DNA of 64,000 nucleotides from Octopus vulgaris. Its lineage: Eukaryota. This document shows positions 1 to 64,000 of this stretch, piece after piece. Both the position numbers and the translations under genes were made by a program. Position 1 is the stretch's first letter; the number at the start of each line of letters is the position of its first letter. A model generated the notes under the pieces. The model did no database searches. It was not told the origin of the DNA and saw only the letters and a list, made by a program, of their open reading frames with translations. The stretch is taken from NCBI GenBank assembly GCA_951406725.2, contig OX597823.1, forward strand, positions 88,784,001 to 88,848,000, given 5' to 3'.

Positions 1-455
1 TTTTGATAAACAAGATACGACGAAATAAATGCAAATCGGATTAGTATACTTAGTTCAGGTAAATATTGGTAGCCGACAAAAAGACGAGAAAATATTGTGA
101 CTAAATGAAATACAGAAAGATGATGGTTATTGAATGAACTCAAAGCTCAGACATTAACGCCAATACAAAGCGCCAACAGAATGATAATCGACAGAATATT
201 ATTAAGTCTAGACAAGATTTATTTATTGAATGAACGGATGCCATTACAAAATCGTTGAAAATCTATCTATATCAAACAGCAGAAAAAAATGACAAAGTGG
301 TTATATTTTTTTAAGTAGACTAGGAAAATCATTGCCTCCTTTTTAAAACGAAATATAATTCTAAGACTATCTATCAGTACAGACATACATAAGTATGTAT
401 TATGTATGCATATATACGTATATGTATATATGTGTATACATATATATGTATATAT

Positions 456-1070
456 GCTTTTGCCCGACCCCACCTTGAATACTGCTGTCCACTGTGGTCC
501 CTCCATACGAAGCAACACATTGTGAAAGTAGAAGCACTCCAGAGGTCAATAACAAGAAAGATAGACGGCATGAGAGGCATTGATTATTGAAGTCGACTAA
601 AAAAAACTCAATCTCTACTCCTTCCAACGTCGCCGGGAGCGCTACATCCTTTGTGTTATGAGGAAAATATTCCATCAATATTTTATAAATGATGTTGGCA
701 TCCATTTTAAAATCTTTCCAAGACTTGGCCCCCGTGCTATCCGCCAACTACAAAAATCGAACTCGGTGCACATATCAACATTACGTCACAATTACTTTAC
801 TTCAATTGGTCCAGCTCTATTTAATAAGTCGAAATACGTCAAAACAGAAACGGATCCCATAAAATTCAAGTGTTTACTGGACAAATTTCTTCAAAAATTC
901 CTGGACCAACCTCCTACACCTGGATATGTCTCCAACAATAATAACTTTTTGCTAGAGTGGGCCATGGTACCCCATATGTGACTAAAAGAGTTCGCCTTGT
1001 GGTGCTATTAAGTTAGACATGTACTGGGCCTATACTGGCCGAAACCTAACAAAGTTATCAAAGTTTTATC
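456..1070 (+). mobile_element. CR1/L2-type LINE 3' fragment (RT C-terminus, frameshifted)
   Basis: Translates to FARPHLEYCCPLWSLHTKQHIVKVEALQRSITRKIDGMRGIDY...LKKLNLYS...SIGPALFN...FKCLLDKFL, a typical CR1-group RT C-terminal region; short AAAGTT(TT)ATC repeat tail. Confidence 0.85.
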
Positions 1071-1078
1071 GATATATA

Positions 1079-1700
1079 TTAGGTTGGCAACTAAGTTCCC
1101 GCCGTCTTTGTTTTAATTTAAACTTTTTAAAAGGATTAAATTAATTAATAATGCATTTACCCTTGTTTACAACTTCTTCCCAAACTTCTACAAGATTTTC
1201 AATACCCCGTCCGTAGAAATCACCCGATTTCGGCACGAAAAATTGATCCAAGCAAGCTCTCAATTCTGCATCAGTATTGAATGAAACTCCACGCATAACA
1301 ATGAAAGAAATTGAATAAGGTGGAAATCCATCGGTATCAAATCAGGAGAGTACAGTGGATGTAGTAGCAATTTCCAAACATGCGTTTGAATGACTTCCAT
1401 GGTCATACTGGCGATATGTGGGCGGGCGTTGTCGTGCAGCAGAACTCCATGCTGCCGATTAAGTCTTTTCTCTTGAATAGCCGTGTTGAATGGTTCCATC
1501 TGTTGAACATAGAGTTCTGCGTTGACCGTTTGGTTCCGTTCAAGCAATTCGTAATGGATAATCCCTTCCCAGTCCCACCATACACACAACATCGTTTAAC
1601 TCGTATGAAGATCTTGTTTCACGCGCGGTGTCGCTTATTTACCGGGCTAAGCCATTCCTTACGCTGCTTCATATTGATGTACAGGCACCATTTTTCGTGG
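1079..1700 (-). mobile_element. mariner transposon fragment (catalytic domain and one TIR)
   Basis: Motifs EKWCLYIN, MLCVWWDWEGIIHYELL, LLHDNARPH, HPLYSPDLIPMDFHL; TIR ttaggttggcaactaagttccc after a TA at 1077-1078. Confidence 0.92.
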
Positions 1701-1990
1701 CTGAATATATAATGGCCTTGATAATACAGGCTCCATTTAGTCGGCACAAGTCTTTATCCCTGCAGGAATAGCTGGCTTCGTGTTTTTGTGTTGTATTGCG
1801 CGTAATTACGCTTTTAAAGTTGGGAGTGGAACTAAAGCTAATGTTTAGGTTATGCCTATTAAAGAGTTTACTATATTTGTGATGTAATGGAAAATATCCA
1901 TCTATAAGTGACAAGAAATATTTGCCTACATTAAAGGTCATTGCGGAGGAGTAAAGTGATGTGAACTAGATAATTTTCCTGTGTCTCTTT
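1701..1990 (-). mobile_element. Penelope-like element fragment (RT thumb/linker before GIY-YIG)
   Basis: NVGKYFLSLIDGYFPLHHKYSKLFNRHNLNISFSSTPNFKSVI...SCRDKDLCRLNGACIIKAIIYSA resembles the PLE linker with its Cys-rich motif. Confidence 0.75.
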
Positions 1991-2451
1991 CCTTTCCTTT
2001 CCTTTATTTCTGATATATATATATACCAGGCTCCCACGCACTTTACATCCAGTTCAGCAAATTCACTAACAATGCATTGATCGGCCAAGAGCCATACTAG
2101 AATTCACTTGAGATATGAGTTGTAGCGTAAGAGTTGAATCAGAACCACTTCATTGTAAATTGGTGACTTCTATATCTGCTATGATTCTCTTTTAATGAGA
2201 AATTCCCGCTATAATTAAGGAATTGATATTTAAACTCAGAATTCACTGGCCGTCGATGTACGTGTTTCATTATATTATAACATCCGCTATTGATATATAT
2301 AATAATGTGAATGTAGTGCACTGGTAGTTCGACATTGTCTTTGAAGTCTTCGGTGTCAATAAAATAAACATTATTTAAGCACTGGGGTCGATGTAATCAA
2401 TTTCTTTGTTAAAGTTGCTGGAATCTTCCCTAAATTTGAGACTAATATAAG

Positions 2452-2650
2452 TCGGCGAGCTGGTAGAATCGTTATCGGGTTGGACAAAATGCTTTAACAC
2501 AATTTTCCAATTCTAACTTCTGAGTTCAAATACTGCCGAGAACAACTTTGCCTTTCATGCACACACTTTCGATAAAATAAGAAACCAGTCAAAACCCGAG
2601 GTTAGTGCATTCGCCTAAGACTACTGCACATGTGCCAAATTTTGAAACCA
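2452..2650 (+). mobile_element. SINE family C, diverged copy
   Basis: ggcgagctggtagaatcgtta...ctgagttcaaatactgccgag...tttgcctttcat matches the intact copy at 23915. Confidence 0.75.
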
Positions 2651-3254
2651 TTATGTACTACAATATTGTAATTATTTGGCAAATATTTTCATCTGCAAAT
2701 AGGTGGCCTTAAGCCAACGTGATAAATTATTATCAAATATTCGAATGTTGACACACTGATATATATTATTTCTTTTCTTTTCTAGATATTATTAATTTAC
2801 TTTCATTTAATATTCTATCTGTTAATAATAACTATAAGTTATAGAAACAGAAAATTATTCAGGTGTCAAAACGCCCGTTTGACTGATGCCTGTAAGGATA
2901 CGGAGTCATGTCTAAGTCAAATCGATATTATAATTGTATATCATCAATACATTACAGTGTTGCCTATCCCATGACAGGTAACTTTGGAAGTGTACTTTTG
3001 CTTATATAGGTTATATAAGGAAATATGAGCATAAGTACAATAATCATAAAGTAATTTTTATTGATGCATAATGAATGCTAATTTTTAAAAGAAAAATATC
3101 TGTTACGTTACAATGAATTTCAATGAAACAAAAGACGTGCATGATAAGGAAATGCATAGCAGCAGTTTAGGAGATTGTTTAGCCAGTTTATCGTTGAGTT
3201 ACTCAAATAAGGAGAATTTTGCCTCTCACAATATAGAAATATTTCTCATGGCAG

Positions 3255-3940
3255 CACCAGCAGACAAAATGGAAACCTGTGTTGCCGCGGAGGATGGCGT
3301 GGGGATGCGCTGAAACAGCTACTGTGATTGGAAGGGCTTGGACTTGCGAGCAGCAGTCTTTTCCCCGATAACGGTGAGCAGGAACATGGTCCGGGGACAA
3401 AGGACGCCGGAGTTCTCAACTGTCGCAGGCTCGACCATAAACCAGTTCGAGAGCGACCGATACGTTAACAGCTATTTTTTTCACAGCCTGAGGAGCAGTG
3501 GAGCCTGGTCTGGTAGCTGACAACACCAAGTTACCGCCAGAGAAGGTCTCACAGCATGTGACATCCCGGCTGAAGAGCTTACCGCCACGGAGCGGCAAGT
3601 TGTCATACCGTCCAGCCTTCTACCGCTCACTCGGTCTCGCCCCGCTGGCTCGAGTTTGGAAGCTCTAGGCCATGCTTTATGATCTCGTTAACAGCGGCAT
3701 GATGAGGTAGGCGGCCAGCATTATGACACCATGACAGTGGATGGAGACCGAAAGAATCGCCGATACGCAGGCAGTCGCCATCGAGTTCAGTGCCAGTTAG
3801 GAGTGATGACACTGCATTGAAACCAAGCTCCACTGTTAGGCACTGAGGCTGAGCGGAAACATGCTAGACGGCGCTCTAACTCGTCGGTGGCCATGCTACA
3901 CTGGATGGCGTTCCATTTCTTTTGAGATGACGTCAAGTTG
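3255..3940 (-). mobile_element. CRE-clade non-LTR retrotransposon 3' fragment (Zn finger and restriction-like endonuclease), degraded
   Basis: Across frames: DCLRIG...GLHPLSWCHNAGRLPHHAAVNEIIK, DGMT, GKLFSRDVTCCETF...SATRPGSTA, VEPATVENSGVLCP, LFQRI, RGN. Confidence 0.75.
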
Positions 3941-3944
3941 ATGT

Positions 3945-3993
3945 TGACGCCTCTGATGATAATCTAATAAGATTCGAAAATCGATTAAGGTCA
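3945..3993 (+). ncRNA. minimal type I hammerhead ribozyme motif, possibly degenerate
   Basis: cct-CTGATGA-t-aatct-aata-agatt-c-GAAA-a-tcga-t-TA-aggtca; stems I, II and palindromic III are visible, the 10.1-11.1 pair is mismatched. Confidence 0.55.
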
Positions 3994-4311
3994 GCTTTTT
4001 CAATCTATGGAGAAACTGTGAAGCTAGTTGTGCTTCTAAAGGTCCTCTATAGGTTGAATATTCATTCTTAAGCACGTTCCCACAAAATGCTATTAATCGT
4101 TGTATTTTGTTTACAGAGAGTATTTGCCATAATTCTCAATTGTATCACACCTCTCATAAACAATTTGTCATTCCTTCTCTCTACTCCTCATCCTCTGTTC
4201 CTCACCAACCTTAGCATGCACATTCACCCTCTATCGTTTATGTAAACTCCTTCTGTATCTCTCTCTCCCCCCACTCTCTTTCCCTAAACGATGTGTATAC
4301 CGGTGTATAGG

Positions 4312-4692
4312 GGCAGGCGTGACAGTGTAGTAAGAAGCGTGCTCCTCTCCCATTTGGTTCCGGGTCCAGTCACACTACGTGGTACCTTAGGCAAGTATCT
4401 TTTACTATAGCTTCGAGCCATCCAAAGCATTGAGTGGATTTGGTAGACAAAAACTGAACGAAACTAGTTACGTGCATGTGTGTGCGCGAGCGCATGTTTT
4501 TGTCCCCCACCACTGCTTGACAACCGGTGTTGGTTTGTTTATGTCTCCGTGACTTAGCGGTTCAGCAAAAGATATCGATAGAATAAGTACCAGGCTTAAA
4601 AGTACTGGAGTGGATTCGTTCTGCTAAAAACTCTTCAAAGCGGTGCCCCAGTATGACCGCAGTCTAATGACTTAAACAAGTAAACAATAAAA
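4312..4692 (+). mobile_element. SINE family A (tRNA head, CORE-like centre, internal microsatellite), diverged
   Basis: Aligns by eye to the copy at 17646-18072 (ggttccggg...accttaggcaagt...gcggtgccccag...). Confidence 0.8.
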
Positions 4693-5819
4693 ATATTAAT
4701 GATAAAATAAATGATAATTTATGCCTAATACCTCACCGAGTCAATATACTATACACTGCGTTTTAATTGATTAATCTATCTCCAAAATTATTAGTAATAC
4801 GTGTATATATGTTATTGCTTTAATACAATTGAAGCTAAAACAGTTTTAAAGATAAAACAGTTCCATTAATTTGCAGTTATTATTTCAAAGTTTACTGTCG
4901 TCTACCTTTGTGAATAGGATACAGTTTGCCAGGGTGACTTTACCTTGTATTTCATGAAAACGAAGTTTAAATGGTAAGACCCACCATGCAGTGGAGTATA
5001 CGGTTGTCTCACATATGCGTTCTCTCCCAAACACATTCTAACATATTCGTACACGCACACTCAGATAAGATACACATATACGAACACATACAGAGTCAGA
5101 CACATACACAGAAGCACAAACGCTTATTCCGAACGCATCCATTCATTATACTTTTCGAAAGAGAAAAATTTAAGAACACTTATCAATCATAGTCATCTTC
5201 CCCGAAGCTATAATAAATGTTATGTCATATAAGAATTTATTCATCACAATACAAAGCTATTGGAACCTACGCAAGGTAAAGAAAATATGAAACGGTGGCA
5301 GAATTTTCTTATAACTCAATATCGACAGACATATTTGATTATTGTTGAAGTTTGAAAGTTCTACAATACTGACACATTAAACACATTGGATTATCATTAT
5401 AATAGATATTGGCAATTAAAGATAGATGTGCGGTATATAAGACGTATTATTGCAGAACTTGAATTAGTATAAATGATTTAAACCGCGAAATCAATATCAT
5501 GCTGCCAGGTTTGAAATGTATTCTACTCTGAAAACTGTTGCTTTTCTTGACGAAAGAAAAAAAACTGAAAGAACAGTTACTCCGCATTCAACTGCTATAT
5601 TAATCAAATATGAATGACACGAATACCTGTAGTACCAAAATGACACTGTAAGAGCATATTCTTTATTCATTTATTTATTTATTGGTCATTGAGATAATCA
5701 CTTCCAACGCCTTTTCTAAAAACTAGGAAAATATTCCATTATTTGTAGCTTTCCCTGACACATTCACTGCTTCTTCCATCATCCAGTGCGTTTTATTGCA
5801 ATTATTATTGGATATGATA

Positions 5820-6410
5820 AAGGCAGTGGGTTGTAAGAACCGTTATCACGCCGGACAAAATACTTCGCACTTTTGCTTCTGGTTTAGCATTCTGAGTTTA
5901 AATTTTGTAGAGGTCGAATTTGCTTTCATACTCCTGGAGTCGATAGAAAATTTCAGGCCTTGTGACTATTTTAGAAAGAATGAAGAACGGGGATGGTAAA
6001 GCGCTAGCGCTGTGGGCAAAATATTGAGCACCATTTCTCGCGGTTCTTTATATCCTGAGATTAAATTCTGTTGCAGTCAACTTTCCCCTTCGTCTTTTCG
6101 AGGGCGATAAGATATATATACTAGTTTATAGTGCTGGTGTAGATGTAATCAGCTATAACCCTCCCCTAAAGCTGATGACCGTGTGCCAAAATTTAGAATC
6201 ATTAACTAGGTGACGAGCAGGTAGAATCGTTTAGTATTGGTTATGACTATAATTATGGTTTCTGACTCATCACATTTTAAACTCAAATTACGCCGAGGTC
6301 AGTTTTGCCTTTCATCTTTTCGAGGACGATAAATTAACTGCTAGTTTAACACTGGGGTTGACTAAGCCCCTTATCCAAAATATCAAATTTTGTGCCTATA
6401 GGAAAATGGA
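5820..6410 (+). mobile_element. cluster of three degraded SINE family C copies
   Basis: Repeated ttctgagt...gaggtc...tttgcctttcat...tcga...gata motifs starting near 5820, 5990 and 6208. Confidence 0.65.
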
Positions 6411-6429
6411 TCATTATTGTTTCCGCATT

Positions 6430-6653
6430 TTATTCTGAGGTTTGGCGACAGCATAATCTCCTCAAATATCAAGAACCTTTATTAGGATCCTTGCAAAATT
6501 TAGGATGGTACTTTTTCTACAGGTCGACAATGGAAGTTTTCAATTCCAGTTCATTTCAGTCTTGTAGATAGTATTTTAAGTGTTGTGCCAAGTGCACCAA
6601 TTGCCACAGGAATAATTGTTATTTTGGTCTTCCACGCTCTCCACAGTTCCCTC
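6430..6653 (-). mobile_element. R4/Dong-clade LINE 3' fragment
   Basis: ELWRAWKTKITIIPVAIGALGTT, homologous to EVTRMWNLKTETIPIIVGALG at about 31640. Confidence 0.7.
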
Positions 6654-7121
6654 TAGTGAGGGAACTGTGGAGACGAAGGCCATTTAAACCATATATATAC
6701 TTCTTTCTTAAATCTAAGAAGGTAAGCATGATTGTGTTTGGTTGTTATTGGTGTGGTTGACTACAGCAGGACATAAAATCAATGGCGTTTTATCCATGAT
6801 AATTGCACTTTCTTAGTTTTCCTTCGTTCGAATATTCTGTGCCCTACTTTCTCTGACATGGTAAATGCGACGATTACACGCTATACACCTTCCTTCCAAG
6901 CATTGCTGTAAACAGCGGAAGGGAGCCAGAACGTAAAAACTTAGTACGCATGCACAACAGAGTTCAAGGTCAACCTGTACCAAGTGACTTCACTCTGCAT
7001 CATTTAGCTTCATTTCTATAGCAACAGTCCAACTTCTTATTTATCAGACCACGTACATATGTATCTGCTTGTGTCTTTGTGTGATTATATGCTGAGTATT
7101 TTCGCTTGTGCGTAGCTGCAT

Positions 7122-7122
<1 letters not shown>

Positions 7123-7165
<43 letters not shown>

Positions 7166-7432
7166 ATTTGGCTCAAAAGCAAATAGCAAGGCCATGTAGG
7201 GGGACATGGAGTTAAGTACAGGGTGGTGTTCATGTAAAGAGTTCAGGCCACTTGAGGTCCAGGGAGGCTTTGAACAAAGCGGTCGTCGGCATCTTCACCA
7301 TCTCGTCTGGCAGCTTGTTCCACGGATCCGCAACCCGGACGGGGAAAGCTCCTCTCCTTCGATTGAGATGAAATCGTCGCAGGTAGAGCTTTTCGGAATG
7401 ACCCCGCAGCCGACGCTCCGGAGCAGGAGTGA
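7123..7432 (-). mobile_element. CR1 LINE 3' end with (CTAA)n tail
   Basis: RRLRGHSEKLYLRRFHLNRRRGAFPVRVADPWNKLPDEMVKMPTTALFKASLD; (ttag)n at 7123-7164. Confidence 0.88.
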
Positions 7433-7502
7433 AGAACATATACATATGTGTATCCATGTGTGTATGTATATGTGAGTGTGTTCTTATGTATGTGCAACGA
7501 CA

Positions 7503-7889
7503 GTGGAGGCGCAATGGCCTAGTGGTTAGGGCAGCGGACTCGCGGTCGTAGGATCGCGGTTTCGATTCCCAGACCGGGCGTTGTGAGTGTTTATTGAGTG
7601 AAAACACCTAAAAAGCTCCACGAGACTCCGGCAGGGGATGGTGGTGATCCCTGCTGTACTCTTTCACCACAACTTTCTCTCACTCTTACTTCCTGTTTCT
7701 GTTGTACCTGTATTTCAAATGGCCGGCCTTGTCACGCTCTGCGTCACGCTGAATATCCCCGAGAACTATGTTAAGGGTACACGTGTCTGTGGAGTGCTCA
7801 GCCTCTTACACGTTAATTTCACGAGCAGGCTGTTCCGTTGATTCGGATCAACCGGAACCCTCGTCGTCGTAACCGACGGAGTGCTTCCA
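7503..7889 (+). mobile_element. SINE family B, tail type 1, full length
   Basis: A box tggcctagtgg, B box ggtttcgattccc; TSD tgtgcaac(g/t)aca at 7491-7502 and 7890-7901. Confidence 0.92.
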
Positions 7890-8096
7890 TGTGCAACTAC
7901 AAATGTGCGTCTCTGCGTGTGTATTTGTGTTACTGTGTGAAGCAACATATGCATTTGTGTTCATGTGTATCACCTATGAGTATATGCGTAGTTTCTGTCT
8001 TGTCAAACGTTAAGGTCAGAGATTAAACGTCTGGTGATGTTAGGGGAAAATTGTATTTATATACGTATTTTACACATACATCATGTTATATATCAT

Positions 8097-8300
8097 GTGT
8101 GTCTTTGCTCCAGCACTATACCTTGACAACCGATGTTGGTATATTTATGTCCCCGTAATTTAGCGGCTCGACAAAAGAACCGATAGAATAATTAATAGGC
8201 TTAAAAAGAATAAGTTCTAGGGTCGATTTGTTCGACTAAAGGTGGTGCTCCAGCACGACTGCAGTCAAATGACTGAAACAAATAAAGGAATAAAAGAGAA
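8097..8300 (+). mobile_element. SINE family A 3' half
   Basis: gacaaccgatgttgg...ggtgctccagca...gactgaaaca. Confidence 0.85.
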
Positions 8301-9042
8301 AAAAGAAGTGTGGACCCTTGGAGGTCCATACAAGGTTTTGTCGTTAAAATTTATTTGAAAGAAATCGTTAATGCATCTATATTACACCAAATATGTTAAC
8401 ATTTTTTCATTTAGCATTTTACAGGCAGCTGTAATATATTTTGAAGAAGTCCATGACAGGTGAGGTAATGTATGTAATGTTAATTCTGAGAAATATTAGT
8501 AGTCCTGATAAATGATAACAGTGAATATTATTTATTTAGTTTTCACTAATGATTACTTAATAGATTTAGCGGGTTAAAACTTGTTTTGATAAACAACGGA
8601 TATAATTTATCAAAACTCCGTTTGTTTTGATAAATCACTGTCTGAAATCACGTTTTGACGCTAAAACACTTTCATATTAGAACTACGAAGGCCATTTAAA
8701 CGACATATGTACTTCTTTCTTAAATCTAAAAAGGTAAGCATGATTGTGTCTGGTTGTGGTTGTTATTCTCGTGGTTGACTCCAGCAGAACATATAATCAA
8801 TGGCGTTTTATCCATGATAATTTCACTTATTTTTCCTTCGTTCGAATATTCAAAACGGTAGTGTATGAGATGAAATCCCTCTAAGGTCGAGAGACAATTC
8901 TGACGTGATAGTCATGGCACATTGTGGTAACCATTTAGCTATAGAAACTCCTAGATGGAACATATGTGTTGATCTATTTAACTTTCTATTCTATGATCAG
9001 CTCCCATGTTTACTTTTAATTATAGTGCGTCTTGAACCGCAT

Positions 9043-9260
9043 CAGTGGTTCTCAACAGTTTTTTGCCTATGGACCCATTTTACTCGGATGGAACCTCCTA
9101 GCCATTCAAATTTTTTAAAATCCTATTATATTTTTATAATTAAATATTACTAGGAATCGTATGAAAAATGTTAACATATTCGGTGTAATATAGAAGCATT
9201 AAGGATTTCTTTCAAATAAATTTTAACGACAAAACCTTATATGAATCTCCAAGGGCCCAT
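9043..9260 (+). mobile_element. hAT-like MITE fragment
   Basis: Starts cagtggttctcaac, a common hAT MITE terminus; part is repeated inverted at 8308-8410. Confidence 0.5.
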
Positions 9261-9264
9261 AATT

Positions 9265-9708
9265 CATTTTTCTCTTTTACTCCTTTGTTTCAGTCATTTG
9301 ACTGCGATCATGCTGGAGCACCGCCTTTAATTGAACAAATCGACCCCAGAACTTATTCTTTGTAAGCTTAGTACTTATTTTATTAGTTTTTGTCGAACCG
9401 CTAAGTTACGTGGACGTAAATATACCAACATCGGTTATCAAGGGATGATGCTGGAACAAAGACACACAAAGACACACACACACAAAGACACACACACACA
9501 AAACACACACGAAAAGACATTCTCTCTCCCTCTGTTATATATATAACAGGCTTCTTTCAGTTTCCGTCTACCAAATCTACTCACAAGTCTTTGGTCGGCA
9601 CGAGACTATAGTAAAAGACACTTCTCCAAGTTGCCACGCAGTGGGACTGAACCCGGAACCATGTAGTTAGTAAACATGCTACGTACCACATAGCTACTCC
9701 TGCGTCTA
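9265..9708 (-). mobile_element. SINE family A, full length
   Basis: Reverse complement of the family A consensus. Confidence 0.88.
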
Positions 9709-10245
9709 TGAGCCCTTCGTAATATTTTTGAGATTGATTTGAGGAAATTCCAAATTTCTATGAAGTCAAATAGCAGGCAGAGTTAACCACTTTGGTTATC
9801 ATTTTACACAGGAAGCAAATATAAGCAGGAACTTAGAATCAAATTTCGCAGTTAGCAGTCTGTTGTTTCATAAAAGACCACAATGATAAATTTAGAAAAA
9901 GTCCATAACAGTTCTATCTTCACTCTTTATCTCTCATTCTATGATTCAGATGATCTTTTCATTGAGATCGAGTATTCTAATTTCAGAATTAAAGTATGTT
10001 TTTTTGTGCCAAATAGAGCTTTTCGTAAATTACACATACGTATTTCTGTGTTTGTGTGAGTGCATGTGTCGTAGACTATTGAAGTAAACGAAACAGAACT
10101 CAATACTTAGGTATATATACTGTTATGTTTTTTAACAGTAGCAAATTAGAGAAGTGAGTCAAGAGCAGAAAATCCCGAGCTTGCCATTTATCATATGTAT
10201 GTTTTCATCCTTCTCTGTACACACACACATATATATGTATGTATG

Positions 10246-10287
<42 letters not shown>

Positions 10288-10290
<3 letters not shown>

Positions 10291-10804
10291 ATATATATAA
10301 AACTGTAGTTGTGTGAGTGTCTGTCTCCTACGATTTAGATTCCTAACTCCTCCCACATTTTGCGGTGCAGTTTAACCAAATTCGGGTATCTTATAGTCGT
10401 GATTAATATCAAGCCCGTCTGGCTATTAGCGCGCGTCTACGATGAGTCTACGATTTTAAAAATAATTTAACATCATTTTTTATTCCATTTTAATGCATAA
10501 TTTTTCGTGTGTCGATGGCGGCGGTGTTGGCGTCCACACTCAAACACCTGCACCTGTGTTTGCTTCTCCCCCTTCTTCCCTCCCTCGTGAAGCTGTGGGG
10601 AAGGGAGTTTAAGGAAATCAACGTCGTAATGCGTTGTCAAGGAGACCAACGTTCTTTTAGAACAACGACTTCATGGCTTGAAGACACCAAAACAGAAATG
10701 GCTAAGAAAGCCCGAATTGGCATCTATAAAGGAAGTAACTCTCTAAAAATGCTTATATAGTTATTTCCCTTACAAACCCGAGCAACGCCGGGCGATACTG
10801 CTAG
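10288..10804 (+). mobile_element. non-autonomous Helitron, copy 1
   Basis: 5' TCTATATATATAAAA; 3' hairpin cccg-agcaacgc-cggg followed by CTAG; sits between A and T within (TA)n, no TSD. Confidence 0.85.
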
Positions 10805-11333
10805 TATATATATAAAACTGTAGTTGTGTGAGTGTCTGTCCCTTTCGATTTAGATTCCTAACTACTCCCACATTTTGCGGTGCAGTTTAACCAAATTCGG
10901 GTATCTTATAGTCGCGATTCATATTGAGCCCGTCTGGCTATTAGCGCGCGTCTACGATGACTCTACGATTTTAAAAATAATTTAACATCATTTTTTATTC
11001 CATTTTAATGCATATTTTTTCGTGTGTCGATGGCGGCGGAGTTGGCGTCCGTGCTCACAGCTGCACCTGTGTTGCTTCTCCCCCTTCTTCCCTCCCTCGT
11101 GAAGCTGTGGGGAAGAGAGTGTAAGGAAATCAACGTCGTAAAGCGTTGTCAAGGAGACCAGCGTTCTTTTAGAACAACGACTTCATGGCTTGAAGACACT
11201 GAGTCAACGATTTAAAAAAAAATTACCATCATTTTTTATTCCATTTTTAATGCATTTTTTTGCTATAACTCTCTAAAAATGCTTATATAGTTATTTCCCT
11301 TACAAACCCGAGCAACGCCGGGCGATACTGCTA

Positions 11334-11334
<1 letters not shown>
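10805..11334 (+). mobile_element. non-autonomous Helitron, copy 2 (head-to-tail with copy 1)
   Basis: Near-identical to copy 1 except for a subterminal block; same hairpin and CTAG end at 11331-11334. Confidence 0.85.
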
Positions 11335-11382
<48 letters not shown>

Positions 11383-11640
11383 CAGTTGCGGCCAAAATGT
11401 TCAGAACGGCATTTTTTCGTCAGAAAAGTAGATATAATTTTTTATCAAAGTTGTTTTATATTCTATAATTTTCACAGACAATAAATACAATATTAATTCT
11501 TATAGTCTGAGATTTTAGTGTTATTTGAGAGGATAATACAAAAGTTATGGATGATTTACTACAAAACCCATGGCGGCCAAAATGATCAGAACGGTTGCTT
11601 TTACTCCGTGTTTTAGTATATTTAACCGGCGAACGCATCT
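11383..11640 (+). mobile_element. Tc1-like IR/DR terminal repeat (one end only)
   Basis: TA|cagttgcggccaaaatgttcagaacgg with an inner direct repeat gcggccaaaatgatcagaacgg at about 11573. Confidence 0.7.
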
Positions 11641-11649
11641 AATATACGA

Positions 11650-11892
11650 AGCTTGTCGTATATATGTATATGTATATATATGTGTGTGTTTGTGTGTCTG
11701 TGTTTGTCCCCCCAATATCGCTTGACAACCGATGCTGGTGTGTTTAGGTCCCCGTAACCTAGCGGTTCGGCAAAAGAAACCGATAGAATAAGTACTAGGC
11801 TTACAAAGAATAAGTCCTGGGGTCGATTTGCTCGAGTAAAGGCGGTGCTCCAGCATGGCCGCAGTCAAATGACTAAAACAAGTAAAAGAGTA
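11650..11892 (+). mobile_element. SINE family A 3' half
   Basis: Matches the family A 3' region. Confidence 0.88.
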
Positions 11893-12233
11893 TGAAAAAA
11901 ACAAACAAAGACAATATGTATGAACACTCTTTCACATGGAACAAATTACGAACACCACATAGTTAATTCGCACAACTACTGTACCTAGCTAAAGTTCCCA
12001 GAAAATAAGGCTGGAGAGAAATGATGCAAGTACTTGCATACTCAAGTTTGGCTCTCTCCAAACATATCATTTTATATGAAATCAATCAAAATTGGAGCGA
12101 ATTTATGCTTCCATTGGACTTTGAACATTTTAGATTTATTTCATATTTTCCAATTGTACTTGCTAAAGAATCACAGGTTCAATCCTCAACTTACACTGAA
12201 ACGTAATGTGTATATTTACAAACATATATTCTT

Positions 12234-12449
12234 TTATTCTTTTACTTGTTTCAGTCAATTGACTGCGCCCATACTGGAGTAGCGCCATTAGTCGAGCAAA
12301 TTGACCCCAGGACTAATTCTTTGAAAGCCTAGTACTTATTCTATCCGCCACTTTCCTTTCTGCCGAACCGCTAAGTTACGGGGACGTAAACACATCGGTT
12401 GTCAAGCGAAGGTGGAGGACAAATACCGACAAAGACACACAGACACACT

Positions 12450-12507
<58 letters not shown>

Positions 12508-12652
12508 TATATACGACCTGCTTCTTTTAGTTTCCATCTCCCAAAACCACTCGCAAGGCTTTGGTTGGCCCAAGGCTATAGTAGAAGACACTTGCCCAAG
12601 GTTCCACACAGTGGGATTGAACCCAGAACTATGTCGTTGGTAAGCAAGCTAC
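12234..12652 (-). mobile_element. SINE family A, 5' tip cut off by the neighbouring element
   Basis: Matches family A up to gtaagcaagctac. Confidence 0.88.
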
Positions 12653-13156
12653 TTTATTTTATCAAATTTGCCATAAAGGCAGTATAAAGATTGGTTAGCT
12701 TTGCGGGCTGGAGAAACACATTAATGAATGAAAATTACATAAAATGAATAAATGAGAGACGGAACCAAACACCCTCCGATTGGATTTTTCTTGAAAACAT
12801 TTTCTTTTTTTAAAAATCAATATGAGGTTTCAAACCTCCTACAAGAAGGAGGCACTAAAACCTTTTAACATGTTTTTTTGTAAACACACAATTGAGGTGA
12901 TGAAATCAAGAAATTTAGAATAAGTTCTAACCGCCACCAACATCTCCTCCCTATCTCTTAACCACTGCTTCGTTGGGACAATCTCCCACACGACAATCTT
13001 ATCAGTATTTGTTTTGCCATGTTCACAAAAAATGAAAGAGAGAATTCAAAAGAAAACAAAAGGGAAGAAGAAAGAAATAAAAACAAACGGTTCAATAAAA
13101 AGTCACAATAGAAGAAGAAAATAATAGTTCAAAAGAAGAAAACACAGCAAAAAATC

Positions 13157-13460
13157 TTTTGGGCATTCATGTACTCCAAGCCATTATGGTACTACAATTC
13201 GAACCTGGACTGCTCCATTTGAATACAGCTTTCCAACGTAGACGTAAAATACACACTATTTAAAAACGGCGAACGACTTTCGGTGACAGGATAGTCACCA
13301 AAGTATATTTTGGGCATTTATGTACTCGAAGCCCTTATGTTACTCCAATTCGAACCCGGACTGCTCCACTTGAATAAAGCTTTCCAACGTAGTCGTAAAA
13401 TAAACACTATTTAAAAACGGCGAACGACTTTCGGTGACAGAATAGTCGCCAAACTATATT
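13157..13460. repeat. 151-bp tandem repeat, two copies
   Basis: tttgggcatt.atgtactc...ggtgacag.atagtc.ccaaa.tatattt, with gggcatt at 13161 and 13312. Confidence 0.9.
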
Positions 13461-13847
13461 TCTCACAACGAGAAAAAAAATGTTCACTTTATGTGAACAC
13501 TTGAAATACAGTTTTCCAATAATGGTAAATGTTGTTGTAAAAACAAAGAATTTGAAGGATAGGCCCACCAGACAATGAGAGAAAAAAAATCTTCATTTAC
13601 TATGGACCATATTGCTGAAACACAAGTAGACCAACATCCTAAATTCAATGAGGATTCCCTGTTTGTAAAACATATAAGCACAGACAACGACCCTCACCGG
13701 GTCCAAGAGAAAAGACTTACCTTGCATCAAATTCTTTTGGCGGGATAAACACAGCCGGCTATCTTCTTCAGTGTACAACACAATGGCGCATGCGCACATT
13801 GATAACAAAGACTAATTTATTTTATCAAATTTGCCATAGAGGCAGTG

Positions 13848-14231
13848 TGGAAGCACTCCGTCGGTTACGACGACGAGGGTTCCGGTTGATCAGAATCAAC
13901 GGAACAGCCTGCTCGTGAAATTAACGTGTAAGTGGCTGAGCACTCAACAGACACGTGTACCCTTAACGTAGTTCTCGGGGATATTCAGCGTGACACAGAG
14001 AGTGACAAGGCCGGCCCTTTGAAATACAGGTACAACAGAATCAGGAAGTAATAGTGAGAGAAAGTTGTGGTGAAAGAGTACAGCAGGGATCACCACCATC
14101 CCTGCCGGAGCCTCGTGGAGCTTTAGGTGTTTTCGCTCAATAAACACTCACAACGCCCGGTCTGGGAATCGAAACCGCGATCCTACGACCGCGAGTCCGC
14201 TGCCCTAACCACTGGGCCATTGCGCCTCCAC
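13848..14231 (-). mobile_element. SINE family B, tail type 1, full length
   Basis: Reverse complement of the 7503 copy; TSD atagaggcagt at 13836-13846 and 14233-14243. Confidence 0.93.
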
Positions 14232-14349
14232 TATAGAGGCAGTACAAAGATGGGTAGCGTTGCGGGCTGGGCATAGACATTAATGGGGCAGATGATTATG
14301 ATTCAAAATAATAAAAATGGGAGAAGGCAGAAGGCGCCCGCTGACCCTC

Positions 14350-14985
14350 AGCTTCTCTAAAACATTGTTTTAAAAAATACATATACCGAGTTAAAGACCC
14401 TCTTACAATTCAAAATATAATATCTTTGGACCAAAAAGTCCATACAACCACAAATTACAATTTCTGCACAAATTGGAGGCGATAAACCACTACAATTCTT
14501 CTCCAAGTAAATTTCGTGCGACTTGCAGGTATTTCTGCCACCGAAATCTGGGACTCCAATAGAGTATTCTGAAATTCTGAATTTTACACGAGTCAATTAT
14601 TTGATTACACTGCTTTCTTTCCAGCACCAGAGCAGCCACCTGCGAAGGCCACTCTGGGCTGTCAATACAATTCGGTTCCCTCAGGATCCGACTGTCCATT
14701 TCGTTTTCCACGAAATTTTCAATAGCCCCTCCCCTGCGGTAGCAGAACATACATTCTTCACCACCTTCACTGGAAGGGGCGTCAACTCCATCGCTTGGTG
14801 GCACACATCCCACTGACGAGGTCATCTTCCACCCCCTCCGGTGGCACACATCCCACCGAAGGGGTTTCGGGACAGTTCTTCCTCATATGGCCCGATTCCA
14901 GGCACAGGTGACACTTGGGGGTAGGCGTCCCTCAACAGTCACCGGATACCTATAACCGTCCATCTTTAGAAACTCTGGGACCAAA
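14350..14985 (-). mobile_element. retroelement ORF1/gag remnant with CCHC zinc knuckle (Tx1/L1-like)
   Basis: YPVTVEGRLP, then after a frameshift KCHLCLESGHMRKNCP (C-X2-C-X4-H-X4-C at 14872-14913). Confidence 0.6.
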
Positions 14986-14987
14986 CT

Positions 14988-15670
14988 CAGTTGTTTAGTT
15001 GCAAGGTCACTCATCATTTCATTTAGTTGGTAGATGTATACATTTGCTGTAATTGACTTACCAGGTCTCATGAAGCTTCAGTGGATGACACCAGCACTGC
15101 ACCACCAAACAGACACCACTTGCTTTTCCTGATGAATACTCATTTTTGGATTGTATTTTGGAACTCCGTCTCTATACAACCACCGTGCAGAACGCTTCCT
15201 ATTATTGAAAAGAATCGATTTTTCATCACACGCAACAATTTAAAAATGGTTCGCTTTTATGTCGTGACAGCAAAGAACAGCAAGTTTCAAGACGACATGT
15301 CATTTGATGCTCATTCATTTCGTGTGCTAGACACTTGTCCAACTTCGCCGATTTGTTTCAGATTGTCCAATACAGTTTAAATCGAAACATCAAACCTTGC
15401 TGTTAACTCACGTGTAGTTTGAGATGTATCTGCTTCCACTGAAGTTTCCAATCATCATTATCCACCTTGGTCTCAGGTCTACCACGGGGCCTGATTCTCA
15501 AGAGTAAAGTCACCAGACATGAACTGCTTAAATCATCCATGTACAGTGCACTCTTTCGCAAGATATTCGCCAAACACCTCAATGATGTTTCAAGGAGTCT
15601 GAGATGCACGGGTTCCACAACAGAACTCATATTCATAAACAACACAAATTTTTAATCGATCCATGGGTTC
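14988..15670 (-). mobile_element. mariner transposase fragment (N-terminal HTH to first catalytic Asp)
   Basis: YEFCCGTRASQT...GRPETKVDND...CDEKSILFNNRKRS...VSVWWCSAGVIH...MRPGKSITANVY. Confidence 0.88.
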
Positions 15671-15698
15671 ACAAAAATTGATTTATAAGTGAAAACTC

Positions 15699-15906
15699 CG
15701 AGAGGGCACTGAAAAGTTCCTGGGTTAAAAGGTACTACGAAGGGCCCAACCTTCCGACTACCTTTACAAGGCTTTGGAAAACTGAAAGAACGGTGCAATA
15801 AGTGTGTGATACTGAGAGGGGAATATTTTGAATAAAAACATAATCAAGTGTGATCTACCTGCATTTTCCTTAACTCAAAACCAGGAACTTTTCAGACCCC
15901 ACCTCG
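15699..15906 (+). mobile_element. mariner-derived MITE
   Basis: Imperfect TIRs cgagagggcactgaaaagttcctgg / ccaggaacttttcagaccccacctcg; internal transposase C-terminus KLKERCNKCVILRGEYFE*. Confidence 0.8.
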
Positions 15907-16555
15907 CTCGTATATATACATATATATATATATATATGTTCTTACAGAAACTTCATATACATAACAGATATATACGTGTGGTGTGCGTGTATGTGTGCGC
16001 GTGTGTGTGTTTTTGTGCGATGGTCACGATCAAACACATAGGATACGAATTGATGAATATCAAAATATTATTAAAGAGAATATTTTCACATTAGATGATC
16101 ACCACCATCACCAGCATCCCCGCCTTCAGTTACGTCCACGTACGCTGCGATTATAGCGATCGTAAGACTTTCAAGTAGTATTTGCGAATCTAAGTTCATG
16201 CAAAAATGCATTTATCATGTTTCAAGCATAAATAAGCAAAGTAAATATCAATATGTTTGTATTTCAGGGATATATCCAAATAAATATGTTTTAGATGGTT
16301 TTTGATGTACATATAATGAGCTGGCTTACACGAAAATAAATATCAGCCTTTGAATAACTATGAAAGAATATCGACAAATATGCAAATTAATGGAAATTCT
16401 ATCAATCGTATGGGTTCCTATCTTGTGTCTGATAGGTATTATCGGGTTATGGCGTAGAAAATATTATATTCAAAGAATTTCAGTGATGGAACACATGACC
16501 GCAATTTATATATACAGGCTTTTTATTGAACCTGAATTTTTTAATATGTATATGC

Positions 16556-16588
<33 letters not shown>

Positions 16589-16740
16589 GGCGTGTGTATG
16601 TGAGTATAAGTGCATATGCATGCATAGGTATGTACATATACATATAAGTTCATGTATGTTCACTTCCCTTTGTTTATATATCTGTCCATCTACTTAGCTC
16701 TCTATCTACACACACACACATATATATATGTGTGTGTGTG

Positions 16741-16783
<43 letters not shown>

Positions 16784-16926
16784 CATATATACTTTTATAT
16801 ATATATATATCGTCAGATATACATACAAGCATTTGAGTTCACACACACACACATACGCATATACAGAAAGAAGGAGAGAGAGAATTCGCGTGTGTGTGTG
16901 TGCGAGAAAGTTAGATATATTGACAC

Positions 16927-16973
<47 letters not shown>

Positions 16974-17645
16974 CTGCGATATATATGCAAACACACGCAG
17001 ACATGTATACACTCACATAGACACTGATATATATATATGTGTGTGTGTGCGTGTGTGTGTGTGTGTGTGGATCGTTGTGAATACGTATGTGTAAATAAAC
17101 TGGTCTATGTGTCTATTTGGATGTATCTTTGTGTATAATTAAATCAAAATTTATCTGAATATATCAATTCATATTTGTCCGCACTGTGTATGTAATAATG
17201 ACTTCAATTCAATTTGTACGTGACTGTAAGCTCAAAGACTCTATTGAAAAGGGAAATATCTCAGTATATGCAATGAACCTAAGCTTATTCCTACCCAAAT
17301 ACATAGATAAATAGTTGAATAGAAAGATAAATATATGGATTGAAAGTATATGCGTGCTCTTGTGCACCTGAGTATGTAAAAATACGTGGGTATATATTTA
17401 TGTACGTATATAGGCATAGAAACAACTGTAATGCGTGAAAGGAAACTCCGAAACATCTGAGAAAACTTTTGCTTTTCTTTATTACAAATGTTCATATAAC
17501 CATATTATACATACATACATAAATACATACATACATACATACATACATACATACATACATACATACATACATACATACATACATACTAATACACACGTAA
17601 TGCGTACAACACAAACGAAAAACATATACATATATGTACGTATAT

Positions 17646-17808
17646 GGCGCAGGAGTGGCTGTGTGGTAAGTAGCTTGCTAACCAACCACATGGTTCCGGG
17701 TTCAGTCCCACTGCGTGGCATCTTGGGCAAGTGTCTGCTTCTATAGCCCCGGGTTGACCAATGCCTTGTGAGTGGATTTAGTAGATGGAAACTGAAAGAA
17801 GCCTGTCG

Positions 17809-17865
<57 letters not shown>

Positions 17866-18072
17866 GTTTGTGTGTTTGTCCCCCTAGCATTGCTTGACAA
17901 CCGATGCTGGTGTGTTTACGTCCCCGTCACTTAGCGGTTCGGCAAAAAGAGACCGATAGAATAAGTACTGGGCTTACAAAGAATAAGTCCCGGTGTCGAT
18001 TTGCTCGACTAAAGGCGGTGCTCCAGCATGGCCGCAGTCAAATGACGGAAACAAGTAAAAAGAGTAAAAGAG
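17646..18072 (+). mobile_element. SINE family A, full-length young copy
   Basis: tRNA-like head (tggctgtgtggt / ggttcagtccc), CORE-like ttgggcaagtg, internal (TA)n, (gtaaaaga)n tail. Confidence 0.93.
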
Positions 18073-18115
<43 letters not shown>

Positions 18116-18351
18116 GAGAGAGAGAGAAAGGGAGAGAGAAAGATATATGTATCGATGCATGTGTGTGTATGTGCGTACGAATGGATGGATGGATAGATCG
18201 AAAGAAGAAGGGAGGGTGAGATGTGTATTTGGATTTAGCTTATATATCATGCCGCTCGTACTGCGAGTTCAGTTTTCTCCTCATATCTGGTCGTTCAACC
18301 GGCGCTGAGGACTCGCCAAAAGTACATTTAAAAGCCGATACAATTAGCATA

Positions 18352-18708
18352 TACTCTTTTACTTCTTTCAGTTATTTCACTGTGGCCATGCTGGAGCACC
18401 GCCTTTAGTCGAGCAAATCGAACCCAGGACTTATTCTATTGCCGAACCGTTAAGTTACACACTACCATCGGTTGTCAGGCGATGTAGGGGGGACAAATAC
18501 AGACACACAAACATACACACACGCATACATATATATACATATATACGACGGGCTTCTTTTAATTTCCCTCTGCCAAATCCACTTACAAAGGTTTGGTCGG
18601 CTCGAGGCTATAGTAGAATACACTTGCTCAAGGTGTCAAGCAGTGGGACTAAAAGCAGAACCATGTGTTGGTAAGCAAGCTACTTACCACCCAGGCACTC
18701 CTGCGCCT
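18352..18708 (-). mobile_element. SINE family A, internally deleted
   Basis: Reverse complement of family A. Confidence 0.85.
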
Positions 18709-19584
18709 TTAGGATTATAAAGATAAAGAAATCTAAGTGTTAAGATGTGTCGCTTCGAAATTAAGAGATATCGGGATCGAACATGGAGCTAAGGTTGGAC
18801 GCCTAGGATATATGAGGGTGATACTCTAACAGAGGTAGAAGTTTCAGATTAAGATGAAGCCTGAAAAATTCTCTTGCTGATGAGTTAACACTTTGCTCGA
18901 ACTGGTCTAAGATATTGTCTTTCTGTAGTCACCAATGAATCACTTGTTTTGGAAAGTTTGCTCGGGTTTGTATAATATTTATATAATTTATATAATTTGC
19001 AATATCATCTGAAATCTTAAAATTAGTCTTTCCAAAAGAAAAGCAAATCTGTGATAGCTCCTCTAGGCACACGTCGTTCGAACCAGAAAACTCTTTTATA
19101 ATCATCAGATGTCTTCGCCACCGGTATTGTTTGAATTTGCAAAATAGCAAGACAAGCCCTTCCTACAGTACCTCGACTAACAAGCGATGACTGGTTTCTC
19201 ACTGGCATAATTACTTTAGCTCCACGAAGCGCTGGATAAACCATTAGATAAAATAAGCATCAAGGGGAAACAGAAATGATAAATGGTTTATGCCACAAAT
19301 GAAATTCCTTTAAACTTGCTAAAATAATATTCAAAATGGGTTATATGATTGGTGATATAATTTCGAAGTGTTCATTTTATCATTATGAGGATCAAAGATT
19401 TTACATTTAAAAAAAAAAAATTGGAAGTAATTTTTCATGTATATATAATGTGGAAGTATAATAAAAATAAACATTATTTTTCAAATTCCTCTTTGTATTA
19501 TTTCATTTTGAAAAATATGAATTTATCTTATGATTCATTGTAGTTTATATTTTGAATTACACACACACACACACATACACACAC

Positions 19585-19625
<41 letters not shown>

Positions 19626-19667
19626 GGCGGTGCCCCAGCATGGCCACAGCTCGTGAGCTGAAACTAG

Positions 19668-19700
<33 letters not shown>

Positions 19701-19706
<6 letters not shown>

Positions 19707-19899
19707 CATTATATAATTAGGGCTTAGTAAAATAAATTACTCTGCCACATACTGAACTTAGTAGAAATAGCAGCAAAAAAAAAAATTTCTTTAAGTAGTA
19801 GAAATGCTAAGAAAATTTTTTTTTGGCTGCTATTTCTACTAAGTTCAGTATGTGGCAGAGTAATTTATTTTACTAAGCCCTAATTATATAATGTAATAT
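19701..19899. repeat. near-perfect inverted repeat (about 90-bp arms) within (TA)n
   Basis: atattacattatataattagggcttagt...gaaatagcagc / gctgctatttc...actaagccctaattatataatgtaatat. Confidence 0.9.
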
Positions 19900-19980
19900 T
19901 TTGAATTCGCCTTAAATGGTCCTTTTACATACTGAACACTTGGTGAAATTGATTAATTAATTAATGTTACCCTCAATTGT

Positions 19981-20028
<48 letters not shown>

Positions 20029-21767
20029 CATACATATAAGGGGGATGACCACTAAGTGAACATCCATTATGCTAGAAGTCGACCCCCTATGATCTTACCG
20101 CTAAGAAAGGAATGTTCTCAAGAAAATTTAGAAACACGCCAGAACGTAACCGAGCTTACTGGATGTCGACTTGGTGGTCATCTCTCTTATATCTATGTAA
20201 TATATTTTTTTGAATCTTCAGATTTTTCTATATGCTAGACCACTGGTTTTAAATTGCTATTAACCAAATTAATATTCAATTTTTCACCCGTATTATATAT
20301 TTAAGGAGAGAGAGAGAGAGAGGGGCGCCAAATTTTTTTAAGTGTTTAGGGCCTTTATGACTTTTTATCTTTCTCTGGCTTCACGTTACCCAACCTACAA
20401 TAGGTACTATGAATCTTAGAATGACAACGTTTTTGTATATATTTTACGTGCTTCACATGAATGCATACAATAGTTATATTAAGTTTCCCCTTCACACGTT
20501 TCTTTAACACTAACGTATCTACAGTATTACACTTATACTGCTGATACACATAAACACATAAATCGATTCGAAAATATACCAGGATGCAAATATATTTTGA
20601 ACACATAATACATCCACATAACGTTTTGTAGGTTTTCTGTTATTTTCCAATCATCGTAAATCTCCTGTGAAAATCAATCTGTATGATTTTATATTTTTGT
20701 CCAATGTTTAACGATCCATTAATATTTATAAATAATGTCAACCTCCACTCTAATCCAAATTAGTTACGTAAACACGAAGCAGTGATCTTTCTCAGAGCTT
20801 GTGTGTGTGTGTGTGTGAGTGTGTGAGTGTGTATGTGGGTATGAGCACGTGTACATGTGTGTACACATATATAATAAACACAAGTTTCAAATATATACAT
20901 ATATATTTTATATATATTCTTTATATAAATATATAATTGTATGTAAAACGTATATTTTGTATATTCATAAAAATTTGTATATATAAATAAAGCTATGCCT
21001 ATGTAGGTGTGTGAATGTGTGTATGTGTGTGTGCGTATATTTTTGTGCATGATTGTGTGCGCAGATACACGTTTACTCACAATATGCCGATATATCAGTG
21101 AATTATTATGAAATATATCTTGCAGAACCATTTTTTTTTTAGAGAAAATACAGAATTATTTTCATAAATCACGTCCTTCTAGTCAGCTGTGAAGAAGCAA
21201 CAACGGATCTTAAGTTAAGGAATATTAAGTCTCTTTCATTCAACTGTATCTTTGTCCCTCCCCTTCTGCCTCCTCCCTGATTCCACTTCATTGCCATAGG
21301 CACCCATTGTTTCATACGCATTCTTAGATTGCCTTCGTAGACCTACGTTTTTTCTACCTTGCTCTCCCCGTCCTTTTCATACGTATACTCCCTTTTCTCT
21401 ATGGTCTTTTATATTTTTCGCCCTTTTTTTCTGTTATCATTCTCTCGGTATTTATCTTCTGTCCCATGTTTTTCATATACCTTTTGCATTTTACCATTCA
21501 TTTGTAGCAATCATGAGACTACGGCCATGCTGGAACATCGTTTTGAAGAGTTTTCTCCGAACAAGTCGATCCCAGTTTTTTTTCAATTGCTCGCTCTTAC
21601 AGAGACACACCAACATCGGTTGTCAAGCGGTGATGGATTACAAGCACAGATGCACACACAGACGCATACACACACTTACACACACACATACATCCATGCA
21701 TCCAGCAATATGATGTATAAATGTAAGTCTGAATATATGTATGTATGTATATATGTATGTAAGTATG

Positions 21768-21815
<48 letters not shown>

Positions 21816-22054
21816 TTATAAAATATGACCACACCTCTGACAGCTGTTTCGATTCAGTAATCTTTAGATAATTAATTTATAAAACGAAAATCATTATAAG
21901 ATGCAACTCTTCAAAGCTAGTAAAGGTGTACCGATTAGAAATACATGTTGAGATAAGGGCTATAAACCGTTATTTTCACTGGATTTATTATCCATTAATG
22001 AGGTTTATTACCTTTACTTGTATGTATATATATATATATATATATTACACCTAG

Positions 22055-22344
22055 AAAGTTACCCTCCCAGGTAAGCCCGGGCGAGGTTGTTTTTATGGAA
22101 GATTAGCAGTCGCCCATGCATACCAGCCTCCCCCCTCCACGCCACCAGTGTAATCCAAGTGAAAGGCAAAGAGACCGATACAGCTTGGAACCTGTGACGT
22201 CGCAACTCATTTCTACAGCTGAGTTAACTGGAACAACGTGAAATAAAATGTCTTGCTCAAGAACACAACACGCAGCCCGGTACGGGATTCGAACTCACAA
22301 CCTCACGATCGTAAGCTCGACGTTCTAACCTCATGCGCCTTCAC
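22055..22344 (-). mobile_element. SINE family D (tRNA-derived)
   Basis: Minus strand reads gtgaaggcgca...gttagaacgtcgagcttacgatcgtgaggttgtgagttcgaatcccg (B box) then gttcttgagcaagacattttatttcac. Confidence 0.8.
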
Positions 22345-22357
22345 ACACACATACACA

Positions 22358-22462
<105 letters not shown>

Positions 22463-22467
22463 GAATA

Positions 22468-22776
22468 GTGGAGGCGCAATGGTCCAGTGTTTAGGGCAGC
22501 GGACTCGTGGTCGTAGGATCGCGGTTTCGATTCCCAGACCGGGCGTTGTGAGTGTTTATTGAGCGAAAACACCTAAAAAAGCTCCACGAGGCTCCGGCAG
22601 GGGGTGGTGATCCCTGCTGTACTCTATCACCACTCTTTCTCCCACACTTTCTTCTGTTGGCCTGCTCGCTTAACCAGGGGGGTGGCGTCATTCGAAGGCT
22701 AAAACAATGCGAACGCATTGTGACCAGCGATGTGTAACTACATCTGATGGACTGGTCGGTCACGTGATCACGTGAT
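22468..22776 (+). mobile_element. SINE family B, tail type 2
   Basis: Same head as 7503 with a different 3' half ending (cacgtgat)n; TSD atatacgaata. Confidence 0.9.
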
Positions 22777-23055
22777 ATACGAATATATGACAGGCTTCTT
22801 TCAGTTTCTGTCTACCATATACAATCACAAGTTTGTGGTTGACCCAAGGCATACGTGGCATGCCCAATTTGCCGTGCAGTGAGACTGAACCCGGAACCAT
22901 GCGGCTGGGAAGCAAATTTCTTACCAATCCTGTGCCTTATATGTTTAGCAAGAGTAAATATTTTCGTTGATTACCATGTCTGTCTGTCTGTTTGTTTCAC
23001 TCTTTCTCTCTCTATCTCCCTCCCTTTCTCACTTTATCGTTTTATATATATATGA

Positions 23056-23132
<77 letters not shown>

Positions 23133-23914
23133 TGTGTGTGTAGGTATATATGACTATACAGATGCCTGTGTGCCTGTATGTGTCTAAATTCCTCACTGTG
23201 CACCTTAAGCAATATCACAAGCCCTCTAGGCACTATCCTATATCATTCACGTTTCATTTTACCTTTCCTTCCCTCTTTCTCTCTCTCTCTTCTCCTCTTC
23301 TCTCTTTCACTCCCCATTCATATACGTAGCTCTTCACAGACACATACGTGTACACGCACCTTGTATCCCACTTACACACACATATACATATACATACACG
23401 TAATATCGGTCTCTCTCTCATACACACTTCAACATCCTACACATTTATATTTTCTATTCCTTGCCGTGCACATCGCTCTAGTAACCCCACTCTTTATTCC
23501 TCCCTGCTTTCTCATCTCAATTCCTTCACAAATTCTCTTTTTACACGCCCCCACCTCTCTACTTAATAGCATTTCTAACCCCCTATTCCCCCCCCCCCTA
23601 CGTACTATAGTTCTATTAACATTTTTTTACAAAAATCACCGCCTACATATCTGTCACATATTTTATTTTTAACTCGCTTGCACCAACGAACAAAGCTTTA
23701 CACGGTTCCTTTATGAAGAAGAAATAACAGCTAAACGTACCTCGAATCATATCGAGCTATCTTTAAAGAGTAAGGACACAGTACATATAGTACATACATA
23801 TTTTCCTGCTTGATAAAAATGGTTATAAATCTCGGTACCAGAGCAGCAATTTTAGGGAAGGGATAAGTCTATCACATCGACCCCTGTATTCAAATGGTAC
23901 TTATCTACATACAA

Positions 23915-24145
23915 GGCGTTGAGCTGGCAGAGTCGTTAGCACGCCGGGCGAAATGTTTTGTGGTATTTCGCCCGCCGCTGCGTTCTGAGTTCAAATTCCG
24001 CCGAGGTCAACTTTGCCTTTCATCCTTTCGAGGTCGATAAATTAAGTACCAGTTACGCACTGTGGTCGATGTAATCGACTTAATCCGTTTGTCTGTACAT
24101 GTTTGTCCTCTCTGTGTTTAGCCCCTTGTGGGTAGTAAAGAAATA
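23915..24145 (+). mobile_element. SINE family C, full length
   Basis: A box agctggcagag, B box gagttcaaattcc; TSD ggtacttatctac(a/g)tac on both sides. Confidence 0.9.
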
Positions 24146-24771
24146 GGTACTTATCTACGTACCTTATTTTTAACTTGCTTGCACCAAAGATCTAATATTT
24201 ACATGGTTACTTTATCTACGAGAAATAACAGTTGTAGGTACATCGAACCGTACCGAGCTGTCTAACTAGATACTGGAATTCTATATTTTTTCCCTCTGAC
24301 AAAATAGAAATAAAAATGGTTTCAAATTTCAGCATCAAAGCAGCAATTTTAGTGGAGAGACAAGTTGATTACATCAACCCCAGAACATAACTCGTACTTA
24401 TTTTTATCAACTCCTATGAATGACCAGCAGAGTCAGCCTCGGCAAAATTTGAACGCAGAATGTAAAGCTGGAAAAAGTACCGCTATTTTGTCCAAGGCTA
24501 AATTTTTAAATTGTTTGATCAGAGTTAAACAACCATAGGAGCAGCAATAAACGGACCTGACTTGCAAGGGGGCCTTCACACACTCAGCTGGTCTACTAGA
24601 TATAGCAGCTTAGTACTTCAAAAGTTCATTGATAAGCCAGGTATTGGATACCTACACAATATTTGAAAGAAATATGGGTTGGACACGAACAGAACACATA
24701 GTTCAGCTCAATTACGGCGGATATAAGACCAAACAAGCGAGACAATATAGAACCACACAGCTATGCCCATG

Positions 24772-24813
<42 letters not shown>

Positions 24814-24859
24814 ACTCTCTCCCTCGCTCTCTCGACATATAATTATATATATATACTCA

Positions 24860-25047
24860 ATCCAAACAAGAACAAGCAAACAATAACGCGAGGACGTGGT
24901 ACAAGTACTATATAGGACACTCAGGAAAGGAAAGAAAAGAAAGAGGACTTCACATTTCGAGCGGAGCTCTTCATCAGAAATATAGAAAAAGTCCAAAGAA
25001 GGGAAGACAGAGAAACAAAATCGCCAAGGATACACACGCGGTCACAT
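24860..25047 (-). mobile_element. PLE pseudo-LTR-like repeat with minimal hammerhead motif
   Basis: Minus strand CTGATGA-A-GAGC-TCC-GCTC-GAAA; homologous to 35365-35760, 48150-48260 and 50500-50830. Confidence 0.7.
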
Positions 25048-25082
25048 ATTGTATATATATGTATATATATATGTATATACAC

Positions 25083-25130
<48 letters not shown>

Positions 25131-25192
25131 ATATATATATACACATATGCATATTTATACATATATATTTATTTATCTTTTTATATATATAT

Positions 25193-25270
<78 letters not shown>

Positions 25271-25273
<3 letters not shown>

Positions 25274-25410
25274 AAAGGAAATGAAGAAAATGCTGACAAA
25301 ATAATTTAAGTAAGAGAGAGTGTATTTAATTAGTGTATCATCAGATAAGAGAAAAATACACTCTCCCTTACTTAAATTATTTTGTCAGCATTTTCTTCAT
25401 TTCCTTTCTT
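25271..25410. repeat. inverted repeat, about 57-bp arms, within (TA)n
   Basis: aagaaaggaaatgaagaaaatgctgacaaaataatttaagtaag... / ...cttacttaaattattttgtcagcattttcttcatttcctttctt. Confidence 0.9.
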
Positions 25411-26238
25411 TATATATCACAACTCGTGTTCCACATCTCCTTTTTTAAATATATATATATATATATATGTGTGTGTATGTGTGTGTGTGTGTGTGTATGT
25501 GGGTGTGTGTGTATTTATGTATGTATGTATACATATGTATGGATACAAATCACTGCATTGTTACGATACATTTTACGCCTGTAACATATTGGTAGATGCT
25601 ATGTAATCATTATGATAGACTCAAAGTCTAAAACGCACCTCACCAACGTTCTGCATCTGTAAATTTTTTTCATTTTAGATGAAAAATGTCGTATCTGTTT
25701 ACATAAACTCAACGGATAGAATGGAATCCCTGGTGTATATCCAGCGGCAGAAGCATTTCCATTGTATGACGAAGTTAGGTTCCCAATAAATGTGGACGAG
25801 TTTTGCATAGCATTCTACAATGCTTTTACCCGAATCTTATTTAATTCTGTGTGTGTGTATGTGTTTGTGCGTGTGCATGCGTTTGCGTGCAGGCGTGCGC
25901 GTGTGTGCATAAAGCCGTTGGATTGACTCTGATTTCAAAAAATCAGCAGCATGAAATATAACGGTAAAGACGAACGAATGTGTGCTTCTGTACTGTTGGA
26001 AGTTTTGCTCGCGGTAAAGCATATCAAACAGTCCCAAAATAGGACACATTATATCATACCTAAACAAGTTTGACAGCCACGACTAGTAAGTTCGTATTAT
26101 ATGTCTACTTTATCAGGATTATTACCATAAAACCCTACTTCCCAGTGATGCGTGCTTTAGCTAATGTGCGTGTCACTCGGGGCAGCCATTGCGCTTGTCA
26201 CCCCACCAACTGGGCCTTTAAGCCCTTATATAGTTATA

Positions 26239-26542
26239 TCACATGATCACATGACCGACCAGACCATCAGACGTTGTTACACATCGCTGGTCACAATGCG
26301 TTCGCATTGTTTTAGCCTTCGAATGACGCCACCCCGCTGGCTAAGCGAGCAGGCCAACAGAAGAAAGAGTGGTAGAAGGTGTGGTGAAAGAGTACAGCAG
26401 GGACCACCACCCCTTGCCGGAGCCTCGTGGAGCTATTTTTAGGTGTTTTCGCTCAATAAACAATCACAACACCCGGGAATCGAAACCGCGATCCTACGAC
26501 CACGAGTCCGCTGCCCTAACCACTGGGCCACTGCACCTCCAC
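26239..26542 (-). mobile_element. SINE family B, tail type 2
   Basis: Reverse complement of the 22468 copy; TSD tatatagttatat. Confidence 0.88.
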
Positions 26543-27024
26543 ATATATAGTTATATACCAACTCAAAAGTGTTGCTCTCATAAGGGCGCCGTTGGGGTCG
26601 GACCGCCCAAATTGAACCCTCCTCTCCTAGCACCACAACTGTCCCTTCCTCACATTGGTATAACTATTATATCACTCCACCACGAATTCCTATGTCTACC
26701 CCACGCTTCCATTTCCACACTTCGTCTGTTACTACTTTCAGCCCCGTCAACTTCTCTAATATTAATTTTCGTTCCTCATAAACTCACCTCAAACACTCAT
26801 TCATTTCTTCCTCCTCCTGTTTTATTTTCAAGTCATTACAATACCTCACCTCCTACTTTCTCACTAGTTCTCTTATATAATCATATAATTTCTCCTAATC
26901 CTCTAAATATATTTTTCAAATGTGGTATCGCCAGCATTGCGGATCAACTGTTTACGTTCCATGTACTCTAACTTTGATGTTACCAGGTAACTACCCCCAA
27001 TCTCTCTCCCTCCCCCTCTCTCTC

Positions 27025-27075
<51 letters not shown>

Positions 27076-27466
27076 CTATCTGTCACTCTCTATCTATCTG
27101 TTAATCTCCGTCTAGATGTCTGCTTATCTACTTATTTATCTGTCTGCCTGTCTGCCTCTCTCTCTCTCTCTCTCTCTTTATATATGAATATATATGTGTG
27201 TGTGTGTGTATACTCCTCACTCGTATCACTGTCGAACCGAGTGTTTAACTACGGTCTGTCCATAGAACTTAGCGTTACCTAACACTCTTTGCGTCTTCTA
27301 GATACCAATAGCTCTCATATGTGTGTATATATATCAGTCTGTATATATCTATATATTCTCTCTGTCAGTATCTGCTTGCCTCTCTCTCTCTTTCTCTCTA
27401 AATCCCTTCCTATATTTAGTTGTTTTCTTCTCTGTTTCTCTCCCTGTCTGTCTATCTCTCTAACTA

Positions 27467-27520
<54 letters not shown>

Positions 27521-27682
27521 ATATATATATATATGTATATAAATATATACATACATACATACATACATACATACAACATATATATGTGTGTGTGCGTGTG
27601 TGTAAGCCTGTCTGTCTATCTATCCGTCTATCTATTTCTCTTATTTATTTCATTCTCTCCGTAACACACACACACATACACA

Positions 27683-27750
<68 letters not shown>

Positions 27751-28355
27751 CTATTTAGCTGTTCTCTGTATACTTTCCTTGTATGTTTGTGTTTATATAT
27801 ACTTACATATATATACACACTCACGAATACATGCATATGCACACATACTTTTCCTTCCATACACGTGTGTTTGTGTTTGTGTGTGTGTCGAGAAACATAG
27901 AAGCCGACAGACAGTTAGAGAACGACACAGACACACACACATATACATACAGATACATTTTCAAACACATACACATACACACACGTCTTTCTACTCATCT
28001 TGGTAGGAACTTTTTTGTGTAAGTGTGTCTGTGTGCGGGTTTTTTTCTACGTTCAGCTCAGGTTTCAAAATATTTCAGAAGGTTGACACACTTAACAATG
28101 CAATCTCTCACTAATAGTGCGGCAGAAAAAAAAAAAACTATGTTTATAGAAATACGAAGACACAAACATCAGTTAAATACGAGCAAGGAATTCTACAGCC
28201 GACGTCGTTTGCCAGATAAAATAATACGTGCAACAAGAGATGCCAAAGATCGCGGCTTCAGTGATACATAACTACACAACAACTCAACTGCTGCTGCTAC
28301 TGCTATTGCCGTTGCTAATGACAACAACTACAACAACAACAACAACACCAACAAC

Positions 28356-28390
<35 letters not shown>

Positions 28391-28479
28391 TATTAATAAT
28401 AATAATGATAATAATAATGATAATAATAATGATAATGATAATAATGATAATAATAATAATGATAATAATGATAATAATA

Positions 28480-28512
28480 ATAATGATAATGATAATAATA
28501 GAAATAATAATA

Positions 28513-28544
<32 letters not shown>

Positions 28545-28589
28545 AAAAATAATAATAAAAATAATAATAATAAAAATAATAATAATAAT

Positions 28590-28628
<39 letters not shown>

Positions 28629-28657
28629 AATAATAAAAATAATAATACAAATAATAA

Positions 28658-28688
<31 letters not shown>

Positions 28689-28829
28689 AATAAATAATAA
28701 ATAATAATAATAACAACAACAACAACAAAAACAACAACAACGACAACGACGACGACGTCAACGACGACGACGTCAACGACGACGACGACAACGACGACGA
28801 CGACAACAATAATAATAATAATAATGATG

Positions 28830-28901
<72 letters not shown>

Positions 28902-29143
28902 GGAAGGGGCAGTCTGGCTAGTTTATGTTCATGCTAAAGAGACTTTTGAAATACTCTGTATATGTAATACTATTAATTTACGTCTTCAACTTTAAATATC
29001 TATTTTTAATTTCAGTGTTTATAGCAAATAGTACACTCTTTATTAAAGCAAGTTTAATATATAACTAGCTTTTATTATAGTTAACAGTCCCTTTGCTTAT
29101 CATTTCAATAATAATGATAATGATAATAATAGAAATAATAATA

Positions 29144-29181
<38 letters not shown>

Positions 29182-29288
29182 AAAAATAATAATAAAAATA
29201 ATAATAATAAAAATAATAATAATAATTATAATAATGATAATAATAATAATAATAATACTAATAATAAAAATAATAATACAAATAATAA

Positions 29289-29331
<43 letters not shown>

Positions 29332-29472
29332 TAAATAATAATAATAACAACAACAACAACAAAAACAACGACGACGACGTCAACGACGACGACGTCAACG
29401 ACGACGACATCAACGACGACGACGACAACGACGACGACAACGACGACGACGACAATAATAATAATAATAATG

Positions 29473-29535
<63 letters not shown>

Positions 29536-29750
29536 GGAAGGGGCAGTCTGGCTAGTTTATGTTCATGCTAAAGAGACTTTTGAAATACTCTGTATATGTA
29601 ATACTATTAATTTACGTCTTCAACTTTAAATATCTATTTTTAATTTCAGTGTTTATAGCAAATAGTACACTCTTTATTAAAGCAAGTTTAATATATAACT
29701 AGCTTTTATTATAGTTAACAGTCCCTTTGCTTATCATTTCAATAATAATG
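28480..29750. repeat. tandem duplication, period about 634 bp (compound AAT/GAT/AAC/GAC microsatellite plus about 205 bp unique sequence)
   Basis: ggaaggggcagtctggctag...cttatcatttc is repeated at 28902 and 29536. Confidence 0.9.
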
Positions 29751-29782
29751 ATGATAATAATAATAATGATAATAATAATAGT

Positions 29783-29926
29783 AATCCTTTCTGCTATGGA
29801 CACAAGGCCTGACATTTTGGGGGAGGAGGCAGACGATTACATCGAATCCTGCATGCAACTGGTACTTAATTTATCTACGCCGAAAGGATGAGAGGCGAAG
29901 TCGACCTCAGCGGAATTGGAACTCAG
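29783..29926 (-). mobile_element. SINE family C-related fragment
   Basis: aactggtacttaatttatc...gaaaggatgagaggcgaagtcgacctc.gcggaatt.gaactcag. Confidence 0.75.
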
Positions 29927-29972
29927 GATGATGATGATGATGATGATGATGATAATAATAATAATAATAATG

Positions 29973-30041
<69 letters not shown>

Positions 30042-30491
30042 GCAAATATTCTGCTCAATACCACAGATTTGCTTGTCAGTTGTTTGACCTTAACCAGTTG
30101 AGCATGTCCCTTAGTGGCTGACGATATGTGCATCTCTGATCACGAGCAGATATAGTGGGGGAGCATCATAGCCATGTGTTGAGAGGGATTCTTTGGGGTT
30201 TGAATAGTTCACCTCTGGAAACATGGGTGGTTCTTTCAACATCCTTAAGCAACCCTTGTTCAGGGACCGTTTGAGCGGGATGGGCTACTCAACTTGAAGA
30301 AAATTCTAACTGGGCCCCACCTGCAAGGTCATGTGCTGTTTATCTTGATATGAGATCACCATGTCGCGCACATATTGTTGTGATGCATGTGCCTGGTGTA
30401 CCTTTATCAGACGGGTAGTCATGATGGGTATATTGGGCTTCGTATATTTTACCCCAGTGTCACTTTGATGGCATGAACTGCTCTCTCACTC
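30042..30491. mobile_element. about 450-bp non-coding element embedded in (AAT)n
   Basis: GC-richer island with sharp edges and (AAT)n in the same orientation on both sides; no long ORF. Confidence 0.55.
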
Positions 30492-30534
<43 letters not shown>

Positions 30535-30538
<4 letters not shown>

Positions 30539-31915
30539 GAATATTATAGACGAGTTAGATCAATACTAAAAACAGAGCTCAATGCTAAAAACAAGATAAT
30601 AGGTATCAACACTTTAGCTGTCCCAGTTATAAGTTACAGCTACAATATCCTTAACTGGACACGAAATGAACTGTCCAAAATAGATAGGAAAACAAGAAAA
30701 ATACTGACAGGATCTAGGATGCATCACCCAAAATCTGACATAGAAAGACTATATATACAACGTATAGAAGGTGGTAGAGGCCTTATACAGCTGGAAAACT
30801 ACTATAAAATAACCACCATAGGACTGCAAAAACACCTACTTCAGAAGGAAGGAAAACTGATCCAGATAGCAGCAAAACACGAGCAAAACAAAAAACTGTT
30901 CTCAGTATTTAAGGAAGCTGACAAATACAAACAAGAAATCATACCCCTAATAAACACAAAGAAGAAGAAGAAGATGATGAAGAAACAACAAAAGCTATAA
31001 AACAAATGAAATCCAAACTAAAAATAGAACAGCAACGAGCCATGATAAAACGATGGCAAGAAAAACCCCTTCATGGTAAATACTGCACTAAACTAAACGC
31101 AAAAAAAATAGACAAAGAAAAATCCCAGCAATGGTTGAGAAGCTCAGGACTCAAAGCAGAAACAGAGGGATTTTTAATTGCAGCACAAGACCAAAGCCTC
31201 CCCACCAGAAATTACCAAAAACATGTAATGAAAAGAAATATTACAAGTAACTGCAGAATATGTGGAGATGGACAAGAAACAATAAATCATATTATCTCTA
31301 GCTGCCCAGTCCTGGCTAAGAAGGAATATGTTCACAGACATGACAGAGTTGGAACCTACATACATTGGAAGCTATGCCAACATTATGGAATAACAACAGA
31401 AAAAAGATGGTATAGGCACACACCAGAAAAGGTCACAGAAAACAAGAAAGCAACCATACTCTGGGATATGCCGATACACACAGATAGAGAAATTAAGGCC
31501 AACAGACCAGATATAGTTGTCAGAGATCATGAAGAAAAAAAATGCTTTCTAATTGATGTATCAATACCGGCAGATGACAACGTGTCCCTAAAAGAGGTGG
31601 AGAAACTCTCAAAATACAAAGACCTGGAAATAGAGGTAACTAGAATGTGGAACCTGAAAACAGAAACAATTCCTATCATAGTAGGTGCATTAGGCATGAT
31701 AAAAAAATATTCAGACAAATACATAACAAAAACACCAGGACTTACAAACACATATAACATACAGAAAATTGCACTACTAGGCACTGCACACATCCTACGC
31801 AGAACACTTTCCATACAATAACCATCAGAGCATCACAACAAATCACAGCACATACCCAAGGCACACAGAGCTGCGCTCGGTAGTGAAGTGAAAGCACGCT
31901 ATAAAAATAAAACTA

Positions 31916-32001
<86 letters not shown>
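30535..32001 (+). mobile_element. R4/Dong-clade LINE, 5'-truncated, inserted in (AAT)n
   Basis: RT thumb (NKIIGINTLAVPVISYS...RLYIQRIEGGRGL), CCHC finger CRICGDGQETINHIISSC, REL nuclease RPDIV...IDVSIP...KY; one frameshift near 30950; (AAT)n flanks. Confidence 0.93.
31006..31821 (+). CDS. R4/Dong ORF C-terminal part (Zn knuckle and restriction-like endonuclease), TE-derived
   Basis: 271-aa uninterrupted ORF with the motifs above; part of a truncated element, so probably not expressed. Confidence 0.75.
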   Translation: MKSKLKIEQQRAMIKRWQEKPLHGKYCTKLNAKKIDKEKSQQWLRSSGLKAETEGFLIAAQDQSLPTRNYQKHVMKRNITSNCRICGDGQETINHIISSCPVLAKKEYVHRHDRVGTYIHWKLCQHYGITTEKRWYRHTPEKVTENKKATILWDMPIHTDREIKANRPDIVVRDHEEKKCFLIDVSIPADDNVSLKEVEKLSKYKDLEIEVTRMWNLKTETIPIIVGALGMIKKYSDKYITKTPGLTNTYNIQKIALLGTAHILRRTLSIQ

Positions 32002-32003
<2 letters not shown>

Positions 32004-32290
32004 CTACTACTGTTGCTGCTGCAATGATGACGATGATGATGATTATACTGCTGTTTCACTGCCGGCGCTGCTGCTGCTGCTGCTACTACTACTACCACTA
32101 CTACTACTACTACTACCACTACTACTACTACTACTGCTGCTGCTGCTGTTGCTGCTGCTACTACTTCTGCTGCTACTTCTACTGCTACTTCTACTGCTAC
32201 AGCTGCTGCTGCTGCTGCCACGGAGACATCGGCAGTGGGGTCTGCTGCCACCATCACCGCCAACACCAACACCAACAACACCAATCCAAA

Positions 32291-32369
<79 letters not shown>

Positions 32370-32528
32370 GTTATTACCTCTACTGCAGCTGTTATTACTA
32401 GCACTACTACTACTGTTGTTATTACTAGCACTACTACTACTGTTGTTACTAATTGTTACTGTTATTGCAACTGCTACTTTCGCTACTACTACCTCTACAA
32501 TTGTGCTATGTATACAACTGCTACTACA
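32002..32528. repeat. compound (CTA)n/(CTG)n trinucleotide microsatellite
   Basis: Visible directly. Confidence 0.9.
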
Positions 32529-32536
32529 GCTATTTT

Positions 32537-33790
32537 GGATCTTTTCTAAAAGATGGACAGAATTTTCTACTTAACTAAATAATTTGAAACTTCGTATACT
32601 GGTAGAATGTCAAAAGAAAACATTAATTTCAATTATTTTTTTTGAGAAAAATGTATTTTGTAACTTTTACGTAGTTTAATTCTTCGAATTTTAACCAATC
32701 ATATTCTGGTAGAATGTGTCAAAAGAAAACATTAATTTCAATTAGTTTTTTTGAGAAAAATGTATTTTGTAACTTTTACGTAGTTTAATTCTTCAAATTT
32801 TAACCAATCATATTCTGGTAGAATGTGTCAAAAGAAAACATTAATTTCAATTAGTTTTTTTGAGAAAAATGTATTTTGTAACTTTTACGTAGTTTAATTC
32901 TTCGAATTTTAACCAATCATATTCTGGTAGAATGTGTCAAAAGAAAACATTAATTTCAATTAGTTTTTTTGAGAAAAATGTATTTTGTAACTTTTACGTA
33001 GTTTAATTCTTCGAATTTTAACCAATCGTATTCTGGTAGAATGTGTCAAAAGAAAACATTAATTTCAATTAGTTTTTTTGAGAAAAATGTATTTTGTAAC
33101 TTTTACGTAGTTTAATACTTCGAATTTTAAGCAATCGTATTCTCTGTTTTGAGCTCAATTCATATCTGCCGTGTTATTCATCCTTATCACTGTCTTCTGT
33201 TTTCTGTCTTCAAAGGCTTCTCGCATGTTTATTTCAATGTCATCCCTGACTTACGGAACGATTACCTGTGTGTGTGTTTTTGTTGTGTATGTGTGTCCGT
33301 GTGTGTGTTTGTTGTGTGTGTGTTATTGTTGTGTATGTGTGTGTGTGTTTTTTTGTTGTGTATGTGTGTGTTTGTTGTGTGTGTTATTGTTGTGTATGTG
33401 TGTGTGTTTTTGTTGTGTATGTGTGCGTGTGTGTGTGTGTTATTGTTGTGTATGTGTGTGTGTGTTTTTGTTGTGTATGTGTGCATGTGTTGTGTATCTC
33501 TTAAATCGATGAATTTTGTCGCCCAATAAAAATATTAGCGATATCAAAGTTAAAAAAATATCGTTAATATTTTTATTGGGCGACGAAATTCATCGATTTA
33601 AGAGATACAGAACACACGCACACATACACAACAAAAAAAACACACAACACACACACGCAACAATAACACACACACACACACACATACACATACACAACAA
33701 ACACACACACACACAACAAACACACACACGCGGATCTTTTCTAAAAGATGGACAGAATTTTCTACTTAACTAAATAATTTGAAAAGATCC
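32537..33790. mobile_element. non-autonomous TIR element, Merlin-like
   Basis: Termini ggatcttttc / gaaaagatcc; 8-bp TSD gctatttt at 32529-32536 and 33791-33798. Confidence 0.75.
32599..33142. repeat. about 109-bp tandem repeat, five copies, inside the MITE
   Basis: ctggtagaatgtgtcaaaagaaaacattaatttc...ttaaccaatcatatt repeated. Confidence 0.93.
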
Positions 33791-34361
33791 GCTATTTTTG
33801 CTATTATTACTACTAGTAGTAGTACTGCTGCCCCTACTATTATAGCTACTGCTACTTCTGCTACTGCTGCCAAAATACATGCTTTAGTTATTGATGTAAA
33901 TGTTTCCGCTAAGGTTAGCTTTGCATTTCAGCCCCGACCTCCAGCCACCCGTGGTTGATAAAAGAACTACTTGTTGAGTACAGGGTATTGATGGATTCAC
34001 GTAATGTCCTCAAAACTATTGGCCCTCTGCCTACCTCAGAAACCATACTAACATGAACGTTGTCTTTAAGGTGACCAGCTGACAGGATCGTGACGACGCT
34101 GGTCAAAATGCTTAACGCCATTTCATCAGTTTCTATATTCAGAATCACCACCTAAAAGCCCCAGGGAGAAAAGAAAGAAAAACAAACGAGGAAGAGAAAA
34201 AGAAAAAGAAGAAAGATGAAAAATCAAATGAAATGCGAACTCAGGAACTGTTGCTTTCAACCAGTAAGGAAGAAGAAGAACGACAGAAGATCGAAAACGA
34301 AAAAGAGAGCCAATGTGAGACAGAGGGAATTGTATCGGACTAAGAGAGTCGTGAAAGATAC

Positions 34362-34425
<64 letters not shown>

Positions 34426-35326
34426 CTTATAGGGAAAAATTTACGAAACCTCGTAATAAATGAAAAAAGTGTCGAAATCGAAAAGAGGGTCACAAAGATG
34501 AGAAACATTATAAGGGTAAAACTGGAAAACCATGAAGGTAGAAGGGGGTGGTATTGGAATGAGAGAGATGAGAGAGATTGGTACAACCATTTGGAAAGAA
34601 GAGAGTCGAAGTATCACCATTGCAATTTAGATACGACGAACTGCCGCTAGTTGTAATATTTGATGATATTGTTAAGTATACATTCAGTTAAAAAAGATTA
34701 GAGACTGTAATAGTAAAACACTAAAATGGAACTGCTTGCTTTGGGGGCGAGTAAGCCATTTCATCCTCACTTTTAATCATTCATAATTCATCTGACATGT
34801 ATTTATATGTACCCCAATGTATTGTTTTGTCTGTCCTTGTGGTGTCCCGTCTTCATAAAGGCCATGTGCCTAAATAAAAGAAACCGAACCGGAACCGAGA
34901 CGTCGATTTCTGTTGAGTCGAGTCGTCAGAAGTGAGAGTTCGGTAGTTGAGCAGAGGTACGTTATTGGTGAAGGCACGCAATGCGAACGTGTGGTATAAC
35001 AGTTTCAAATACCCTCAGGTCTTCAATATTCTGACCAAATGCTTAAGAGATCTGTGTGATATGGTTTTGATGTCTACAAGAGATAACTGGACATTCTGTA
35101 ATTTAAAAAAACCGTGTGTCTATTTTCACTTAAAAGTTCGTTTAGTCCTGTTATTCTTTCATTTCCAAAATTTTGGAAACATCGTTGCATATCTCTCTAA
35201 AGAAGCAGCTCATTGAGTGCAGATACACCGGATTTTGGTAACATTGGTCTGAATCTCATATAATTGATATTTGTACAAAAAAATCAACAGCTGGCATGGT
35301 TCTTCTTTAGAACACAGCGAGACGTG

Positions 35327-35364
<38 letters not shown>

Positions 35365-35371
<7 letters not shown>

Positions 35372-35760
35372 TAATCCAAACAGAAAACAAAAAAGACAAC
35401 AACGCAAGGAGGTGGAACAAATAAAGTATTATTAGGCGCTCAGGAAAAAAGGGAAGAAGGAGGGTATGACGTTTCGAGCGGAGCTCTTCGTCGGAAACAT
35501 AGGAGAAAGAAAGATCTCGAGGTGGGAGGACAGAGGGAAAAAAATGCAAGTGGTCTCATGTCGTCGACATACTGGAAAGGCGGAAATAGTAAACAAGAGA
35601 GTGTGGGTTTTCAAAGACAAGAGAGCGGAAAAAGAAGGAAGGTAAACAAACAGTGTGCGGGAGTGTGTGTGTGAGTGTGTGCGTGTGTGTGTATATGTAT
35701 GTATATGTTGGGCGAAAGCTGGGGCAGCATCAGTCGCAACAATGTGAGAGATGACAGGGG
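35365..35760 (-). mobile_element. PLE pseudo-LTR-like repeat with hammerhead variant
   Basis: Minus strand CCGACGA-A-GAGC-TCC-GCTC-GAAA-CG-TC at 35468-35494; adjacent to a GIY-YIG fragment. Confidence 0.65.
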
Positions 35761-35808
35761 TTTGTATGTGAGTTATATATATATATATATATACATATAT
35801 ATGTATAT

Positions 35809-35912
<104 letters not shown>

Positions 35913-35929
35913 CACACCCAAATCTGTGA

Positions 35930-36380
35930 AAAGTTACCTAACACAAGCCCAAATACGCTCAACAACAACACTGAAGCCGTCAGTAAAAATTGCGGAAGAC
36001 CCGACTGTGGGATATGCGTCAATTTAATTGAGGGATCAGAGTTCTCCTTCAAACAGGAACAACATTTCACAGGGAAAAGCAGCTTCTCATGTGCTTCGGT
36101 GAACCTGATATACGCACTAACCTGCTTTCAAGACCAATATATAGCCTAAACAAAAAACAGTCTTCGTCAAATGATGGCTCTGCACAGATCCCAGATAAAA
36201 ATTCCGAAACACAGAAAAATACCATTCGGCCAATATATCGACATTTGCGCCAATAGCAAAAATCCAAGCTTCAGAATTTTTCCCCTCTATCAAATCATGG
36301 AGGATACAACCTGTAGCCAACGAATTAGTAAAGGGTCGTTCTTTATCACGAAATACAGACCCATTTTGAACGCATCTACA
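35930..36380 (+). mobile_element. Penelope-like element GIY-YIG endonuclease fragment
   Basis: [17 protein letters not shown]...[15 protein letters not shown]...QYI...LHRSQIKIPKHRKIPFGQYIDICA...FRIFPLYQ...FFITKYRPILN (frameshifted). Confidence 0.85.
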
Positions 36381-36905
36381 ATAATTGACATATCCACCAC
36401 GACCTTAGAATAACACATACGCAAATATTAAAAATGATACATTCAAAAGAGATACCCAAGAATTCGTTAAAAACGGTCCTAATCACTACTATAATCCACA
36501 ACGATTTACTTTTAGTCACTTGATCATTTAACATCCTACTACTAACATAGCACTCCCGAATTATCATCATCATCATCATCATTATACTCATCCTCTTCCT
36601 CCTCCTCCTCCTCCTCCTCCTCCTCCAAACTTTAAAAGTCTCAATGACTAAAACCGGTACTAAAATATTTTTTCATGATAAAATTATTTTAGCATTTTCT
36701 ACCTTGACATTTTCCTTATACATATCAACTCGTGTGTTCCTTCTTTACCTTCTACATACACACACATTCACACACACGCATATATGGGTCCAGGAATGAA
36801 GATCACTATCTCGCGACTATGAGTGTAACACAGTAAGTATGCACCTTCATTAAGACAAATATACATCCATATATAGAAACATATACAATTTTACATATAC
36901 ATACA

Positions 36906-36941
<36 letters not shown>

Positions 36942-36954
36942 TATACGTTTAAAT

Positions 36955-37215
36955 ATTTGTTGTGCAAGATTTTTTATGTGAAGTCGTGTGTTGAAACAGA
37001 TATTGTTATATTTCGGAATGGTCATATTGCCAGTTTAGCCAATAAAAACACACGCACTATATATTTGGTGTTATTTTGCTTCAGTGATATTTATTTTTTA
37101 CATTAATCTTAATCTTATTTCGGCCAAAGTTCTTTCGTCACACTCCTGTGACCGCATCAGTGGTCCTTTGTTTTCTTCTCACTTACTTGTGTCTCTCCTT
37201 ACTAACCGTCAGCCA
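36955..37215 (-). mobile_element. repeat with degenerate hammerhead (second PLE-LTR-like family)
   Basis: Minus strand CTGATGC-G-GTCACA-GGAG-TGTGAC-GAAA; flank tatttcgg.atggtcat...aataaaa.cacgcac is shared with 46820-47020 and about 46030. Confidence 0.55.
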
Positions 37216-37218
37216 TTT

Positions 37219-37287
<69 letters not shown>

Positions 37288-37923
37288 TATACAGCAAAAG
37301 AGGGACAGTGAGACAGAGAGAGAGAGAGAGAAAAAAAAAGAGTGTGAAAGAGAGAAGGAGTGAGAGGAATACAAAACTACATAAAGAATTATTAATCATA
37401 GAACGCTTTACATCATAATCAATTCAATAACAAAAGAGAAACCGTAGTCTTTGGTAGATCTATGGTAATGTAATACGGTCTGGTTTTCGTTGAAGAGTCA
37501 TTATATTTTTATCAGAATTCACTTAAGGAATTGATGTATTTTATATTCAAAATTTAATCTAAAGGCCAGAAGATGTATTATAAATGGAGACTTTCTGGTG
37601 ACGCCTTCAGAATTTACTAATAATATACATCAAGACTGAGAACAACTTACTTGTAATGAAATTATTGGGAAAGATTTCATACTCGAATATTAATGTATCT
37701 CGAGATGTAACTACAAGTAGCTATTAATTGTGGTTTTATGTATTGGGTGTGTATGTATCACTGAACTGGAGATTGCATATAAAATACATAGACTCAAGTG
37801 AAAACTACGAATAATTAATGTTAATTGGATATATGATAGAATGAACAAAATATAGGGAAAATTATATGTATATAATGTATGTATATAGGGAAAATTATAT
37901 GTATATAATGTATGTATATATAA

Positions 37924-37964
<41 letters not shown>

Positions 37965-38369
37965 CTCTCTTTTACTCTTTTACTTGTTTCAGTCATTTGA
38001 CCGCGGCCATGCTGGAGCACCGCCTTTAGTCGAGCAAATCGACCCCGGGACTTATTCTTTGTAAGCCCAGTACTTATTTTATCGGTCTCTTTTGCCGAAC
38101 CGCTAAGTGACGGGGACGTAAACACACCAGCATCGGTTGTCAAGCAATGCTAGGTGGACAAACACAGACACACAAACATTTACACAAACACTTATATATA
38201 TACATATATACGACAGGCTTCTTTCAGTTTCCGTCTACCAAATCCACTCACAAGGCATTGGTCGGTCCGGGGCTATAGCAGAAGACACTTGCCCAAGATG
38301 CCACGCAGTGGGACTGAACCCGGAACCATGTGGTTGGTTAGCAAGCTACTTACCACACAGCCACTCCTG
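37965..38369 (-). mobile_element. SINE family A, young copy
   Basis: Reverse complement of the 17646 copy. Confidence 0.93.
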
Positions 38370-38383
38370 TATATATATGTTTG

Positions 38384-38414
<31 letters not shown>

Positions 38415-38929
38415 TCAATATAGGGTGGCAAAAAAAATTTTGTAGAATTCTTTTGCCACCAGCGGCCTAGTGGGAAAAAATTAAATAGTCATAAACCATT
38501 TTTACGTTCAACATCACAATCAAGGAACGGCCATAATAGGCCATTCACCCACTAGAAATAACAGCCAAAAGCTTTAACCGCAAAATAACATTAATTCCGT
38601 AAACCAGGAGAAAATTGAAAAACATTTACCCTGTAATTTCTTAGACGATGCACCGTTTCATCTACCGTTTAATGGTAAACTAACCTGATTAAATTAAATC
38701 AAGCCAATCCACCATAGGCTGGTGGCAAAAGAATTCTACAAAATTTTTTTTGCCACCCTATATTGATTAATTATGAATTTTCTGGTTAGTTCCGTAATGG
38801 AATCGGTGGCTTATATTTATTTGCTGCCGATAAATTTGGCGCGAGTGCGACGATTTGATAATTTTAGGTCAGATATTGCCGAGGTAGCAAGAGGAATGCC
38901 TCGTGAAAAATATCTGTTCCGACTTGGCT

Positions 38930-39036
38930 ATTTCTTACTGATGAGTCTAAGGGCCTATGGTGGATTGGCTTGATTTAATTTAATCAGGTTAGTTTACCAT
39001 TAAACGGTAGATGAAACGGTGCATCGTCTAAGAAAT
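38930..39036 (+). ncRNA. type I hammerhead ribozyme, copy 1
   Basis: atttctta-CTGATGA-gtcta-[hairpin]-tagat-GAAA-cggtgcatcg-TC-taagaaat; predicted cleavage after C39028. Confidence 0.88.
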
Positions 39037-39420
39037 TACAGGGTAAATGTTTTTCAATTTTCTCCTGGTTTACGGAATTAATGTTATTTTGCGGTTAAAG
39101 CTTTTGGCTGTTATTTCTAGTGGGTGAATGGCCTATTATGGCCGTTCCTTGATTGTGATGTTGAACGTAAAAATGGTTTATGACTATTTAATTTTTTCCC
39201 ACTAGGCCGCTGGTGGCAAAAGAATTCTACAAAATTTTTTTTGCCACCCTATATTGATTAATTATGAATTTTCTGGTTAGTTCCGTAATGGAATCGGTGG
39301 CTTATATTTATTTGCTGCCGATAAATTTGGCGCGAGTGCGACGATTTGATAATTTTAGGTCAGATATTGCCGAGGTAGCAAGAGGAATGCCTCGTGAAAA
39401 ATATCTGTTCCGACTTGGCT

Positions 39421-39527
39421 ATTTCTTACTGATGAGTCTAAGGGCCTATGGTGGATTGGCTTGATTTAATTTAATCAGGTTAGTTTACCATTAAACGGTA
39501 GATGAAACGGTGCATCGTCTAAGAAAT
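39421..39527 (+). ncRNA. type I hammerhead ribozyme, copy 2
   Basis: Identical to copy 1; predicted cleavage after C39519. Confidence 0.88.
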
Positions 39528-39911
39528 TACAGGGTAAATGTTTTTCAATTTTCTCCTGGTTTACGGAATTAATGTTATTTTGCGGTTAAAGCTTTTGGCT
39601 GTTATTTCTAGTGGGTGAATGGCCTATTATGGCCGTTCCTTGATTGTGATGTTGAACGTAAAAATGGTTTATGACTATTTAATTTTTTCCCACTAGGCCG
39701 CTGGTGGCAAAAGAATTCTACAAAATTTTTTTTGCCACCCTATATTGATTAATTATGAATTTTCTGGTTAGTTCCGTAATGGAATCGGTGGCTTATATTT
39801 ATTTGCTGCCGATAAATTTGGCGCGAGTGCGACGATTTGAAAATTTTAGGTCAGATATTGCCGAGGTAGCAAGAGGAATGCCTCGTGAAAAATATCTGTT
39901 CCGACTTGGCT

Positions 39912-40018
39912 ATTTCTTACTGATGAGTCTAAGGGCCTATGGTGGATTGGCTTGATTTAATTTAATCAGGTTAGTTTACCATTAAACGGTAGATGAAACG
40001 GTGCATCGTCTAAGAAAT
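39912..40018 (+). ncRNA. type I hammerhead ribozyme, copy 3
   Basis: Identical to copy 1; predicted cleavage after C40010. Confidence 0.88.
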
Positions 40019-40136
40019 TACAGGGTAAATGTTTTTCAATTTTCTCCTGGTTTACGGAATTAATGTTATTTTGCGGTTAAAGATTTTGGCTGTTATTTCT
40101 AGTGGGTGAATGGCCTATTATGGCCGTTCCTTGATT

Positions 40137-40200
<64 letters not shown>

Positions 40201-40582
40201 TGTATGTATGTATGTATGTATGTATGTATCTATGTACGTGATTGGTTTTTTTTTGCTGGACTGTATATAATTACAATTCTACATGAAACTGAAAGTTTAG
40301 CGTACATATTAATTTTTAGGAAGAAAATTTGACAATAAATGCGAAGTTTTGGCTTGCTCGCTTTGATCATACTTCGTGATGGTGACGTGCAGGCTAAATC
40401 TTCGAATTCACTGCCAACCTCTTCTGAGTAAAAGTTCAAATATTAAGTATCCAAAGTCAACTTTAATAACACCTGACCCCTGAACCCCATTTCAAACCTC
40501 TACATAGATTATCTTCTTATACGTGTTGTCTAAGATAAAGTATCAAACATGTTCTAAACTATGCACAAAATATGAGAAGATA

Positions 40583-43165
<2,583 letters not shown>

Positions 43166-43374
43166 TAACATTCAAATGACTTTGAAATTGTAACATTTGA
43201 TAAGATTGACATGCACATGTCAATCGGTTTATATTTTATAAAAGTCACTTATTGTAACAAAAGTAAAAATTATAAAATCTTTAGATATATTTTTGTGCTG
43301 GTTTTACCTTTATTTTTAAATATAACCTTCGATTCGTATGGATACTTAAACCCTTCTACAAACTAACAAACTAC

Positions 43375-43435
<61 letters not shown>

Positions 43436-44409
43436 CATATATAATATATATATATACATACCATGGATTTACACAGAGTTTCCATCTACCATATTCACTA
43501 AAATTGCATTAGTCGGACAAGGGATATAGTAGAAGGCGCTTGTTCAAGGTACCTCGCACTGGGACCGAACCCGACACTACGTGGAAGCATAGTTGGCTTC
43601 TTAACTACACAACCAAGCTTATGGATAAAACAAATACTCGAAGCTTTATATATGTTGAAAATGTCTCGAATCTACCATCCTTGTAAATGTCCCTTAAAAT
43701 TCTTCCAGCACTAACTTACCAAATGGAACTTTATTTACTCAGGATTCCCAAAATGTCAATTTTTAAGATAACTCCGACAGGAAATGTATCAGATGACTCG
43801 GAGCGGTGGATTTAGCAAAAGTAAAATGGGTGACCCAATGTGGAAATGTGTCCATTATGAAACATTGATTTGATGTTTGAATGATTTGAGACAGAAATAC
43901 GAGAAAACTTGTCAAAAAAATACGTACCAAAAATCTAGTATAAAGACTAAAGGAGCGAAAATTATTCCAGTGAATCCGCCCATCTCCTACAGCAACAGGG
44001 CACAAAATATGAAAGATTTGTCTGCTATTTCTTAAGGGTTCATCGATCATACACCTATTCCTTATACTCGCGGTATCAAGAGTTGATTACCTGCATTGCA
44101 TCACACACGTATTTCCTTTCGCAGAGTCAAGCCACTATCGATCGGTGTCAGCATAGCAGTGACGATATAAGAGGCTATAATTAATTTATTTGTGCGATGA
44201 TCATAAATAATGGATACAAATTTAGTTAGGTTTGATATTTTGCAGCCGTGTCAAAGTAAAAAAAAAATATTGCCGGCATCATTGCCATTAATCAAAGAGG
44301 AAATGATAAAAATGATCGCCGTACAAACCTAAATAAAGATTGTTACGTTTCTGCTCACGTCATTTCCATTTTGCGGTAAAAGTAACAAGAACAAAAATAA
44401 CTACCACCG

Positions 44410-44451
<42 letters not shown>

Positions 44452-46063
44452 ATAATAATAATAATAATAATAATAGTAATAATAATAATACCTAAAGGAA
44501 GAATAAACAGATAGAAAATTGTTACGCCCACCGGCGTTTGAAAAGGCATTTCTTGAATTATCCAAAGTGAAGATAATAAATAGTATTGTCTCTGGATTCT
44601 AAACGAATATTTCTTTGAGCTATAATGAATATAAATACTCAAACATCAAAAACGCTGCTGCGATCGATCGATCGATTTAATTACACCATTCCTCCATTCC
44701 TCTGCGAAAGCATTTCATGTTTTGCCTTTTGCAAATTGTTTATTGTCGTAATATACATATGCAGAGATACACACATATATAAATTCATACATACACACGC
44801 AAACACACATAAATGAATGAATGTATAGATGCACATATGTATTAGTAGATATATAAATGCACACATGAATATATGTATATATATATACACTTATATGCAT
44901 ACATACAATCACAAATATTCATGTAAATATACACGTACACGCGCGCACACCCACACGCATATATATAACACATACTAAGATATATATATACCTGCAGGTA
45001 TGTATATATATATGTGTGTGTGTGTGCATTCATATATATACATATGTATATATAAGTATACATATCTATATGTATGTATGTTAGTATATATATATGCGTA
45101 TATATATATACACACGCACACACACACACACATATATATGTATAAATATGTATGTGTGTGTATATATATATGTACGTATGTAAGTGTATATATATATATA
45201 TACACACAAACACGCACGCACCCACATACATATACACACACATATATACAAACACACACACATGTGTATCTGACTACTGACTGACTTGCAACCGTCCTCT
45301 TTGTTCTCCGTTCTCATTAACTATGAAAGCATACATGCATATCAAAGGGTTTTCAAAACTAAAATTACAGCTAGAGATGACACAACAATAAATAGCGAAG
45401 ACGAAGAGAACATTGCGCCTTAGAAAGTTTAAAAATAAACTAAAAACATGAAATGAAGAAGGAAGCTATCGTTTCTTGTGCTCTTACGGGCATCAGATTT
45501 TAATAGCATTTCCTCAAACCAAAGTCTGGAGTAAATAACATGGAAACAATCTTATATATTATTATTTCAAAGGTATGCCTTTGATTATGTCAACATGACA
45601 TCATCAAAAGATATTTCTGGTCATAAAATCTGTATATACGCTTTTCTAATTATATTTGCTGACAACGCGTTTTCTTTAAGTTAAATCTGGTTTACTGTGT
45701 AAGCATTGGAGAAATCAAATTGTGTCGTCAGTTTAAAATACTTTTGATATGTATAGGTATTTTCCGTAAATAATAACTGTTAAGGGTTGTATTGACTATA
45801 GAAAATAGTCTAGTATTTGAAATATAAGTCCTCAACGGAAATAATAGGTATTAGTACGTGTAGAAACCGAACGTACGTCTCTTATTTTCTCGATAATGTG
45901 CAGACCGATAGCACCAGTTTACCTATCATTTTCTTTTTCTTCGATTTTAGACTTATAATATCATAGATTTGAACATATGTGTGTGTGTGCCTCTGTGTGT
46001 GTGTTTGTATGTATGTATATATATATATGTTGTATTTAGGAATGGTCATTTTGCCAGTTTAGG

Positions 46064-46102
<39 letters not shown>

Positions 46103-47021
46103 AATAATAATAATAATATTAGGGAATAAATCCAAACTTACAGGGAAAAATTAAATTTAGGATTAAATCTAATTTTATAGTATAAATATATTATATTATA
46201 TTAAATTAAATTAGAGATAAAACCACTATTAGGCAAATTAAACATAAGCCAATATATAAAATTAATTCAAAAATATAAAGTTAAAAATAAAAAAATTATT
46301 TAAATAGTTTAAACTTATAAATTTTATATATATATACAAATATATATATATATATATGTATGTATGAATATATTTATATTTATATATTATTTTATTTATT
46401 AATTAATTAATTTATTTATTTTTTTTTTATACCAAAAGTATTCAAAGTTTAATAATATATATATATATATGTGTTATTATTTTTATTGTATTTGTGTGAC
46501 ATTGTTTTTTTTCAACGTTTTTTCCCGTCCTTGTTTTTGTATACATTCGCTGCTTTCTTCCAAGGAATCTAATGCTCTTAGCTTAGTCTTTCCTTGAGGC
46601 TGGCCAGATTGGAGCATTCCCGAGGATAATCAGCCGAAATTACGAAGATAATCTGGTACTCGTCTGAGGAAAGAAAACTTCGAATGGCCCGTCCTTGTTT
46701 TCTTTGTATCGTCTGCCTGGATGTTTTTTTGTCCCATTTTTGTATCATCTAACTGTCCGATATTTTGCGTTCTTGTCCCATGTGGTATTTATTTTATTTA
46801 TATGTATTTATGTTTGTGTATATGTTGATATATTTCGGGATGGTCATTTTCTTTTGTTAAATAAAACACGCACAATACATTCTTTTACTATATATCCGTT
46901 CGTCACTTCAGATATATTATATTCATGTCCTTATTGAATGTCCTATGTCTGGAAATATTTCGTCACATTTTCTATGACCTCTTCAACGACTCTCCATTAT
47001 GTCTCCTCCTTTCCTGTTTAA

Positions 47022-47133
<112 letters not shown>

Positions 47134-47182
47134 TGCGTGTACTATTTCTACTACTACTTTGCTAACACACACAGGCAGTGAC

Positions 47183-47242
<60 letters not shown>

Positions 47243-47245
<3 letters not shown>

Positions 47246-47472
47246 TTTCTTTATTGCCCACAAGGGGCTAAACATAGAGGGGACAAACAAGGACAGACAA
47301 AGGGATTAAGTCGATTAGATCGACCCCAGTGCGCAAATTGTAGTAGTTTAATCGACCTCGAAAGGATGAAAGGCATAGTCGACCTCGGCGGAATTTGAAC
47401 TCAGAAAGTAACGGCATACGAAAACCCGCTAAGCATTTCGCTCCGGCGTGCTACCGATTGCGCAAGCTCGCC
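47243..47472 (-). mobile_element. SINE family C
   Basis: Reverse complement of the 23915 copy. Confidence 0.85.
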
Positions 47473-47939
47473 GCATTGCTTTATATGTATTAGAGCAAAT
47501 ATCTACACATTTCTACGCAAACGGTCATATATATGTATGTATGTGTGTGTGCGTATATATATATATATGCACACAACTATACAGATATATATATATGTAC
47601 ACGCATTTTTGTAAATACATACATACATACACACAAGTATAGAGGGTGCAGCAAAATGTCCACTCAAATTCACTTCACCCTGTATTTATACATATATATG
47701 TGTACTTGCGTGCGCGCGCTTGTGCGAACACGCGTGTGCGGCGAGTGTGCGTTTGTGTGAGTATGAGTGTGTGTGTTTGTGCGCGTGCACGTGTGCTTTT
47801 GATTCTATGTATGACTACCTGCATGTGTATGTGTGTGTGTGCGTGCGAATGAGAGGCTGCTTTAACTACAGCAAAAAGAAGGACAATCATACATTTTGTG
47901 CTTTGTTGAGGAAACAGAATTTTACAGGCTGTTTTATGA

Positions 47940-48313
47940 TTTATTCTTTTCAGTCATTTTACTGCGGCCATACTGGAGCTCCGAATTTAGTCGAAAGTAT
48001 AGACCCCGGGACCTACTCTTTTGTAACCTTGGTACTTATTCTATCTGCTACTTTTGCCGAACCGCTAACTTTCGGGGAAGTAAACTCACCAACATCGGTT
48101 GTCAAGCGACGGCGGGGGGACAAACACACACACACATAAATATATATATAAACCACCTCTCTTTCCTTCCCTGAGCGTCTGCTAATACTTTACATGTACC
48201 ACGTCCTCGCATTTTTGTTGTTTGCGTGTGTTTGTAATTCGTTTTATGGGGGAGGATTCACTCTCTCTCTCTCTATATATATATACATATATATATATAT
48301 ACATATATATATA

Positions 48314-48347
<34 letters not shown>

Positions 48348-48510
48348 ACGGGCTTCTTTCAGTTTCCGTCAATGAAATCCACTCACAACGCTTTGGTTGG
48401 CCTGAGGCTATATTAGAAGATACTTGCCGAAAGGTGCCACGCAGTGGGACTGAACCCGGAACCATATGGTTAGGAAACAAGCTACTTACCACACATCCAC
48501 GCCTACGCCT
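47940..48510 (-). mobile_element. SINE family A with a PLE-LTR-like fragment (about 48150-48260) in its internal (TA)n
   Basis: Family A halves flank ctttccttccctgagcgtc...gtaccacgtcctcgc, the reverse complement of 24885-24935. Confidence 0.8.
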
Positions 48511-49054
48511 ATATATATTTAATTATTTTAAATTTAATGTGATAGTTCTAGCGTATGGTTCGTCTACTTGATATCTCCAAAGTTTTTGTCTTCTGTGATA
48601 TATATACTACATCTTACATTGCCATTTCTCTAAAACCAATTCATGTCCGCGTGAATATTCAGAAATATATTAGAAATAATTCGATAATAAATTTTCTTTT
48701 ATTATGACCTAAATTGGAAAAAAAATACATATATTGAATTTTTATCATTTCTACATCTCCATTTTATACGTGTACTTAAAATTTTCATTTACGTTGTCTA
48801 CAAAATAATTTTCTGAAAATGATCTTTTCATCTAAGGAAATAACAGAATAGACATTTTTTTTAATATAAAAATTGACATAGGTTTCCTGTTATCTTCTAA
48901 GTTATCTTTTGTACTCCCAGACTGTTTTTAAAATGGATATTTTTTTTGTTTGCCTATTTATATATATATATTTTTTTGTATTATGAAAATGAAAAAATCG
49001 ATATAGATATTTATTTGTATTTTCTAAGGCCATTCGTTCAATATAAATAAATAA

Positions 49055-49094
<40 letters not shown>

Positions 49095-49327
49095 ATCCAT
49101 TTTTTGTCTCAAAATGATATTCTTTTTTAGCTGTGTCCAAATCAGCGATATCTGAAATTTATTGGAATTTGTCTTTAAACGAATATAAAATATAATAGAA
49201 TATCAGTAATTCAATTGTATTTTTCTCTTTATCGTTAATTAGGCCACAATATGCCTCACTATATGAGAGAACACACCTCAGTTAGTACACACATACTCAA
49301 ATACATACAAGCGCACATATGATAGTA

Positions 49328-50130
49328 TTAGGTCATCATAAATAATGCAGTTCTTTATACTTCTTTTATTTTTTAAAATTAAGGTAAACAAAACTCTTTT
49401 CTAATCTAAAATATACTCTCATTCATTTTCTACAATATTCTTCCATCTATCTGGTTGACTTGCAAATACTCCTCCAGTACTGATCTGGCCTTGTCTACAG
49501 AATTCATATTTTTTTACATCCAAATGATTTTGAAAACTGCAGAATAAATAATAATCGGTGAATATGGTGGGTGGGGCATCGTTTCCCATTCAAAGTGCTC
49601 CAGCATTAGGAATGTCATCTTCGCTGTATGTAGCCGAGCATTATCCTGATAGAAGAAAGACCTTTCGTTTTGAAACCAAAGATCGTCTTTTTTCCTCCGG
49701 CGCAGGTGTCGAATAATGATTAAATGACCAAATTCAAGCCTCTGTGATACTTCCTCAATAGTTACGATGGAATATTACCCCACCAGGGTTTGCAGGTCTT
49801 CGTCGAGCTCTACAGATCTTCCAGGACGAGGCTCATCTTCTAGGTTGTAGCTTACGGCTCGGAATTTCTGGAAAGACTGTTGACACAGGTTTACGCCTAT
49901 TGTCCGACCCACTGCATTAATATTCCTCACACTTTCCTTTGCGTGGTTGCATTTATTGAACTCATAAAGCAAAATATGCTGAATATACTCCTTTCTCGAA
50001 AAAACCCTGTTAAAACCTCTTCAAAACTTACACTAAGAATAAGAACAAGGTAAAATTACTATTTTGCTATTATAACAAGTTGATGCAGGTTGTTTATCTC
50101 GTCCCCTCCGACTTTTAGTTAATGCAGGTG
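49328..50130 (-). mobile_element. mariner relic with internal deletion
   Basis: LYEFNKCNHAKESVRNIN...LEDEPRPGRSVELDED; QDNARLHTAK...WETMPHPPYSP; TA|ttaggtcatc terminus. Confidence 0.85.
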
Positions 50131-50499
50131 AAAAAGCCGAACACAAACACACACACATTTACACACAACTACATATGTAACTTACACGCAACATATGTAT
50201 TTACTGAACATACACACGTTGACATATCGTAATTATGTACAGAATCTCTTCACCTACACTGACACACACACTCAAAAGCAAGCACGTACGTACGCACACA
50301 GGCACACATCCCCTACACTTAATCGCACTGACACGAACACGTATGTACGCACAGGGACAGTCATGCACTCATATGAACATCACGTACTCGACCCCACGTC
50401 CGTTTACTCACAACCCGGACACACACGCACACAGATAATAACTACATATACACATTTACACCCATCACACACAAGTATCTTACACACACCCACACACCA

Positions 50500-50830
50500 A
50501 TAGACACAATGGCCTTTTTGAACCTCTCCTGTCTTCAAAACTACTTTCTTGTTGCCAATGTTCTGATCAGTTATTTTTTGGCCATGTAACGACACGTGCT
50601 TTTCTCTGGACTTTGTATCACCTTCCTTTTCTTGTTCTCATACTTTTTTCCTCATTCCGATGAAGAGCCATGCACGAAACGTTATTTCCACTCCTATTTT
50701 TCCAATCGAATTTTTCTCTGATCATCAATCTAATATATTCACTGTGTGCGTATAATTGGACTTTTTGCTGTTTATTTCCAGTTTCTTATTTTTTTATTCG
50801 TATATTACATCATGCCTTCATACTCTGTCG
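50500..50830 (+). mobile_element. PLE pseudo-LTR-like repeat with degenerate hammerhead
   Basis: CCGATGA-A-GAGC-CAT-GCAC-GAAA-CG-TT at 50657-50683. Confidence 0.55.
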
Positions 50831-50859
50831 ACTGAGATCCATGTTGAAAGGCTACTGGA

Positions 50860-51243
50860 TGGAAGCACTCCGTCGGTTACGACGATGAGGGTTCCGGTTG
50901 ATCAGAATCAACGGAACAGCCTGCTCGTGAAATTAACGTGTAAGTGGCTGAGCACTCCACAGACACGTGTACCCTTAACGTAGTTCTCGGGGATATTCAG
51001 CGTGACACAGAGAGTGACAAGGCCGGCCCCTTGAAATACAGGTACAACAGAAACAGGAAGTAAGAGTGAGAGAATGTTGTGGTGAAAGAGTACAGCAGGG
51101 ATCATCATCATTCCTGTCGGAGCCTCGTGGAGCTTTAGGTGTTTTCGCTCAATAAACACTCACAACGCCCGGTCTGGGAATCGAAACCGCGATCCTACGA
51201 CCGCGAGTCCGCTGCCCTAACCACTGGGCCATTGCACCTCCAC
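50860..51243 (-). mobile_element. SINE family B, tail type 1
   Basis: Near-identical to 13848-14231. Confidence 0.92.
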
Positions 51244-51503
51244 CTGAAACGGTATTAATGTTAAGTAACAAGGTAAACGCTAATGATATGCAAATTAGTG
51301 GTTCCAGGTCTCTGTAGCTACTTAATTTTTTAGTATATAAACAGCTTGGCTGCATGCTTATATGCGATTGATCAAAGACATGTAGAGCCATTTATTGGGT
51401 AGCCAATAACGTTCCAATACCGATTAAGGCTGTTAGTCATTCCTTTTCAATCCACAGAAAAACATTAAAATCTTCCTTGTTGAAATATCAGCTACATATA
51501 TTT

Positions 51504-51990
<487 letters not shown>

Positions 51991-52375
51991 TATATATATA
52001 TGTGTGTGTGTGTGTGTGATGTATGTAAAAATCATACATGTGATATGTATATTAGGGTCGTAAGACCCTTTCTGTTTATTTCCTTGAGCTTTTATATGTA
52101 CATTCGTTTGCCTTGCTCAGGATTTTAGCCCTTGGCCCGACTGGTATCGAGTAGTATCGCAGAGGACTGAGCTAAATTTCGTGACATTCCAGACTCCAAC
52201 TTAAAAAGCAATTGGCTGCGAATAATCCGTGTACCTTGTCCTGTTTGCCGATGTTGTGCTATCGTCCTTTTCCTGCTTGTTATGTTTTCACGATTTCCGT
52301 TTGTTGTTTTTTTACTTTTGATTTATGTATATACACACACACACAGACACACACACACGCACACACACACACACG

Positions 52376-52435
<60 letters not shown>

Positions 52436-53700
52436 CATATAATCATATATGTGATGTTTATATCATATAATTATATATAGATGAATATAGCGTGCGCTTC
52501 CCAAATTAAAACATTATGAGAATTGGCCACGTCAAGAAAGTAATTACTAATAAAAAGACAAGTTTTGATTATCAGGAGTCTATATAAAAACAAAAACAAA
52601 AAAAATCTCACGTACTACTCCTGCCAAGTTCGCTGCGACTACAGTTATGAAGATATCGTAGAAAGCATTTTCCAAATACACTTAGCATCGAGTTAAGAAA
52701 TTATCCAGATCTGGAATCCGGTGATTTACACAACTCGCACACCTAGATTTTTTTAAATTCCTGAATATCGAGATAGGCATCTCTGGATATGAAAGGTTAG
52801 TTGAAGTACTCGGAAGTGGCAAACGTGGAGTTTTCAAATGCTGTAACCATAGAGGACTTACTATGGCCTGGACGTGTAGGTTTCCTCGGTTGTTTAAAAA
52901 TCGTTCTTTTAGAGGAAACGTCTTTTAGTATTCTTAGTGAATACGTCCTTCGATTCATGTTGGAACTGAGTACCCAACAGGGGAGGGCTGAGTCATATTG
53001 GTTGACCGTTTCCAACTGCTCAACGACTAGTGATATACCTCATCAACTCAGCTATGTCAGTTAAACAATGATGCCCATGTTTTTAGTAGCTCTGGTTGAA
53101 GTATTGTGTATACTTACACAATCAACACACACACACAAACACACACACAAACACACACAAACACACACACACACACATGCGCGCGCATTCATATATACAG
53201 ATAGAAACACATACATATACATTTATGGTTTCTGCACGTTTCCTTTGCAATGTAAAAATACAAACATAAGCGTTTTCTCCATCACTTTCGTATATTCGAA
53301 AATATTTTTAAACAGGAGATATTTCAAGGGAAGACAAGCTAGGATTAGCAACTGAATAATCGGACACCTGCCCCTCCAAGCGCTGATATTATGTGCTTTT
53401 AAGTTATAATGTGTTAATGAATACGCTAGACATATGTATAGAGTTCAATAATTTTATGGCTTCTAGCTGAATCAACATGCATATATATATATATATATAA
53501 TAAAATATTAGGGAGTAAATCCAAACTTACAGAGTTAGAAAGACCCCTCCATGGGGACTTAAATCTAATTTTATAGTATAAATATATATTATATTAAATT
53601 AGAGATAAATGTTTTAAAGTTTAATTTATTAATTTAAATCATTTTTATATTTTATATTGTTTATATTTTTTTATTAATTTTATGATTTATCTATAATTTA

Positions 53701-53960
<260 letters not shown>

Positions 53961-54807
53961 TCGTACCACATGTATCCCATACTATTGATTTTTATGCGCA
54001 TATTCCAAAATTCCAGTCTTATTGAACCTGTTAATAAGATTTTGCTCCTGAAAAATGAAGGTCATGGAGCTCTAAAATGTGAGAGTTAAGGCCCCTGTTG
54101 GGGGTGGGCATCTTAATGTCAACCAGAGATGTTGAATTGTTGAAAATCTTTTTAACTTGGGTTTATATCTATTGTTTGAATTTCTTTGAAATAGGAAATA
54201 TATGTTCACTGGGTTTGTAAAAGAGAGCAAAGCTACAGAAACCAAAAGACGAATGATCACAATAAGCAGTCAGTTACCCTACCCTAGTCGTTACCACTCC
54301 CAGTGTAGGATTCCTCACCATCCAGGTGACAGGGACAGCCGTAAGAATCTATAGCAATTGGAAGGGCGTGACCCAACTGAAATTAACATTAACAACTGTG
54401 TGACGTGAGGGCTAAGGAGAAATTAAAGTGTCACCTATACTGATACGTAACTCAACAGAATAAATTTAAAATCTATAAATATCTTTGAATAACCAGTCAC
54501 TCATCTGGGAAGGCCTTGAAATCAATGTTACCATCTGGGGACTATGTGTGACTGAGTGATAATAAAAAGAATGAAAGGAGGTCTGCAATCAAATAACTTT
54601 ACTCAACACTTTGCAACAGAATCAGTGGAGGCAAAGATGCCTCACATTTACTTAACAATTTATGCACAACATTGCAGAAATCACAATGTAAGTGTACGTC
54701 AAAGCAAACTGTTACACTTTTGTACCATTGAATTAGAAGTAATGCCAAACTTTTATGCTCGGGTAATCCTACAGTGACCAAGAGCACAACTGTATTCGTT
54801 TTTGCTT

Positions 54808-54907
54808 NNNNNNNNNNNNNNNNNNNNNNNNNNNNNNNNNNNNNNNNNNNNNNNNNNNNNNNNNNNNNNNNNNNNNNNNNNNNNNNNNNNNNNNNNNNNN
54901 NNNNNNN
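54808..54907. other. assembly gap (100 N)
   Basis: Run of N. Confidence 1.
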
Positions 54908-54914
54908 AGACATT

Positions 54915-55140
54915 TAAAATGAAAGGGTTTTTCTAAGGATATGTGCAGTACTTGTCAGCACAATCTTTTGGGTTTCTCTGAAACGTGGTTCTCCTGAGTT
55001 GTAATCTAGCAGTTTCTGACATCCTTTCTTTATATCATACCTAGAGCATCTACAATTACAGGGACAGTTCTCACTTTAAAATTCCACACCTTTTGTATTT
55101 CAATTTGCAGGTGCAAATTTGTCAAATACCTTTACAGATA
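54915..55140 (-). mobile_element. R4/Dong-clade LINE 3' fragment, degraded
   Basis: LQIEIQKVWNFKVRTVPVIVDALGMI...QKIVLTSTAHILRK, homologous to 31620-31810. Confidence 0.8.
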
Positions 55141-58100
55141 CATGTTTATCAGTTTTTATAATTAAGATCTTAGCTGTTAATGTATGAAGGGAAAGAGATA
55201 GTTGAATAAATGTAAACCTACTTTTGGGCCACCATGTATATACATGTACACGTGTGGTTTACCTTTGCGTGTGTGTGTGCGTGTGTATGTTTAGTAAAAG
55301 TGATATAAAAACGCTGATGGCTAAATAAACAATTATAATTTTAACACATGTTGTTAAAACAAAAGTCTTTTCAACTATTTAAGATTATCAATTTTGTGTA
55401 AGCGTTTACTTCCTATTTTCTGTTATCTCTTTTTTTTTTTCTAAAGAAAAAATATTATAACGCTTCATTGTAGAGAAATAAAAAATAAAACATAATAAAT
55501 GTGGCTACACAGCAATTCCCAGACTGTTTCTAAACGGAAAAATAAACATTTAAAAACTGAAATACTTAGTGTTGATTGAGAATTACATGCGATCTTGTTC
55601 GTTAATGTATGAAGCAACAGAGTAAGGTTATTTAAGGAGCAACAAATATTTGAGTGGAGATTCAGCAGTTGTTAATAAGATTTTCCTTCAGTTACCGTTA
55701 TATCATTGACTTATATATACACATCGCTATACAAACACACACACATACATACACAATAATGTTTGCTTTTATGTTATAATAAAACCACTTTGACGTTAAA
55801 CTGAAGGATTATTCATTACATTTGGTGGAATACAAACTTATTATCCTTTAACATGACTAATATATAGACAAAGACTTCAAAGTTTCGGCCAGATAATCAT
55901 ATTCTTATAGGTTTCATGTTATTAAACAAGCTTAGGCAAGTAGAACAAGAAAAGCGTAGTGTTGGATGTTTGTAGCCGGCGGGCGAAGGATCGCCGTTTT
56001 GTGCAGAAAGTTTTCAGGATAATGTAATGAAAACTATAAAAGCCATCTCAATATAGCTAACTACAAAGTGGGGTGTTACTAGCTGGAGACGATGATCTCC
56101 TGAGGCTAAAAAGCTACCGTAACACCCCCTTTGTGATTAGCCATATTGAGATGGCCTTTATACTTTACATTGTCGAGCGATTACTGTTTACATCTTGTTC
56201 TGAGATTTAATAATGTTTACAGACAGTTTTTCGAAATCAGTGGCATAAGTCACTAGAAAAACTCTTATATTTGCAAAGAGGCTTTCTCTTTCATCATGAT
56301 ACAGTGATTACCGCCCGTTGATAAAAGGCAATAACCTCGAAACTGCGGTCCGGTGCATATCACTTAGGCTTACGAGAAAGGGATGGCCTCCCTATGCAAA
56401 TACTATAAGGGCACAGATAGTGTGCCTAAAGCCAGCTGGAGACGATGATCTCCTGGGGATAAAAAGCTACAGTAAGACCCACCCTTTGTTGTTAGCCATA
56501 TTGAGATGGCTATTATACTTTACATTGTCGAGCGATCACTGTTTACATCTCGTTCTGAGATTTAATAATGGATAATGAAAACTGTCTAGAAGAAATGTGT
56601 GTGGTAATGTCCAGAATTATGCCGTCCTGTAATATAAACATAGCTGAATATAGAGAAACCAGGCGTTGGTAAACAGCTGTTGATATGAGTTTGGCTGTGG
56701 TTTGACATTCCACAGGATTGGGAACATTAAGTATGGCATTACTCAAGTTAGACAACAAGTTGCTAATAGATTTTAGACTGCAAATATTTATATAATTACA
56801 TCAAGATTTAAATACAGAAGTTAATTTTCCCAAGGCATATGGTCTTACAATGAACGACTCTGATGAAGAGAAGAAAACGCTTTTATTTTATCTTGATACT
56901 GCTCTGCGGGCTACCATGCAATGGTTACATTTTACTTTTGAAAGAATTTCACTGTCTCAGGATATCTTGCTTCGTCCAAGTAAGCACTTGGATGTTTGTA
57001 GCTCGGCGGGTGAGAGATCGCCGTTTTGTGCAGAAAGTTTTGAGGATAATCTAAACTTGGCTCAGGATATGTTGCTTCGTCCAAGTAAGCATCTTTTTGA
57101 ACGACGAAATCAAATGTGTAGTTACTTCTGTAACTTTGTGATGAGTTTCATCTAACTATCGCTAACACTACTTCTCAGTAAGAAATTAATTATAGCACAT
57201 CACGATGCCAACGCAGGTCACATCGTGGACACACAACTGATTGCCTTAGAGTTTTCGACCATGATAAAAATGCAGTTAATATTATGACATGTGAAAATGC
57301 TATATGTTGAATGCATCACTCTATGATACGCACTAATTTCGGTTTTCCTTGCAACCTCTGAACAAAATTTCACAAAAGAAATAAGACAACAGCAATGAAC
57401 TCTATGTTACCTAACGAGGTGCAGTTTGGGTAGAAGCTCTACAATTTTATTTAAAATAATATCAGAATGCTGAAGAGGGCGACTTAGAAGTGTGTTCAAA
57501 AATAAACTTACATGGTACTCTCAATTAATACTCTGCCGACATTCAAACTTTCTGTCAAAAAAATAACATTTAGCATTGGTTAATAAAAACTGGACAGTTA
57601 TTACAGGTATACTGAACATCCTGCATACATGTCTCAACTTAAGAATCGCTGCCAAGGAATCTTCCTCTTCAAAAAATGTTTATTATTGTTTTTCCGTGAA
57701 CACTACTCCGGCCAATCAAAATGACAAGATACTAGTGGCAAAACAAAACAACTGTTCGGCAAGAGTCGGGAGGACCTATTACAATCGGATGATCTTTATG
57801 AAATCTGAAAGCCCAGCATAGAGTTTTCAGAGTTACTTATTGAAACAGTATCTTTAGAAGATAAGCTGAACATTTCGATGGATAGTTAACTCGTTGACTG
57901 TTTGTTGATGACAAAGAAACAAACTCAATCACACACGCAGCTTTATCTGAGATGCTGATATGCAACTATGTATTAATGAGGTTAATAATACCATTACATA
58001 GATATCTAATTGTTGATCAAGGGGGAATTCTCTTGGAGATTAACCAATTTAACGGTTGCATATTATTAATAAGCGATACTAAATTTCTATGATTGATGTG

Positions 58101-58209
58101 CAATTGTGGTACCGCCCCATTCTTGGCGAAATAGTGATCTTTCTATATCAAAATAAAAGCGGAATAATCAATATGAGTACTTTATTGTGGAATCACACAG
58201 CTTTCAGAT

Positions 58210-58570
58210 GCTAAAAATACTTTGCCCGCGTCATTTCAAACAGAATCTATCCATAGACTATATCCTGGATTCAGAATTGTCTTTTTGTGTTGTATGTAAA
58301 ACAATCGGTAAGGCATGTTCAGGAGAAATCACTTGAACATAAGGATCTGTGCTTGTTCTTTATAGATCTGGATACCAGTCCAGAGTGGATTTTAGAACGG
58401 GTTACCAAGTGTAGATATCCTGGATCAGATGAAAAATTCCATTATCTCCTTTCGCAACGGAAACTACAATGTCTATCTGGGTAATATTATGATCTTTTCT
58501 TTTTTTTTTATATTTCAAGTGGAATTAAACGAAAAACGGTTCTCCGCTGCTCAGATATTCAACTAAAGCG
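58210..58570 (+). mobile_element. highly degraded RTE RT fragment
   Basis: FARVISNR, RHVQEKSLEHKDLCLFFIDL, SSGIK resemble RT subdomains 2-4 of RTE elements. Confidence 0.55.
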
Positions 58571-58827
58571 TGAGAAGATGCTGTATAATGTCCAGGTGTG
58601 CTGCAGCACTGGCCTCTTCAATGAAAACGCACACAAGCACTAACTCCTACGTGAGTTCATTTTTGCATATTATGCACCGCAAGATGCGTGTTATTGTATA
58701 TGTATACACACACACATAATTATATACAAGGGGGATGATTGGGTGGCTGTTGTGTGTGTATGCATATATATTCCTACATATGATAATATATATTATATAT
58801 ATATATATATACATATATATATAATAT

Positions 58828-58882
<55 letters not shown>

Positions 58883-59060
58883 TATATATTATATTATAGT
58901 ATATATATATAAATATATATATATATACACATATACAGAGAGAGAGAGGGAGAGAGAAACATTCAAACATATATAGCATATATAGGCACGTGAATATATT
59001 ATGTGATATATATTTATGGTTATATGTATATATACACACACGCGCACATATATATACATA

Positions 59061-59104
<44 letters not shown>

Positions 59105-59991
59105 TGTGTGTCTGTGTGTGCGTGTGTTTGTTAAATAATATGAGACAACAGAGAGAGAAAGCTAGTCTTATATTTGTTTCTCGGATATTATATCGGTCTT
59201 TATATTGTAGTATTATATTGTAGTTTCTGGCTATTGTTAAAAATATACTTACATGAAGACGATGTGAGATGGCTAAATAGAGGGAAATATTAGAGTTCGA
59301 TATGAGGAGTTATTTTGGGAAAAGTAGGAAATAAGGAGTATAAAGGGAAATAGGAGAATAAATGTAGAAATAAAAGGAAAGTGGTGTGTAGACGTGGTAG
59401 AAATGCTTCCTGTCCGTGGTATGTAAATTCCAATAAGAGTTCATATTTCGTCATCAGAAATGGAAAGTGTGGAGACTTAGATTCCATGTGTCGTTCATTC
59501 AAAGGGGTCTTGTGGTGTGAATGAAAATTTGAGAATATAGTGGTAGAAATAAGTAGATATAGAAGGGAGTGGAGATATGCATGTTAAAATGAAGAGAGAG
59601 GTCAAAAGGAAAAGGTGAGAAAGGGAGAAGCAAAAAACGAGGAAGAGAAAATGAAAACAAGATGAGAAAATGATAAAGTGTAAGGGAGTGAAAGAAAAAG
59701 AAAAGAGTGTTGGTTGGTGGTCAAGATATTATGAGGGGTGCCACCTTGGTTCTTCTGGATACTAATACTTCTCATATATATATATATGTATATATATTCA
59801 GATCTATATTCATTTCTATATGTGACAGATGGTGTACTGTCGCCTATGTAATTAACAGATTACGAAACCGTTATCACCTAATTCGATACACAGCTATTCC
59901 CTCACTTCACTGCTCTTATCTCGTAAAGTTGTGTGTGTGTGTATGTGTATGTGTGTGTACGTGTGCGTGTATACACACATACACATACATG

Positions 59992-60070
<79 letters not shown>

Positions 60071-62622
60071 ATAAATATATACATACATATAATTATTTCA
60101 TATGTAATACGTGGAAATATATGACCTACAATATATACATACATATCATTAAACCCCAATGTAAGTTCCCTGAATGTTGCGGAATCTTATTCAATTCTTC
60201 CAAATATATGAAGTATTCTTATGTATTAATGTCTCTGAAATTGATTTATTGTAATGTTGAATAGAATATATGAATATTTTATACGATCAGACTCAACCGT
60301 TTGGCTATTGAATGCAAAAGGAAATATGTCAGTGTTTTCCGGTCAGAGAACTAGAATTTCGTGATTTTCCATAAAATGCAGCTGCCCAAACGAACAGCAG
60401 AAAAGTTAAGTTACTGAGGTTTGTAAATAATAAGTCGATGATATTAAATCATGTAGAAGACTTTGAATAGAAGAATATAATAACATATATCGTGCGATAT
60501 TGTGTTCAGTCGGTTATTTCCCTAAATTTGTAGATTTTTGTATAGCATTCCCTTTTCACCACATCGATTCAAGCATTACAATTTCTAAATTTTCTCCTTA
60601 TACTAAGCGAAATGTCCTGTTGTTTTCTCTGCCCACTACATTACATTGTCTTTATTGTACGTCGGTCAGTTTGTAACGTTTTGGCCCTGTATAAATTTCT
60701 ATCAAATTATATAAGTTGTACCTACACGAACGTACACAGTCGATATGTTGGAGTTGCTATTGAAGTAGCTTTTTGGAGTAGCTATTGAAATTAATGCAAA
60801 TACTTCTTGCAGACCAATATAATAAATATTTCCTGCAGACCATTATAATAAATATCTCTTGCAGACCGACAGCAAATGAACTTTTGAAGCGGACTGATTT
60901 TAACTTGATCATCAATTGGCGAAAAACCTGATGTAATTGTCACAAAGAGCTGTATTAAGATATGAGTTGTAATATTGGTTTCGAATTTTAATACGTCAGT
61001 AATTTCAGGTAATGGGGGGACAGATGATTGAGTATATATTTTATGTATTAAGTTTGCATGTTTTCGAAATGTCTAAGGCTGAAAGTTAAAGCTATTATAT
61101 AGTTGAGAGCATTAATGAATAAAAAATGTTTAATTAGTTATCATTAACGGCATTCATGCAACATCTTGCAAGAAACAAATTAAATTAATTCTGTAAATGT
61201 TTCCCAACGAAGTACAGCGAGCTTGCTAGTTATTTATTTTATATTATAACAAACATACAACATTTATATTATACATGAGGTAATTGAGAATAACAACCAA
61301 TTACTAAATAAACGCTCCGTGGATTAGTCATAAAAGTGAAATCACTTTCTTTTCTGTTGCCAAGACGCAAAGAAACACTTGTTTACTTATTTACATAACA
61401 GCCCTATCACTACACGCTGCAGCGTATCTACCTGTATAACAGTGCAGTGCCATGAAGCTGCAGTGATTTATAACACCCAGGTGTACCTAATTACATGATG
61501 TAGGTTAGAGGTGAATAGGAATTTGATAGATTCATGCAGTTCTTCAGAGAATAAACGTGAAAAGTGAAATGAAATCGCTCTAATTTTGAATTGAGCTATG
61601 TTTGCGTTTACAGCTTCTGGAAGCTGATTGCATCTTTCTCTATAATAATATTCTCATATGAAACTATAAATATTGATTTTTGTTGTTGACTCGAAATGTC
61701 ACTGGTTTGAAACAAAGGCTAGAGAAGTTAATATGTTCATGTGTTGTCAGTTTAATCTAAATGAACAGGTAAAGGTAATTTCAGTAAACAAGCTACCACC
61801 GATAGCCAACACCATTTTACAGAATCAAAGTAGCTGACAGTTTACCCGTTGGGCTACAGTAGTCGCCTGAAATAAGTCAGAAAATACTGGTTTACTTTCC
61901 AATATAATCTGTCGATTTATCTATGTCACGAGTATATCAGAGTAAAACGTAGTGGCAATCATACACTTCACCATGAAACCATTATATGTGTATTGTAAAA
62001 GAAATGTTTTCAGAATAGATCAGAAACCGTCTAACCGGGGTATATCATATACTTAAAAGATCATATTCTGTACTCAAGATCTCTACACTTTATACTCATT
62101 ATACCGATATTTATTGGGCACAAATATGAGATTGAAAATAAACAGCATGGGTCATACGATTATTTTGTTTTGCTAAACATGTATAAAAAATGTTCTTCTT
62201 GTTGTGGTAACATATAGCGTATAGTGTGATCAGAATTGTAAACTACTAAAGGATGGGTGAGTCGGAGTATTTGGAAGCCTAAGGACTGATAAAATGCATA
62301 TGTGATGAGAAGGAATCCAGGTCTGTTAATATAGCAAGAACAAGTCAAAACCACCTGCAAAGATTAAAACTGACGTTTAATAATCACCACGAGGACGCTG
62401 GACCCTTGAGCATTATTCCGTCACCGGAATTACTCATGGGATATTTCGAGATCGACTAGATTGAGTATGTTTCTTTGGAATACTTGAAAATGGAGATGGA
62501 TTGAATCTTCATGTTTTCATCAAACCGAATTCGCCTGAATTCCCTTTACCTGTTTCTTGTCTATCTTTTTCAATTGTATCTATTGTATGTAAGTATATAG
62601 GTACACACACGCACACACACAC

Positions 62623-62701
<79 letters not shown>

Positions 62702-62830
62702 AAGAGACTGCAGACATACAGGCTATAGACAAACAGACAAGATGCAGATAGATATAGATAGATAGATATAGAGAGAGACTGCAGACATACAGGCTATAGA
62801 CAAACAGACAAGATGCAGATAGATAGATAG

Positions 62831-62893
<63 letters not shown>

Positions 62894-63439
62894 GATATAA
62901 ACACAAACAGACAGACAGGTATAGCCTCAAGTGTTGTGTAAAGTTAATGCCATTCACTGAGCAATAACTCTATAGCTTCTCCTCAAACACTGGTCTTCAC
63001 ACGCCATGATCAACGGCAGAAGCTTCGGAACAAAACTGACCCAACTAAAATCTTCGCGAGGAGGACCTGTTTCATTTCGCCTGGATGGATCTAGAAAGAG
63101 CATAATTCGGAAAATTACTAAAGTCTACAATGGTAGAAAGAACCTATGATATTAACGGCTAAAGAGGGCAATGCCAGACGGACTGACAAGGATGGCACTG
63201 CCCAAGCTATGCCTGCGCTAACGATAGCCGTCATCCGTTCCAGCATATCATATTTCAGATTGCTGTGGAGGATGTCTTCTTGACTACAACATGTGGGCTA
63301 TTTCCTGGTAAATTAGTATCCACCCAAATCAAGACCATATAACCGATATTTTTTCACTGATCTTTTCTCATGAATGTACAAAGAAATACTTGAAAACAAG
63401 GAGCCGTTGCCTCGGATGATCTCAAATTAGTTTATCATT

Positions 63440-63740
63440 TACATTTTACTGTTTCACTCATTCAACTACAGCCATGCTGGGCACCGCATTGAAGGATTTT
63501 ACTCAAGTACATATTCTATTGCTCTTTTTGTAGAACAGCTAAGTTACGAGGATATAAACCAACTAACACTGCTTGTCCAGAGGTTACTCAAAGACACACA
63601 TCCATATATAAAAACGACAGGATTACACACAGTTGATGTTGACCAAATTCAGGGTACTATTAGAAGACACTGGTCCAAATCGCCGCTCAGGGGAATCTAA
63701 AACCACCTGGTCGCAAAGCGATTTTTCAATCACACAGCTA
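63440..63740 (-). mobile_element. SINE family A, old degraded copy
   Basis: tgtttcactcatt...gccatgctgggcaccgc...gctaagttacg...gaagacac...cacacagc. Confidence 0.65.
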
Positions 63741-64000
63741 AGCTGTTTTTATATAATTTCATGTGTTCTTTTATGCTTTTGTTGGTTTCAGTCGTAGGAC
63801 TGCCACCATGAAGGAGCACAGAATTAATTTCCTTTCACTTTTGTCATCGCTTTATGAAAAAAAAAAAAGTTGATCTATGATTGAGTTTGTAGGAGCTGAC
63901 CGTCCTTGGGTGTTTCCTTGAACGGTTTTTTAATGTTTCGGTAGAGGTCCCCTTTTTATTTCTGATTTCATTAGGTTAGGCTGTTGAACAACTGAGGGCC

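What the first reader, a model, noticed from the sequence alone, without database searches (positions are those of the whole stretch)
38719..40140. 491-nt tandem monomers each carrying a complete type I hammerhead ribozyme: candidate retrozyme or viroid-like circRNA element
Seen: three identical motifs exactly 491 bp apart, each with stem I atttctta/taagaaat (8 bp, perfect), core CUGAUGA, stem II gtcta/tagat, GAAA, stem III cggtgcatcg and a GUC triplet. I see only two substitutions between units (near 39841 and 40083). Established: tandem type I hammerhead repeats define non-LTR retrozymes and Penelope pseudo-LTRs, and their transcripts self-cleave into monomers that can circularise. Inference: a plus-strand transcript would release two exact 491-nt monomers (39029-39519 and 39520-40010). 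This would be a young, non-coding, self-processing family with a monomer longer than typical animal retrozymes, probably mobilised by PLE RT.
Basis: partly seen in the sequence, partly recalled or inferred. Interest (0 to 1): 0.92.

Follow-up and report, generated by a model that had tools for sequence, protein, structure and literature searches.

The report
Octopus retrozyme with Penelope insertion footprint
This is one of several hundred young copies of a non-coding octopus repeat carrying a predicted self-cutting hammerhead RNA (a retrozyme, a known kind), and its insertions have two opposite arms ending at two fixed points inside TA repeats, which suggests that a Penelope-type enzyme likely copies both arms from one RNA, probably a circle.

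Summary
The insertion is 38407-40141: a 313-nt inverted arm plus the 491-nt array (three intact type I hammerheads), with (TA)n on both sides. It belongs to a young dispersed non-coding family: 987 exact hammerhead 24-mers, about 350 loci by extrapolation. Older sister families share the layout. The host is Octopus vulgaris or very close.

Arms end at two fixed sites, +131 and +237 from the predicted cut. Of 57 two-armed insertions, 49 have one end of each kind, none has two alike, and 8 are unclassifiable. This is the Penelope-like-element (PLE) tail, here 106 nt against the usual 30-40. Both arms of a locus carry the same variant (17 of 18, against 40 of 359 cross-locus pairs), and 104 of 112 within-locus differences are private to one unit.

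Best reading: a non-LTR retrozyme copied twice from one RNA, probably circular, by a PLE RT. A very active 1312-aa PLE is a weakly supported partner. Cleavage, expression and circularity are untested, and 491 nt is within the published size range. The scan noted a similar TA-targeted, hammerhead-less array in another genome.

The parts
38370..38406 (.). (TA)n target, left flank
38407..38719 (-). Inverted, 5'-truncated arm (monomer positions 416-491 then 1-237), ending at the outer fixed end E2 (+237); carries only the 3' part of a hammerhead
   Evidence: 100% complementary over 313 nt; mapped on the monomer
38407..38512 (-). 106-nt 'tail' (monomer 132-237), present at this end of the insertion only
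   Evidence: (I1 vs I7)
38718..38719 (.). 5'-to-5' junction of the two arms, 2-nt overlap
38718..40141 (+). Direct arm, 2.9 units of 491 nt, from monomer position 181 to the inner fixed end E1 (+131)
38930..39036 (+). Type I hammerhead 1; predicted cut after C39028
39029..39519 (+). Monomer 1 (491 nt, 37% GC; circular fold -145.1 kcal/mol, z -6.0 against 60 shuffles; longest ATG frame 66 aa, not kept in sister families)
39126..39147 (+). Conserved 8-bp hairpin just before E1; it contains ATG 39138-39140, positioned like the start codon of the 1312-aa PLE (inferred relic / RT recognition site)
39212..39248 (+). Conserved hairpin just before E2
   Evidence: compensatory changes in sister families
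39421..39527 (+). Type I hammerhead 2; predicted cut after C39519
39448..39491 (+). 19-bp hairpin inserted in loop II of hammerhead 2 (same in the other two units)
39520..40010 (+). Monomer 2
39912..40018 (+). Type I hammerhead 3; predicted cut after C40010
40142..40172 (.). (TA)n target, right flank, running into (TATG)n

Best explanation
The element is a non-coding tandem repeat family whose two-armed insertions lie in (TA)n and end at two fixed sites 106 nt apart, and it is most likely a retrozyme that borrows a Penelope-like RT/GIY-YIG enzyme: the array would be transcribed, predicted to be cut by its hammerheads into 491-nt monomers that are likely closed into circles, and two enzyme subunits would likely nick both strands of a TA repeat and copy the same RNA from the two start sites. 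SHOWN in the sequence: intact hammerhead motifs, no conserved ORF, dispersed near-identical copies, (TA)n flanks, one +131 and one +237 end per two-armed insertion, both arms the same variant, units differing mostly by private changes. INFERRED: transcription; cleavage (probably as a double hammerhead through the palindromic stem III while the RNA is multimeric, with an alternative fold protecting the monomer); ligation by a host ligase (as for other retrozymes, PMC7229834); target-primed RT from two internal sites (as shown in vitro for the Anolis PLE, PMC11167929); RT running round the template until it drops off; joining of the two 5'-truncated cDNAs head to head. The partner enzyme is not identified; the 1312-aa PLE family is the best lead.
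For: Footprint: 49 of 57 two-armed insertions have one E1 and one E2 end, none E1/E1 or E2/E2, 8 have one unclassifiable end; 48 of 57 have (TA)n on both sides (maps). The same rule holds for an intact-ORF PLE of this genome: 8 of 8 two-armed loci seen, ends about +125 and +183. Published PLE insertions have an inverted 5' copy and a one-sided tail, and the tail equals the distance between two RT start sites. One template: arms of a locus differ by 0.46% (286/61,734) and units within an arm by 0.37% (400/108,772), against a median of 1.4% between loci. 17 of 18 same-locus arm pairs are within 0.7%, against 40 of 359 cross-locus pairs (C1 set). In 8 of 45 two-armed loci neither arm contains the other, so there neither was copied from the other. 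Uniform template: of 112 within-locus variants in 28 loci, 104 are private to one unit, 6 are shared within an arm and 2 across arms. Arms cross the cut site repeatedly, up to 18.3 units. Structure: plus-strand circular fold z -6.0, weaker on the minus strand; compensatory and one-sided changes in hammerhead and end hairpins across sister families; 245 of 246 hammerheads found by a pattern anchored on stem I, GAAR and GU keep CUGANGA. Partner lead: of five young PLE families, only the 1312-aa family resembles the E1 end (0, 3 and 1 of 300 shuffles reach the score for families A, B, C), at a similar distance from its own hammerhead-like motif; 6,718 exact end motifs.
Against: No experiment and no raw RNA reads: cleavage, expression and circles are not shown. 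The active monomer fold (-30.0) is less stable than an inactive alternative (-34.2), and the alignment consensus also chooses the inactive pairing. In the one PLE reconstituted in vitro, hammerhead cleavage was not needed and uncleaved RNA was the main substrate; 8 of 9 Xenopus retrozyme dimers did not cleave. A young, uniform linear multimer would leave the same pattern of private variants. The 106-nt tail matches none of the PLE tails measured (about 40, 36-42, 30 and 58 nt). The similarity to the 1312-aa family covers only about 50 nt, and a retrozyme profile found no hit in 17 stretches of that family. One locus (L126) has 1.6-1.8% internal divergence, and a few variants are shared between units.
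Confidence: 0.62

Rival explanations
1. A PLE-mobilised non-autonomous repeat copied from uncleaved linear multimeric transcripts; the hammerhead is a passenger or only trims 5' ends, and no circle is used as template.
For: Hammerhead cleavage was dispensable and unprocessed RNA was the main substrate for the Anolis PLE in vitro. The inactive fold is favoured in the monomer. The footprint proves the enzyme type, not the template's topology. Arm lengths are mostly short (medians 632 and 712 nt).
Against: 5'-truncating linear copying should shorten arrays each generation, yet arms of 5-18 units occur. Unit-specific variants almost never recur across arms (2 of 112). The core and whole-monomer structure are kept across families 55-73% identical.
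Confidence: 0.25
2. The arrays are stuttered pLTR/tail fragments of an autonomous PLE that I did not sample, not a self-standing retrozyme family.
For: Same two-armed, TA-targeted, tailed layout as autonomous PLEs. Only a small part of the PLE candidates was scored (150 of 6,136 GIY-YIG candidates; 73 of 31,093). Other scan notes found this outcome for similar-looking arrays (unchecked).
Against: No PLE ORF continues into any arm in the family-A/D, B/C or E stretches examined; neighbouring PLEs are separate insertions. Arms extend 5' only into more monomer. The unit has stayed a colinear 457-495-nt non-coding monomer through several waves. The frame at the ATG-like site stops within 4-17 codons in all seven representatives.
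Confidence: 0.08
3. Satellite DNA spread or lengthened by DNA-level processes (unequal crossing-over, extrachromosomal circles), or an assembly artefact.
For: Tandem arrays can expand locally (proposed in the 2026 preprint); the 18-unit array might include such growth.
Against: Hundreds of dispersed loci with fixed 3' ends, variable 5' ends, inverted arms and TA targets; strand-asymmetric RNA structure; words of the unit are held in runs of 8 studies.
Confidence: 0.05

Closest known systems
Metazoan non-LTR retrozymes (Cervera and de la Pena 2020, PMC7229834; read: abstract in listing, section 14, find-passages)
   Same: Tandem low-GC non-coding units, each with a canonical type I hammerhead; self-paired circular fold; co-existence with PLEs; mollusc precedent (mussel, 350-390 bp).
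   Different: Monomer 491 nt against 170-400. Loop II carries a 19-bp hairpin. The find-search of that paper gave 0 occurrences of 'inverted', 'microsatellite' and 'cephalopod', so the two-armed TA-targeted footprint is not described in its main text; supplements not read. Expression and circles are shown there, not here.
Animal retrozymes as non-autonomous PLE derivatives (Li, Clavereau, Pollet 2026, bioRxiv 10.64898/2026.07.22.740005; read: parts 1-3 of 5, main text through discussion; supplements closed)
   Same: Same conclusion on PLE dependence; 491 nt is within their 51-972 bp range; arrays mostly of few units.
   Different: Their evidence is co-occurrence and pLTR similarity in vertebrates (no mollusc sampled), and they leave the mechanism open. 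Here the evidence is insertion anatomy, and there is almost no sequence similarity to sampled pLTRs.
EN+ Penelope-like elements: tandem/inverted insertions with one-sided tail (Craig et al. 2021, 10.1101/2021.04.23.441226, passages; Frangieh et al. 2024, PMC11167929, parts 1-2 of 4)
   Same: Inverted 5'-truncated arm, tail at one end only, AT-rich/(TA)n target, two fixed 3' ends downstream of a hammerhead.
   Different: No ORF; tail 106 nt instead of 30-40; arms are head-to-tail repeats of one short monomer; canonical rather than minimal hammerhead (minimal form: PMC4209133, part 1 of 4 read).
Hammerhead viroids / viroid-like satellite RNAs (recalled; only search listings seen)
   Same: Small, self-paired, hammerhead-bearing unit that could circularise.
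   Different: Genome-encoded in hundreds of insertions; no hammerhead on the minus strand; 62% paired and branched rather than rod-like; no evidence of RNA-RNA replication.

Membership tests
Non-LTR retrozyme | Tandem units, each with a complete type I hammerhead (at least two consecutive) | tested here: met
   Three motifs 491 nt apart; 245 of 246 pattern-anchored cores intact
Non-LTR retrozyme | Non-coding | tested here: met
   Longest ATG frame 66 aa in A, 9-47 aa in seven relatives, not shared
Non-LTR retrozyme | Dispersed multi-copy family, GC below 50%, no LTR-framed body | tested here: met
   987 exact 24-mers, control 0; GC 37%; arms consist of monomer only. PBS/PPT were not searched for separately
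Non-LTR retrozyme | Monomer size | tested here: met
   491 nt: outside 170-400, inside 51-972
Non-LTR retrozyme | Self-paired monomer structure | tested here: met
   z -6.0, 62% paired; z -4.9 to -11.7 in families A-D with only 12 shuffles each, -0.9 and -3.3 in old family E
Non-LTR retrozyme | Target-site duplication larger than 4 bp, when present | tested here: inconclusive
   Both flanks are (TA)n, which hides any duplication
Non-LTR retrozyme | Self-cleavage in vitro | not testable with these tools
   Only folding energies: active -30.0, inactive -34.2, stem III duplex -17.5 kcal/mol
Non-LTR retrozyme | Expressed as linear and circular monomer RNA | not testable with these tools
   Only contigs were available; a circle junction is identical to the genomic tandem junction
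EN+ Penelope-like element (autonomous) | RT plus GIY-YIG ORF | tested here: not met
   No ORF inside any insertion examined
EN+ Penelope-like element (autonomous) | Inverted 5' copy and one-sided tail | tested here: met
   49 of 57 two-armed insertions have one end of each kind; tail 106 nt
EN+ Penelope-like element (autonomous) | AT-rich / (TA)n target | tested here: met
   48 of 57 two-armed insertions have (TA)n on both sides
EN+ Penelope-like element (autonomous) | Unit is the pLTR of an autonomous family | tested here: inconclusive
   Not so for five young families; most PLE candidates were not scored
Hammerhead viroid / viroid-like RNA | Ribozyme on both polarities and no genomic DNA counterpart (recalled definition) | tested here: not met
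   No minus-strand motif; hundreds of genomic insertions

The most novel reading that the evidence does not exclude
The octopus genome records in DNA how an animal retrozyme is inserted: a dimeric Penelope-type RT loads twice on one 491-nt RNA circle, at hairpin-marked sites 106 nt apart, primes from both strands of a TA repeat and rolls round the circle, giving two head-to-head multimeric arms. The 1312-aa PLE family supplies the enzyme, and the retrozyme has kept only a ~50-nt mimic of that family's start-codon region over a long-lived lineage.
Probability: 0.35. Interest if true: 0.78.

Novelty: new member of a known kind. Interest (0 to 1): 0.55.

Why it matters
How animal retrozymes get back into genomes, and with which enzyme, is left open in both the 2020 paper and the 2026 preprint. 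This family shows a strict Penelope-type footprint on a retrozyme and evidence that both arms come from one uniform template. It also names two start sites and a candidate enzyme with many intact copies. That makes rolling-circle, twin-primed reverse transcription directly testable in the published in vitro PLE assay. It also stretches the PLE tail to 106 nt. I found no description of an octopus retrozyme in six searches, and a 2026 O. vulgaris repeat annotation has 0 occurrences of 'ribozyme' or 'retrozyme' in its main text. Repbase/Dfam and subscription journals were not searchable. The class itself is known, so this is a mechanistically useful member and not a new kind of element.

Tried and rejected
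Expression: no RNA holder listed on record. Four runs guessed to be RNA hold the unit as contigs, which show presence only and cannot show strand, ends, level or circularity. A comparison of retrozyme and PLE depth in RNA-like and DNA-like runs was not obtained, so expression stays open.

Partner search:
- L190 first looked like an autonomous PLE with this hammerhead in its 3' UTR. It proved to be a separate two-armed PLE with a retrozyme in the TA run after it.
- L067, L043, L042 and L073 were likewise separate neighbours. With 31,093 PLE first-look candidates, such adjacency is about what chance gives.
- The 781-aa, 811-aa, L118-type and L042-type families show no end similarity (z at most 0.1).
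- A degenerate pattern for a closer partner gave 25 matches: retrozyme subfamilies, short 1312-type ends and a few unexplained, with no intact closer family. That pattern was built from both sequences, so it is not independent support.
- Pfam found no family in the 1312-aa protein; it is called a PLE from weak tblastn similarity to the Pfam-confirmed PLEs, its motifs and its insertion layout. Its clade was not determined.

Chimeric arms from two families: rejected for L143 (1.5 kb apart); undecided for L145 (divergent arm, possibly noisy assembly).

RT stops at the cut site: 13 of 114 5' ends were scored within 12 nt of it, but 8 are at position 1 and none was scored at 458-491, where BLAST misses short pieces. 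No clear excess; not resolved.

Alignment A1 had badly chosen windows and was not used; replace it. The sigma-70 scan is irrelevant to a eukaryote. No tRNA gene in the window. The sequence look-up in earlier findings was empty.

Full report
Observation. The array is real: 38718-40141, period 491, 2.9 copies, with two mismatches. Each unit has a type I hammerhead (C17 at 39028, 39519, 40010); none of 5000 shuffles gave a hit, and there is no minus-strand motif. Rfam finds nothing at gathering score and RF00163 at 22 bits, E 0.031. Stem II (5 bp) carries a 57-nt insert with a 19-bp hairpin. Stem III is a palindrome that can pair with a second copy over 12 bp (-17.5 kcal/mol), while the isolated motif is predicted to prefer an inactive fold (-34.2 against -30.0). 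The monomer folds as a circle at -145.1 kcal/mol, z -6.0, against -91.2 for the minus strand.

38407-38719 is an inverted arm, 100% complementary over 313 nt. The whole insertion is 38407-40141, with (TA)n on both sides. Counting from the predicted cut, the direct arm ends at +131 and the inverted arm at +237.

The family. The genome is 2.8 Gb, and a retroelement protein from it is 99% identical to an Octopus vulgaris protein. A 24-nt hammerhead word occurs 987 times, control 0. The 98 matches listed on contig C1 fall into 35 loci by my grouping, which extrapolates to about 350 loci. A looser 18-nt word occurs 2,288 times, control 0. Among 117 distinct monomers, 107 cluster with the window's unit and 10 form four sister clusters of 474-476 nt at 71-73% identity. 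An older family of about 470 nt (55-56% identical, short stem II) is colinear over the whole unit. Sister families end at about +126-136 and +225-239. Hairpins in loop II and before both ends are kept through one-sided and some two-sided changes (5 of 33 and 4 of 37 predicted pairs with double changes; few independent lineages). No reading frame is shared.

Insertion footprint. I scored 87 insertions from 87 fetched stretches: 40 chosen as best matches to the window, 30 from the complete C1 list, 16 from the looser list, and the window itself; clusters running off a stretch were dropped. 57 are two-armed, always diverging from a 5'-to-5' junction: 49 have one +131 and one +237 end, none has two alike, and 8 have one unclassifiable end. 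48 of 57 have (TA)n on both sides. 30 look one-armed (18 ending at +237, 12 at +131), and some of these show a remnant of the other end. Published PLE insertions have an inverted 5' copy and a 30-40-bp tail at one end, and in vitro the tail is the distance between two internal RT start sites of a PLE that cuts and extends both strands and is predicted to be a dimer. Autonomous PLEs of this genome follow the same rule (8 of 8 two-armed loci of the 1312-aa family; L190). I therefore read +131 and +237 as RT start sites and the 106 nt between them as an unusually long tail.

One template per insertion. Units within an arm differ by 0.37%, the two arms of a locus by 0.46%, and loci by a median 1.4% (up to 4-10% for rarer subfamilies) (five stretches with two insertions or duplicate coverage left out). 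On C1, 17 of 18 same-locus arm pairs are within 0.7%, against 40 of 359 cross-locus pairs (three irregular loci left out). Of 112 within-locus variants in 28 multi-unit loci, 104 are private to one unit, 6 are shared within an arm and 2 across arms. In 8 of 45 two-armed loci neither arm contains the other. Arms have medians of 632 and 712 nt and reach 18.3 units. This fits two RTs copying one uniform RNA through the cut site many times, most simply a circle. A uniform uncleaved multimer is not excluded, and the in vitro PLE preferred uncleaved RNA.

Partner. Five young PLE families with long open frames were examined. None carries the unit as its pLTR, and PLEs found beside retrozymes are separate insertions. 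Only the 1312-aa family resembles the last 60 nt before +131 (0, 3 and 1 of 300 shuffles for families A, B, C; z at most 0.1 for the other four). Its inner end lies about 125 nt after its own hammerhead-like motif and 24 nt after its start codon. The retrozyme has an ATG 22 nt before +131 in A, reading MAVP then stop, against MTIPK. The family has 6,718 exact end motifs. Against this: its tail is 58 nt, not 106; a profile search found no wider similarity; and most PLE candidates were never scored. I put this partner at about one in three to one in two.

Expression could not be judged: no listed holder is on record as RNA, and only contigs were laid.

Comparison. The element meets the testable features of a non-LTR retrozyme (PMC7229834; bioRxiv 10.64898/2026.07.22.740005) and works like a PLE passenger; it is neither an autonomous PLE nor a viroid. 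Its size is unremarkable. Both retrozyme papers name PLEs as the likely mobiliser and leave the mechanism open. I found no octopus retrozyme and no description of this footprint on a retrozyme in six searches or in the passages read; unread supplements of these papers, and Repbase/Dfam, may bear on that. An unchecked scan note describes a similar TA-targeted array without a hammerhead in another genome.

Verdict: a new member of a known kind, with unusually clear mechanistic footprints; interest 0.55.

Noticed in passing
G000:C10:17474891-17483867 (L035/L036): One arm of 18.3 units (8,977 bp), ending at +131 in (TA)n, with units 0.4% apart: either a very long reverse-transcription product or local expansion.
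   Followed up: partly
L150:2780-3120 and L203-L232: Older ~470-nt retrozyme family (3,171 first-look candidates; copies mostly 78-88% identical to the query), short stem II, same two-end geometry.
   Followed up: partly
L074:428-1021, L078:~40-170, L079:90-574, L109:~2054, L150:2200-2480, L152:~5200-5700: Several further unrelated type I hammerhead families with long stem-II inserts, some in short palindromic TA-flanked insertions; not classified as retrozyme or pLTR.
   Followed up: no
L101-L116 (e.g. L114:818-4521): Young 781-aa RT/GIY-YIG PLE preceded by an overlapping 479-aa frame in another phase (possible ORF1 with frameshift, unusual for EN+ PLEs by my recall); atypical hammerhead-like motif; ~40-nt tail.
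   Followed up: partly
L310:2763-6698: 1312-aa PLE-type ORF with a long Asn-rich insert and no Pfam match; at least 106 copies 98-100% identical over the C-terminal 390 aa; homologues at 25-50% in many unnamed contigs.
   Followed up: partly
L233-L262: 811-aa PLE family with dozens of 99-100% identical open copies, ends about +142 and +184 from its hammerhead-like motif.
   Followed up: partly
L145:1830-2481: Two-armed insertion whose right arm is only 68-77% like the family yet ends at +131: chimera of two templates or noisy assembly.
   Followed up: partly
window 35970-36374: Fragment of a PLE GIY-YIG domain about 2 kb upstream of the retrozyme; separate insertion.
   Followed up: partly
window 30536-31821 and 40681-42816 (minus): Frames that look like non-LTR retrotransposon fragments (restriction-like endonuclease type; RTE/APE type), named from recall and not searched.
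   Followed up: no
window 32595-33143: 109-nt tandem array, 5.1 copies, 97% matches; not examined.
   Followed up: no

What the first reader, a model, noticed from the sequence alone, without database searches (positions are those of the whole stretch)
38721..39288. The whole repeat unit folds into strand-specific RNA helices
Seen: helices 38721-38757 (ggtggcaaaag/ttttttgccacc), 38803-38830 (tcggtggc/gctgccga), 38870-38916 (cagatatt/aatatctg enclosing cgaggta/tgcctcg), 39070-39082 with 39276-39288, and 39117-39124 with 39198-39205. The non-Watson-Crick positions in these helices are G-U on the plus strand and would be A-C on the minus strand. Inference: selection acts on plus-strand RNA structure rather than DNA palindromy, consistent with a branched viroid-like monomer.
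Basis: partly seen in the sequence, partly recalled or inferred. Interest (0 to 1): 0.7.

Follow-up and report, generated by a model that had tools for sequence, protein, structure and literature searches.

The report
Ribozyme RNA circle copied into genome
This 491-base repeat is one copy of a widespread non-coding jumping element whose plus-strand RNA fold is kept by compensating changes across diverged relatives, and the shape of its insertions suggests that a predicted self-cutting, likely circular RNA is copied from two fixed start points by a borrowed Penelope-type reverse transcriptase.

Summary
Strand preference holds for G-U over A-C tolerance (48:23) and a plus-only type I hammerhead. 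It does not hold for folding z-scores, which are similar on both strands.

The unit is a genome-encoded non-LTR retrozyme, not a viroid. Hammerhead-pattern searches of the 2.8-Gb genome give 425, 1404 and 850 matches, all with an unusually long stem II.

Insertions carry the Penelope signature: two outward-facing arms in (TA)n. One arm starts at unit position ~131, the other at ~237 (41 mixed pairs, none alike, among 83 insertions). Both arms share a haplotype (60 of 60 tags), and one variant unique in the genome sits in all five units of both arms of one insertion. This points to one monomeric, likely circular RNA reverse-transcribed from two start sites.

Cleavage, circular RNA and the partner enzyme were not shown. 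Verdict: new variant of a known kind.

The parts
38407..40141 (.). Whole retrozyme insertion: inverted left arm plus a tandem right arm of 2.9 units
38407..38719 (-). Inverted arm (313 nt), 100% identical to 38953-39265; outer end at start site B (unit position 237), abutting (TA)n
38718..40141 (+). Tandem arm, 491-nt period; outer end at start site A (unit position 131), abutting (TA)n; 2-nt overlap with the inverted arm at 38718-38719
38930..39036 (+). Type I hammerhead, copy 1: stem I 38930-38937 with 39029-39036, core 38938-38944, 68-nt stem II domain 38945-39012, GAAA 39013-39016, weak stem III with palindromic loop, predicted cleavage 39028/39029
   Evidence: Rfam RF00163 22 bits, below gathering 34, E 0.031; covariation of stems I and III; cleavage inferred
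39421..39527 (+). Type I hammerhead, copy 2 (predicted cleavage 39519/39520)
39912..40018 (+). Type I hammerhead, copy 3 (predicted cleavage 40010/40011)
39029..39519 (+). Cleavage-to-cleavage monomer (predicted circular RNA), 37% G+C
39520..40010 (+). Second full monomer
38957..39000 (+).
39070..39288 (+).
39160..39265 (+). 106-nt 'tail' between start site A (39159) and start site B (39265), containing the 39212-39248 hairpin
38721..38757 (+).
38803..38830 (+).
38870..38916 (+).
38370..38409 (.). (TA)n target repeat, left flank
40140..40236 (.). (TA)n then (TATG)n target repeat, right flank

Best explanation
The repeat is a non-coding, hammerhead-bearing retroelement (a non-LTR retrozyme) whose plus-strand RNA fold is conserved by compensating changes, and whose predicted self-cleaved, likely circular 491-nt monomer would be reverse-transcribed by a borrowed Penelope-like enzyme. 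Steps: (1) transcription through an array (inferred). (2) Hammerhead cleavage to monomers, likely helped by pairing of two weak, palindromic stem III loops in multimers (predicted from anatomy and literature). (3) Ligation to a circle (inferred from other retrozymes). (4) A Penelope-like RT/endonuclease cuts both strands of a (TA)n repeat and primes two cDNAs on one RNA molecule, one at site A and one at site B, 106 nt apart in single-stranded linkers of one branched domain. The fixed sites, their strict pairing and the TA targets are shown; the enzyme is inferred. (5) Each cDNA runs round the template one to several times, and the two 5'-truncated cDNAs are joined head to head (anatomy shown; rolling inferred). 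Some long arrays were later enlarged by local duplication (pattern shown in one array).
For: Structure: 57 pairs, 91.4% of 1264 cells paired, 17 pairs with two-sided change against 10.3 +/- 1.8 shuffled (0/500) and 4-9 in slid controls. G-U:A-C is 48:23 clade-level at pairs that are WC in the window (71:29 with extra helices), against 28:43 for the same transitions at 180 unpaired columns and 7:11 among single-unit mutations. Hammerhead: stem I of 4 bp or more in 55 of 58 distinct variants though not constrained by the search, with A-U/G-C exchange; stem III covaries. The core occurs on the plus strand only. Anatomy: 41 A+B, 0 A+A, 0 B+B among 83 insertions; 169 of 186 arm 3' ends beside (TA)n; the same signature appears in families down to about 65% identity. 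Single template: arms agree at 60 of 60 common tags in 25 loci; divergence 0.39% within an arm, 0.33% between arms, 0.97% between loci. One variant occurs five times in the genome, all in one insertion, in both arms. 150 of 153 unit junctions are exact, and the other 3 are single substitutions. A young autonomous RT+GIY-YIG family in the same genome leaves the same two-start, TA-targeted insertions.
Against: No run on record as RNA was listed, so expression and circularity are untested. The hammerhead scores below Rfam's gathering cut-off; stem III is almost unformed in the circular ensemble, and the active fold costs 3.9 kcal/mol. Folding z-scores do not favour the plus strand. 12 locus-restricted variants are present in only some units, one of them in this window (T at unit position 322 in 2 of 3 units), and the roughly 19-unit array L035/L036 shows repeating sub-patterns. 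Two of three variants tested genome-wide were not unique. No autonomous element with a pLTR homologous to the unit was found in 82 Penelope-type loci.
Confidence: 0.8

Rival explanations
1. The same non-autonomous Penelope-dependent element, but the template is a linear, uncleaved or partly cleaved multimeric transcript, or a linear monomer re-used by template jumping, with no covalent circle.
For: In vitro, an anole Penelope-like protein used unprocessed RNA and did not need hammerhead cleavage (PMC11167929, parts 1-2 read). Arm 5' ends are enriched at unit positions 1-25 (15 of 123, 6.3 expected, window chosen after the fact), and both arms of L047 stop exactly at the cleavage site, as a linear 5' end would give. 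Partly shared variants exist.
Against: A variant unique in the genome is fixed in five units on both arms, which needs a monomer bottleneck. Junctions have no added or lost bases in 153 of 153 cases, which template jumping would not be expected to give. A circle that opens during copying would also give L047-type ends.
Confidence: 0.12
2. A viroid-like RNA replicon that copies itself RNA-to-RNA and is only occasionally written into DNA.
For: Size, branched self-pairing and a hammerhead; many diverged subfamilies.
Against: No hammerhead core on the minus strand. Thousands of genomic pattern matches with Penelope-type ends, and near-identical DNA in runs of four organism labels, fit a genomic life cycle.
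Confidence: 0.05
3. A DNA-level satellite or fold-back element: the helices are DNA palindromes and arrays arise by unequal exchange, without RNA-level selection.
For: Both strands fold better than shuffles; one long array shows local duplication.
Against: G-U is tolerated and A-C is not, with controls going the other way. The hammerhead core is conserved while its stems covary. The outer ends are two different fixed internal sites, not identical terminal inverted repeats. Copies are dispersed over many contigs.
Confidence: 0.03

Closest known systems
Metazoan non-LTR retrozymes (coral, Mytilus, axolotl: PMC7229834; vertebrates: bioRxiv 10.64898/2026.07.22.740005)
   Same: Short non-coding tandem units of low G+C, a type I hammerhead in each unit, a highly self-paired predicted monomer, and co-occurrence with Penelope-like elements.
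   Different: Stem II domain of about 54-77 nt against about 4 bp in canonical animal hammerheads (PMC4209133 passage). The unit is longer than the ~170-400 nt circles of PMC7229834 but inside the 51-972 bp range of the preprint. The head-to-head two-arm anatomy, fixed start sites and TA targeting were not mentioned in the parts I read. Cleavage and circles were shown there, not here.
EN+ Penelope-like elements; Poseidon PAc of Anolis (PMC11167929; PMC8557442)
   Same: Inverted 5'-truncated arm next to tandem copies, a 'tail' at one end that is the distance between two RT start sites, AT-rich or microsatellite targets, and a hammerhead upstream of the start sites.
   Different: No ORF. The tail is 106 nt rather than 30-40. 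Arms hold many units of one short monomer. No sequence match to a pLTR of an autonomous element was found.
Non-autonomous Chlamys elements such as MRC1 (PMC8557442 passage)
   Same: Non-autonomous, multicopy head-to-tail insertions that depend on a Penelope-like element.
   Different: That clade lacks canonical hammerheads and its non-autonomous members share 3' sequence with autonomous families; here there is a hammerhead and no such match.
Hammerhead viroids (Avsunviroidae; recalled, not from a call)
   Same: Small, branched, self-paired RNA with a hammerhead.
   Different: Viroids have no DNA form and carry ribozymes on both polarities; this element is DNA-encoded with one polarity only.

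Membership tests
non-LTR retrozyme | Type I hammerhead in each tandem unit | tested here: met
   Core, three stems and NUH triplet in all three units; Rfam 22 bits, below gathering 34; covarying stems
non-LTR retrozyme | Short tandem unit, G+C under 45%, no ORF | tested here: met
   491 nt, 37% G+C; no ORF of 150 aa or more over the insertion
non-LTR retrozyme | Highly self-paired monomer, structure conserved | tested here: met
non-LTR retrozyme | Dispersed multicopy family in a genome that has Penelope-like elements | tested here: met
non-LTR retrozyme | Self-cleavage in vitro | not testable with these tools
   Only indirect: both arms of L047 end at the predicted site
non-LTR retrozyme | Accumulation as circular RNA | tested here: inconclusive
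   No run on record as RNA; contigs only
non-autonomous Penelope-like element | Inverted truncated arm adjoining tandem copies | tested here: met
   52 of 83 insertions have two arms
non-autonomous Penelope-like element | Tail at one end only (two RT start sites) | tested here: met
   41 A+B, 0 A+A, 0 B+B; 106 nt, longer than the published 30-40
non-autonomous Penelope-like element | Microsatellite or AT-rich target | tested here: met
   169 of 186 ends beside (TA)n
non-autonomous Penelope-like element | Sequence similarity to the pLTR of an autonomous partner | tested here: inconclusive
   None in 82 loci examined, apart from adjacent separate insertions; a small sample of 6136 endonuclease candidates
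autonomous Penelope-like element | RT plus GIY-YIG ORF | tested here: not met
hammerhead viroid | No DNA phase | tested here: not met
hammerhead viroid | Ribozymes on both polarities | tested here: not met
   Core motif on plus strand only
hammerhead viroid | RNA-to-RNA replication | not testable with these tools
   Needs stranded RNA data

The most novel reading that the evidence does not exclude
These insertions are a genomic record of how Penelope-type enzymes integrate. A dimeric RT holds one circular ribozyme RNA, primes both cut target strands at two structure-defined sites 106 nt apart (always one per site), and the two active sites chase each other round the circle until it opens or they stall. 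The branched domain and the long stem II would be the RNA handle that lets a sequence-unrelated circle capture the enzyme.
Probability: 0.5. Interest if true: 0.72.

Novelty: new variant of a known kind. Interest (0 to 1): 0.52.

Why it matters
That animal retrozymes spread by rolling-circle reverse transcription of circular RNA, using Penelope-like enzymes, is a published hypothesis. PMC7229834 (discussion) proposes it, and the 2026 preprint says the mechanism remains to be elucidated. Two internal RT start sites are known from one in vitro system (PMC11167929). This family joins the two: many young, haplotype-tagged insertions show strict pairing of the two start sites, one haplotype on both arms, and exact unit junctions. 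A 491-nt template with mapped start sites and a candidate enzyme in the same genome makes the mechanism directly testable. It also adds a hammerhead variant with a very long stem II that gathering-threshold Rfam scans miss. The folding observation alone is an expected property of retrozymes.

Tried and rejected
Rfam at gathering thresholds found nothing in the window.

Folding z-score as a strand test: rejected, both strands score alike. Covariation within the youngest subfamily alone: too little variation (23 locus-fixed substitutions).

RNA evidence: no RNA holder listed. Four runs guessed to be RNA hold contigs of the unit, but contigs show neither strand, ends nor circularity, and DNA is not excluded; not used as evidence. 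A joint that goes back at the unit junction is expected from tandem DNA and is no evidence of a circle.

Partner search: the 781-aa RT+GIY-YIG family has no similarity to the unit and a different 3' region made of short tandem repeats. The 811-aa family has the right insertion signature but no similarity and no canonical hammerhead. A Penelope-type fragment beside the array in L262 is separated from it by (TA)n and looks like a separate insertion. The protein search gave no clade or organism name of use.

Exact clustering of arm ends at the cleavage site: 2 of 123 at positions 1-3 (p 0.17), not significant; only the wider 1-25 window is. The earlier-findings search returned nothing. Rows dropped: 5 of 28 cluster representatives (same-locus or near-duplicate copies) were left out of alignment A2; loci cut by their ends were left out.

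Full report
Setting. The window lies in a 2.8-Gb genome of 227 contigs, rich in microsatellites. The finding sits in a 491-nt tandem repeat, 38718-40141 (2.9 copies), preceded by a perfect inverted copy of part of it, 38407-38719, and flanked by (TA)n on both sides. Units 1 and 2 are identical and unit 3 differs at two bases.

The observation. All five helices are present as described: 57 pairs, 51 Watson-Crick and 6 G-U. The circular monomer 39029-39519 folds at -145.1 kcal/mol against -113.5 +/- 5.9 for 60 shuffles, with 62% of bases paired. The reverse complement gives -91.2 against -72.2 +/- 4.4. Much of the raw difference is compositional (G 111, C 71, T 184, A 125). In 10 relatives the plus strand has the lower energy in 10 of 10, but z-scores overlap: plus -3.8 to -11.8, minus -4.0 to -10.3, with 20 shuffles each. 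Energy therefore shows structure, not strand.

Relatives. A DNA search gave 222 matches; the listed ones are 95-100% identical, and only 40 of 910 candidates were scored. Variants seen in contigs of three other organism labels guided pattern searches. These gave 425, 1404 and 850 matches to long-stem-II hammerhead patterns, with 0, 0 and 1 in the reversed controls. Only the first 100 places of each were listed, so my sample leans to contigs C1-C3. Clustering 120 long segments gave 28 representatives at 55-100% identity, of which 23 were aligned (A2).

Covariation and strand. 17 pairs change on both sides (shuffled 10.3 +/- 1.8, 0 of 500; slid controls 4-9). The tool warns that relatedness inflates such scores. 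RNAalifold alone recovers helices 1, 2 and 39117/39205, several further hairpins and hammerhead stem III, but not helix 3 or the long-range helix 4.

G-U appears in 25 columns and A-C in 14 (p 0.11). At clade level the counts are 48 to 23 (p 0.004), and with six further helices 71 to 29. The same transitions at 180 unpaired columns run 28 to 43, and single-unit mutations run 7 to 11. Locus-fixed variants in helices are 6 compatible, 1 A-C and 3 other mismatches. G-U tolerance is thus specific to the plus strand and to inherited changes.

Ribozyme. Each unit has a type I hammerhead (Rfam RF00163, 22 bits, gathering 34, E 0.031), missed at gathering thresholds. Its stem II domain is 68 nt, with a 19-pair extension. 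Among 58 distinct variants, stem I has 4 or more pairs in 55 and stem III covaries. The first pair of stem II is often non-canonical, so only 30 of 58 had 3 or more pairs from the base. Core and triplet were fixed by my pattern and are no test. No core occurs on the minus strand. Stem III is weak with a palindromic loop, and the active fold lies 3.9 kcal/mol above the minimum. PMC4209133 (passages) describes this arrangement as favouring cleavage by dimers in multimers and sparing monomer circles.

Insertion anatomy. Of 83 deduplicated insertions of the closer subfamilies, 41 have two outward-facing arms with one 3' end at unit position about 131 (site A) and the other at about 237 (site B). 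None has A+A or B+B. 11 have one canonical and one odd end, 30 have one detectable arm, and 1 is unclassified. A looser count including distant families gave 58 A+B and none alike among 71 two-armed cases, with 169 of 186 ends beside (TA)n. This matches Penelope-like elements: an inverted truncated arm and a 30-40-bp tail at one end (PMC8557442, passages), the tail being the gap between two internal RT start sites, with both DNA strands cut and extended (PMC11167929, parts 1-2 of 4).

One template. Arms agree at 60 of 60 common polymorphic tags in 25 loci. Divergence is 0.33-0.39% within insertions and 0.97% between them. 15 sample-private variants are fixed in all covering units (6 across both arms), and 12 are partial. 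Of three tested genome-wide, one is unique to its insertion and present in five units on both arms; the other two recur at one or two further loci. 150 of 153 unit junctions are exact and none has an insertion or deletion. This is what repeated copying of one monomer gives, as proposed for retrozyme circles (PMC7229834, parts 3-4 of 6 and passages; PMC7761336, passages). Limits: gene conversion after insertion could homogenise arms. The window's own array has a partial variant, and one long array shows local duplication. Both arms of L047 end exactly at the cleavage site, which fits either a linear 5' end or a circle opened during copying.

Partner. The genome has many GIY-YIG retroelement copies (148 matches of 150 scored from 6136 candidates). 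One family at 99-100% identity (2543 candidates) encodes an 811-aa RT with a CxxxxxCxxC linker and a GIY-YIG domain, Neptune/Nematis-like by the motif described in PMC8557442. It inserts in (TA)n as two arms with start sites about 40 nt apart. It shares no detectable sequence with the unit, so it is a candidate only. The 2026 preprint (parts 1-3 of 5 read) found pLTR homology for 24 of 57 frog retrozyme families, so a missing match is not unusual.

Novelty. The class is known. Searches for hammerhead ribozyme with octopus, retrozyme with octopus, and hammerhead, Penelope, rolling circle and inverted together listed no paper on this family or on two-armed retrozyme insertions. The library lacks most subscription papers, and I saw no supplements, Repbase or Dfam. 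Verdict: observation confirmed; RNA-level, plus-strand selection supported; viroid wording too strong; a new variant of non-LTR retrozyme whose insertions make a published mechanism testable. Interest 0.52.

Noticed in passing
L304:2053-5798 (G000:C6, near 17.95 Mb) and L293-L312: Very young Neptune/Nematis-like element with two overlapping open frames (495 and 811 aa, stop to stop), two start sites about 40 nt apart, (TA)n targets, and no canonical hammerhead by my pattern.
   Followed up: partly
L131-L141: A second young RT+GIY-YIG family with an intact 781-aa frame, often an upstream frame of 300-480 aa, and a 3' region of short tandem repeats; ends not mapped.
   Followed up: partly
L181-L210: 36 matches to a short-stem-II hammerhead pattern; 27 of the 30 loci fetched have no profile match to this unit, so they appear to be a separate family, several near the start of contig C3.
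   Followed up: no
L047:3318-3319: Both arms of this insertion end exactly at the predicted cleavage site, giving a perfect inverted junction.
   Followed up: partly
L035-L036 (G000:C10, 17.47-17.48 Mb): An array of about 19 units with variants recurring in sub-patterns, which suggests local duplication after insertion.
   Followed up: partly
window 39841: Unit position 322 is T in two units and the family-majority A in the third; not explained by a single pass over one template.
   Followed up: partly
L261:2125-6427: A retrozyme insertion lies directly in the (TA)n at the end of a two-armed autonomous element, showing the shared target.
   Followed up: yes
window 30536-31821 (+): Two overlapping frames that look like the C-terminal RT and restriction-like endonuclease part of a non-LTR retrotransposon, among (AAT)n repeats (label recalled, not tested).
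   Followed up: no
window 40681-42393 (-): Fragments that look like an RTE-type LINE (label recalled, not tested).
   Followed up: no
window 32595-33143: 109-bp tandem repeat, 5.1 copies, 97% matches.
   Followed up: no
L147:3204-3256: A 53-nt piece of the unit ending near start site A, upstream of a decayed GIY-YIG element.
   Followed up: no
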